DNA of 64,000 nucleotides, taken from assembly GCF_006345805.1 (NCBI RefSeq), contig NC_043006.1, forward strand, positions 65,224,001 through 65,288,000. Direction: 5' to 3'. The position numbers and the translations under genes were made by a program. Under the pieces are notes generated by a model. The model was given only the letters and a program-made list of their open reading frames with translations. It was not told where the DNA came from and did not search any database. Of this stretch, positions 1 to 64,000 are shown piece after piece (the first letter of the stretch is position 1; each line of letters begins with the position of its first letter). Origin of the DNA: Octopus sinensis (taxonomy: Eukaryota).

Positions 1-586
1 TTAATTCAAATTCTGGAGTTGATAAAATACTATCAGTTATATATACTGTGATTGATTCAATTAACCATTCCATCCTCCCAGAAATTTGTGGTCTTTTACC
101 TATGCTGGAAACCATCTATGTTGTTCGTGTTGTTAACACAATCATGTGACCCAAAACCCAGTTTTTCAGTCTTGTCTTAGGTCCTCACTCTTGTGAAATT
201 AATAAACTTTGTCCATTCCCTCCAAACTTCCTCTACTTGGGGCTCATACAAGTAAAACATTTCTGTGTGAGTGATGTCTTTATACATATAATGAGATGAA
301 ATCATTGTTGCATTTTCAACTCCAGTGCTGTTGTGTTTTGTCTGGGCAAAACCCTTTGAACCCTTATTACCTCAGTTTACATTTTGCTGTCTCTTGAAAT
401 AGGTACAAGATCTCTTGGGTATGTTGCCTATGAAAGATTGGTCTCTATTGAATGTTAATGTCTTGTGTTTTGTGTTTAATACTACAAAACCACAGCTTAA
501 CAACTGACTCTTAAAAGACCATCATCATCACCATTTAACATCTGTTTTTCATGCTGGCATGAGTTGGATGGTTCGACCCAAGACAG

Positions 587-812
587 GTAGCTGGTAGAAA
601 CGTTAGCACGTGGGCGAAATGCTCAGCAGTATTTCATCTGTCTTTACGTTCTGAGTTCAAATTCCGCCGAGGTCGACTTTGCCTTTCATCCTTTCGGGGT
701 CGATAAATTAAGTACCAGTTACGCACTGGGGTCGATGTAATCGACTTAATACCTATGTCTGTCCTTGTTTGTCCACTCTATGTTTAGCCCCTTGTGGGTA
801 ATAAAGAAATAG
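587..812 (+). mobile_element. tRNA-derived SINE family A (representative copy)
   Basis: A-box-like TGGTAGAAACGTTAG and B-box GAGTTCAAATTCC head, followed by a conserved body. Further copies at about 2110-2338(-), 2606-2830, 2846-3040, 10430-10682(-), 28830-29030(-), 32860-33240, 34190-34400(-), 46855-47065(-) and 49653-49857. Confidence 0.85.
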
Positions 813-2543
813 GTTCGACAGGAGCCAGTACACCAGTAGATTGCAGCATGCTCCAATGTTTGCTTTTGGCATGGAAGAGCATCCAGCTGTGTTCTACAGC
901 TTGATGCCTTTCCTAATGTCATTATATTTAAGCATATCAAGGTATATCACTATGGGCAGGGGTCGGGGTCCAGTTTGAAAGTCTCCTCCTATTTTTGTTC
1001 TTGTCCTTAGTAAACTAAACATAACGATAGTTAATGGACCAAATCATTAGAGCATCAATCAATGCTTTGTGATATTTGTTTTGGGTTTTTACATTCTAAG
1101 TTCAAATCCTGGTGAGGGCAATTTTGTCTTTCATCCTGCTGGGGTCAGTAAAACAAAATGCAAGTCATGTACTGGGGTCAAATTAACTGACTTAATCTCC
1201 AGCTCCTGAATTAGAAATCATTATGTAGCAAAAGATAAGACAGTGACTTGGTAGAATTATTTATGTCAGTGAACAAGCTTTGTGGTTTTTGTTTCATCTC
1301 TATATTCTGAGTTCAAATCCTGCCACGGTCAGCTTTTCCTGTTATCCTTCCAGGACAAAAAAATAAAGTGCTACTCAAGTATTGGAGTTGATTTAATTGT
1401 CTAACACCTGCCCTTACATTGCTGGCCTTATCTCTCAATTCTAGAAATTGAGAGATAAAATATTTATCTTGGTTTGTTTATGTCCCTGTAACTAAGCAGT
1501 TCAGCAAAATAGACTAATAGAATAAGTACCAGAATTAATAGAAAGAAAAACACAAAGTACTGGTCAATTTCTTTGACTAAAACTCTTGAAGACAGTGTCC
1601 CTGCATGGCCAGTGACTGCAACAAATAAAAGATAAGGGATGGTGTTGATTTGTTCCCCTAAAATCTTTCAAATCAGTGCCCCAGTATGGCCACAGTCCAA
1701 CGATTTGGACAGAATCAAAGATAAAAGATGAGGTTTTCTTCAACTAAAACCCTTTGAGGTGGTGCCCCAGTATCGCCACAGTCCAATAACTAAAACAAGT
1801 AAATGATAAAAGATTCATCCACCACCCCCCACTTGATAATTATTTGCCCCACCTTTTCTATTTCATAATCAAAGGTATCCATCAATGGGCCACCAGTGAA
1901 ACACTGGGCTTAATATAACTGACTCATCCCCTACCCCAAAATGGCTGCCCTTTTGGCAAGATTTGAAACCATTATTTTATCATTATTTTAATGTCCATGT
2001 TTCCATGCTTACGTGGACCAGAAGGAGTTTATTGACAGATTTTCTACAGCTGGATGCCCTTCCTGTCACCAGCCCTTACCTGCTTCTAAACAAGGCAATA
2101 TTTCCTTATTTCTTTATTGTCCACAAGAAGCTAAACATAGAGGGGTCAAACAAGGACAGACAAAGGGGTTAAGTCGATTACATCAACTCCAGTGCATAAC
2201 TGGTACTTAATTTATCAACCCCAAAAGGATGAAAGGCAAAATCGACCTCAGCAGAATTTAAACTCAGAACATAGCGGCAGACGAAATACCGCTAAGCATT
2301 TCTCTCAGCATGCTAATGTTTCTACCAGCTCGCCGCCTTGCAGAACATTTGAAATGAATGACCCTGCTTGTATGACAGTGACAATTATTCTTTTCTACAC
2401 TAGGTACAAGACCCGAAATTTGAGGAAAGGGGCCAGTTGATTAGATTGACTCCAGTATGCAATTGGTACTCAATTTATCGACCCCAAAAGGATGAAAGGC
2501 AAAATCATGGTAATATTTGCAGTATTGGAGGTGGCGATGGCAA

Positions 2544-2577
<34 letters not shown>

Positions 2578-3058
2578 GGTCTTATTATTATTATTGTTAT
2601 TATTATTAAGGCGGCAAGCTAGCAGAATCGTTAGCTTGTCGGGCAAAATGCTTAACGACATTTCATTTGTCTTAAAGATGTTTTGAGTTCAAATTCCACC
2701 AAGGTTGATTTTGCCTTTCATCCTTTCAGGGTCGATAAACTAAGCACCAGTTGAGTACCGGGGTCAATGTAATCAACCAGTCTCCTCCCCTAAATTTTCA
2801 GGCCCTGTGCCTATAGTGGAAAGGATCATCATTATTATTATTATTAAGGCAGTGAACTAGCAGAATTGTCAGCACACTGTGCAAAATGCTTAGCGGCATT
2901 TCGTCCATCTTCACATTCTGAGTTCAAATTCTGCTGAGGTCGACTTCGTTTTTCATCCTTTCAGGGTCAATAAAATAAATACCAGTCAAGTACGGGAGTC
3001 AATGTAATCAACTGTTCCCCTCCTCCAGATTTCAGATTATTATTATTATTATTATTAT

Positions 3059-3123
<65 letters not shown>

Positions 3124-5244
3124 ATGAGTGCTTTGGTGAAAGTCCACAGCTATTTTTTTTTTTATTTTAGTCCCAGTTAGAGATGTTTACTGTTTAAAAT
3201 CCTTATAGTTTTTCTGTGATAAACTAATAATAACCATAAAACCATAGTCTTTTATTCAAAAAAAATTTTCAACAATATTACATCACATTTCTTGATAATT
3301 TTTGTTAAAATCTCTTGAGATTATTTTTTTTTTTTTCTGGTATCTTTTACTTTTTCATATTTTGTAATTTATTTATTTTGTCATTATTTTTATGAATCAA
3401 ATACAAATACTAACTTGGTGCCTGCAATATGAAAGGGTTCCAGATAAAGAACCATACTGCATTGCCTGTTGCATGTGTGAACAAGGGATCTGTTCAGATC
3501 TTAGGTAGAGGAGTCCGTTTGAAAAATATATTGTAGTCTCCACCCAATGCCAGTACAACCAGCAATAATCCTGTAACTTGTTCTGGGAGGTGTAGGAACG
3601 GGAAAATAAAGGATGCATGTCCCAGGACCCCAAAGTTGGTCCAATGAAGGGGCAACCATTAAAGATTGAGTAGGAAAATTTAATGATGGTTGCTTTTGAT
3701 AGGACCCTGTGAAGGAGGTACCTGAGGATTCTGCTCTCATGAGATTAGTGGACGGATAAGATGGATGAATGAATAGATTTATGATTGTTACACATTTTTT
3801 CTTCTGTATTCAAGGAAAAAAATATTCGATGCATTTAAATCATGACCCACCATCTCGACTGAGTAGGGGGCTTAAAATCATAGAATTAATTATATAGTTT
3901 GTTATGGTGGGAAATTTCTTAGTGAATCAAATCCATGGCTTTGTGTGTGTGTGTCATAACCACTTGAGAACCAGTGTTGGTTGGCACCCATGCTGGTGGC
4001 ATGTAAAGAGCACCATTCAAGTGTAGCCGATGCCAGTGCCGGTGGCACGTAAAAAGCACCATTCAAGTGTAGTCGATGCCAGTGCTTCCTAACTGGCCCC
4101 CGTGCCGGTGGCACATAAAAGGCTCCTACCCTACTCTCAGAGTGGTTGGCATTAAAAAGGGCATCCAGCTGAAGAAACCGTGCCAGATCAGATTGGAGCC
4201 TGCAGCAGCCTCCTGACTTTCCAGTCCTCAGTCAAACCGTCCAACCCATGCCAGCATGGAAAGCGAACATTAAACGATGATGTTGTTGTTGATGATGATG
4301 AGGATGATGATGATGATGATGATGCAGTATTAGGTTGAACAAAAAATGTAGCACTGACACAAATAAAATAGAAAAAGATATTTCACTCCTGTGTTGGAAT
4401 TTCTTCTTCGACTGAGTTCTCTCTTTTTAGGGATTCACTGAGACACAGCTTTTAAATCCACCTATTACTAAAGTCTTACATACATCAGAGGGATAAATTT
4501 ACTTATTATTGATTATTCTTAGTTGCGATGCAGTTTGCAAGACTATGAACCCCAAGAAGGGCAACTTTATGTCAGAAGATGTGGAATGGAGAGAGAGAAA
4601 AAGTGGGAGTAGATCAGAATAAGTTTCTTGCTGTACTGGGTCTACAAAGACTGTTCATATTTTAGAAGAGAGAATGAGAAGTGTTTGGGTTGAGCAGGAG
4701 AGTAAGTAATAATAGTGGTAATGAGGTATTAGGAGATACCTTCAAAATAGGAGGAGGGTAGAAATGAGTAGAGGAGTAGGGGATGTCTGATAGTGGGAGG
4801 CAGCAGAATAACAATGATGATAATGCAAAGGAAAACATGGGTAAAATTTATTTATTTTTGTTTGGTGGGGTGGGGGAAGAATTTTTTTGCAATTTTTATA
4901 TATTTTCTTTATATATTTTTCATTTCACTCAAGTTTTTTTTTTTTATTTTCTGTTGCACTTTAAAAACTACATGCATTTATGCAACATAATTTATGTGCA
5001 TAACATTTGTTTCACTTGAAGCATATTACTAGTGCAGCATCTGACATTACACCGGTATTTGCATAATTCGAAATACCGAAACAATGTGTTCATTGCCCAA
5101 GGTTCCTGGGTTCAAATTTCTGTGATCATCTCCATTTTCTTTTTTTTTTTTTTTCACTGAAATCATTTTGTTCTGTGTGCAAATAAAGCAGATTTAACAC
5201 TACAAATTTCAACAGACAAAAAAAAAACATCTTTTATTCTACAG

Positions 5245-5717
5245 CAGTGGTCCTCAACCTGGGTCCATATGACCCTTAAGGGTCTATGTAAGATTTTGTT
5301 GTTAAAATCTAAGTGCAATAAATTGGAAATACTTCTACAATACACAAAATCCTTTAACAATATTTTTACACAATTCCTAATTATAATTGAAAAATAGGAT
5401 AAAATCTTTATAAGAATTTATCAAGTAGTTAGCATGAAAAACCTCATAAGGGAAAAAGCCATCAATTATTCCTCTTAAATATATTTACTTATATTAAGGG
5501 CATTACTATACATAAATGCCTCATGCTAGGAGGGACTCTAAAAGTCAAAACTACCATAATAAATAAACCTAATTATATTTAGCCAAAAATACAATTCCTA
5601 ATTATATTTAGTCAAAAATATAAAGAATTTTTTTAAACTTCAAATAGCTACAGGGGTCCAGTAGAATAAAATAGGAACCAAAGGGGCCCATAAATAAAAG
5701 AGGGTCAAGGACCGTTG
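5245..5717 (+). mobile_element. hAT (Charlie-like) non-autonomous element
   Basis: Termini CAGTGGTCCTCAACC...GGTCAAGGACCGTTG, with 8-bp flanks TTCTACAG and TTCTGTAG (degenerate TSD). Confidence 0.7.
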
Positions 5718-5839
5718 TTCTGTAGCACACATCTACTAAACTGATTGTTCAATGTGAATGGTTTGTATTTTTTCCAACATAAGTCTGTATTGACGCTTGT
5801 TTTTCATGGTCTTTGGTATAAACAAGGCCATACCATTAA

Positions 5840-6042
5840 CCCATTAGCACTTAAACCAGCCACATTAAGCCAAAATATTCTACCTGTTTCATGTTTAAAC
5901 TGGCCAGATCTGACCTCTCAGACCTACCCTACAATGTCATTCTAAGAATAATCAGGATAATGCATGATAAAGCATGATTAATTTAAAACAATGAAGAACA
6001 AATAAGCATTACATTTGACAGAGTAATCTGAATGCTAAAAGG
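5840..6042 (+). mobile_element. piggyBac-like MITE family 1
   Basis: TTAA|CCCATTAGC...GCTAAAAGG|TCAA. A reverse-oriented copy at 49460-49898 carries a nested SINE. Confidence 0.65.
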
Positions 6043-6470
6043 TCAATTGTCATTAATTTTTTTCTATATATGTGTGTGCATATACACACACACACGTTTT
6101 ATGATTTTATAGTTGCTTTGTTTTTCACTATATTCCACATCTTGATGTTATAATGGTTTTCTCAAAACTTTTCAAGAACGTTCTGTGTATGAAAATTTTA
6201 TTTTGAAAAACCCTGGATATCAAATGGTTTATGGACCACTGAGATTGCTGTGTTAAATCAAATGGTTTATTTAATTACTTTATTATTATTGTTATTTTCA
6301 TTATTACCCCTGTCCTTTTGTGATACAATACTAACTCTATTAATAACCCCCACTTCTCTCCTAGAAACTTTGTAACTTAATGTCATTCTTTTTTGTGTGT
6401 GTGTGTGTGTGTGTGTTTTGGGGTGGTTATATGAAACTTTTCTTTTAAAATAAATAATTAAATATATTAA

Positions 6471-6671
6471 CCCTTTCGTTACCAACCTGGCTGAAACCAC
6501 CTCTGGCTCTGAGTACAAATGTCTTGTTTTCATAAGTTCTGAATTAAAATCTTCCACCAAACCTTAATCACAATTTATGTTCCTAACACTAGCTTAATGA
6601 TAATTAAGTTATTTTACTAAATTCTTTGTTATATTTAAAGTAATTGAAAGAAACACACAGTAATGAAAGGG
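6471..6671 (+). mobile_element. piggyBac-like MITE family 2
   Basis: TTAA|CCCTTTC...GAAAGGG|TTAA. Reverse-oriented copies at 21354-21576 and (partial) about 21240-21326. Confidence 0.8.
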
Positions 6672-7102
6672 TTAATTGTGAATGTTAATGCAGCAAGCTA
6701 CAGTGAGTTGAAACCAGGTCACAGTATTGGTTGGCAGGAAGCTATGTTTGAGATCCACAGTTCACTGACATCCCTAATAATTTTTTCACTTGTGTTGGTA
6801 TTGTGTGTTCACTGTTAAGGACCTGAATGTCATGAAACCATGGGTTGATACTTTTTTCTTGTATCTGAAACATGGGGAGAAAGGGTGAAAAAAAAATGAT
6901 AGCATCCATTAACCCTATAAGATTCCTAAATGCAGATGAGGGAGTTTTGGCCAAGGATGAAGCAACAGGGACAGGGGAGGATTAACAGATATTATTATCA
7001 GGAATAGAGCAATAATAAGGGAATCCAAAGACCCAGTCTTTGTGAATGCGGCAATCATATAACTGTCTCAGTAACATATACCAAGATCGTATACAGGGTG
7101 AT

Positions 7103-7420
7103 GCAATGTATATTTATTTAATTTTCAATGTGTATTGTATATATATAAATATATCTATGTATGTATATGTGTGTGTGTGTATGTATATATATATGTGTGT
7201 GTGTGTGTATGTGCATGTATATATGTGTGTATATATATATGTGTGTGTGTTTATGTATATATATATATGTATGTATATGTGTGTGTGTATGTATGTATAT
7301 ATGTATGTGTGTATGTATGTATATATGTGTATATATATATGTGTGTGCATATATACATATATACACACATACACACACACATACATAGGCATATATATAC
7401 AATATACATTGAATATTAAA
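7103..7420. repeat. Compound (TA/TG/CA) microsatellite
   Basis: Direct inspection. Similar arrays at 15650-15750, 16965-17050, 35860-36020, 41325-41732, 52105-52172, 53250-53315 and 54219-54415. Confidence 0.98.
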
Positions 7421-8841
7421 TATATATACTTATATAATGTATATTCAATTAATGTACTCTTCTCTAACCTGGTGTCATCACTGTGAAAAATTATAATGCT
7501 TTAGTTTCTAATTATCCCCATTTAAGCTCTTATCAAACTTATGACGAAAAGTGTTTCTGACACGACCATCCTGTCTTGTTCTTAAAAATATTAAATCTCG
7601 GACCATTCTGACTTTTATTCAGAAATCGTGTCTCTAGGATGATTCTGTCTCAGGTTTTTATTTTTATTTTTCCATTTATCGTGTTTCAGACTACGTTATC
7701 CATTTTGTCCTTCATTTTTTTTTTAATATGCTAAGGAATTGAAGGAGATTTATCCCCTATTTCTTGTGGATTGTTGTTTAGCCCCCACCTGATCAAAAGC
7801 TTCCAGCCTTGTCCATTTTTGTATGTTTTTGGTTACATATTCTATGTGCTGCTTCCTTTTTTTTTTAATATAATATAGTATAATTTGAGTGAGATTTGTT
7901 TTTTTTTATCTCTAGCACATTACCTGACCACTTAGAGGTTCCCTTATTAGGTCAGCAGATTGGTAGAATTGGTAGCTTCTTCAAATTACACTTCTTAGAG
8001 TATTGAATTTTGTTCTTCTGGTCAACTTCACTCTTCCTTGCTTCTATGGTAACTCAGCCAAATACCTGTAATATACTGGGTTTTGCTCAATCGACTGTAT
8101 CTAGCCTTTCTTACAAACTCCTGGCTCAGTGCTATGTTAAAGGGTATCTTTATTGTACACTGTATCCAGTAAGTGGGTGATTAAGAAAGCTCTTCATCTG
8201 CCAACATCAAACATTTGGGTTTCAATTCTCACTTGGAACACATTCACTTTCTGTACATTTCCAATGTCATTGACAAAGTATGACTGTCTCAGTTTTCCAT
8301 TTTTCTCTTCACCTACTATTCTCTAAAACAAAAGACAAGCTCAGGCATTGTGCCCATATAATATTCCAATATATATTTGAATTGTTGTAATATGATAATA
8401 TTTATGTTGATATTGATAATAATAATATTGATTTCTTTTAACAATGAGAATGACATTTTTATATGAACTAAAGTCAAAAAATATATTTTTTAATAAAAAT
8501 CATTGTGTTTACATTTGTTCAATATGAATATTGTTTTTATACACTTTTTTGTTGTGTTGAAACAAATTATCTAATTAGTAATAAAATAAATGATCTAATT
8601 AGTAAATAAAATATAAACAAAATGTACTTTAAAAAATTTCAAAATCAAAAACTAATTATTATCTATATAAAAATAAAATGAAAAATGATTTTAAAAAATA
8701 ACACAAAATAATAGAAGTGAAAGAAATATTATTGTGAAATAAAATTTTAACCTGCAAAAAAAAATTATTTTGGATTTTGTTGTTACTGGGAATGAAGAAT
8801 TGTTGTTGTTTAGATTTGGGTGAACCCTTACAGAACTGCTT

Positions 8842-9630
8842 TGTGATTCATGTGAGTCCTTGCTTAAGACTTATGATTCAAGTGAGTTCTTACTTAACTG
8901 ATATATGATTCAGTTGAATCCTTGCTTAAGACTTATGTTTCAGATGAGACCTTACTTAATAAACTTATGATTCAGGTGAGTCCTTACTTAATAGATCTAT
9001 TATTCAGTTGTATCCTTGCTTAAGATTTATGACTCAGGTGAGTCTTGATGTTATAGACCTATGATTCAAGTGAGTCATTACTTAAGATTTATGATTCAGG
9101 TGAGTCCTGATGTAACAAGAGACCTATGATTCGTGTGAGTCATTACTTAACAGATATATTCAGTTGAGTCCTTGCATGAGACTTATGATTCAAGTGAGTC
9201 CTTACATAAGTTTTATGATTCAGGTGAGTCCTTAATAAACCTATGATTCGGGTGAATCCTTACTAAACCAACATCTGATTCAGGTAATCATCATCATCAT
9301 CATCATCATTTAGCATCCGTTCTCCATGCTAGCATGGGTTGGACGGTTCAACTGGGGTCTGTGAAGCTGGAAGGCTTCATCAGGCCCAGTCAGATCTGGC
9401 AGTGTTTCTACGGCTGGATGCCCTTCCTAACGCCAACCACTCCGTGAGTGTAGTGGGTGCTTTTTACGTGCCACCCGCACAGGTGCCAGACAGAGCTGGC
9501 AAACGGCCATGAACGGATGGTGCTTTTACGTGTCACCGGCACGGGGCCAGGCAGTCCTTACATAACAGACCTATGATTCAGGTGAGTCCATAAGATACCT
9601 TATTGTTCAGGTCATGACCTATGATTAATA
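8842..9630. repeat. 30-32 bp minisatellite (ATGATTCAGGTGAGTCCTTACTTAA..) interrupted by an RTE 3' tail
   Basis: About 15 diverged units at 8842-9290, an RTE-tail insertion at about 9287-9552, then about 2 more units. Confidence 0.9.
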
Positions 9631-12109
9631 TCAATGCAATTCGAGGTATAATTTCTTTTTTTTTTTTACCAGGACTGATGATCAACTGAACTCATGTGGA
9701 ATCTGTTGAAGAGTTAGAGAATAAATTCTAAATCATCATCATCATTTTAACATCCACTTTTCTAAGCTTGCACAGGTTGGATAAATTTTATTAAGAAAGA
9801 TTTTCTATGACTAGATGCCCTTCCTGTCACCAACCTTCGTCTGTTTCCAAACTAGGTAATACTTACCCATGGTCAAACATGTGTTTCATGGAAGACTAGA
9901 AATGAACAGATGTGTTTTTGCAGGATGTTAGAAATGAATGATGTTGCTTGTATGACAGTGAAACTTGGTTACAATTTTCATGTGATGTCAAGACAAGGGG
10001 ACACAAACACACACACACACATACAAACACTCACACACACATATAAATTGCAATAGTGGATCTTGAAACACAAAACTATAAATAATAGCATGAAAATATT
10101 GGGTTCTGTCTTTCTGTCTGTCTGTCTGTCTACCTATCTATCTATCTGTCTCTCTCTCTCTCTCTATCTATCTATCTTTCTATCTTTCACTCTCTCTCTT
10201 TCTCTCTCACTGAATTTCTCTTTCAACAACTTTTCTGCTCCCACTCCTCCTCTTAATATACATTGACAAGAGTTAACTCCCCATTTGGTTCCTCCGCTCA
10301 CAAAAGATGTTGTGACAGACAGACAGACAGACTGAGATCAGCTTCTCTGCTATAACATAAACAAATGTTTAAAGCTGTGTGGGACCAAATCACAGTTTTA
10401 AATAATAATAATAATAATAACCCTTTCTACTATAGGCATAAGGTTTAAAATTTGGGGAAGGGGGTAGTTGATTACATCAACGCCAGTGTTCAACTGGTAC
10501 TTAATTTATCTACCCCAAAAGGAAGACAGACAAAGCTGACTCAGTGTTTCACTGGTACTTAATTTATCAACCCCAAAAGGATGAAAGGCAAAGTTGGTGG
10601 AATTTGAACTCAGAACATAACGACGGGCGAAATACCGCTAAGCATTTCGTCCAGTGTGCTAACGATTCTGCCAGCTCACTGTCTTGCAATGACAATAATA
10701 ATGATAATAATGTGTATGTACATTCGAGCGAGGTCGTTGCCAGTGCTGCTGGACTGGCTCCTGTGCAGGTGGTATGTAATAAACACCATTTGAGCGTGGC
10801 CGTTGCCAGTACCGCCTGACTGGCTCTCATGCTGGTAGCATGTAAAAGCACCCACTACACTCTTGGAGTGGTTGGCGTTAGGAAGGGCATCCAGCTGTAG
10901 AAACTCTGCCAGATCAGATTGGAGCCTGGTGCAGCCATCTGGTTCACCAGTCCTTAGTCAAATCATCCAACCCATGCTAGCATGGAAAGCAGACGCTAAA
11001 CAAAACGATGTATGTATGTATATTTTTATTCACACACATACGATGGGCTTTTTTCAGTTTCTATCTACCAAGTCCACTCACAAGGTTTTGGTCAGCTTGG
11101 GGATTATAACTGAAGACACTTACCCAAAGTTGAATGCAATGGGAGTGAAAACAAAACCATATGGTCAAGAATCATACTTCTGACGACGCAGCCACAACTG
11201 CACCTATCTAGCAGTGGTCTGCCCTTGGGCAGAACCTGTTCATGTGAATCTTCTCCAGGTAGGGGCCATGCCATCCCCACCGCACCCTGCTGCCATTAAG
11301 TTGATTATTAGAACTTCAGCTCCCATGACTAGACTTGGGATGAATATTGGAGTGGTTTCCTTTGCATTCTTCAGACAGGTGGGATTTGAACTCAGAATAT
11401 GGGGAGCCAGAAGATATACCATAAATCATTTCTGCCAATGCACTGATTCTGCTAATCTCCCGCCTACAGAGTAATGTAAAACGAAATGTTTTGGTCAAAA
11501 ACACAATGCACCACCCAATCTGGGAATCGAACCAACCATCTAGCAATCATGAGTGCAACACCCGATCCACTAGGTCACACTCTTCACTCACCTAAAAATA
11601 TATCTATAAAAAAATAAATTTTAAATTTTAAATATAAAATATTTTTAAAATTTTAAATTTTAAATATAAAATATTTAAATATAAAATATAAAATAATAAA
11701 AAGAAATTTTAAATATTTATTAAAAAAAATAAAAAATATAGGTGCAGGCGTGGTTGTGTGGTAAGAAGCTTATTTCCCAATCACATGATTCTGGGATCTA
11801 CTATAGCTTCGAGCTGACCAAAGCCTTGTCAGTGGGTTTGGTAGACAGAAACTGAAAGAGGCCCATAGTATATACATATATATCTATGTGTGTATCTTTG
11901 TGTATGTGTTTTCTCCCCACCCCACCACTTGAAAATCACTGTTGGTGTGTTTACTTAGCAGTTCAGAAAAAGAGACTAATAGAATAAATACCAGGTTTAA
12001 AAAGAAAAATGTCCTGGGGTTAATTTGTTTGACTAATACCCTCAAGGTGGTGCCTCAGCATGGCCACAGTCAAAATGTCTGAAGCAAGATGAGCTTGATA
12101 CTCTGAATG

Positions 12110-12300
12110 CTTATAATGTCATTTCCCACTAAACGTTATCTGATGATGTCATAAGAATGACGAATGACATCATCAGATGAGATTTCCTCATGGAGGAAGT
12201 GTTGGCAGGGAAACAACAAAACAGCATTGTCATCATAAAATGCTGTCATCTTTGTGATGTCATACAGTCTGTCAGTCTGACAGACAACCCAGCCATTTCT
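12110..12300 (+). promoter_or_regulatory. Candidate promoter/proximal regulatory region of the alpha-tubulin gene
   Basis: Non-repeat island just upstream of the candidate ATG exon. It has 8 TGTCA/TGACA pentamers in 12117-12282, three CRE-like TGATGTCA/TGACATCA octamers, and perfect inverted repeats at 12138-12178, 12184-12198 and 12267-12285. Confidence 0.4.
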
Positions 12301-12424
12301 GAAATGAATAACAATGATTTCGCAGACAGAACAAACTTAAATAAAAAGTTTGATTTTTTCGTTGAGTTTCGAAGAGAAGTTTCGAAATAAATTAATTAGC
12401 AGTTTCGATATTTATTAACTCTTG

Positions 12425-12430
12425 ATGACC
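12425..12430 (+). CDS. TUBA: Candidate coding part of alpha-tubulin exon 1 (ATG ACC, phase 0 donor)
   Basis: TAA CTC TTG ATG ACC|GTAAGT gives an in-frame upstream stop and a consensus donor, in the phase needed to join GGA GAA ATT at 17287 (MT-GEIVSINIG). I found no good ATG|GT donor elsewhere upstream. The Kozak context is weak, and the true exon 1 could lie elsewhere or outside the window. Confidence 0.4.
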
Positions 12431-12627
12431 GTAAGTGGTGTTATTTTAGAATCCTACTTTTTACAACATGACTACAAAATAATTAATAATTTCATAGAAT
12501 TCTTTATTTTATCTTATTTTTTTGTCTGTTATCCTTTCCTAGGGTGTAGAAACCATGCCAACCCTGTAGAGCTAGGAACAGTCCTCTGAAACTGTTCAAA
12601 CAATGCTAACATGGAAAATGGATGTTA

Positions 12628-12740
12628 AATGATGATGATGATGATGATGATGATAATGGTGATGATGATTGTGATGGTGATGATGATGATGATTGTGATG
12701 GTGATGATAATGATGATTGTGATGGTGATGATAATGATGA
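12628..12740. repeat. (GAT)n trinucleotide microsatellite
   Basis: Direct inspection. Other trinucleotide runs: (ATT)n 2545-2605, (AGT)n 3074-3124, (CAT)n 14370-14415. Confidence 0.97.
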
Positions 12741-14372
12741 CGTCTTTTCTTTTCCCAAATTACACAGATTTATCATCTTTTCTGTTATACTACTTTATCC
12801 AGTCATTTCATCTATTAATTAAGCCACCTGGGTAAGAAAAGAAAAAGGGAGCTTCAGCTATTATTTCTAGTAGTTCATATAAACTGCTTCAACCCTGCAA
12901 CACGGCATGTTATAGTATGCAATATGGTGCTTAATTAGGCAGGGAGAGAGTAAATCTGAAGCAATTTATGTCAGTATTTTGTCACTACTGTCTCTATCTT
13001 CTTTCCTGCTGCTCCCACTCACCCTTAAATAATGCAGATTATTCCTACAAGGTATTTGTTTACGCTCCACAATATTACTGCAGTTAAGGCTTTGTAGAGT
13101 GTTGGGAGACAGGTTATGGTTTGGGTTTTTTTTTTCTACTTTTTGTCTTTGGCTTTGTTGTACTTTGAAGATTAAAATAGTTTTCCCCTCATTGAGACAA
13201 TGTAATAAACTACTTGACAAGCACCTTATGTTTTGACCAGAAGTAGGGATTGGTAGAATTGATAGAGTCAGGAAAATGCTTAGCAGAATTTGTTCTGGAT
13301 CTTAACATCCTGAGTTCAAATCCAATCAAGGCTATACTTTCAGAGTCAATAAAACAAATTATTTGTCAAATAGTAGGGCTGACGGAATTGGTGAAACAGC
13401 TCCCCTCAAAACTGCTGGCTCTGCGCCTAAATCAGAAACCATTATTATTGTTGTTGTTTATGTTAGCTCAGGATATCCAAAAACATACTAAAATTATCAT
13501 TAGTTTAAATAGACTGTAACATTTCCCTTTTTTGTCTTTTGCTTCAAAAAGATGAAGTGTGATTATTGCAGCAGCCTTTGAAAGTTTTACCAGTCAATCT
13601 TCTTTAGTGCTTTATAGTAGTGTCAATATTATTAAATAAATATATGTAGACTGACTTCAATGTAGTTTTGTTTGAGGAGGCTTGACATACTTAATTTGCT
13701 AATTTGGCAAAATATTTTTCATATTACTCCTAAGTAATTGCATAATTCTTTTTATCTTTGCTATTAAGTAATTAGCTATATATGTGGTTGATTGGGAATT
13801 GCTAGTTTAACATCCAAAGAGCTTGGGACTAAAGTGAAACTTATCAAGGAATCTGTTATTCTTCAGAGCATTATTGTAATGGCTGAAGGTTTTATCAATG
13901 GATCAGCTTTTCTTTACAACTTTATTGTAATATTCAAATATTTATTTACTCAATGATAAATGAGAGATTCTTTTGCATATGTTTTCAACTAGATTTTGAA
14001 GTGGTAAGAGAGTAGAGATTTCTTATTCATGTACATGAAATTTTAATTAGGATTACAGTACAATTGGTAAGATATTCATCCCAAAATTTAAAGTTACATC
14101 TAATAGAAAATACAATATCCTGAGGTGTTAATTTGGAAGCTGTTGAAGATGCTGAGTAAATCGTATTGAATTTATCAAATTTTTCACCTTTGAGTGGTTT
14201 CAAAAGAGCCAACCCTATATAATTCCAGTTTGTAACATTTTGAAATTACTATTTAGAATGTCCTTGGTGCCTAACCCAATGATTTTGCAAATTTTGGCGC
14301 TATCAGATGAAATATTATTTTTCACTCATATACATATCACCATTACTATTGTCATCATTGTCGTCGTTGTCG

Positions 14373-14408
<36 letters not shown>

Positions 14409-15015
14409 CCACCACCACTATCATCTTCGTTTTATATCTGCTATCCATCCATGAGATGGACAGGTCATCAGAGTTCAAATCAGCTCTTACTCAAGCATAC
14501 TATATTCTTCTAGTGGGAGTCAGGGAACCATGTATTACTTATATGTTTCATTTTGTGTTTGATTTCTAAGACCTAGCTGTCCTTTCTGTCTTAACTACTT
14601 TACAGGGTGCACTGGGTGCATTTCATCACAGTACTGGCACAAGTGAAGTTCAGTTGAATCCCAAAAGATATGGAACCTCCACCATCAGCATTCCCCATGC
14701 ATTAAAGCCATGAAAATCAGCTGAAAAGGGCTCGCTTTTGCTATTCCCACCCAAATTTCTCACAACTACAAAATGAACGATAATTTATCTGTATATCAAT
14801 TACTATATAAATATAGTAATTAATTTGCATATATAGATAAATATGCACACACACGCACACACAAATGTATATATATATGTTTATATATATAAGCTGATGG
14901 ATTCCCAGGCAATATTTATATTTTTAATGCTGTAGACACTGCCAAATTGAATGATATTGCCTGGGTGTTGAAACTACAGTGATATCTGTTTGGCTAGCTG
15001 ATGATGGGAATACAT

Positions 15016-15412
15016 AGTGGCTGTGTGGTAAGTAGCTTGTTTACCAACCACATGGTTCCGGGTTCAGTCCCACTGCGTGGCACCTTGGGCAAGTGTCTTC
15101 TACTATAGCCTTGGGCCGACCAAAGCCTTGTGAGTGGATTTGGTAGACGGAAACTGAAAGAAGCCCCTCATATATATGTATTTATATGCATGTGTGTGTT
15201 TGTGTGTCTGTGTTTGTCCCCCTAGCATTGCTTGACAACCGATGCTGGTGTGTTTATGTCCCCGTCACTTAGCAGTTCGGCAAAAGAGGCCGATAGAATA
15301 AGTACTGGGCTTACAAAAGAATAAGTCCCGGGGTCGAGTTGTTCGATTAAAGGCGGTGCTCCAGCATGGCCACAGTCAAATGACTGAAACAAGTAAAAGA
15401 GTAAAAGAGTAA
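15016..15412 (+). mobile_element. tRNA-derived SINE family B (representative full copy)
   Basis: GTGGCTGTGTGG A-box, GGTTCAGTCCC B-box, ACCTTGGGCAAGTG core, internal TA/TG microsatellite and AAAAGAGT tail. Other copies at about 11740-12085, 19005-19400, 22527-22890, 29230-29625(-), 32400-32820(-), 37935-38200, 43350-43720(-), 56440-56650 and 61320-61500. Confidence 0.85.
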
Positions 15413-15664
15413 GAGCTACACTGTATAGGGAATTTCTTATACCTTACTCATGCTATTTTGCATTGTCCTTGTAAAGTGGAAAATGCTTGTGGATTCAAAG
15501 TTTATGAGGATTGCTTACTTTGGTATCATTTGGTTTTCTTTATAGGTAACCTGTTTAGGCTAAGACAATGCTTACAAACTGCTGTCTAGTTTTAGGGAGA
15601 TTCCATGGCATACACACACGCACACACACACACATGAATACGTGTCTATATATATCTATATCTA

Positions 15665-15732
<68 letters not shown>

Positions 15733-15742
15733 ATATATATAT

Positions 15743-16838
15743 ACATATACATGTCTATAAATATATTTACATATACACATATTCGTGTGTTCCTACCCAT
15801 GCCAGTATGGAAGGTGGATGTTAAACGATGATGATGATACACACACACACACACACACACACATAAAATACATGATGGCTGTCTGCTCGTTAGATGAGCA
15901 TGACAATCACTGACAGGAGTCTCAGTCCATGCAAGTGTTCTAAGTTGAGTGCAGATTGCACAATTCCACGACAACTCTCACTAGCACTACCAAGAATCTC
16001 AGAGACAAGCAAAGTGCAAGATATCCGACTCAGTAGAGTGGCAGGTTTTATATATTAATTACCACCCTTACCATGTAGTAAACCCACAGTGAATGAGGGA
16101 CCAAGGTTTCTCATACACTGTTGGTTTACTACACCTTCAGACACCAACTCAAGTATTTCTACATTCTGGTGCACCAGGCAAATTAATGAGAATATATTCT
16201 TTTATGCCTATCAGTGCAGCCTACCCATGACATGAACTAGCAAAATGTATACATTGTGTATGTGTGTTTGATATTGTTTATATATATATAACATATACAT
16301 GTCTATAAATATATTACATATACACATATTCGTGTGTTCCTACCCATGCCAGTATGGAAGGTGGATGTTAAACGATGATGATGATACACACACACACACA
16401 CACACACACACATAAAATACATGATGGCTGTCTGCTCGTTAGATGAGCATGACAATCACTGACAGGAGTCTCAGTCCATGCAAGTGTTCTAAGTTGAGTG
16501 CAGATTGCACAATTCCACGACAACTCTCACTAGCACTACCAAGAATCTCAGAGACAAGCAAAGTGCAAGATATCCGACTCAGTAGAGTGGCAGGTTTTAT
16601 ATATTAATTACCACCCTTACCATGTAGTAAACCCACAGTGAATGAGGGACCAAGGTTTCTCATACACTGTTGGTTTACTACACCTTCAGACACCAACTCA
16701 AGTATTTCTACATTCTGGTGCACCAGGCAAATTAATGAGAATATATTCTTTTATGCCTATCAGTGCAGCCTACCCATGACATGAACTAGCAAAATGTATA
16801 CATTGTGTATGTGTGTTTGATATTGTTTATATATATAT
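15743..16838. repeat. 548-bp near-identical tandem duplication in tubulin intron 1
   Basis: Copies start at 15743 and 16291. The differences I found are a homopolymer indel and (AC)12 versus (AC)13. Confidence 0.95.
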
Positions 16839-16977
16839 ATACATATATATAACAATCGATATGTATGATGAAAATCATATCTTTATTTCAGTTGACACTT
16901 TAAAAATCCAACAATTGTTTCAATTGCATAAACATACAAATACACATATATATATTCATATACACATACAGATATAT

Positions 16978-17054
<77 letters not shown>

Positions 17055-17196
17055 AATTAATAATAATCAGCACAACATCAAGGTAATCCATATTGATGAA
17101 ATTTTAACTGGACATCTGAAAAAAATTTTAGCTGTTAAAAACACTGACAAAAAGAAACACCAAACCAAATTTAACTTTAGACATTTATTCATTCAA

Positions 17197-17231
<35 letters not shown>

Positions 17232-17286
17232 AAAATACGTATATATAATATATAATAATATTTTGTTTTATTGTTTGATGTTTCAG

Positions 17287-17509
17287 GGAGAAATTGTGAG
17301 CATCAATATTGGACAAGCTGGCGTTCAGTTTGCTGAATCCTGTTGGGAATTGTATTGTCTTGAACATGGAGTTGAGCCTGATGGCAGACTAAAATGTAAC
17401 TGTTTTCACGAGCACAAAAACAATCGTCTTGACTCAATATTTTACGAAACAGAGAAATCTTTAATTGTTCCTCGTGCTATGTTTATTGACCTTGAACCAA
17501 CCGTAATTG
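17287..17509 (+). CDS. TUBA: Divergent alpha-tubulin exon 2 (residues 2-76)
   Basis: tttcag|GGA...ATT G|gtatgt, 223 nt. Encodes GEIVSINIGQAGVQ..CWELYCLEHG.EPDG...VPRAMFIDLEPTVID, colinear with alpha-tubulin residues 2-76. Same length and phase as vertebrate TUBA1A exon 2. Confidence 0.96.
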
Positions 17510-17820
17510 GTATGTAACGAAATGTTATGTGAAATTATGTTCAGATGATTAACTCATTTATTAACGACTTACTGATTGTCTTTGGTTTGATTTATTAGGC
17601 AGCAAATTGGCATAGTTGTTAAAGCATAGGATACATTACCTTACACTATTTGTTCCTATATGCTCACCTTCCTGTATCTGAGAGTTTGCTCTGGCACCTT
17701 ATCATTATCATTTTTACCTTCCCAACTACTCCCAATCACTCCTATATATTGTGTATGAACCAAGTACTACCTCCCTCCGTAATGAGACACTGATGTTTTT
17801 TCCTCTATCATACTTAACAC

Positions 17821-18357
17821 TTGGACACAATGCAGCAATGGATCATGAACTGGCAACTCAAGCTGGCTGTGGACAAATGTACCACCATGCATTTTGGGAG
17901 GAAAAACCCAGCGTCTACTTACTCCCTCCACAAAAAGTCTTCTTGTGAACGTGACCTGGGCATTATTGTCAACAGCAATTTGCATTGGACAAAACAGATT
18001 GCTGAAAGTGCCAAGAAGGTTGAGGGTGTCTTGGCATCACTTACCAAGTCCTTTGTGAGCCGCTCTCCGGCTATCTATTGGAGACTTTATATAGCTATGG
18101 TGTGGCCTCACCTGGAGTTTGCATTACCGGTCTGGAATCCCTATCTTACCCAGGATATTAATCGTCTGGAAATCGTTCAGCGACGTGCAACCAAGAGAAT
18201 ACCCTCCATCAGGCATTTGCCGTATTCTGAACGCCTTACTTCCTTGGGCATGGACACATTGAAACTCCGACGTCTGGCAGCTGACTTGGCAGACACCCAT
18301 AAAATTATTAACCATCTTACTAACAATAACTCTGAGCACCTTTTACATACCCCATAA
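17821..18357 (+). mobile_element. CR1/L2-type LINE reverse transcriptase C-terminal fragment in tubulin intron 2
   Basis: WQLKLAVDKC..MHFG, ERDLGIIV, LYIAMVWPHLEF...VWNPY, LEIVQRRATKRIP, YSERL..LG..TLKLRR motifs. Confidence 0.9.
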
Positions 18358-20094
18358 CTTAGCGATTTAGCAAAAGAGACTGATAGAATAAGTACTAGGC
18401 TTACAAAGAATAAGTCCTGGGGTTGATTTATTCAATTAAAGGCGGTGCTCCAGCATGGCCGCAGTCAAATGACTGAAATAAATAAAAGAATAAAAGAATA
18501 TATAAACATACACATATATACAGTTTCCATCTACCAAATGCACTCACAAGGCATTAGTCAGCTTATGGATTGCCCAGGGTGCCCCGCAATGAGACTGAAC
18601 CTGAAATCTTATAGAAGCAAAGCAAACTTCTAAACCACACAGCCATGTCTCCATTTTTGTGTCTCATAAAATAAATCATTGTTTTATTGTTGAGTATATC
18701 AATAATCAGTAATTGCTAAGCAGCAAGTGAATACACAATATTGATCATTAATGAACACAATATAACCAAATGACATTAACTAATATAATATAAAATAATT
18801 AATGACTTTCTACTGTATTGAGTATTTTCTTATTTTGTTTTTTTTATTTATGTTTTATTTTTTGTGTGATTATTTTTCATTTGTTTTTTTACTTGTTTCA
18901 GTCATTTGACTGTGACCATGCTGAGGCATCACCTAGAAGGGGTTCTCAGCATATGGCCCTTGGGGATCCACATAAAATTTTCTTATTAAAATTTATGAGC
19001 AATAGCAGGAGTGGCTGTGTGGTAAGAAGCTTGCTTACGAACTACACGGTTCCAGGTTCAGTCCCACTGCGTGTCACCCTGGGCAAGTGTCTTCTCCTAT
19101 AGTCTCAGGCTGACCAAAGCCTTCTGAGTGGATTTGATAGGCAGAAACTGAAAGGAGCCTGTTGTGTATATATAAGTATGTATATGTTTGTGTGTCTGTG
19201 TTTGTCCCCCCCCCACCCACTGCTTGATAACTGATGCTGGTGTGTTTATGTCCCTGTAACTTAGCAGCTCGGCAAAAGAGACTGATATAACTACTAGGCT
19301 TACAAAGAATAAGTCCTGGGGTCGATTTGTTCAACTAAAGGCGGTGCTCCTGCATGGCTGCAGTCAAATGACTGAAACAAATAAAAGAATAAAAGAATAA
19401 ATTGCTTATGCTTGTACAACACACCAAATATCTTAACAATTTTTTGATACAATTCCTAATAACATTTAATCTCTATTATTCAGATTAATCTGTCAAATGT
19501 AATACTTATTTATTCCAAATTGTTTTGTATTAATCCTTAATTATTTTGCAGCTTTGAGATCTCGATGATGTGGTTGTTTATTTTCAGAATAACATTGCAA
19601 TGTAAGTGTGAGAGGCCAGCTATGACCAGTTTGAGCATGACACATGTAGTATATCAGGGCCGGCTGGTTGAAGAGCTAATTAATAAAACATAATGACATA
19701 ATGGTATTTTTTTAAACATGGAATAGCTATGAAGGTCCTCTATTATCATGTCTGGTCATATTGCTTCAATAGTACAGTCAGTCTTTATAATGAAGTCCCA
19801 CAAGCTCTTGTAATTCTCATCTTCTATCATAGCCTTTGGTTCTTATTCACACCACATTTCAGTTGTTTTGAAGCCGCATACTTGGCTGACATCCCAATGT
19901 ACTCTTTTGCCTATACAGTCATGCCTGTGTCTGTGCCTGTACTCCTTTTGTACTCTTTTTGTGTTAGTATACAGCACTCACTCAAAACATGGTCGATACT
20001 CTTGTCTCCTAATATTATTTCTTTTTATTATTAACATTTTCTTTTTTGTAATCTTCTGTCTATTTTTTTTTTTACCATGCCATCATGATTTCAG

Positions 20095-20268
20095 ATGTTG
20101 TACGTTCCGGAAAATTCAAGAGCCTCTTTCATCCAAACACTTTTCTGTCTGGGAAAGAAGATGCTGCCAATAACTTTGCCCGTGGCTACTATGGGGTTGG
20201 CCGAGAAGCGTTAGAGGTTGCTGTTGAGAGAATAGAAAAACTTGCTGAAGACTGCGATCAGTTACAAG
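20095..20268 (+). CDS. TUBA: Divergent alpha-tubulin exon 3 (residues 76-134)
   Basis: tttcag|AT GTT GTA CGT...TTA CAA G|gtatct, 174 nt, phase 1 at both ends. Encodes DVVRSGKFKSLFHP...GKEDAANNFARG...CDQLQG. Confidence 0.96.
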
Positions 20269-21149
20269 GTATCTGTTGATAATTTTAACTATATTAATTA
20301 CAAAATCAGTTACAAAATATCTGTCTGTAATTCTAATTGTATTATCAGATCATATACAACAGCAGTTGTGAGGTATCTGTTGATAATGCTAGCTATATTA
20401 TAAAAAGATCAATTGTAAGGTGTGAAGGCATGTAAACAAGTGGTTATAGTGTTGTATTCATTGTTGCAAGATCATGGTTTCTATTTCCAGACTGGGTGGT
20501 GTGTTGTGCTCTAGAGCAAAACTCTTCATTTCATTGTTGTCCCAGTTGTAAATGACAGATTGATACTCTGTTCAAGAGAAGCATTGGGATTCTGGTCACT
20601 CACATGTTATGAAAACCAGGTAACTGGCCCAAGGGATCTGAGGGCTTAAGAAAATAATGTCCAGGGATTGATGATGAGTTGTGAGACATCTCTGGATAAT
20701 TTTAAATATATTATTATTGATTATTAAATTACAAATTAAAAGCAGCTCTTGTAATGTAAACGTTATTGGTCACAGATCTGTAGTGTATGTGTTTTGCTTA
20801 TATGCCAAATTTGCTGCTCACACATCTGGGACCATGTAGCTGCTACACACACACAGATGATAGTTAAATGAAGACTAAATAACTGATCAGCAAAGATTTT
20901 CTTGTTGAGTCAATGAGAGAGCCTCTGCATAGTTGACTTATCTTGCAAGATTTCACAGCCAAATCTCCCATAAGTCATACCTTACCACCTTAAAAAAAAA
21001 AATCAAAGAACACATCAGGTAATGTATTCCTAGATATACTATGTCTGAACAAATGATGGAATGGTCACAGCTAAAATGTCTCTGATTATATCTCAGCAAA
21101 AGCAAGGGTCACTTTGGGCTAAACAGTTACATGTGTATGTGTGAGTGTG

Positions 21150-21180
<31 letters not shown>

Positions 21181-24100
21181 ATATGTATGTGTGTGTGTGT
21201 ATGCATGTGTATAGCTCTTTTGTTTTTTGGTTTTTTTTCCAATTTTAATTCAGAACTTTTCAAAACAAGACATTTGCACTACAGAGCCACAGGCAGTTTC
21301 AGTTGGGTTGGTATCAAAAGGGTTAAGAATTGTTTCTCTGTTATATATTTTAACCCTTTTGTTACCATATTTCTGTTGAGATGCTTTGCGTTTCTTTCAA
21401 TTGATTTTAAATATAGCAAAGAATTTAGTAAAATAATTTAGTTATTAATTAAGCTAGTGTTAGGAACATAAATTGTGACTAAGGTTTGGTGGAAGATTTT
21501 AATTCAGAACTTTTGAAAAAAAGACATTTGTACTCTAGAGTCAGAGGCGGTTTCAGTCAGGCTGGGATCAAAAGAGCTAAATTGTTAGCATGTAGTTGTT
21601 ACACTCAAAACCTTGCACTTCTCTGTAAAATTGAGATCCTACGTAAGTATCCATAAGTATCTGCAGCTCTTTAATTCTACCCTGTTTATTTTATTTAAAC
21701 ATTTAACAATAAGATGAAATGAATGTGTTACGATATTAAGAATGAGATGAAAGGAAAAGTGTTGTTGATAATTCATCATATGTTTATTGCTTAAAGCTTG
21801 TATTAGACATGATGGTCCAATGAAAAACAACAGAATAATATCAGAAAGTTCTGTTCATAGTATCACCTTGGTTGGACAGCTTTTGTGATTATGTGTGAAT
21901 GAGTGAGATAAGCAGAGAGAGGGTGAGTGAATGAATGTTAGTGTCCCCAGCCAAAGTATGCATGGGAGATTTTTAGTAGCAGTTCAATTGTTGCAAAAAG
22001 TGGTGTATGTAAAACATATACAACCTAGGGCAACCCTTGACTCAACCTCCCCTCTCTACCCCACCATTACTCAAGCTTATACAGATTTATATGGCATACC
22101 CCAAAGTGCCACACACCCCACCAGCTACACTACTGGTTGCAGAATTTTAGGTTGACATTTCTGGTTGTCAGACAACAGCAGAATTTGAACAGCGCTGACA
22201 TGACACATGACTGTGTCTGTTCTCTGTTCTCCTACCTGTTTCTTTGTTCTGGTTTGTCCCCATCTTTCTTTGTAGATCTGGTCTTTTTCTAATGCTCTCT
22301 ACAATATATCTTATTGGACACATCTGTGATAATGCTATCAGTCAAAAATCTAGCAGTTGTTTTCATGGATTTTTGCTGATGCTATTACTTATTCTGCCAA
22401 AAATTTAGTTGTTCACAAAGGATTTCCTGGTTAGAAAACCACAAGTCCTAGCATTGAATCAAAGTGTAAACCTGCTGTAAGCAATAGGAGAAATTTGATG
22501 GGAAAAAAAATTTTCAAACAAGCAATAGGCACAGATGTGGCTGTGTGATAAATAGCTTACTTACCAACCACATGGTTCCAGGTTCAGTCCCGCTGCGTGG
22601 CACCTTAGGCATATATCTTCTACTAAAGCCTTTCGAGTGGATTTTGGTAGATGGAAACTGAATGAAGCCCATCATATATATATATATTTGTATGTGCGTG
22701 TGTATTTGTCCCACCACAACCACCACTTGGCAACGGATGTTGCTGTGTTTACGTCCCCATAACTTAGCAATTCAGCAACAGAGACTGATAGCATAAGTAT
22801 CAGGCTTACAAAGAATAAGCCCTGGGGAGTCAATCGTTTTGACTAAAGGCGGTGCTCCAGCATGGCCACAGTTAAATAAAAGAATAGAAGAATAACTCCT
22901 TTACAACAGCATCTGAAGGATGAATTACTTATGTAGTGAAACCAGTGCGATTAGTGTTACAAAGTGTAATCATTGGCATACCGATTCCAAACCCTGTTCA
23001 GTTGACTTTATTTTTCATACTTTCAGGGCTGATAAAATAAAAACCAGTCAAGTGCGAAGATTGATATAATCAATCGTTTCATCTCTCAAAAATGTGTGAT
23101 CATGTGTATCCTTACTACCATCAGTCTTACATGCTGGCATGGGTTAGACAGCTTGACAGGAGCTGGTGAGCCAAAGCACGTGCCAAACTCCACTGTCAGC
23201 TTTGGCAATGATTTTACAGCTGTGGGAAGAAGAATTTTAAATCAACCCTTTGACTGCATAATTAAATTTTATGGTCATTGTTGATATTTTCTGCTTCTGC
23301 AATACTTTTTTAGTGTCTCCTGAAGATACAGCTTTCATAAGCACCCTTAAAGTTTCTTCCTCTGTAAAGAGATATTTGATGAAACATGGGGGAAAAAAAT
23401 TAAAAAAATCTAAAAAGTTGTCATTTGCAAAACATGCCAGTGGCGAGTCTCCATTTCTCACAGCTTAAGGAGAGTTTTTTTCTTTGGAAGCCATAGTTGA
23501 GTGGAGGCATCCACTTCCCACATACAAAGTGTTAAACCCCCTAATTAAGTGAATTAATTAATTAATTACAGCCAAAACACTGTCCCACTGCCATTCATAA
23601 ATAACCATTGTAATAATTTCATACAGGATTCTGGCAGTTGTCATAACACCAGGGGGAGATATTATCTCCCACTGTAGGATGAGCCAGTGGAGGATCTTCT
23701 TTCTGCTTGATCAACCTGCTAGAAATAGCAGCAAAATATCCCTCAAATCACATCATATCACCTTAAAGAAGGAAAAGGTCCATTAGATAATGTAGTTTTG
23801 TGTATCCTAAAAAATACAGGAAAGTCATTGTGCTGATTTAGTCACTTAGACACAATTTCAATGAATTTAGTTAATCAAACAGTGAGTGTTTTACTTATTT
23901 TTCTCTGTATCAGGGATGATGATTATTCAGCTGAAAATATGAATGGCTGAGGGCCTAAAAATGCTGAAATGCCTTTGGTGTTTTTGCTAGATGAGTTTTT
24001 GTCTCTCTTGCTTTTTACGATACCTATAGTTTTTTTTTTAGCATGTGCGTAAGAGATAATGTCTTAGGACAAATACTGCAGTAACTGGCCTATCAACAGC

Positions 24101-25554
24101 GTGTATACATTAACTATTATACATAGATGGCTATTTTAATCTGATACTGTCTCAGTTGCTTATACCAAAGTTTTAATCAACCGGGCAACTATTTGTAATA
24201 CCAGTGAAACTTTTCTTCATTTTTCCATCTGAGCATGTGACTGGCTGTGAGTATGTACCATTGAAAAGGTCCAAAATGGTCAAAATACATCTGGTGCTCT
24301 CACTGGTCGCTTTTGGGAGGAATTTTCGCTTCTCTTTGATACTTATTGTTTTTAACACAGCAAGTCCACAAGAGATATTACTTCAGGTTAAATACTGCAG
24401 TAGACAGCCTATCAACTGTGTATACATTAAATATGATGCATAGATGGCTATTTTGATACTCATCAGCACAGCCAACGAAGATCAATGTACAGGGAGAAAT
24501 TTATGGAGAGAGCTTCACAATTGAAAACCATTTTCTTCATAGAAGAAATTCAATGGAAAATATGAAAGATGGCGTGGATCAAAAAAGAAGTAAAGAAAGA
24601 AGGAAAATAAAATATTTTCTAATATTGTATTAGTTGCAGTTGTTGTTGTTTAGATTCGGGTCAGTCTTGATCCAGAAGACCAATGACCAATAACATTTCC
24701 ATCATGACAATGCCAATTTTCTTTCAGAAGACAGTGTATCTAGGATTACATTAATTAATGTGTTCTTCATTCCTTTTAAGACTGAAGGGTGTCATTTGAG
24801 GAGTGGTGATGGCTTGTTTTCCTAGGTGGATGAGACCCTCTCCCTCTGTCTCTGTTTATCAGTTTAGTATATACCAACCCCACCCTCATCATCATCGTCT
24901 TATACCCATTTTTCCTTGCTAGCAAGGGCTGATTAAATCTGTCTCAGGACAGCATCTTGCAAATTTTTAAAAGCCAATGATGGAGCCCCTATGCAGTTGC
25001 TCAACTATCAGGAAATAGTGGCTAAATTCCCTCAAATCATTCTCTACCATTTTAAAGAAAGGAAGACATTGGAAGAATGTCATCCAAGACACACAGTGCC
25101 TGAAAATATGGAGTGATGTTTGAAGTTGGAATGTTTTTGATCATAGACCTTCTCAATAAGAGCCCCACCTCGATCTAATTAACAAGAATGACTGTGGTTG
25201 GGGTGAGGATAAATCTTTGCTTGATTCTGAAAATCCAGTAGATACAGGAACGGAGAGAATGCATATGAACAGAGCAGATAAGAATGGAATAAACATGCAC
25301 TCCCTCACCTCAGCTCTCTTATCTGCTCTAGTCATATATATATGTTAATATTATATATACATATATCATCATCATCATCATCATCATCATTTAGCGTCCG
25401 TTTTCCATGCTAGCATGGGTTGGACGGTTCTACTGGGGTCTGTGAAGCCAGAAGGCTTCATCAGGCCCAGTCAAATCTGGCAGTGTTTCTACCAGATTTG
25501 ACTGGGCCTGTATATTATATATACATATATATATATACATATTATATATATATA

Positions 25555-25792
25555 TACTTTGTTGTGTCTGGAGAGTCATTCTCTTTTAGTGTCTTATTAT
25601 CTAACACACTCACTGGTAAAGTTTCCACTCATTTATTTTTCTTAAAATTTTCATTGCATCTTGCAACTTTTTCAATAATCGTTGACTCTTTTAGGAAAAT
25701 ATAAATAAGTAAATTAGTGGAAACTTTACCGGTGAGTGTGTTAAATAATAAGGCACTAAAGGAGAATGACTCTGCCCAGACACAACAAAATA
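25555..25792. mobile_element. Foldback MITE with ~75-bp terminal inverted repeats in tubulin intron 3
   Basis: 25555-25629 is the reverse complement of 25716-25792. A lone arm occurs at about 38221-38288. Confidence 0.8.
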
Positions 25793-25845
25793 TGCTTCAA
25801 CACACAAACTCACATAAAGAATCTTGCAAACCAAATCCCAAAACG

Positions 25846-25891
<46 letters not shown>

Positions 25892-26429
25892 TTATATATG
25901 CGTGTGTGTGTGTGTACATGTCTGTATGTATATGTATATCAGGTATATATGTAGTTTATCTTAAATATGATATAGAGTTTATATAGTATATTGAGTTGTT
26001 GTTGTTTAGTCTAGGATAGCCATATGTACCTGCCATGACCATCCTGTCTTTTATTCAGGCATAACATATCCAGGACAACATTATCCAATGTGCCCTCCCT
26101 AAGACAGTAGGGTGCAGTGTGATCCGAGGAAGAACTGGCTGTTGTATCCAGCAACTCAAATGACTACACAGTGACTCTCTCATTGGTTTGCTTTCTCCAG
26201 TGTTGATAATGTTTGTTTAGAAAGAATTGTTTGATGTTTTACCTTCCTCTTGTATTGTACTGTGTCTATCGTAATGACACTCTTCTCTTAACATTCCAGC
26301 CCGTGGTCAATATGTCAGGTAGAGAAGTACAGTTCACTGCTGGAAGTAGTGGAGGTATTCTGTAATTGCTGAATGTTTCAATAACTTGCAGTACTAAGGT
26401 GAACTTCTCCTGTATCCGCTGTAGATTAA

Positions 26430-26660
26430 TGAAACAGCAAAGGAGCTTCTATGTGGTCCCTCAAACAGCTATAAATAGCAACCAAATTTCCCCTCAAAAT
26501 ACACCCTACTGTCTTAAAAGGAAGACCAACACATTGGATAATATAATCTTGAATATGCTATCTGAAAAAAGAAGGCAAAAATCAGTGTAATGGTCAAGAT
26601 TTGAATGTCTTTGATCCTAAACCTGCTTGATCAAGGCTGACCTGGGGCTAAACAACAAGT
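26430..26660 (+). mobile_element. Third dispersed SINE-like family with (AAC)n-type tail (representative copy)
   Basis: Recurring body ..aaatagcagccaaat..cctcaaat.acaccctac..tcttaaa...cattggataat...ggctgacctggggctaaacaacaa. Diverged copies at about 7560-7940, 20900-21125, 23700-23830, 24650-25160, 26000-26150, 50290-50500 and 51150-51310. Confidence 0.65.
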
Positions 26661-26752
26661 ACAATGACAATATACCAATGTTCCAATGTCAGTATTTCTA
26701 TAAAGAACATCATTTCTGTCACTAGTGACAATATACATTGCTGTCATTTCAG

Positions 26753-27711
26753 GTTTCCTTATTTCTCACAGTTTAGGTGGCGGTACCGGTTCTGGTTTCA
26801 CAGCAATCCTAGCACAAGCTCTTAGTCAGCTCTTTCCAAAGAAATCAAAGATTAATTTCATTGTTTACCCGTCACCTCATTTATCGACAAGCATGGTGGA
26901 ACCATACAACTCACTGCTCACCACACACTGCACTATGGACCATTCCGACTGCAGTTTCCTTCTTGACAATGAAGCTATTTATAAAATCTGTCATAACAAG
27001 CTTAAAGTTTCACGTCCAATGTACAAAAACCTGAACCAGGTCATTTCTCATGTACTCAGCTCAATTACAACCCCACTACGTTTTGAAGGTTCCCTTCAAG
27101 TAAACCTTAGTGCATTTCAGACCAACCTGGTACCTTATCCTCGAATTCACTTTCCCCTGGCCACTTACTCTCCACTAATGTCAGACGTGAATATTTTACG
27201 CTCAGTGGTAAGCATTCAACATTTAACCAACCAGTGTTTTGCACCTCACAATCAAATGGTTAATTGTTCACCTCAATCTGGTAAATACATGGCATGTTGC
27301 CTCCTCTACAGAGGCGATGTTTGCCCAAGTAAGGTTAATTATGCATTGCAAAACATCAAGCGATCAAGCAAGATACATTTTGTTGACTGGTGTCCGACTG
27401 GATTCAAAATAGGCATCAACAGTCAACCCCCATTTTCAGTTCCTGGTAGTGACATAGGGAATTCTATTCGAGCTGTTTGCATGCTTAGTAATACAACAGC
27501 AATTCGTGAAGCCTGGGCACGTCTTGATTACAAATTTGATTTAATGTTTCGCAAAAAAGCTTTTGTTCATTGGTATATTTCTGAAGGCATGACATTAGAT
27601 GAATTTCTTGAGACACGAGAAAATATGGCTGCACTGGAAGAAGACTACAAGGAGGCTGGTGCTGACACAGTATTTGTGGATGAAGAGGAACAAGGAGTGG
27701 CAGAATATTGA
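26753..27711 (+). CDS. TUBA: Divergent alpha-tubulin exon 4 (residues 134-452, stop TGA)
   Basis: catttcag|GT TTC CTT. Contains the GGGTGSG signature, [57 protein letters not shown] and an acidic tail ending EEEQGVAEY. No frameshift or internal stop. Confidence 0.97.
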
Positions 27712-27988
27712 ACATATTAAAACAGAGTCACTTCTAGACTGTCGGATGACATTACACTCACTGAATGTGAGAACAGGAACAATTTTCATTTATTTCACTG
27801 AATGTGAAAGTAGGAACAATTTCAACATTGTATTTACACGTAGCTTCTGAAATATACACTCTCTCTTTTCAACATTTGTCTCTCACATCAGTGTAACATT
27901 TTTCATTCTACACATTTGCACCTATTTGCTTGTGTTCCTGTTGTTATATTTTTTCCACAAAAACCATTTGAAGTGTAATTTAAACAAG

Positions 27989-28000
27989 AATAAAAATAAA
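27989..28000 (+). terminator. Polyadenylation signal of the alpha-tubulin gene (tandem AATAAA)
   Basis: AATAAAAATAAA about 280 nt after the stop, followed by a T-rich downstream element (about 28011-28021). Confidence 0.7.
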
Positions 28001-30724
28001 GCAACAGATATTTATTCTTTTCGTATAAATGAATCAGACTTTTGCTTTTATTGGTTTCAGCCAGAGGCTGTGGCCATGCTGAAGCACTATCTTTAGTGCG
28101 ATTGTGTTTTCCTTGTTTTTTCTTTTATTTCACATTCATTTCCTGAATTGTTTCTGGTGAAGTAGTGAGTTGAACAGAGCTGCATTCATATGAATGATAT
28201 CAATAATATCATCCTTGTTTCTTCTGATTCTCAATGTCCTGAGTTCAAATTCAACTTTGGGCAAGCGTTTTCCTCTATGGCTCATATCTGCCAAAGCCTT
28301 ATGAGTAGATTTGGTAGATGGAAGCTAAGAGAATAGTTGTAAATGGGTGCCATTATCATGCAGTGTCCTTCATTTCTGATCTTTCATGAAAAACATGTCT
28401 GACAATGGAGAAATATTACATTGCATGGAAAGAGGTGAAGTTTGGCAAAAGAATAGACATCTGGCTGTAGAAAAAGCAGGTATCTTCAACCAGAGGTGAC
28501 TTACCATAAATATATACAATATGAAAATACAGTCTTTATACAATTACAGTTTACCCAATATGTAACCTTTATATGCTTAGATGCATCATGTTGCTGTATG
28601 AGTTTTCTCCCCTGTAGCTGACGGTATACTGTGTTGCACTGAGAAGGGAGACAACTTATATGGTGACATGATGTGCCTTCAGCATGCTAAAGGTTAATTT
28701 CATCTTTAGAGATGATGGATTTTGCAATATTTACATATCTTTCAACATCTATATTTATGTGGTCAGTCCCAAACACGAACTGTCCAGTGCAGTGGTTCTC
28801 AAATTGACAAATACCCTACCCTCAATATTCTTTTCTACTCTAGGCACAAGGCTTGAAATTTTTGAGAATGACCCCCACTACACAACTGGTACTTAATCTA
28901 TCGACCCCACCAAAATGATGAAAGGCAAAGTTGATCTTGGTGGAATTTGAACTCAGAACATAAAGACAGATGAAATATCACTAAGCATTTCATCTGGCGT
29001 GCTAACGTTTCTGCTAGCTCACCACCTTTTAGCAAAAAGAAATATTAGTGGAATTTTTTTGTCACTCTGCCAACTTTTTATTAATGAAAGGCAAAAATAG
29101 TTTCAAATATGTGGTGTCCTCTAGATGGCCATAAACACAAAAGGAGGTAACTATCTCCCCACAGGGAGGTGGGATAGAAAATTTGAATCTGAATTAAAGT
29201 AATATGAAGAATTCACATTTTTTATCTTTTACTTGTTTCAGTCCTTAGACTGTGGCTATGTTGGGACACCACCTGAAGAAGTTTTAGTTTAATAGAATGA
29301 ACTTCAGTACTTCTCTTTTGTAAAGAAAGTGTGGTACTTATCATATCATCTCTTTTGCTGAACCACTAAGTTAAGGGGATGTAAAAACACTAACACTGGT
29401 TGCCAAGCAGTAGTGAGGAACAAACACACACACACATATATCTATGTATATATATACATATATAGATATATATGACAGGCTTCTTTCAGTTTCTGTCTAT
29501 TAAATCCACTAACAAGGCTTTGGTCAGTCCAAGGCTATAGCCAAAGACACCTGCTCAAGGTGCCATGCAGTAGGACTGAACCTGGAAACATGCGGTTGGT
29601 AAGCAAGCTTTTTACCACGCAGCCATAGTACAGTTCTTACAATTCATAGTTAGTTTGTTGTTATATCCAATCCATGGAAAACGGATGTTAAATGATAATG
29701 ATACTAATTCTGGTAATTAACAAGTTTATAAAAAGTTGGAAACTATTTTGATTTTATTAAACATGGCAATTTGTTTCCTTTTAAATCTTTACCCTTGTCT
29801 GAGAAACACTGGTCCAGTTAATAAGAATGTTATCAACTTTACTTAAGAAATGAAGGATCCTAGTTCAAATCCATTCTATTACTGTGAAAACATCCAGGAA
29901 TAAAATATTTGATGAGGATTGGAAATTAACCTGCCTGGGCTGTAGTGTAGTTGTAAATATTGAAAAAATTCCCATCTCTAAAGACAAAGTAAATAAATTA
30001 TAATAAATTGTAATAAATTATAATAAATCATAATACATTATAATCTTATGAACAATAACACACCTCAGATATTTAAATTCTTTATTTCACTCTCACCATC
30101 CAATGTGTTACAGAACACACCAATCTAATGTAGGTCACACGGTGTCCTACATGTTGATAATGATAACATATTGAGACTATATCAAACTTTGTTGGACATA
30201 TTTGGTCATACATGGAGATAACTGTCTGATTTTTAGACTACATTTTCTTCCTTTCCATGTAGGATATATTCTGAAATGGGGAGATTATCTCCTCCATGTT
30301 GATAACAATGTGTCGTACGTTAGTTTTTAACTTATGAGGAAGTTAAAGTACGCATATACAAAAACTCTTAATAATTCATACTTGCACATACAGACACACA
30401 CTTATTAAATGACACATACTGTCTCACTGCCATAGCAAGTAAAATGTGCGTGCACACACACACAGCAAGTAGACTGTTGTGCATACACACAAGCACACAC
30501 ACACACACACATATGCATCACATAGAGAGCTGAGAGAAATAAAAATTGGAGTGTTCATCAGCCAGTGAAGACAACTGGAATGCTATCAAGTCCAAACAAG
30601 AATGAACAGGTCAGTAAATGCAAACAGCCAAGTTTGGTCAGTGGCATGCATTTACGCTCACCTGGTTCTGTAGCTGAGATTAGCAGAGAGAGACCCGTCA
30701 TGAAAATGTGCCTACCCATCACTA

Positions 30725-31384
30725 CAAAAACAAAAATGAAAGGTTTTTGACATTGGCAAGAAGCCAGAAATTAAGGACAAGGGATATGGTTGATTATACA
30801 GGACCCATTACTGTAATTTATCGAACAAGGATTGATGAAAGGTAAAGTCAACCTAAGAAAGATTTGATCTTGCACATCCATAAAGCAATGTAACTAAATA
30901 CTGCAAGAATAAAACAAACAAGATTGACGATGAGGTTGCCCTGCAGTAGCAGTTTACTTGCTAGTTGATGCACAACCATTGTCTGATGGTACGGATCTTC
31001 TGCTTGGTTGCAATAACCTTCAAGCCGTTGGTCTAAGACACCTCTGCCTTGTCAGAAAGACAAAAATGAAAGGTTTTTGACATTGGCAAAAAGCCAGAAA
31101 TTAAGGATGAGGGATTTGGCTGATTATATAGAACTCTAATACTGTAATTTATTGAACACAGATTGATGAAAGGCAAAGTTAACCAAGGAAAAATTAGATC
31201 TTGGACACCCAGAAAGCACTAACTAAATATTGCAAGAGTACAACCAACAGGGTTAATGATGGGGCTGCCTGGCAGTAGCAGTTCACTTGCTAGTTGATGC
31301 CCAACCATTGTCTAATGGTATATATATTCTGCTTGGCTGCAGTATGCTTCAAGTTGCTTGTCTAGGAATCCTCCGCCTTGTCGG
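30725..31384. repeat. Diverged ~330-bp tandem duplication (SINE-derived half plus unique half)
   Basis: Copies begin with acaaaaatgaaaggtttttgacattggc at about 30730 and 31059 and align over their length. Confidence 0.85.
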
Positions 31385-32622
31385 TTATCCAATGTCCTGC
31401 TGCCAAAGAAGAAATACTGGAAGAGTAATTTGTACCTTGCTCCACTGATTTTTGCAACCAATGTGCTGAATAAATATAAAAATGGTTTATTGATGAAGAA
31501 ACAAGGGCTGAACTACAGTCAATAATTTGTGATGCCAGTGTTTGACTGGTTCACTATTCTCTCAACCTCTGGAGGATGGAAGGTAAGTTCACTTCACTGA
31601 GGTTTGAACTCAGAACACAAAGGTACGGAGGTAAAGTAGACTAAATACTGCAAGAGCATTTTGTGTCACAGACTTACTCCACTTCCATAATTTCTGGTCT
31701 TGTGTCTGTCTTAGGACCTGTTATTGCATAGGAGAACAGTGCATGTTATCAAAGTGATACTGAGGTACAAATATGCAAAACCCAATACATACCTGTTATG
31801 ATTACCCATCTGATAAGGGTACACTGGGTATATGCATTACAACCATATGTGCACAATATGGTAACCTCACATCAAGATAAACAGTGCATGGTATTGAGCA
31901 GAATATTTGCTATAGCCTACCTTTTACACCCAGACAAAACATGTACATAATAATACTTACAATCAGTTAAGATGAGAAGCCATGAAAACCACTGCCTGGT
32001 TTTTCAACAGGGCATTTATTATTATTATTATTATTATTCTGTGAAGGTCAACTTTGTCTTTCAGCCCTCTGGTGTCAATAAAATAAAGCACCAATCAAGT
32101 GCTGTGGTGAATGGTATCAACCCAAGTACTTGGCCAATATTATATTTTGTCCCTACCTTTCAAAACCACTGACCTTGTACCTAAATAAGGAATTATTATT
32201 ATCAAAGGTGGAAACTAGCAGAAATTGCTAGCATACTGGACTCATGTTCTGAGTTTCAAATTCCACTGAAGTCAACTTTGCTTTTCATCCTTTCAGTGTC
32301 GATAAAATAAATACCAGTTGATTTCTGGGGTCAATGTAATTGACTGAGTGCCTCCCCTGAAACTGCTGGCCTTGTGTAAAAATTTGAAACCATTTTTCCT
32401 TTATTTGTTTGAGTCATTTGACTGCGGCCATGCTGGAGCATTTCCTTTAGTCAAACAAATCGACCCCAGGACTTGTTCTTTGTAAGCCTAGTACTTATTA
32501 TATAGATCACTTTTGCTGAACCACTAAGTTACGGGGACATAAACACACCAACATCCGTTGTCAAGTAATGGTGGGGAGGGGCAAACAGACACACACACAC
32601 AAATATACATATATATATATAC

Positions 32623-32684
<62 letters not shown>

Positions 32685-33494
32685 GGCTTCTTTCAGTTTC
32701 TGTCTACCAAATCCACTCACAAGGCTTTGGTTGACCCGAGGCTATAGTAGAAGACACTTGCCCAAGGTGCTATGCAGTGGGACTGAACCTGGAACCATGT
32801 AGCTGGGAAGCAAACTTCTTACCACACAGCCACTCCTGTGCTCCCATTATTATTGTTATTATTGAGCTGGCGGAATCATTAGCGGTATTTTACCTATAGC
32901 TACATTCTGAGTCCTAATTTTGCCGAGGTCAACTTTGCCTTTCATCCTTTAAGGGGTCGATTAAATAAGTACCAGTTATGCACTGGGGTTAATGTAATCA
33001 CTTTAATCCCCTCCCCCAAGGTACCTTTGTGGAAAAAATTTGAAATCACTCTTATTATTATTATTATTAAGGCAGTGAGCTGGCAGAATTGTTAGCATGC
33101 TGGACAAAATACTTAGCGGTATTTCATCTGATGTAACATTCTGAGTTCAAATTCCGCTGAGGTCGACATTGCCTCGATATAATAAACTAGCCCCCTTCCC
33201 CCAAAATTTTCAAGGCTGTGTCCCTAGAGTAGAAATAATAATAATAATTATTGAATTGAACTGACACAATCATTAGAGTTTGGGGCAAAATATTTTGTGG
33301 TATTTATTCCTGCTGTTTGCATTCTGAGTTCAAATTGCTTCCAAGTTAACTTTGTCATTTTTATCCTTTTAGGTTGCTGAAATAATATACCAGTCATATA
33401 CTGAGGTGAATGGTATCAACTAACTCCCTCCCTTCCTTCCTCCAAATTACTGGCCATGTACCTAAATAATAATATACAATATAATACACAAGTG

Positions 33495-34185
33495 TAATGG
33501 ACCTCTGTAGAATGTGTGGGGAGAAGGTTGAAAGAATGTCTCACACTGTTAGTGCTTGTGAAAGTCTTATACAGAAAGGGTACAGGCACAGACATGACAA
33601 GATAGCCTTAGATCTTCACTGGCTACAGTGCCAGCAGTATGGATATGAGGTAACAGGTGCTTGGGATCAACATACACTGGAAAAAGTAATGGACAAAAAT
33701 GGGAAGGCAAAGATCCTCTGGGGGATCCAGACAAAGTATTAAGAGCACCGAAGGCCAGACATAGTAGCTTTTAAGAGGGACAAGCACGAGTGCCTAATAA
33801 TTGATGTGGCAGTGCCAGGAAATCAACTTATTGTCATAGAGGAAACAGAAAAGGGTCAACAAATGTGGAGACCTGAAAATTGAGATCGCCAAGTGGCAGC
33901 TACAAGGGTCAAACATAAAGGCTGTTCCCATAGTCTAAAAGTATTGGGTTCAATACCACCCAACCTGAAGAAACATCCGGACACTTTAGAAATACCCTAC
34001 AGTCTTGGTTTATTGCAAAAATTAGTTTTGCTTGGAACTGCACACATATTACATGAAAGTGTTGTCTGTCTGAGGACCTTATTGCAATTTGAAAGACAGT
34101 ACAAATCCCTGGGACACACAATATCTTCAATTTACATCACATTATTGTTTACTGTGTGACGTCTTCAATAATAATAATAATAATT
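33495..34185 (+). mobile_element. R4/Dong-like non-LTR retrotransposon 3' end (CCHC knuckle plus restriction-like endonuclease), decayed
   Basis: CRMCGEKVERMSHTVSAC, YRHRHD, RRPDIV...IIDVAVP, CGDLKIEI, LQKLVLLGTAHIL. Contains stops and frameshifts and ends in a (TAA)n tail. Confidence 0.85.
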
Positions 34186-35423
34186 CTTTCTACTGGAAGC
34201 ACAAGGCCTCAAATTTTGGGGAAGGGATTAAGTCGATTACATCGACCCCAGTGTGTAACTGGTACTTATTTAATCAACCCTGAGAGGATGAAAGGCAAAG
34301 TCAACCTCAGTAGAATTTGAACTCACAACGTGAAGACGGATGAAATACTACTAAGCATTTTACCCGGAGTGCTAATGATTCTGCCAGCTTGCTGCTTTAA
34401 ATAATAATAATAATAATAATAATGATAGTTGTTTCTGACATAGGTACAAGGCCTGACATTTTGGGGTGCAGGTTTGAGTTCATGAAACTGATCCCAGTAC
34501 TTAACTGATACTTTTCTTATTATCAGCGCTTAGAAGGATGAAAAGTGAAATTGAATAATAATAATAATAATAATAATTATTATTATTAATGGAAAGACAG
34601 AAAAAAAACCTGTAAAAACAACTAAAATAAGCCAAACAAAAAAGAACCCCCCCCCCACTTCCTATGAAACAAACATAACATACATGTAATGCATCTGTTG
34701 TAATAAATATTATGATTGTAATTTAAATTAAAGTGACAGAGGTGGAGTGGTGGGGCTTCCGGTTATAAGGGGTCAATTTTTATGTTGTCTGTGTGTGTGT
34801 GTGTGCATGTGTATATGTATATGTATTTCTTATGACGTTTTATTTCAATAGAGAGGATGAAGGCAGGAATGGGTGGGTGAATGGTGATGGGACAAATAGG
34901 TGAGAGAAGAGTGGGTTTTTTTTTCAATAAATGTCTCACAAGTGTATAAGCATCCTAATATATTTGTATGTATGTGTGTGTACATATACATATATATATT
35001 TACTGACACAGACATGCAACAGAATGACAGCGTGTATTGGATAAATTGCTGTTAAGAAACTCTGAGTTCTGAATGTAAGTATTCCATGTCTGTGTCATTT
35101 AATAAATTTAATCCTCTATTTCTAACAATATCGAGGTCATATTCTTTTGTTCTTACACACACAGTTTCTCTGTCTGTATGTACGCACACACACACAGTCA
35201 TCGGAATGAACAGGCTCTTTAGTCACAAATCACAACAATTGTTTCTGTGTAATGCTAACAGCTGTTAGCTGCTGAGTTTTCCATATCATACTGTTACATG
35301 AAATATTATATAAATAAATATGTCCCAGCAGCAACTGTGCACTAGCACATCATACATGATAACCATAAAGGAGTTTTAAAATACTCATTATGAGGTTATT
35401 ACTCAGATGATATTAAATATTAA

Positions 35424-35468
<45 letters not shown>

Positions 35469-35944
35469 TACATATACACACCACAGTAACTGGCCAATTA
35501 ACAATGTCTGTACATTAAGTATAACACACAGTTGGTTATTTTAATTAAAATACTGCCTCAATTGCATATACTGAATTTTTATTCAGCTGGACAGCTATTT
35601 TCAACATCAGTAAATGTTTCATTCAGTTTCTTATATTGGAGATGATGAATTTTTGTTTTGGCATGTGACTGACATGTATTATCATTCATGAGGTCCCAAA
35701 AGGCCAACATATATTTAGTGTTCTCAGTCTGCAGCTATGGCAAGTTTCCATTTCCCTCTGATATTTATTGTGTTTTTAACACACCATGTCCATAAGAGAG
35801 AATATCTCTGGACAAATACTGCAATAACGGGCTTGACAACAGTGTCTATGCATTAAGTTTGATATATATATATATATATACAGACGCACACACATATACA
35901 TACATATGTATGAGTGTGTAGTTTTATATGTATGTATGTATATA

Positions 35945-36020
<76 letters not shown>

Positions 36021-36512
36021 AAAGCACAAAGCATAAATTTGATATTTCTTCATTTCATGTGTTACACATATTTCTGTTGCATATGTAACTGACGAAATGC
36101 AGGAATACCAAATCCATGCTTCATGTTTTTCCCTCATAATAAACATGCACTTTTTATTACATCATAACCCTATATGGGCTGCATAGAACCCTACTGGATC
36201 ACACAGCAGAGAGAGTTTAATGCCAAAACTATTAAGAGCCACAGCCAAAAAACAATTTTGACACAGCTAGTGCATTCATTTCCACTTTGTGTGTGTGTGT
36301 GTGCGTGCGCGCGCGCATGTGTGTGTGTGTTTTCACAAACATGTATACAAACACACATGTGTATGCATAATGAATCACATGTTCAATTTTAGTGTGACTA
36401 AGTATTCCACATACATTTGTTACCCTTAATGTAATTCTTACACACACTCAATTTGTCATAATGTAACAAGGTTAGGTTTTTATATATATACACACATATA
36501 TATACATATATG

Positions 36513-36562
<50 letters not shown>

Positions 36563-36827
36563 CAGATATATGAGAGACAAAGAACAGGTATTCTTAAAAA
36601 AACAAAACAAATTAAAACATAATAGTTATCTTAAAATGTATATACATATTCACATACACATGTATGCATGTACTTATGCCCATGCATACATACATACACA
36701 CATGCTCATGGTTTCACCCACTCACACATGCATTCCTGCTTAGAAGAGTCCATCTTAAGCTTGCAGTGAGGGGTGTTCACTGGTTGGGTGACTGTCTCCT
36801 TGTTACTCCTACCTCCTCTTCTTCTCA

Positions 36828-37072
36828 TCATGGCATCCAGTTGCCAAGCTGGTTACGTTCGAGATGTTTGTTGTTGTCAGGGATCTGGAAGCAGCCGACT
36901 GGGTAGACGCCGATTGTCCGGTTAAACAGGTTCAGATTGAAACTAGCGCAGCCGTTCAGTTGGGTCTTGTGTTCTTCGTGCACATTCACTTGGAATGTCA
37001 CATTGGAGAACTTCACACAGATCTCGGCAGCTTTAGTCTTTGAGCCGAGACAGATGAGTGGAGGATTTTCAG
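36828..37072 (-). CDS. DUF4773-type protein, terminal exon
   Basis: ttttcccaaacag|CT GAA AAT CCT CCA. Encodes AENPPLICLG...EICVKF...LNGCASF...VGCFQIP...NWMP*, the typical NPPxxC/C/GC/GCF end of DUF4773. Higher GC and CpG content than the flanks. Confidence 0.88.
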
Positions 37073-38439
37073 CTGTTTGGGAAAAAAAAAAACAGAAGAA
37101 AATAGAGTTAAAAGATAGAGTGAATAAATAACTAAACAGAGAGAGAGAGAGAAAGAGAGAGATAAGAGAGAGAGATAGAGAGAGAGAGAACTAGACAGAT
37201 CAACAGTTAGAAAGATAGACAAATGTAAACATGGAACTCGATCTCTAATAGTTTCTATAAATAAACATGATAAAATCTTTATGATTAGCACTCTTGTTTC
37301 ATTCTTGCTTGTTAATAACCTTTATCTTTTTATCTTCTGTTTGTTTAAGTCATTAGACTGTGGCCATACTGGGGGCACCGCCTTGAAGAAATTTGTAGTC
37401 GATGAATCGACACCAGTACTTAAAATACCAATACTGGTTGTCAAGCAGTGGTGGGGGACAAACACACACATAGATATATGACGGGCTTCTTTCAGTTTCC
37501 GTTGACCAAATCCACTCACAAGGCTTAGGTTGGCTTGAGGCTATAGTAGAAGATACTTGCCCAAGGTACATTCAACAAGATACTTGCCCAAGCCATTCAA
37601 CATTGGGCATAAAGCCACCCAGCTACATCTTTCCCGCTCAAATATTCCCCCCTTAGTAGTGAGAGCTTTTTATTTTTCCTGTTATTTTTCTGTCTTGCAA
37701 TCTTACAAGGCAACCTCCCTAGTGCCAATGGTACACACTCACACACACACAAAAAAAGCACTCAGGCACTCTGTAAAGTGGTTGTCATTAGGAAGGGCAT
37801 CCAGCTGAAATTATTCCAAAGCAGACATTGGAGCCCAACATTGCCTTGGAGTTCACCAGATCCTGTCAAACTGTTCAACCCATGCCAACATGGAAAAGGG
37901 ATATTAAATGGTGATGATTGATATATATATATAGGTGCAGGTGCAGCTGTGTGTGGTAAGTAGTTTGCTTAGCAACCACATGGTTCCGGGTTCAGTCTTA
38001 CCATGTGACTACTTGGGCAAGTGTCTTCTACTACAGCCTTGGGCTGACCAAAGCCTTGTGAGTGGATTTGGTAGACGGAAACTGAAAGAAGTCCATCATA
38101 TGTGTATGTGTGTGTTTGTCCCCCCAACATTGCTTGACAACCGATGCTGGTGTGTTTACATCCCTATAATGTAGTGCTTTGGTAAGAGAGACCAACAGAA
38201 TACCATAAAGACCAATGTAATTTACCGGTGAGTGTGTTACATTATAAGGCACAAAAAGAAAATGACTCTCCTCAGACACAACAGAATAATTTATGCACTT
38301 TTTCCACAAAATATAAAAATAAGCAATTACATGAGTAGATCATTTCTAGAATTTTTTTTGCAATTTTTTTTGTTGAAAAAAGACGTACAGAACATAAACG
38401 TTCGTACTGAAAGTTGACTCATTTAATGTCTGAATAGGT

Positions 38440-38895
38440 TTTTACAGAAAAAATAAGGGCTTAAATATAATGAAGTTGACTTTTATTTATGCTGGATGGT
38501 ATAATGCTTACTTTTTCTGTATAAATTTACTAAAACCGTTAAATGGTTAACAACTTTTTGAAGTCTGACATTCATGCTGGTAGACACGGTCTGGGCAATA
38601 TTTTACATTGCTTGGAGTTTCTACCTATCACAATGGAGCACCACTGACATACATAGTGATACGGATATTCCTGACTGAAAAAAAATGTAACGATATGGAT
38701 AATCTTGATTGTATGTTTTTACTTTTGTCTGTTTATTATTCAGCACAGTCTTAAGTTTGTTGTGCTGTTTACACCAATTTCAAACATTGGCTTCATTAAC
38801 ATAAAAATACCTTCTGGCAGCTCTAATGTCAAATGCATATTCAACATATTTAATTTCTCCTTCACAGTAAATGATTCATAAGTTCTGCCCACACT
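38440..38895 (-). mobile_element. Pogo/Tigger-like transposase N-terminal relic
   Basis: After one frameshift it reads RTYESFTVKEKL/YVEYAFDIRAARRYFYVNEANV*NWCKQHNKLK, resembling the Brinker-type HTH of pogo transposases. Downstream sequence is heavily decayed. Confidence 0.5.
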
Positions 38896-39169
38896 GACAA
38901 TAACGGCAATGACAAATTTTAAAGTTTGCTTAACATTTTATAAGTGTGAAAGGGATTAAAATTTCGATACTCCATATCAAAGGTTCCGAAAAGAATAGGT
39001 GGAAAAGAATTCTATTCACATAAAATCAATTTGATTGGTCACCTTCCTCTGTCAGTTGAGTAAAGTGTCATCCAAGCTGATGTTTATTGGTAATTAAACT
39101 TAATTTGCAACACCTCTGCATGTTTATCAGCTTTCTTTTTGATAGTAATTCTTATCAACAACTTTTCCT

Positions 39170-39365
39170 GTGGAATAAAGATTGTTTGCCAACATAACAT
39201 GGAGATCCTGGTTTAGGACAAATGTTGCTGTAATTTATCCCCAGGAGATATCATCTCCAGCTGGCTATACGACACGATCTGTGTCCTTATGTTTTCAAAC
39301 ATGTTATGTTGGCAAGCAATCTTTACTCCACAATACTGTTGCTGAATATCTCTCGTGAGATTACA
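39170..39365. repeat. Dispersed repeat with internal inverted arms
   Basis: aaagattgtttgccaacataacat (about 39176) is inverted at about 39301-39325. A related copy lies at about 59020-59160. Confidence 0.55.
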
Positions 39366-40460
39366 AATAATAATTTTCTTACTTTTCCTGTGATCGTGAT
39401 TTGAGAAGACATACAGTAGTATGCTAAAGATCAGACAATCTATTGAGGGCAAGAAATGTAAAATAAAGTTTATTACAAGCAACACAAACATTTTGTAATT
39501 TAATAGCTTTCAATGTGATACCTGTTAAACAGAAATTATTTATTGAAAATTTAATAAAATCTAATCATACGTAAGTGAAATTATGCTAAATACAACTAAA
39601 TTCAAAACCTTTTTCCCCTGGTTATATCGACAATTCTCAAAACATGGGTGTGAATTTTACATGAGTGAAAGCTTTTTTTTAACAAATTTTATCCTGAAAA
39701 TCACTTGTGTAAATTACACAGGTGTGCAAATTATATGGGTTTTTACAGTAAATACTAGGCTTACAAAGAACAAGTCCTGGGGTTGATTTGCTCAACTAAA
39801 GATGGTGCTCCAGCATAGCTGCAGCCAAATGACTGAAACAAGTAAAAGAATATATATATATATATTTGGTAAGTTTATTCTCAAGCAACACTTCTTTTAG
39901 TGTTGTTGACACTGCCAGATTGAATGGTATTGCCCAGGTGTCGAAACCATAATGATATCTGTGGGGCAGCTGAAGATGGTTTTATGTTGGATTGTTGGTA
40001 TGGCTGTTTTTGTATATGTGGAATAGTGTTATAACACATCCTTTTGACAAATGTATAAACAATATCGAACACACATACACAAAGTATGTGTTTTGCTAGT
40101 TCGTAGGCAGACATCGGTTTATAGGCATGAGAGAAAATTTTCTTGTCAATATGCCTGGTGTAAAAACACCTAGGAGTCATAAACAAGCGAGGTAACTCAC
40201 ACCAGGTCCTGTTGCAGGAGTGGTAAACATTAATGTTTCGTCATCTTTGAGACTTATCAATACCAGGTACCCCAAAACAAGGCCAGATGCAAGCTAAATT
40301 ACTTGCTATGACTATATGCAAAATGGTGTGAGAATCATGTGCTAGTATGTTCTCATGGTTCATACATACTTATAAATATATGTATGTATCTGTAAACAGA
40401 TGAATGGTACTTAAAATTCTTAAGGACTCCATATATTTATATATAAATATATATATATAT

Positions 40461-40620
40461 GTAGTGAGAATTTACAAAAAAACAAAATACAAAGACGGGT
40501 GTGTAAACAACAAACAGATGTGTTAGTTTAATGCTTGGGAAGTAAGAAAGTCTTTTACATTTCGAGCCTACGCTCTTTGATAGAAAGGAACACAGGAATA
40601 AACCGGGAGAGAAAACAGAA
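40461..40620. mobile_element. Penelope-like terminal repeat fragment
   Basis: ..ttttacatttcgagcctacgctctttgatag..; the reverse strand gives a degenerate minimal-hammerhead-like TCAAAGAG CGTAGG CTC GAAA, a hallmark of Penelope-like termini. Confidence 0.35.
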
Positions 40621-41324
40621 AATAGAATGTATACATGTGTGTACATGTATCTATGTATATGTGCCTGTCCTTCCCACCACTTGACAACAAGTGTTAGTTT
40701 GTTTACGTCCTTGTAATTTAATGGTTGGACAAAAGAGACTGGTAAAATAAGAACATTAATAAAAAAAAAAGTACAGGAGTCAATTTGTTTAAGTGGACTC
40801 TTCAAAGCTGTGCCCTGGCATGGCAGCAGCCCAATGAATGAAACAAAAATAAAAGCTCAAAGATGCAAGAGAAAGAATAATTAATGATTAGAAAAAAAAT
40901 CAAAACAGAAATGAAACAACAGAAAGCTCAAGTATATCATCACAGCATGTGGTGTACGAAAATATATTGCTGGAAATTGGCCTAGAAAACTGACCAGGTT
41001 TCACCCAGTGTAAAGTGAATAATGAAATAATTCTCAACAGCAGAGCAATCAATTCAGTAAGAAAATGAAAGGAGACAAGACAAAAGAAATATGTAAATTG
41101 TTTCAGTAGGAGAAATTTATTAAAAGGTTAGACACATATCACGAGCTTGGCAAGGAAGGCAGCCATCTTGCAATAACGATTAGAAAGTGGGAATGACTTC
41201 AAAGACAAAATGTAATGTCCGTAATAACTTCTTGTGTCTTACTAATTCAAACAATAAATTAATCAGACAGGAGAATGGAGGACATAGTGAGAAACTGTGT
41301 GCAGGTGTATGTGCATGCATATGT

Positions 41325-41471
41325 GTACATACACACACACACACACACACATACATATATACACATATTTACATAAATATATATTTACATGCATATATAT
41401 ACACACACATATACATATATATATACACATGCATATATATATATATACACACACATACACATGCATATATA

Positions 41472-41515
<44 letters not shown>

Positions 41516-41526
41516 CATACACATGC

Positions 41527-41559
<33 letters not shown>

Positions 41560-41614
41560 TACACACACATACACATGCATATATATATATATATATACAC
41601 ACACATACACATGC

Positions 41615-41660
<46 letters not shown>

Positions 41661-41663
41661 ACA

Positions 41664-41718
<55 letters not shown>

Positions 41719-41732
41719 CACACACATACACA
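41325..41732. repeat. Large compound (TA)n/(CA)n microsatellite with higher-order CATACACATGCATAT unit
   Basis: The TATACACACACATACACATGCATATATA motif recurs about 5 times between TA runs. Confidence 0.97.
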
Positions 41733-44700
41733 TAGACTATGTTGCCAGTTGAAGGTCTTTTAAGTCATTAAAGTTGTCAGCATAGACAGCCATTCAACTT
41801 TCACATACCAATAAAAAGATATAAATTAGATGGATGGGGAGGTGGGGTGGGGTTGTGGGGGTTTTATACTAACCGAACAGAGAGGGTGATCGTGATGGTG
41901 GTGGTGTACTGGCAGAGTAAACAGGCTGGTTATAGTGAAGCAACAGAGTAGATGGAATTCTTAATGGTTCTTAATCTGTAGTCATCATGAAGCTGTCCGT
42001 GTTCCTGGCATAAATACCTGAAGCATTTGTGTATGTGTCTGTATTTGTATGCATGCATTACTTTATTCTTTTACTTGTTTCTGTCATTTGACTGCGGCCA
42101 TGTTGGAGCACCGCCTCAAAGGGTTTTAGTCAAAGAAATCAACCCTAGGACTTATTCCTTGGTAAGCTGAGTACTTATTTTATCAGTCTGTTTCACTAAA
42201 CCACTAAATTACAGGGACATAAACACACCTGGACCAGTTGTGAAGAGATAGTGGGGGGGGGGGGCAAACACAGACACACATATATAAGTATATACACATA
42301 CATCTTTCTTTTGCCACTTACTCGCACTCTTTAATCCCACTCCATTTGCAATATCCTGCCCCTTACATTATGCCATTCGAACTTCAAGGGTATGCCCTGG
42401 CACTTGCCACCATCTATATCTCTCTCTTCCTTTACTCCACCATCCCAAATATATTCTGATCCCCATTCCTTATGAATATGACCAGTACTTTGCCACCATC
42501 TCTATCCTGCTGTCTCCCACTCTCTCTCCTTCTCCTGCACTTCCCTCAGCTTGGGTAACTGTATTTCCTTTGTGGTAGCACACCTGTTTCTGTCTTCATT
42601 CCTGATCTTTCTCTCTCCAGCCAGGTAACCTTGTACTTCCTCTGCAGCAAGACACCTGTATCTGTCTCACTATAACCTTTTCATCACCCCAACACAAGAC
42701 CACCTCCTCCAATGCCTCCCCCACTCTTGAAAGTTTTTTTTATTTTGTCTTGCAAGAACTTGGTGACCATGTTAGCGCAGGTGCCACTTAAAAAGTACCC
42801 ATTCCACACTGTAAAGTGGTTGGTGTCTAGAAGGGAATCCAGCTGTAAAAACCTTGTCAAAACTGACATCGTCTGTGCTTGTGTCACATAAAAAGCATTA
42901 AGTCCACTCTGCTGAGTGGTTGGTGTTAGGAAGGGCATCCAGCTGTAAAAATCCTTCCAAAACCGTCACAGAAGTCTGGGGCAGGCTTTGGCCTAGTCGG
43001 CTCTTGTGAAACCATCCCACCTTTGCTAGCATGGAAGGTGGATGTTAAATGACGATGATGATGATGATGACATATATACGATGGGCTTCTTTTAGCTTCT
43101 GCCTACCAAATCCACTGACAAGGCTTTTGGTTGGCCTGAGGCTAGAGTAGATGACACCTACCTAAAGTGCCATGTGGTAGGACTGAACCTGGAACCATGT
43201 GGTTGGGAAATGTATGTGTATGTGTGTGTCTGTGAGTGTATAAATGTATATGTATGTGTATGTATACGTATATATACACATATACATATAAACATATGTA
43301 TGCGTGCATGTGTTTGTGTATATATATGTGAAAATATGTATAATCTTTTATTTGTTTCAGTCATTTGACTGTGGCCATGCTGGAGCACCGCCTTTAGTCA
43401 AACAAATCGAGCCCAAGACTTTGTCTCTGTAAGCCTAGTACTTATTCTATCGGTCTCCTTTGCCAAACCACTAAGTTACAGCGACGTAAACACACCAACA
43501 TTGGTTGTCTTGCGATAGTGGAGGGACAAACACAGACACACAAACATAAACATATATATATATATACATGACAGGCTTCTTTCAGTTTCCGTCTACCAAA
43601 TCCACTCACAAGGCTTTGGTCGGCCTGAAGCAATAGAAGATACTTGCCCTAGATGCCACACAGTGGGACTGAACCCGGACCCATGTGGTTGGTAAGCAAG
43701 TTACTTACCACACAGCAACTCCTGTTTGTAGATGTGTGGGTAACAGTGCAATATACTAACTTTATGTAGCTGCTTGATCCCCCACCACTTTTTATCACTA
43801 ACAATAAGCATGATGCAGTCCTGTGGTCCACCAGATTCTATCAAAGCAAGCTAGCATGGAAAACAAATGTTAAATGATGATGATGACAACAATGATGATG
43901 ATAATGATGATTGCACATTGTACACTTTATTTTCGCCACTGCTGACCGAAACCTAAACCTCTAGTGCAAACATTGTCTTCCATCCGTTTTCCATGCTGGT
44001 ATGTGTTGGATGGTTCAACAGAGTATGGTGAACCACAAGATTGCATTATGCTCACTGTTAAGAGGTTCACTTTGAAACCATGTTGATCTGAGTTGTGTCC
44101 CACTGCACAGCACCTCAAGCAAGTGTCTTCTACTAAAGCCCTGGGCCAACCAATGCCTTGTGAGTGAACTTGGTAAACGGGGACTGTGTGACAGACCATT
44201 TTATGGTTGTATATATGTGTGTGTATGTATGTATGTGTCTATATATGTGTATGTGTGTATGTATGTGTATGTATGTGTGTATATGTGTATGTATATAAAT
44301 GTGTATGTGTTTGTCCCCCACCACCCCACTGCTGCTTGATAGCTGGTGTAGATTTCTTAACATCTCTATAACTTAGCAGTTCAACAAAAGAGACTGATGG
44401 AATAAGTACCAGACTTGAAAAGCAAAACAACAACTGGAGTCAATTTGTTTGACTAAATCGTTCAAGGTGACACTCCCAGCAAGGCTGCAGTCCAATGACT
44501 GAAACAAGAGATTAAAGATTAATGATTAATCCCGTTTCTCTGATGACGACGATGATGATGTCAGCTCTGTCTCATATCCTTGACAATCTATTTAGAGATT
44601 GAATAGAGAAACTGTTTCCTGTGAATAACCTCAGCAAACTCAATAATGTCCATGTTTGATTCATCACTGGACTGCCGACGCCGACACTACCGCTGTAGCT

Positions 44701-44948
44701 GTTGCTACCACCATCACGACCATGGCCATGACCACCACCACCACCACCACAATTACTAAGCAGTTTTGATTATCTTCTAATGTATTGATATACAACTAGA
44801 ACACACTCTAACCCTTTTGATGTATGTGTTTGTATGTGTGTGTGTGTTTATTTTACAGACTCCATGTTATGCAATGAACAAAAGGAAAAATAATAATAAC
44901 AACAGCAGCCAACAAAACAAATATGGTTGAGCTACTGTCGTTGCTTAC

Positions 44949-45006
44949 CTGTGATAGTTTGATTATAGACAAGCTTGTTGTTGAAGACAAAGCGGAATGC
45001 AAATTC
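44949..45006 (-). CDS. DUF4773-type protein, 58-nt middle exon
   Basis: ttttttcag|GAA TTT GCA...ATC ACA G|gtaagc. Encodes EFAFRFVFNNKLVYNQTIT. Its phase 0 to phase 1 pattern exactly bridges the two flanking exons. Confidence 0.87.
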
Positions 45007-45514
45007 CTGAAAAAAAAAAGCAATAAAGAAACTGTTAAGACGAAAAAAAACAAAGAGAGAGAGAGATGGATGGACAGATAAATAGAGAGAGAGAGAGAAG
45101 CTAAAAGAAAGAGAGAGATGGGTGGATAAATAGAGAAAGATGGCCAGCCAGCCAGTCAGACAGACAGATAGATAGATAGATAGAGATAACAAGCTAGATA
45201 GCTAGACAGATAGAGAGAGTGTGTGGGAGAGAGAGAGAGATAACAAGCTAGCGAGTTAGATAGATAGAGACTGAGAGAGAGAGAGAGAGAGAGAGAGAAA
45301 GAAACTAATAGATAAGTAGATAGATATTGTTTGTTTCTGTGTCAAATAATATATAAAAAACAATATAACATTAAACAGAAGAATTACTGAAAATGTTTTA
45401 GTAGAGTACTTGTTTATTATACTTTTACAAGAAGAGGGGTGACTGTAACTTTGAAGTTTCAACCTGCTAACCTTTGTCAGATTATCTCTATTATATGTGT
45501 GTGTGTGTGTGTGG

Positions 45515-46123
45515 ACAGCCATGCTATACGGCAGCGAAACATGGGCTGTGACTGCAGAGAATATGCGAAGGCTTGAAAGAAATGAAGCTAATATGCTTCG
45601 CTGGATGTGCTATGTCAGTCTGCACGTATGACAGAGTGTAAGCGTCTTAGAAAAATTGGATATAAGAGGCATCAGATGTGGTGTGCAAGAGAGAAGGCTG
45701 TGCTGGTGTGGTCATGTGGTGTGTAAGGATGAGGACAGCTGTGTAAAGAAGTGCCAATCTCTAACTGTGGAGGGAACCTGTGCAAGAGGTAGACCCAGGA
45801 AGACATAGAATGAGGTGGTGAAGCATGATTTTAGATGCTGAGTCTCGTGAAGTGATTGAGACCTTCGATGATTTGTTGTGCTTGAGAAGATATGTTAAGC
45901 CAAGTGACATCATAGTCATGGCCAGTTCCAGTGACACATAAAGGCACCCATGCTGGTGACATGTAGAAGGCACCCACTACACTCTTGGAGTGGTTGGCAT
46001 TAGGAAGGACATCCAGCTGTAGAAACCAAGTCAAATCAGACTGAAGCCTGATACAGCTCTCCGGCTTATCAGCCCCACTCAAACTGTCTAACCCATGCCA
46101 GCATGGAAAATGGACACTAAATG

Positions 46124-46125
<2 letters not shown>
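45515..46125 (+). mobile_element. 5'-truncated RTE-clade LINE (ORF C-terminus, 3' UTR and GAT tail)
   Basis: AMLYGSETWAV...RRLERNE..MLRWMC...RRLCWCGHV...RGRPRKT, followed by the abundant AGGAAGG(G/A)CATCCAGCTG..CCCATGC.AGCATGGAAA..GATGAT tail. Tail-only copies at about 3985-4320, 9287-9552(-), 10725-11010, 25370-25500(-), 51305-51495(-), 52945-53245, 56660-57160 and 57870-58300(-). Confidence 0.88.
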
Positions 46126-46162
<37 letters not shown>

Positions 46163-47569
46163 AATTGAAAATGAACTGGGAGTCTTTCAGAGGGTTCACT
46201 TTCAAAGGTATAACAAGACATTTGCAGCAAAGCCCCACATCTTTCTTTCTCAACCTTTGAAAATCAGAAAACAGTGAAACTGGTTAAGCCTTTAAAAATA
46301 AACCATCTAGAAAAAAAACACCCCAGTGCATTTTCAACTTCTTTTTCTATATTTTTACTCTTGTGGAATAAAAAATTTTTTTTACCCCCACCACAAACAC
46401 ATATAGAGAGAGAATCAGAAGCATTATGACAATACAGATTGAAAAATGGATTTTGTTGGTTTTAGTAACATGCCTGTCATTTTAAAACATAAAGTTATTT
46501 ACCTTTCCCCTTTTACTTGTTTCAGTCATTGAACGGTGGCCATGCTGGGACACCATCTTCAAGGCTTTTAATTGAAGAGATCAATGCCAGCACTTACCTT
46601 TTGAGTCTGGTACTTAATCTACAAGTGTCTTTTACCAAACACAACCACTAATGAGCATCATTTAAATGATGATGATAATAAATTTAACATAGTGGAATAA
46701 TTTATTGATATGCTTGTAGTGGGTACATCATGTAATGGGAAAAGTTTATGTGCCCCACCGATTATAGTAGAACCAATCATAGCAGACCATGTGGCACGAA
46801 TCATCATATGCCACCGTGGCATATTGGTTTGTCAACAGTCAAGAATAGTATTGATCCTTTCTACTTTTGGCACAAGGCCTGAAATTTGGGGGAGGGGGGC
46901 TAGCTGATTAGATCGACGCCAGTATGCAGCTGGTACTTAATTTATTGACTCTGAAAGGATGAAAGGCAAAGTTGACCTTGGTGGAATTTGAACTCAGAAT
47001 GTAGCGACAGGCGAAATACCGCTAAGCATTTCATCCAGTGTGATAATGATTCTGCCAGCTCGCTGCCTTCCAAGAATAGTATTAATACAGATCAACACTA
47101 TGTGTCAAAGCAGTGGGGAGGACACACACACACACAAACATACACATACCCACATAAACATTCACATACATACACACACAAACATACACACACACATCCA
47201 CATACACACACACACACATGCAAGGCATCAGTTGACCAGAGGCCAAAGCAGAGGACACTTGCCCAAGATGCCATGCAGTGGGACTGACCTTGGGACCACA
47301 TGGCTGCAAATCAAGCTTCTTTATCACACAGCCATGTTCGCACCGAGTTGTTTATTATTTTTTTTATCACTGAGAAGGAAAGGGCCAGGCTTGCAACAAG
47401 TGCACCTTGTCAAAAGTGGGGGCAAGATGGTGATATTATGCAGACAAAGTTTAAAATCAATAGAAGGACTTGAACATAGAATACAAAGAGCTGGAACAAA
47501 TATATCACAAGGTATTTTATCCCATGTTTTAAAGATGCTGCTAATTTGTCACCATGGCAACTGTGAGAG

Positions 47570-48420
47570 AAAAATATATAGAAAGTATTTTTTTAAATGG
47601 CAGTTCTGAGGGAGAATGATTGAACAAAGTGTTAGTAGGGAGTCTAGTGTGACAGTAGGACGCTAAAAGAAGGGGCCACATTGGATGTAATACGCAGAGT
47701 GTCAATTCAGAAAAGCAGAGGCTGTTGTAGTTAGTGCAAATAGAAGAGACAGAGAGAAGAGCCAGCACATCTATTGACTTGCAGTTGAAGTTATGCTGAT
47801 GACAGGATCTTTGTCTATCAGCTGAATGGTCTTTTGTTGGATATTCTACAAGACATGTGTGAAGTAGCAGCACTATCTGTGATGTGTGAACAGTCCTCTC
47901 GATAAAAGTTTTACTAGAACTTTTGTAGAGAATCAGCAATGGAACAAGATGATATTTCTCCACTGTTTTTGACTTAGGACTCTCCCAGGTCTTGTTGATT
48001 TGGAATTGGGATCAATGCTTCTGTAACTTTGCTTTTTTCTAGATAAGGGTGTTGAGCCTACACAAACCCATTTTTACCTCCATGAAGAGATGGTCCATCG
48101 ATGGCCCCACTAGAAGCTTGCACTTTGCTAGCATAGCTCTCAGGCACATTGAGGCATACAAGTCACCACACCACAACAAGGATTGGACCTTGTGGTAGTT
48201 TCGTTGTATGTTTTTCACACATAAAGAGGTGTATAATGTATACGACACTCTTGATGTATGTAGAGATTGTGTCTCAGTGCTTTTAAATGAGATTAGAACT
48301 AGTGTGTTCCATGCCTTGCGAATATGTTTCAGTGATCAAATTCCATGGAAGTATATGAAATGTCAGGGTTGCAAGGAGATGATGCTTCTGCAGGAATTAA
48401 AATTTTGGATATGCTAGATG
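47570..48420 (-). mobile_element. Old decayed LINE RT fragment
   Basis: Minus strand has PQGPIL (degenerate PQGS.LGP) near 48190 and PLLILYKS near 47930, with many stops and frameshifts. Confidence 0.5.
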
Positions 48421-48989
48421 AGCACTGCACCCTTACCAAAGATGGCAAGTGGTATTCTACAAGTACATATTCTGTGTGAATATTTGTGGCCAGATGTTAT
48501 GGATACAAAGTTTGTAATTTCATGATAGAATCTGTTTATAATTTGTTTTTTACTAGAGTAATATACACAGAGAAATAATGATTTAGTCAGGTCAAATTCT
48601 TGGGTTGTTGACAAAACAACATCAGATGTTGTTTACAGTAATTGCTATTAGCATTTTATATGACAAGAATTTAAAATTGATCATCATCATCATCGTTTAG
48701 CATCCGTTTTCCGTGCTAGCACTACAGTAGTACATTAGATTTTTAATGCAGTTTTTTATTACTTTATTTTAACAAAATGGAATGATTTATTGATATGCTT
48801 GTAGCAGGTCCCTCGTGCAACAGCGAAAGTTTTTATGCCCCACTAATTATACTAGGTCCAATCACAGCAGACCTTGACACAAATTATCATATGCCACTGT
48901 TAAGAATAACACACAACTAGAGCCACCAAATGTTGCTACAAATACCAGGCCTCACTGTCACCACTAAGGATCCCTCCTCATGAACTCAT

Positions 48990-49430
48990 ATCTTCAACAT
49001 AGCAAAAAGTGTACAACAAACACTTCAAAGCCAGAAAATATTTCAGCCCCAACTAACTACAGATTCTCTACAAAGTTCAAATAAGACCCTCTTCTTCCAC
49101 ATCTGAGACAGTGCTACTGCTGCCGCCACACATACAAGCATCTGATGCTAGATTCAAAACAGGTCCATTTGATTGATTGGTAATGAAATTACTTGCCAAC
49201 ACATTCCAACTTATGGCCTCTGCTCCTTGGAGCAGGTTCATATAACCTTCACTCGGGTACTCTTGATTTGCACATCTACCCGCTTCCTTTATCATCCATA
49301 TTTTTACCTCCACTTCACAACAAACCCCACATACACACACATACACAATTCTTCCTCCTTAGAACACCATCCCTCTGGAACTCTTTTCCCCCATCCATGC
49401 TTTGCCTACCACCATCAACTTGCAATTGTT
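48990..49430 (+). mobile_element. Old LINE 3' ORF fragment
   Basis: LQILYKVQIRP and TPSLWNSFP motifs, typical of the LINE RT C-terminal region; decayed. Confidence 0.55.
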
Positions 49431-49459
49431 CAAGAGGGACACTGACCAAATTAGTTTAA

Positions 49460-49898
49460 CCTTTTAGCATTCAGCTTACTCTGTCAAATATAACGCTTAT
49501 TTATTCATATTGTTTTGAATTAATCAAGCAAAATCTTATAGCTTCAAGATTTTGATAATATGACTGTTTATTTTTTAAATGACTTTGTTGACTAAGGTGT
49601 GAGGGACTGGATCTGACCATTTTAAACATAAAACAGTTAGAATATTTAATCTAGAGCTGGCAGAATCGTTAGCACGCTGGGTAAAATGTTGAGCGGTATT
49701 TCATCTGTCTTTATGTTCTGAGTTCAAATTCTGCTGAGGTCGACTTTGCCTTTCATCCTTTTGGGGCCAATAAATTAAGTACCAGTTGCATACTGGGGTA
49801 GATCTAATTGACTGCCCCAACCCAAAAAATTTTGGGCCTTGTGTCTAGAGTAGAAAACAATATTTAAGCTAGATATGGCCAGTTTAAATGCTAAAAGG
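49460..49898 (-). mobile_element. piggyBac-like MITE with nested family-A SINE (49653-49857)
   Basis: TTAA|CCTTTTAGC...GCTAAAAGG|CTAA. The SINE is flanked by a repeated AATATTTAA (putative TSD). Confidence 0.7.
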
Positions 49899-51679
49899 CT
49901 AAGCACTCTCAGAAGAGCTGCAATGTCTATGACATAATTCTTCTTCCAGACCAAACCAATAAAAATTAAAATGGTTATTTTTCAGGTGTTCAGGTGATGG
50001 AGAAATTCCTCTCAGCTGATGCTGCTGTCATAAACAGCATTCATTTGATAAGTATTACTAAAACCTATTAAGTTGTTAGAAATACGAAATAAATATGAAA
50101 AACTGGGCAGTCCCGGCATAACAGAAAGTTGAGGAAACTATTGGGTATGCCACAAATGATTTCATACATAGAATGCATTGGATCTGGTGTAAGAAATGAC
50201 ATTAAGAGCAAGTCAGATAAGTAATACAAGATCAGAGCACTAGTATAAACCATTGGCTAAATCTTGAGCTAACCAGGGAATATCTAAGTGGTTGCAAGTT
50301 GCTAGAAATAGCAGCCAAATTGTTCTCATATCACACACCCTACCATCTTGAAAATAGACATTGTGTATAATGTCATCCAAGATTTACTATCATCATCATC
50401 GTCTGAGGAAAATAAAAAAATGAAACAAAACACTGGATGGTCAAGGTTGGAACAACTTTGATCAAATATCTACTAGACCAAGGGCAATAAGCAACAACAA
50501 AGGTTTCAGATTGGCTTGAAACCACACTGCTTATTTCATTATGCTTTATGGTACTTACATATGTTGTCATTGTTTAGCATTGTAAGGGAAGGCATGGCTG
50601 TGTGGTTGAGAAGCTTGTTTCTCAACCACTTGGTTTTAGGTTCAACTCCACTGTGTGACACCTTTAGCAAGTGTCTTTTATCACAGCTCTGGGTCAACCA
50701 AAGAGTAGTGAGTGGATCTGGTAGATGGAAACTAAAAGAAGCCTGTTGCATATGTATATATATTTGTGTGAGTGAGTGTGTGTGTCTTTTATTGTTTACT
50801 TGGTTCAGTCATTAGACTGCGGCCATGCTGGGGCACCACTTTGAAGAATTTTAGTTGAACGAATCAACCCCAGTACTTTATTTTAAAACTTCCTATTATT
50901 CTATCAGTCTCTTTTGCTAAACCACTAAGTGTTTAAGTCTCATTACCCTGACATCATGTGATAGTCGTAAATGATTGTCTCAGTCATACAAACAGTGTGA
51001 ACGACATTGTTTGTATGATATGATTCTGCAAAAACATTACCTTGCTTGAAAAAAAATGAGGGTTGGCGACAGGAAGGGCATCTGCCTCAATAGATTCCAT
51101 CCAATCTGTACAAGCTACGGAAAGTGGACATTAAAACAATGATGATGAGGGGTGTTTAGCTACAGATCAGTCCTAATCAAAGACATTCCAGTTATGAGCA
51201 TCTGGTCTTTCTCCCAAGCACAGAGCACCAAGGATTATATAATGAAGTGTGTTTTATCTTTACTAAAACATTACGATATTTAATTGAGGGATAATTGTCT
51301 GTTATTTCTAGCATGGGTTGGACAATTTGACTGAGGACTGGCGAACCAGATGGCTGCACCAGGCTCCAATCTTGATCTGGCAGAGTTTCTACAGCTGGAT
51401 GCCCTTCCTAATGCCACCCACTCCAAGAGTGTAGTGGGTGCTTTTACGTGCCACCGGCATGAGGGCCAGTCAGGCGGTACTGGCAATGGCCACAAAAATA
51501 CCTTTTTTTGTCATTGATAAAAGGTTATGAGTGGGTTCAGTCCCATTGCATGACACCTTCTACTATAGCCTTGGGGCAACTAAAGCTTTGTGAGTGGATT
51601 TGGTGTATGGAAACTGAAAGAAGGCCATCATGTGTGTATATATATAGAGAGTCATCTTCGTAGTCATAAAGTGAGACAG

Positions 51680-51975
51680 ATGAGTGACAACCTGGCCACT
51701 GGTGGTGGTGTAACACACCATACTAATCATATCTGTCGGGCATGTGGAAGAGAGTGTAATTCAGCAAGAGGACTTAAACAACATGCAAAGGTACATGAAG
51801 CCCAGTTACAACTACAGCCGGCTATTACCGGTGAAGGTATTAGTTGCCAATTCTGCACAAGACATTGTAGATCTTGAGCTGGGCTAAAAAGTCACATTCG
51901 ATCACAGCACCAGTAACAGTTAAGCTTCGTGCAATGGCCATACTCGATAACGAGGGGGCAGCCATAATAATAATA
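51680..51975 (+). mobile_element. LINE (RTE-like) 3' end with two C2H2 fingers
   Basis: CRACGRECNSARGLKQHAKVH and CQFCTRHCRS*AGLKSHIRSQH, followed by a short 3' UTR and a (TAA)n tail. Confidence 0.7.
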
Positions 51976-52105
51976 TATATATATATATAATTTATCAAAA
52001 AGCAGCAAAAATATTTTTGCTGCTTTTTAATGAAGCATATCACTCTATCTCTGGTATTTGAGTACTATTTTTTCCACCTTGTTTTGCATTTATGTGCTTG
52101 CTCTG

Positions 52106-52175
<70 letters not shown>

Positions 52176-52242
52176 AAGTTTCTTTGTTTACTGTATAGGC
52201 ACTACTCAGAAGTTCTCAGATAAAAGATGTGGGATGCCAAGG

Positions 52243-52933
52243 TATAAAAAAAATGTTAAGGAGAATTTCAGATAGGTTCAACCGTTTATTTATACATATA
52301 TTCTGCCATAGATCAATGCATATCAGTTTTTAAAATACATCAATGTATCAGTCATTAAAATATTAAAACATATTAAAAATTCATGAATACACAAACACAT
52401 AAAAATCTAATACACATATATAAATAGATGAGTGTGAATGAGTTACAAAAAGGTGAATAAAGCAAAGTCTTCTGAAGAGCAAACAAAAAACAACAACATT
52501 GAAGTGTTGAGGTTGGAATTTTTCAAAAAACATATGTAAATAATCTGAGAGAATAAGTAATGTTGTTAAGGTAAAATAAGGTACTTATTCTCTTGGATTA
52601 TTTACATATGTTTTTGAAATATTCCAACCTCAACACTACGTTTTTTTTTTGTTCAGTCTTCAAAAGACTTTACTTTATTCACCTTTTCGTAAGAGCATAC
52701 TTTTATTCTTAATGATTTTTACGATACCATTCTAACCTATTGACACCCATCTATTTATATATGTATGTTAGATTTTTATGTATTTGTGTATTCATGAATT
52801 TTTAATATGTTTTAATATTTTGACGACTGACATTTTGGTATATTTTAAGGACTGATATGCATTGATCTATGGCAGAATATATGTATAAATAAATTGTTGA
52901 ACCTATCTGAAATTTTCCTTAACATTTTTTATA
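52243..52933. mobile_element. ~690-bp foldback palindrome
   Basis: Left arm 52243-52559 is the reverse complement of right arm 52582-52933, with a 22-nt loop. The right arm has an extra ~45-nt segment. Confidence 0.9.
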
Positions 52934-53260
52934 TGTATATAGCATGGCTGTTGCCAGTGCTGCCTCACTGGCTCCTGTGCTAGTGGCACGTAAAAAGCAC
53001 CATTCGAGTGTGGTCGTTGCCAGTGATGCTAGTACCGCCTGACTGGCCCTCATGGCAGTGGCACGTGAAAAGCATCTACTACACTCTCATAGTGGTTGGC
53101 ATTAGGAAGGGCATTCATCTGTAGAAACCATACCAGATCAGATCAGATTGGAGCCTGGTGTAGCCTATTGGCTTGCTAGTCCTCAGTCAAACCATCTAAC
53201 CCATGCCAGCATTGAAAGCATACGTTAAATGGTGATGGTGATGTTGATATATTTATATAT

Positions 53261-53318
<58 letters not shown>

Positions 53319-53326
53319 TACATATA

Positions 53327-54216
53327 CAGGGTGTTTCAAAAAATTTGATATCATTTTGCAATCTAATAACTTTGCTAGTTCTTGTTCAAATGACTTCAAA
53401 TTTTAACAGCATGTGTAAAAACAGGTCACAATTTAAGCTTAATGTTTGATATGCTTATTTTTTCAGGTATAGAAATGGCATTCACTGGAAGAGAAAAGGC
53501 GTTTTGTGTGTTGGAGTATGCTCGAACACAGTCGAACAAGACTGTGCAGAGTGCATTTGTGAGAGGATTCTCTAAAAAGTCACAAACGGCAATGCAGATT
53601 TGGACACGGCACAAAAAATTCAAAGAGGAAGGCTGTCTGTGCAGGGCAAAAGGATCTGGATGACCACTAACATTGGAAGAGATGGTCAAGCAGGTTCACC
53701 AAAAACTCTTGTGAAGTTCCAAGAAGTCCATAAGAAGAACAAGTCTGGGAACCCAGATTTCTCCAATGACAGTTTGGCACATCCTGAGGAAACACATGCT
53801 AATGAAACCCTACAAGTTGCAGCTTGTTCAGGCCATTGTTCAGGCAGATGACAAGCAAAAGCACAAACATGGGGCTATGTGAAGGGCCTAGTCTATGTCA
53901 CCCCACTTCCTGCAAAGTTAGAGGAACTCGAGCAGAGAATCACTACCACACTGGAGACTGTTACCCAAGACATGCTGCAGTGTGTTTGGGAGGAGCTGGA
54001 CTACCGACTGGATGTGTACTGTCTCAGGCAGTGCGCATATTGAACATTTGTGAAATCATTCATGGAATCCACATACCTTTGAATTTCTCATTCAAATTTG
54101 GAGGAATAAATCTTACATTGCTCAACATTAAGCCTGTTTAGTTTCATTTGCTTTGATTATGTAGTTCCTGTGATATTTACATCCCAAATGATATGAAAAT
54201 TTTTTGAAACACTTTG
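53327..54216 (+). mobile_element. Tc1/mariner-superfamily DNA transposon, internally deleted
   Basis: TA|CAGGGTGTTTCAAAAAATTT...AAATTTTTTGAAACACTTTG|TA TIRs. Transposase N-terminus MAFTGREKAFCVLEYART...KPYKLQLVQA (from 53475) is joined directly to the C-terminus VKGLVYVTPLP...WEELDYRLDV; the catalytic core is missing. Confidence 0.92.
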
Positions 54217-54254
54217 TATATATATATATACACACACACAGATACATATATGTA

Positions 54255-54312
<58 letters not shown>

Positions 54313-54946
54313 CACACACATACATATATGTATATTTATATACATATATATATATGCACACACACACACATACATACATATATACATACATACACACACA
54401 CATATATCTGAGTGTGTGTCTTTGTGTCTGTCTCCAACCACCACTTGACAACCAGAGTTGGTGTATTTATGTCCTTGTAACTTAGCAGTTCAGCAAAACA
54501 GACTGATAGAATAAGTACCAGGCTTTAAAAAAAAATAGTTACTGGGGTCAATTCATCTGACTAAAAAAATTCTTCAAAGTGGTGCTCCAGCATGGCCACT
54601 GTCCAACAAATGAAACAAGTAAAAGATAGAAGATAATCTACAATGGAAACATAAAACACCTGCTGTTCAACATTATCCTGCAGTAATCACATAAGGCAAG
54701 GAGCAATATATCTTCAACCTCACTATAGTCATTGTGAACAAGGTCAAGATAATAAAAATCACTTATTTAACTCATACCAAGCAAAGGTGCAGTAATCAAT
54801 ACGTACACTTGTTTGACAAGTATTTTGATCTGAGATAGTATCTTTGCAAACAGAAACGATTGCGTTTTGATAGGAGTTATAGCTGCCATTTAAAAAAATG
54901 TACAAACACTTACAGTTAGTCTTTGTTGCCCTCATTTATAATGATA

Positions 54947-55512
54947 TGAGGGTGAGTCAAAAAGTAATGCCATTTTGTTTAGGACAGGTATAATTGCCAA
55001 CACAGGAACATGTATCATACATCAAAATGAAGCTGGTCCTCTGTGGATCACATCCTTACTTCTCAATATAGTCACCGTTTCTCACAATAGTAATGTTCCA
55101 TCTTCGAATGAGAGCATGTATCCCTGCCCTGTAAAATTCTGTTGACTGTTCTTTGAGCCACTTCTTCACTATAATTTTCACTTCCTCATCACTGGAATAA
55201 TGTTTGCCTCTCAAACCCTCTTTCATGGGGCTGAAGAGATGATGGTCCAGTGACAATAACAGTTCAGTGATGAGGAAGTGAAAACTGTAGTGAAGAAGTG
55301 GCTCAAAGAACAGTCAACTGAATTTTACGGGGCAGGGATACATGCTCTCATTCGAAGGTGGAACATTGCTACTGAGAGAAATGGTGATTATGTTGAGAAG
55401 TAGGGATGTGATCCACAGAGGACCAGCTTCATTTTGATGTATGATACACGTTCTTGTGTTGGTAATTATACCTGTCCTAAACAAAATGGCATTACTTTTT
55501 GACTCACCCCCG
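54947..55512. mobile_element. Mariner-derived palindromic MITE made of two inverted transposon 3' ends
   Basis: TA TSD and ~249-bp inverted arms. Both arms encode the mariner transposase tail (..SDEEVK..VKKWLKEQSTEFY.AGIHALIRRWNI...RNGDY.EK*) on opposite strands. Confidence 0.92.
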
Positions 55513-58320
55513 TATATACACTGTTATAAAGTGTTGAATATACTTCTTTGCTCATCTGCCAACCTAGTCACTGACATGATTTCCTGGTGGTACAGAGAAA
55601 TCTCAGTGCTGGTGGTGAAGTGGTGTTGGCTGATCTTAGGGAAGTGGAGCCTTGCAAAGGAGATGACAAACAAGCGGACGAATGTTGTGTTGGAGAAAAA
55701 ATACATCCGACCCATGCAGGCATGGAAAAAAAAATCAGACATGAAAATGAAGATGGTGATGATGACAACAGCACAGTGACTGTGTAGTTCACCAGGCCAT
55801 GAATGTAGGACAATATTCAGTAGACACTTTATAGTTTATAACAATACTATTTCAAAATGAAGCAAATCAATATAAAGTTATGTTGTGACCAAGCACATAA
55901 CCACAGGTGTTGAGAACTGTTGCACAGTGGGATCAAATCATGTGGTTAAGGAGTGAATATCTTAACCACACAGCCACGCCTGCAGCTGCTGCTACTACTG
56001 TATGGGGTCAGGATGGTCCTGGAACTAAACAACAGGAACATCGTTATAAACAGTAAGAATCAACAAGAGAGGTTCTAAACAGCATCATTATTATCATTTA
56101 ATGGCCATTTCTATGCAGGAATGGGCTAGACGGTTTCATAGGATCCAATGAGCCACAGAACTGTGCCACGCCGCTATGTCAGCTTTGGCATGCCCCTTCC
56201 ACCACTACCACCACCACAATCATAATTTAATGACTTTACTCCATGCCGGCATGGTTTGAGAGGATTTGATGAGTCCAAAGACTGCATCATGCCGTCGCCA
56301 CCGCCACTGCCACTCTCTTAAAAATAGAAAGGACACAGCAGTAACTTAGTCCTAAGTACATCTCTGGAAGGCCCTACAAAAGATTATTGGAATTCCTTTC
56401 CATCTCCAACAAAGTCACAAAATATTTTTTAAAAATCACATGTGGCACTTTGGGCAAGTGCCTTTTGCTATGACCCCAGGTCAACTAAAGCCTTGTCAGT
56501 GGATTTAGTAGATGGAAACTGGAAGAAGCCTGCCATATATATGTATACGTGTATGCGTGCATGCCTTTGTGTCTGTGTTTGTCTCTCACCATTTTTTGAC
56601 AACTGGTGTTGGTGTCCTTGTAACAGACCAGTTCAGCAAAAGAGACCAACAGATCATTGGTGAGGCCTGTAAAAAAATAGAGGCAATGACAAGTGACCGA
56701 GACCTTTGGAGATATATTGTGCTTGAGAAGACCTAGCAAGCCAAGTTAGATCATAGCCACGGCCGATGCCGGTGTTGTATAACTGGCCCATTTAAAAGTG
56801 CCCCTTCAATCATCAGGCAATATGCTGTACTTGAGAAGACCTGTTGAGCCAACTGAAATCATAGTTATAGTTGATTCCAGTGCCACCTGACTGGCACCCG
56901 TGCTGGTGGAATGTAAAAAGCACTATTCAAGTGTGGTCGATGCCAGTGTCACTGGTCTCCATGCCCGTGGCACATAGAAAGCATCCACTACACTCTTGGA
57001 GTGGTTGGCATTAGGAAGGGCATCCAGCTGTAGGAACCTTGCTGAATCAGATTGGAGCCTGGTGCAGCCTCACAGCTTGCCAGTCCTCAGTCAAACCGTC
57101 CAAGCCATGCCAGCATGGAAAATGGATATTAAACAATGATGATGATGATGATGATGATGATACTGGAGTTGATTCATATGACTAAAATCTGCAAGGTGAT
57201 TCCCCAGCATGGCCACAGTCTAATGAAAGAAGTTTGACACACCCACCCACACAAACATAAACATACCACACACCACACAACCTCAAAGCAAATTACTCAT
57301 CAATGAATTACAACTCATTTCATTTATAATTACCACAAGGTTTGCGTTCTCCACACATTTCAAGCTGTACCAGATTCCATTTCAAAATGTACCGATAAAA
57401 AATCTTGCCGGCAATAAAATGTTGAAAATGTCAATACTACTACTGAAAATGTCTCATAATATAAATTAACTTCTACCTCCATTGTTTTGTTAAACTCAAT
57501 TCAAACATTTTATGCCTGAAAGTTGCAGCAATTCACTGACAACATCTGGAAACAGCAAAGAGATTTTAACTATTTCTTTCATTAAAAGATTGGTCAACTT
57601 TTGCAGCAGATGTTATTGTTGCTTAATCCTAATTCCATCCTAATCTAGGAGAGCGATAATCAAATATTTTTCAGCTGTGACCATTCTGTCTTTTAATTAG
57701 ATATAGATTATTTTGAATGACATTATATAATGAGACTTTCCTTTTTTAGAGAGTGGTAGTTTAAGTGGCGATAGGGTTACTATTTCTAGCAAGTTGAGCT
57801 TCTTAGAGATAACTTTGTCACCTTTAGCATTAAGAAGTTACAATAGCTAGTATATTTTACAAGTATACTATATCATCATCATCATTGTTTAATGTCCACC
57901 TTCCATGTTGGCATAGGTGGGACGGTTTGACAGGAGCCGGCCAGTCAGAAGCCTGCACCAGGCTTCTGTAACTGTTTTGGCAGGATTTTTACAGCTGGAT
58001 GCCCTTCCTAACACCAAGTACCCAGCAGAGTGGACTTGGTGCTTTTTATGTGGCATAAGCACAGGCAAGGTCAGTTTTGGCATAGTTTTTACAGCTGGAT
58101 GCCCTTCCAAATGCCAACCACTTTACAGTGTGGATTGGATGCTTTTTAAGTGGCACCTGCACTGACAGGGTTGCCAAGTAACCTGCAAGACAAAAATCTT
58201 TTGAGAAGGGAGGGGGATTGGAGGAGGTGATGTTGTCTTAGATGATGAAAGGTTATGGTGAGATGGTGACAGGTGTCTTGCTGTAGAGGAGGTACAAGGT
58301 TACCAAGAGAGAGGGGGTCT

Positions 58321-58680
58321 ACCAGATAGCAATGATACAGAGAAACAGGGTTGAGAGGACGGGATTGGGGAGTGAGAGGGAGGCATAGTGCATGAAGGAG
58401 GAAATGTGAAGAAGAGAAATGTAGAGATGTAGATTGGTTTGTTGGGGGTAGGGCTTGTGAAAAGCTTTCTTGTTACATATGGGTGGAACACACAGATCAG
58501 GGGCTAGCAGATAGCAATGATACAGTGAGGCAGGACTAAAAGGACAGGATTGGGGAGTGGGAAGTAAGTATAGTGCATGAAACGGAAATGTGAGGAAGAG
58601 AAGAGATGTAGAGAAGTAGTTTAGTTTGTTGTGGTAGGGTGTGTGAGAAGTTTTCTTGTTATGTGTGGGTGGTATAATTC
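58321..58680. repeat. ~184-bp diverged tandem duplication, purine-rich
   Basis: cagatagcaatgatacag...gggattggggagtg...atagtgcatgaa...ggaaatgtga repeated at about 58323 and 58507. Confidence 0.75.
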
Positions 58681-60236
58681 TATAGTTGGCATAAACCACA
58701 ACTGTACTATACTACACCATATCTTCAGATGATGGGATGGGTTACATATCACATTCTGTGTTGCAAATAAAATGCACAGATCTAAATCTAACATGCAGCT
58801 GTCCCAGAAACAGCTGTAAAGTACTACCAGCATCTTACCTTTCTATCATTTATGGATTTTTCACCTGCAATATCATGGACTTTACTTATTTACATAGGTC
58901 AACTCAACACTGAGAAATTATTTCTACCTCATCCAGACACGTACCCGTCAGCATCAAATCATCACTCTTCAGCCTCTAGCTTTTTCATGGTTTCCTGCTA
59001 TTAGAAAATTACTATTTTTGAATCTCACAACGTGAGATATTCAGCAACAGTACTTTGTAGTAAAGATTGTTTGCCAGCATAACATAGCATCCTGGTTTAG
59101 GACTAACGTTGCTGTAATTTAACCCCACGAGACATCGTCACCAGCTGGCTATACAACATAGTTCCCTGCTATATTTTTATATATCTGTCTTCAATATGTT
59201 AGAAATTGATTTGATACTTGGACATGGTCTGTTCATACTTTTTTCTATTACACCTATGCATGCATGTATGTATGTCCCTGACAGGTGCTATTTATCTGGG
59301 TTGGATTAGACCTGAGAACAATAGTGGCTAAGTGGTGGTTCCATACTCCTTAAAATTCTGGAATTCTTGAACCATAGTCCCACTACAAGATATTGCTTGA
59401 AGTCATGCCCAAGGTTACCTTGCATTGATGAGTGAGTGACCCTGCCTAGCTAGTGTCATAGCAACCTTCTACATGAGGAATACTCTGCCATAAAACCTGT
59501 AGTTTCACGTGATCATTGTTCATCTTTCTTCGGCCTGTCACTTGGTATTAATTACAGAGAGTCAGGGAGTGGCACTTGTGTGGTGCAAGCATTTATTATT
59601 ATATTCCAATAATGTACAGATGTCTTTTTCATTGGTCAACCTATCTACTGAAAGCGCTACGCTGATAGAAGAGTTGTGATGTGTGCAGACCTAATTGCAA
59701 GTACACAGTGCTTGCAACTTTCATTGGTCACTTACACTTCAAATCATGCAGACCTGCACTGGGGACTAAATAGTTATCTGGGAGGTCATGGATGGAAAAT
59801 CAGAAATGCCATTGAAAATATGAATGCACAAGAAGATAGCAACCATCTGTGATGATAGAGCAATCACCATGCATGCATGTATATATGTATGCATGTGTGT
59901 GTGTATATGTGTGTATGTATGTATGTATGTATGTGTGCATATGTTGTGTGTATGTAAGTGCATATATCCCTGTGAATGCTTCCATTCCACATTTTTACAT
60001 GAAAGTGTCTGAGCCCAAAATTGATGTTGACGTTCCTTGTTTGCAAATTGTCCTGTAGCTTTGCACTTTTGAAAGAACATGGAATCAAAAAAAATGCTTA
60101 ATCAAGGGTTAGCTACATGAAGAGTATCTGGCTGTGAAAATAATACCTCGTTAGTATACATTCATTTATGCTAACATGGAAAAACAACCATAAAAAAAAA
60201 ACAAAAAAACACCAAATGAACCCCAGTAGTACTTAC

Positions 60237-60805
60237 TTGAAATTTTGGTAAAAGTGTAAAATTTGCACATGCTTTCTCACTAAGGTGCAGTCTAGTCATG
60301 TTAATCCAAGCACAACAGACACACTGCACGTGAAAGCACCGACAGAAACTGTTCGTTAGCAAACTGGCCGCAGTACCATTTGACACTGTTTTAGTGGAGT
60401 TGTTTTGCAAAGGTATATTTTTTTTTATATCTCCTTTCGTTAATTTGACTTGGTTCAAGTTATGAGTGTCTTTCATGAAGTCTGCGAGATCTATCATCGT
60501 GATGTTCAGATCTAATTTGAAAGACTCGCTTATAAACTTTATCACTGGACGAGTCTTTATCACACCGATCGCTGACAGTTTTTCCAGTGTTTTGTTTTTT
60601 AATGTCTCTCCAATTTGTAATACTTTGTCTAATTGGCTTTTTTTTACGATGGTTTCATTTTTGGTGATATTTTTCAAGGGTGGTTTACTAGGTTTTGTGA
60701 ATTTGATTGGCACCTGTGATAATGATTTCGTGTGTACTGTTGTGGATATAATCTTTCGTAGTGTTATAATTTCTTTTATATGGTTCACATGCTCCTGGGT
60801 TTTAC
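60237..60805 (-). CDS. DUF4773-type cysteine-rich protein, large exon (Lys/Thr-rich extension plus start of domain)
   Basis: Minus-strand acceptor tctgatctattttcag|GT AAA ACC (phase 1) and donor TTT CAA|gtaagt (phase 0), 569 nt, open. Ends in CRCFHVQCVCCAWINMTRLHLSEKACANFTLLP, matching the C-x-C-x4-C-x-CC...C-x-N pattern I recall for DUF4773. Confidence 0.85.
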
Positions 60806-62042
60806 CTGAAAATAGATCAGAATAGAGAGAAATCACCAAAAGGATTTCTAAATTTTTGTCTGTTGTTACATCATACAAAACAAAAAGCTGTTACATCATA
60901 CAGAGCAAGAGAACATCTACATGTGTTTCTATGTACATGTGCGTATGTGTGTGTAGTGTCAATTTGGTAAAAGTATACCGGACTTCTTTTATTTTTTATT
61001 TGTTTTAGTCATACAAATATTTACATACACATACATATATATACATACACACAGATATACATTTATATCTACACATAGACACACATGCATATCAGACACA
61101 CAGTATTCTCAGTAGGAAAAAAAACCTTTCATTTATTAAGAAACAACTGTTGCCATTCAAAGTCTGTCATCAGATGACCTTTATGAGCTTTGGGTGAAAA
61201 AAACCCAACAAACTCATCATTTGTGATTAGAAATAAAGCATTTCTCGACACAATGGACATAACTCTTTAAAGTGTGCACCAACATAAATGATAAATTATA
61301 GAATTTTAATTCATTAAGAGACATGGGTATGGCTGTGTGGTTAAGAAATTTACTTTGCAGCCACATGGTTTCGGGTTCAGTCCCATTGCACATCACCATC
61401 GGCAAGAGTCATCTACTATGGTCCTGGGCCAACCAACGTTCAATGCCTTGGGAGTGAATTTGGTAGAGGAAAATTGAATATATGAAACCTGTTGTGTGTG
61501 TATCATCATCATCATCGTTTAATATCCGCTTTCCATGCTGGCATGGGTTTGACGGTTTGATTGAGGACTGGTGAGCCAGAGGCTGCACCAGGCTCAATCT
61601 GATTGTGTGTATCTATATATATATATATACACACGATCCCATATAGACAAAATATCAGTGGCAGGCAGTCTCCTTGATAATCTTAGTAGCTTCTATACTG
61701 AAGTAGAGACAACATGTTCTTTGTCTATCTCCTTAAGTTCTTGGAAATTTTAGGCATAATTATACTAATGTGTCCATCTGTTCTAATTTAATTAAATTCT
61801 ATGTCTTTGTGCAGCTGAAGATTGCTCTACATTTTAAATTGATGTAATGATTACATTGCTCATTTAAATGGAGTTACATGAAAAGATTGTACTGCATTAC
61901 CTCTGGATATCCTTGTGCTTATTTTGATATATATCATCATCATCATCATCATCATTTAGCGTCCGCTTTCCATGCTAGCATGGGTTGGACGGTTCAGCTG
62001 GGGTCTGGGAAGCCAGAAGGCAGCACCAGGCCCAATCTGATC

Positions 62043-62333
62043 TTTCCACAAAGAAATAACATTACCCTCAACGTAAGGAAAGTGAAACACAACGAAAAGA
62101 TAGATTAATGCTGAACAATTGTTTCTTTATCAATCGATTGGACCGCATGGGTACTTGATGCTCGTGAGGGTCCAATAAATTGTATCGAAGACAAATGCTG
62201 CTGATGACTTATAGATAAATATGTGAGTATAATTGCATATTATATTGATAAAGAAACAATTGTTCAGCATTAATCTATCTTTTCGTTGTTTCACTTTCCT
62301 TACATTGAGGGTAATGTTATTTCTTTGTGGAAA
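62043..62333. mobile_element. MITE with ~91-bp near-perfect inverted arms
   Basis: 62043-62134 versus 62244-62333. It abuts and truncates an RTE tail at 62042. Confidence 0.85.
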
Positions 62334-62682
62334 CAACTTCTGTGGCTATACCAGAATAAGGAGCTATTTTTAGTACTAGAGTTAACCACTTAACGGTAAC
62401 TCTCTTATATTTATGTATAAATTTGTATTGTCTCCCTGGTTTTTATGTGCTAAGCCACTTGGTGTTAAACTGATGGTATTATTAAATTAATATCTAATTT
62501 TTCACCCTTATTTATCAATTCTAATTTATATATATATATATTATATTTTGTGAAATTTGAATTAGTATTTCTAAAGGAAATTTTCCCCCTGTAAGTTTGG
62601 AATTATATTCCTTAATATGTATATATATATGTATATACATACATACATACATACATATATATATATATATTATATATATATA

Positions 62683-62727
<45 letters not shown>

Positions 62728-62891
62728 ATATATGTATAGAGGGCATTAATACACATAAATGCCTCACACTAAGAGGGACAAAGTCATTACTACCAAAATT
62801 ACAATATATCATACCTAAATGCAGTTCTTCAAAGCAAGACATTTAAAAATGAATTTAGTTCTGTATCACCGTGATTTCACATTTAACTTAC

Positions 62892-62951
62892 GTCTTATGA
62901 TCCTCAGCAGAACTGATTCTGAACACATCATAAATAAACCACCAACCTTAC
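62892..62951 (-). CDS. Possible upstream 60-nt exon of the DUF4773-type gene
   Basis: gtctgttcgtcttccctag|GTAAGG...ATAAGAC|gtaagt. Only the phase-1 frame is open (GKVGGLFMMCSESVLLRIIR), which suits the next exon. It does not resemble a signal peptide, and an alternative donor exists at 62952. Confidence 0.3.
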
Positions 62952-63072
62952 CTAGGGAAGACGAACAGACATCTATTCACTCCGGCCAAGCACATGGAAT
63001 GTTTATAAATCATATATTCGGTAAATGGCGGGCTTTTTTGAACTGCATGTCGGGTAGGAAAAGTATTTTGGA

Positions 63073-63133
63073 ATAAATTTAACAATTAAGGATAACTTCT
63101 TAATAAGAAGTTATCCTTAATTGTTAAATTTAT
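63073..63133. repeat. Perfect 29-bp-arm hairpin with 3-nt loop
   Basis: ATAAATTTAACAATTAAGGATAACTTCTT AAT AAGAAGTTATCCTTAATTGTTAAATTTAT. Confidence 0.95.
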
Positions 63134-63139
63134 ATATAT

Positions 63140-64000
63140 CATCATCATCATCATCATTTAGCGTCCGTTTTCCATGCTAGCATGGGTTGGACGGTTCAAC
63201 TGGGGTCTGGGGAGCCCGAAGGCTGCACCAGGCCAGTCAGATCTGGCAGTGTTTCTACGCTGGATGCCCTTCCTAACGCCAACCACTCCGAGAGTGTGTA
63301 GTGGGTGATTTTATGTGCCACCGACACAGGTGCCAGACGAGGCTGGCGAACGGCCACCTCGGATGGTGTTTTTATGTGCCACCGACACAGGTGCCAGACG
63401 AGGCTGGCAGACGGCCACGCTCGGATGTGTTTTTATGTGCCAAACCGACACAGGTGCCAGATGAGGCTGGCAGGTGCCAGACGAGGCTGGCAGAACGGCC
63501 ACGCTCGGATGGTGTTTTTATGCCACCAGACCGACACAGGTGCCAGATGAGGCTGGCGGACGGCCACGATCGGATGGTGTTGTTACGTCCCCAAAGCACG
63601 GAGGCCAGTCTATGCGGTACTGGCTACGGCCACGTTCGGATGATTTTCTTGTGTGCCACCGCACTGGTACCACAAAGATACAAATTCCATTTATGCTCAT
63701 CTATTTTGATTTGTTTTGATTTGATTTGATTTTCACTTGCCTCAACAGGTCTTCACAAGTGTCACTTGCCTCAACAGGTCTTCACAAGTGTCACAAGAAG
63801 GAAGGTATGCACAGGTGGACTGTCTACGTCGCCGGGTCTTCGGATGGTGTCTTTATGTGCCACCGACACAGGTGCCAGATGTGGCTGGCGAACGGCCACG
63901 ATCGGATGGTTTTCTTGTGTGCCACCGGTACTGGAACCACAAAGATACAAATTCCATTGATGTTCATCTATTTTGATTTGGTTTGATTTGATTTGATTTT
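63140..64000 (-). mobile_element. Young RTE LINE 3' region with an internal ~60-bp tandem array
   Basis: CpG-rich (CAT)n-tailed RTE end with about 6 units of GGATGGTGTTTTTATGTGCCACCGACACAGGTGCCAGACGAGGCTGGCGAACGGCCACG. Also a ~275-bp higher-order duplication and a ~29-bp doublet at 63732-63793. Runs to the window edge. Confidence 0.85.

Follow-up and report, generated by a model that had tools for sequence, protein, structure and literature searches.

The hydrolysis of GTP triggered by residue E254 of alpha-tubulin is the basis of the dynamic instability of microtubules. To our knowledge, engineered mutants and GTP analogues have so far been the only means of studying the loss of this E254-dependent hydrolysis. 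Anders and Botstein reportedly found in 2001 that the yeast tub1 mutations D252A and E255A are dominant lethal. The closest described systems are the engineered human alpha-1B tubulins E254A, E254N, and E254Q (PDB 7SJ7-7SJA; Roostalu 2020, LaFrance 2022, Estevez-Gallego 2025), in which the same glutamate is replaced with a small or neutral residue. Tubulin carrying E254A retains GTP, nucleates strongly, and forms microtubules that are stable for hours without catastrophe, and E254D already slows hydrolysis (PMC7018511). A preliminary description of the locus reported here had called E254A tubulin GTP-locked and hyperstable, in agreement with that study, where hydrolysis was blocked, the polymers were hyperstable, and catastrophe never occurred (PMC7018511). 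E254Q and E254N are likewise hydrolysis-deficient (PMC11893814), and alpha-tubulin contributes R2, D251, E254, and K352 to the active site as modelled (PMC10319017). In humans, heterozygous E254A/Q/K/G of TUBA4A leads to a severe myopathy, myo-tubulinopathy, with one patient carrying E254A (PMC12262762). A natural isotype lacking both D251 and E254 (replaced with T and H/Q) is the coccidian alpha3-tubulin of Toxoplasma gondii, which has homologues in Hammondia, Neospora, Besnoitia, and Cystoisospora (Morrissette et al. 2023, PMC10056924). Analysis of the sequence alone led to the prediction that this isotype activates the GTPase little, if at all, and stabilizes polymers (PMC10056924).

The window analyzed here is a stretch of 64,000 nucleotides of the Octopus sinensis genome (contig NC_043006.1, positions 65,224,001 to 65,288,000). 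It contains an alpha-tubulin gene of four exons on the forward strand, which encodes XP_036362633.1 (P0122), annotated in the database as "tubulin alpha-4 chain-like". This protein has 453 residues, not the 452 codons previously counted, and its own numbering is the canonical one plus one (Q250/N252/A255); canonical numbering is used below. Coding exon 1 (12425–12430) is inferred and consists of 6 nt, ATG ACC, followed by the donor GTAAGT. It supplies the Met-Thr of a protein beginning with M-T-G-E-I, and the TTAACTCTTGATGACCGTAAGTGG motif at this exon is identical in O. bimaculoides; an alternative start would be the ATG at 17278. Exon 2 (17287–17509) was established by tblastn and by the exact rebuilding of P0122 with AG/GT splice sites. 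It encodes canonical residues 2–75 and the first base of codon 76 (GEIVSINIGQAGVQ...DLEPTVI) and contains the T1 and T2 loops, the divergent H1-S2 loop, and the codon of canonical K40 (17401–17403), which here specifies cysteine. Exon 3 (20095–20268) encodes residues 76–134 (DVVRSG...DAANNFARGYY...DCDQLQG), including the T3 loop and H3. The phase-1 intron on its 3' side, at codon 134/135, is not found in the canonical alpha-tubulin loci of the genome (L002–L021) and is common to the Argonauta and cuttlefish orthologues. Exon 4 (26753–27711, 959 nt) encodes residue 135 to the end, with the stop codon TGA at 27709–27711. It carries GGGTGSG, T5, T6, H7, T7/H8, the M-loop, H10-S9, H11-H12, and the C-terminal tail. 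The canonical splice sites and polyadenylation signal given in the preliminary description are both present: all three introns are GT..AG, and two overlapping AATAAA motifs, identified by motif match, lie about 280 nt past the stop (27989–28000, starting at 27989 and 27995).

Judged by profile, identity, and predicted fold, the protein is an alpha-tubulin by every criterion other than T7/H8. Its Pfam scores were 198 bits for PF00091 (cut-off 33) and 147 bits for PF03953 (cut-off 26.6), and its identity was 57–61% (about 59%) to the alpha-tubulins of animals, fungi, and protists and approximately 35–38% to the beta-tubulin loci of the same genome. The tblastn alignment with a canonical alpha-tubulin probe contained no gap between residue 3 and approximately residue 448, bearing out the colinear numbering given earlier, and the alpha-specific S9-S10 insertion was colinear over residues 357–372 with no deletion. 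PDB alpha chains matched at E values of about 1e-190, the best sequence match being 7SJ9, human alpha-1B with E254A. An AlphaFold2 model built from 142 sequences gave a pLDDT of 90.6, a pTM of 0.91, and TM scores of 0.92–0.94 to solved alpha-tubulin chains; a run with 40 sequences only was uninformative (pLDDT 52.8). The nonexchangeable GTP site (N-site) was complete in O. sinensis (GQAG, D69/E71, DAANN, GGGTGSG, E183, N206, Y224, and N228), including all of the residues previously listed as intact (Q11, A12, D69, E71, N101, GGGTGSG, N206, Y224, and N228). Exceptions were limited to other members of the clade: Argonauta has N101S and Y224L, and cuttlefish have Y224F. The C-terminal tyrosine noted earlier was also confirmed, and the EY ending is kept in all five orthologues.

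The T7 loop and the start of H8 depart from this pattern. Positions 27085–27120 read GAA GGT TCC CTT CAA GTA AAC CTT AGT GCA TTT CAG in frame, where canonical alpha-tubulin has DGALNVDLTEFQ. Hence, as the preliminary description had claimed, the catalytic residues are replaced: glutamine (27097–27099) stands for N249, asparagine (27103–27105) for D251, and alanine (27112–27114) for E254. The motif G-x-x-N-x-D-x-x-E is thus G-S-L-Q-V-N-L-S-A in Octopus, and the three positions are Q/N/T in Argonauta and R/D/S in cuttlefish. Three of the four alpha residues of the modelled active site (R2, D251, and E254) are missing from the Octopus protein, which keeps K352. NVDLTEFQ is kept at all 21 other alpha-tubulin loci of the O. 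sinensis genome, making the changed T7/H8 unique among 22. The gene is single-copy, so the idea of a family of such genes in Octopus was discarded. We also rejected an assembly error, since the T7 codons are identical in an independent O. bimaculoides assembly and the same peptide occurs in O. vulgaris and in a Logan contig of a further octopod. By count, the substitutions in O. sinensis were not significantly enriched in T7/H8 (3 of 15 canonically invariant positions, versus 25 of 163 elsewhere). The probability that all three named positions (249, 251, and 254) fall by chance within the 28 changed among 178 invariant positions is approximately 0.004. The signal of T7/H8, as read from the alignment, is which residues changed and not their number. 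The motif defines a catalytic role and not family membership, and we thus file the gene as an alpha-tubulin whose activating site is dead as judged from its residues.

A similar arrangement exists in beta-tubulin. The T7/H8 of beta-tubulin faces the GTP on alpha-tubulin and has Lys254 in place of the catalytic glutamate, and thus the N-site GTP is never hydrolyzed. In the O. sinensis genome, T7/H8 is NADLRKL at the beta-tubulin loci, and the cephalopod alpha-tubulin may be said to have in effect acquired a beta-like, non-catalytic T7/H8.

Protein searches gave hits above background in Octopus and Argonauta alone, and an octopus-only gene was considered. This was rejected when the Logan fragment P0133, with R/D/S, revealed the cuttlefish orthologues. 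Positions 249/251/254 were N/D/E in 191 of the 198 alpha-tubulin matches with an alignable T7 region; the seven exceptions were five members of the octopod clade, the cuttlefish orthologue P0133, and one misaligned fused protein. Cephalopod orthologues scored at these positions, a comparison proposed in the preliminary description, likewise lack E254. The residues are Q/N/A in three Octopus species (O. sinensis, O. bimaculoides, and O. vulgaris) and in one octopod Logan contig, Q/N/T in Argonauta hians, and R/D/S in Acanthosepion pharaonis, a cuttlefish, and in a contig related to it. The loss of N249 and E254 thus holds throughout, whereas D251N is octopod-specific; the cuttlefish orthologues keep D251 as well as R2 and K352, their N-terminus being MREI where the Octopus model, with its putative exon 1, has MTGEI. 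Residue 254 is alanine, threonine, or serine and is non-acidic in all orthologues. Its codons (GCA, ACA, or TCC) are each one step apart, a pattern consistent with one E-to-A loss in an ancestor and later drift between small residues.

The orthologue clade was supported at 99/99 to 100/99, with internal branching matching the species tree. In the last-exon tree, its stem branch was very long, at 1.16 substitutions per site, versus about 0.01–0.1 for canonical alpha-tubulins. Long-branch attraction was considered as the cause of the grouping and rejected, since the clade still received 99/99 when a second tree included 17 further alpha-like sequences with long branches, and the codon 134/135 intron is independent evidence. 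Octopus and Argonauta also share a DUF4773 neighbor. Because the orthologues have in common the clade-specific intron, the 99/99 clade, and the octopus–Argonauta synteny, N249 and E254 were probably lost before the octopus and cuttlefish lineages diverged. Published clocks place this split on the order of 200–300 million years ago.

The gene might instead be a decaying or neutrally drifting duplicate, that is, a pseudogene that has yet to acquire a stop codon, or an artefact of annotation or assembly. It has evolved far faster than the canonical alpha-tubulins, and its first exon is a prediction. No transcripts were seen among the Logan and ENA contigs of the octopus and cuttlefish clusters, all of which contain intron sequence and are genomic, and a literature search by the accessions of the gene found no citing paper. 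However, at least six independent assemblies or contigs from both the octopus and cuttlefish lineages carry an intact reading frame, every species examined has GT..AG splice sites, and the intron positions are conserved. The dN/dS values were 0.16–0.17 between O. sinensis and O. bimaculoides, 0.135–0.15 between Octopus and Argonauta, and 0.12–0.135 between two cuttlefish-like sequences. These ratios (0.12–0.19 overall, at three depths) are far from 1, the value near which the preliminary description would have expected a disabled gene, and they uphold its view that the gene is not a pseudogene. Moreover, all five orthologues retain 122 of the 178 canonically invariant positions, and a true alpha-tubulin pseudogene in the same genome (contig C29), with stops and frameshifts, looks quite different. 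These features strongly disfavor decay or artefact, which we regard as highly improbable. Around the catalytic site, Argonauta has the additional changes L252F, F255L, Q256M, and Y224L, and these hint at weaker constraint in its lineage.

The retained positions are distributed unevenly over the protein. Retention in the five orthologues was high in T5 (3/3), T6/H6 (7/7), S9-S10 (7/7), H10-S9 (13/14), T3 (5/6), and S4 with T4 (11/13), and low in T7 with H8 (8/15), H7 (5/13), H3 (3/8), and H11'-H12 (15/25). F255-Q256-T257-N258 and K352 are kept in the four Octopus and cuttlefish-lineage sequences, as are T349 and the whole of F255-P263. Most of the longitudinal interface is kept as far as the aligned residues indicate. 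The losses beyond T7 include K40, H283, K326, E414, and E415. At the M-loop, the codons TTA CGC (27196–27201) specify Leu-Arg in place of Y282-H283, a lateral contact; Y282L, H283R, and a divergent H1-S2 loop are found in all five orthologues, with H283R fixed. In H3, five of the eight invariant positions are altered in at least one orthologue. In H11'-H12, the codons ACA TTA (27592–27597) specify Thr-Leu in place of E414-E415 on the kinesin-contact surface, and the changes of the motor and MAP surface comprise E414T, E415L/M, and D424N. A conserved salt bridge links E415 of alpha-tubulin to kinesin (PMC13254124).

We consider it somewhat more probable than the alternatives taken together (probability of roughly 0.55) that the gene encodes a functional, fast-evolving, coleoid-specific alpha-tubulin isotype that polymerizes and cannot activate GTP hydrolysis on the beta-tubulin beneath, a natural counterpart of the engineered E254A. 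Such an isotype would still fold, bind GTP at its own non-exchangeable site, pair with beta-tubulin, and stack longitudinally; the residues lost from T7/H8 would be those that project into the exchangeable site of the underlying beta-tubulin. Where its dimer was incorporated, the GTP on the lower beta-tubulin would be hydrolyzed very slowly or never, and the interdimer contact would remain in the stable GTP state. At a low dosage, the isotype would provide GTP-like sites promoting rescue; at a high dosage, it would give easily nucleating microtubules without catastrophe. Loss of hydrolysis is what the E254A, E254Q, and E254N tubulins lead us to expect, and from E254A in particular, whose alanine is exactly that of Octopus, the shared outcome would be interdimer GTP retention and hyperstable, easily nucleating microtubules. 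We infer co-polymerization and any cellular role, and the cephalopod isotype probably builds or seeds unusually stable microtubules. Unlike the engineered mutants, the cephalopod protein is natural, conserved, and known here from its sequence, and it lacks N249 in addition to E254 (the octopods also D251 and R2). Nor, on the evidence of the alignment, is it simply E254A within an otherwise normal tubulin: about 40% of its positions, including the M-loop, K40, and E415, have diverged from canonical alpha-tubulin. Because of this divergence, the behavior of the single E254A mutant is not simply transferable to it.

The altered surfaces also bear on a different possibility, that the protein is an alpha-like tubulin that binds beta-tubulin or a dedicated partner without entering ordinary microtubule walls. 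It could act as a nucleation seed or template, as a component of a specialized structure (centriole, basal body, doublet junction, or manchette), or as a buffer of free beta-tubulin, the catalytic loss being a by-product of dynamic instability no longer needed. The changes of the lateral-contact elements in all five orthologues (Y282L, H283R, H1-S2 loop, and H3), those of the motor and MAP surface, and the very long stem branch are consistent with this explanation. The M-loop and H1-S2 changes could block incorporation into ordinary lattices, and the extremely efficient nucleation by E254A tubulin (PMC7018511) would suit a seed. The same genome also contains, at C2:74.23 Mb, an intronless, tail-less divergent beta-tubulin as a candidate partner. 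Nevertheless, the longitudinal elements needed only for polymerization are still constrained, with 13 of 14 positions kept in H10-S9 and with F255-P263, T349, and K352 kept in Octopus and the cuttlefish lineage. The tyrosination cycle acts on both polymer and dimer, and its C-terminal EY is likewise kept in all five orthologues. We therefore regard exclusion from the lattice as somewhat unlikely, though it deserves serious consideration.

If the isotype does polymerize, hydrolysis might be slowed or rerouted instead of abolished. D251 and R2 (in cuttlefish), E245, residues of beta-tubulin, or the intrinsic GTPase of beta-tubulin might give a reduced rate. A-to-I RNA editing is common in coleoids and could turn the Octopus AAC (N251) into GAC (Asp). 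It would never yield glutamate at 254, since GCA, ACA, and TCC are not convertible to a glutamate codon by editing, and restoration of catalysis by this route was rejected. Because D251 and R2 are kept in the cuttlefish orthologues, together with K352, residual activity is possible there; E254D behaves in an intermediate manner (PMC7018511), and free dimers hydrolyze GTP slowly without the help of alpha-tubulin (PMC10319017). On the other hand, no orthologue has an acidic residue at or adjoining 254, E245 is the sole acidic residue in the Octopus segment 243–258, and human tubulin is hydrolysis-deficient with alanine, glutamine, or asparagine at 254. A merely reduced rate thus seems to us quite unlikely.

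Returning to the natural counterpart of E254A, the changes in Y282L/H283R and the H1-S2 loop, together with the missing K40 acetylation site and E414/E415, imply that isotype-rich microtubules would be structurally and biochemically distinct tracks. As a tentative extension, which we would not rate as probable, a dedicated "GTP-lock" alpha-tubulin that hard-wires the expanded GTP-state lattice into chosen microtubules or sites may have persisted in coleoids from a time preceding the octopus/cuttlefish split. Without K40 and E415 and with a remodelled M-loop, it would form a genetically encoded lattice state, read differently by EB-type and other conformation-sensing proteins and poorly used by kinesins. 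If so, coleoids would provide the first known animal example. Because heterozygous E254A/Q/K/G of TUBA4A causes severe myopathy, a hydrolysis-dead alpha-tubulin would be dangerous unless its expression were restricted or compensated. The TUBA4A and tub1 mutations affect the same residue and are deleterious in broadly used isotypes, whereas the cephalopod state is fixed under purifying selection in a dedicated paralogue. An RFX X-box motif, which would have hinted at ciliary expression, was not found near the putative promoter. A conserved natural animal isotype without E254 would show that microtubule stability and lattice state can be set by the choice of tubulin gene. It would also supply a physiological reagent with which to examine the GTP lattice, GTP islands and rescue, recognition by EB proteins and motors, and nucleation.

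The coccidian alpha3-tubulin shares with the octopod proteins the replacement of both D251 and E254 (with N and A/T in octopods), whereas the cuttlefish orthologues keep D251. Its MREI autoregulatory motif has an insertion (MPREI), compared with MTGEI in Octopus and the intact MREI of cuttlefish. It differs further in that a glutamate is shifted to position 253 and the C-terminal tail has 48 residues, while the cephalopod tail is of normal length and ends in EY. Judged from the taxa, which are unrelated lineages, the two almost certainly arose independently, by convergence. Among the best 150 of the 50%-identity cluster representatives, approximately 29 alpha-like sequences have neither Asp nor Glu at 254, so that the loss of the catalytic glutamate in side-branch alpha-tubulin paralogues appears to be recurrent. 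Together with coccidian alpha3, an alpha-like protein of a trematode, and numerous unnamed sequences, the cephalopod gene would then represent a barely described, recurrent route of tubulin evolution. In the tree, the cephalopod clade shows no specific grouping with the other divergent alpha-like sequences. The trematode protein, KAF8569058.1 of Paragonimus westermani, is a divergent alpha-like tubulin with S/N/A at the three positions, and it too is without an acidic residue at 254.

The T7/H8 codons of the four-exon alpha-tubulin gene (27085-27120, forward strand) read GAA GGT TCC CTT CAA GTA AAC CTT AGT GCA TTT CAG. Three forward-strand exons, at 17287-17509, 20095-20268, and 26753-27711 (the 959-nt terminal exon, ending in TGA), gave ungapped matches to a canonical alpha-tubulin probe. 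Because the probe aligns without a gap, the Gln, Asn, and Ala codons starting at 27097, 27103, and 27112 (forward strand) correspond to canonical positions 249, 251, and 254, respectively, which confirmed the residue replacement claimed in the preliminary description. Coding exon 1 (12425-12430, forward strand; 6 nt, ATGACC followed by GTAAGT) was inferred from the annotated model and from an identical exon in O. bimaculoides, and the spliced product including this exon exactly matches XP_036362633.1 ("tubulin alpha-4 chain-like", Octopus sinensis, 453 aa). All of the introns are GT..AG and AATAAA motifs lie at 27989 and 27995, in agreement with the canonical splice sites and polyA signal noted before. 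The ORF of 452 codons and the exact numbering given there were off by one, since the model begins with MTGEI, not MRE. Which N-terminus the protein really has is important, since R2 and the MRE(C/I) tag play a part in catalysis and autoregulation. An in-frame ATG is also present at 17278-17286, 9 nt 5' of exon 2 (ATG TTT CAG|GGA); an unspliced 5' end from this ATG would give MFQGEIV instead of MTGEIV, and the O. vulgaris model (P0121) has a start extended upstream in the same manner.

Several minor features were observed around the exons. Three copies of AGTTTCGA(A) occur in the approximately 70 nt before the putative start codon (12355-12424) and are kept in O. bimaculoides; no RFX X-box was found near them. 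Intron 2 contains a 179-aa open frame (17818-18357, forward strand) similar to the C-terminal portion of a reverse transcriptase from a non-LTR retrotransposon, with no Pfam match, and intron 3 contains an element of approximately 500 bp (26061-26561) flanked by imperfect inverted repeats of 32 nt (81%) and 23 nt (87% complementarity), which may be a MITE-like insertion. A short sequence (DTCP..AVGLNLEP in translation), present at 19047-19091 (reverse strand) and 32753-32797 (forward strand), gave spurious weak tblastn matches and is probably a dispersed repeat.

The substitutions set this gene apart. In the 2.72-Gb assembly containing the window (G000:C10:65224001-65288000), the 21 other alpha-tubulin loci all encode RFDG[A/S]LNVDLTEFQ, leaving this gene the sole deviant; it has no close paralogue, the next best locus showing 63% identity. 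Outside its clade, N249, D251, and E254 were invariant among approximately 200 alpha-tubulins across eukaryotes collected by homology searches. O. sinensis has changed 28 and kept 150 of the 178 positions that show at least 97% invariance in a canonical panel, and we calculated a chance of approximately 0.004 that all three named residues would fall among the changed ones. The T7 codons are the same in the independently assembled O. bimaculoides genome, and the T7 peptide was also found in O. vulgaris and in a Logan contig from another octopod. No transcript was seen, the public contigs with the gene all being genomic. As a caveat, cDNA would show Asp251 if A-to-I editing turned AAC at 27103 into GAC; no A-to-I change can restore Glu at codon 254.

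Scoring of cephalopod orthologues at 249/251/254, as proposed in the preliminary description, gave Q/N/T in Argonauta and R/D/S in cuttlefish, with E254 absent throughout. The O. bimaculoides and Argonauta hians orthologues (97% and 71% identity, respectively) have the same exon structure as O. sinensis, and the Argonauta T7/H8 segment is EGPLQVNFHTLM (Q249, N251, T254). These three species also share a convergent DUF4773-domain gene downstream on the opposite strand (window exons 36831-37073 and 60171-60890, reverse strand). The Logan fragment P0133 (R249/D251/S254) falls in the same 90% cluster as a protein from the cuttlefish Acanthosepion (Sepia) pharaonis, CAE1261237.1. Three coding exons, with boundaries as in Octopus, are present both at the cuttlefish locus and in a related ENA contig, and the proteins that they encode are intact, with the N-terminus (M)REII. 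The phase-1 intron at codon 134/135 marks this gene lineage, since it is absent from the canonical Octopus loci L002-L021. In maximum-likelihood trees the five orthologues formed one clade, with support of 100/99 for the last exon and 99/99 for the full length including 17 further long-branch alpha-like sequences, and its internal branching agrees with the species tree. The stem branch was 1.16 substitutions per site in the last-exon tree, versus approximately 0.01-0.1 for canonical alphas. Codon 254 is GCA in Octopus, ACA in Argonauta, and TCC in cuttlefish; codon 249 is CAA or CGA. In the simplest history, E254 and N249 would have been lost before octopuses and cuttlefish diverged, and D251N and the loss of R2 would have followed in octopods. 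No evident orthologue was found in the gastropod or bivalve proteomes represented among the homology matches.

The comparison of coding sequences indicates clear purifying selection. The dN/dS values were 0.16-0.17 between O. sinensis and O. bimaculoides (dS 0.08-0.09), 0.135-0.15 between Octopus and Argonauta (dS ~1.2), and 0.12-0.135 between the two cuttlefish-lineage sequences (dS ~0.5). These values (0.12-0.17) and the intact orthologues bear out the earlier view that the gene is not pseudogene-like. Canonical alpha-tubulins are under far stronger selection, their tree branches being tens of times shorter; even so, a decaying gene is very improbable. A genuine alpha pseudogene (L025, G000:C29:555551-557347) provides an internal contrast, with several stops and frameshifts and NVDLTEFQ still readable.

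Pfam matches, a PDB sequence search, and a high-confidence AlphaFold2 model (pLDDT 90.6; TM 0.92-0.94 against solved alpha chains) agree that the predicted protein is squarely an alpha-tubulin; the PDB entry that matches its sequence best is 7SJ9, in which human alpha-1B carries E254A. All five orthologues retain 122 of the 178 invariant positions. The retained elements include T1, T2, T3 (DAANN), T4 (GGGTGSG), T5, T6/H6, N228, S9-S10 (7/7), H10-S9 (13/14, including T349 and K352), and the terminal EY; F255 to P263, directly after the lost Glu, is retained in the Octopus and cuttlefish-lineage sequences. Changed in all five are Y103F, H107Y, E155Q, G162P/K, L167I, V235L, S241P, the T7/H8 residues N249Q/R and E254A/T/S, H283R, K304N, K326S, G410S/A, E414T/I, E415L/M, A421T/S, and D424N. 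In addition, K40 is replaced by Cys, Tyr, or Phe, and Y282 by Leu. A quantum-mechanical active-site model comprised alpha R2, D251, E254, and K352 (PMC10319017), of which Octopus keeps K352 only. Through a conserved salt bridge with kinesins, alpha E415 links binding to ATPase activation (PMC13254124).

The interpretation as a natural hydrolysis-dead isotype is partly supported, namely as to substitutions, conservation, and selection, with its 452-codon length and numbering corrected. In the microtubule, T7/H8 of the incoming alpha completes the GTPase site on the beta below. The cephalopod isotype would still dimerise and stack, because the interfaces for both are conserved; a non-lattice or seed role is the less likely alternative. 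E254A tubulin keeps GTP, remains stable for hours and shows no catastrophe; it is also a strong nucleator and is bound by EB over its full length (PMC7018511). E254D slows hydrolysis (PMC7018511), and E254Q and E254N are hydrolysis-deficient as well (PMC11893814); that hydrolysis is merely slowed in the cephalopod isotype seems rather unlikely. By analogy with these mutants, GTP beneath the isotype would stay unhydrolysed. Sparse incorporation would then create stable GTP-like sites, and dense incorporation would yield easily nucleated, non-dynamic microtubules in which lateral contacts are altered, K40 acetylation is absent, and the kinesin footprint is weakened. Since people heterozygous for TUBA4A E254A/Q/K/G develop severe early myopathy (PMC12262762), we conjecture that expression is probably restricted or dosed. 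This is an old, conserved feature that lends itself to experiments and has a direct bearing on GTP-state control of microtubules.

The only described natural precedent that we found is coccidian alpha3-tubulin, in which D251 and E254 are both missing and for which sequence analysis alone predicted a low activating capacity (PMC10056924); its N-terminus is MPREI. Literature on D251/E254 combined with isotype gave nothing else relevant. In a profile search over 1.84 billion cluster representatives, approximately 29 alpha-like representatives among the best 150, inspected for position 254, had no acidic residue there. They include KAF8569058.1 (P0296) of the lung fluke Paragonimus westermani (S/N/A) and unnamed sequences with N/D/Q, D/S/Q, and H/N/S. 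The catalytic Glu thus seems to have been lost recurrently in divergent alpha paralogues, and its loss is more widespread than published work would suggest. Given these representatives and the coccidian precedent, the finding is well supported as a new variant, in animals, of a kind that has hardly been characterised, and does not amount to a new category.

Two further observations concern other tubulin loci of O. sinensis. The alpha-tubulins are a large expansion, with approximately 21 canonical loci, many in tandem (C10, 51.16-51.30 and 68.13-68.19 Mb; C6, 58.66-58.69 Mb; several unplaced contigs), and the codon 75/76 intron is apparently absent from L006, L014, L016, L017, and L022. A divergent, intronless beta-tubulin with an open frame (L026, G000:C2:74227884-74229149) has GGGSGGG in place of GGGTGSG and GQGSASNNW in place of GQSGAGNNW, and ends in EYQHYETVH without an acidic C-terminal tail; it may represent a retrogene or serve as a specialised partner.
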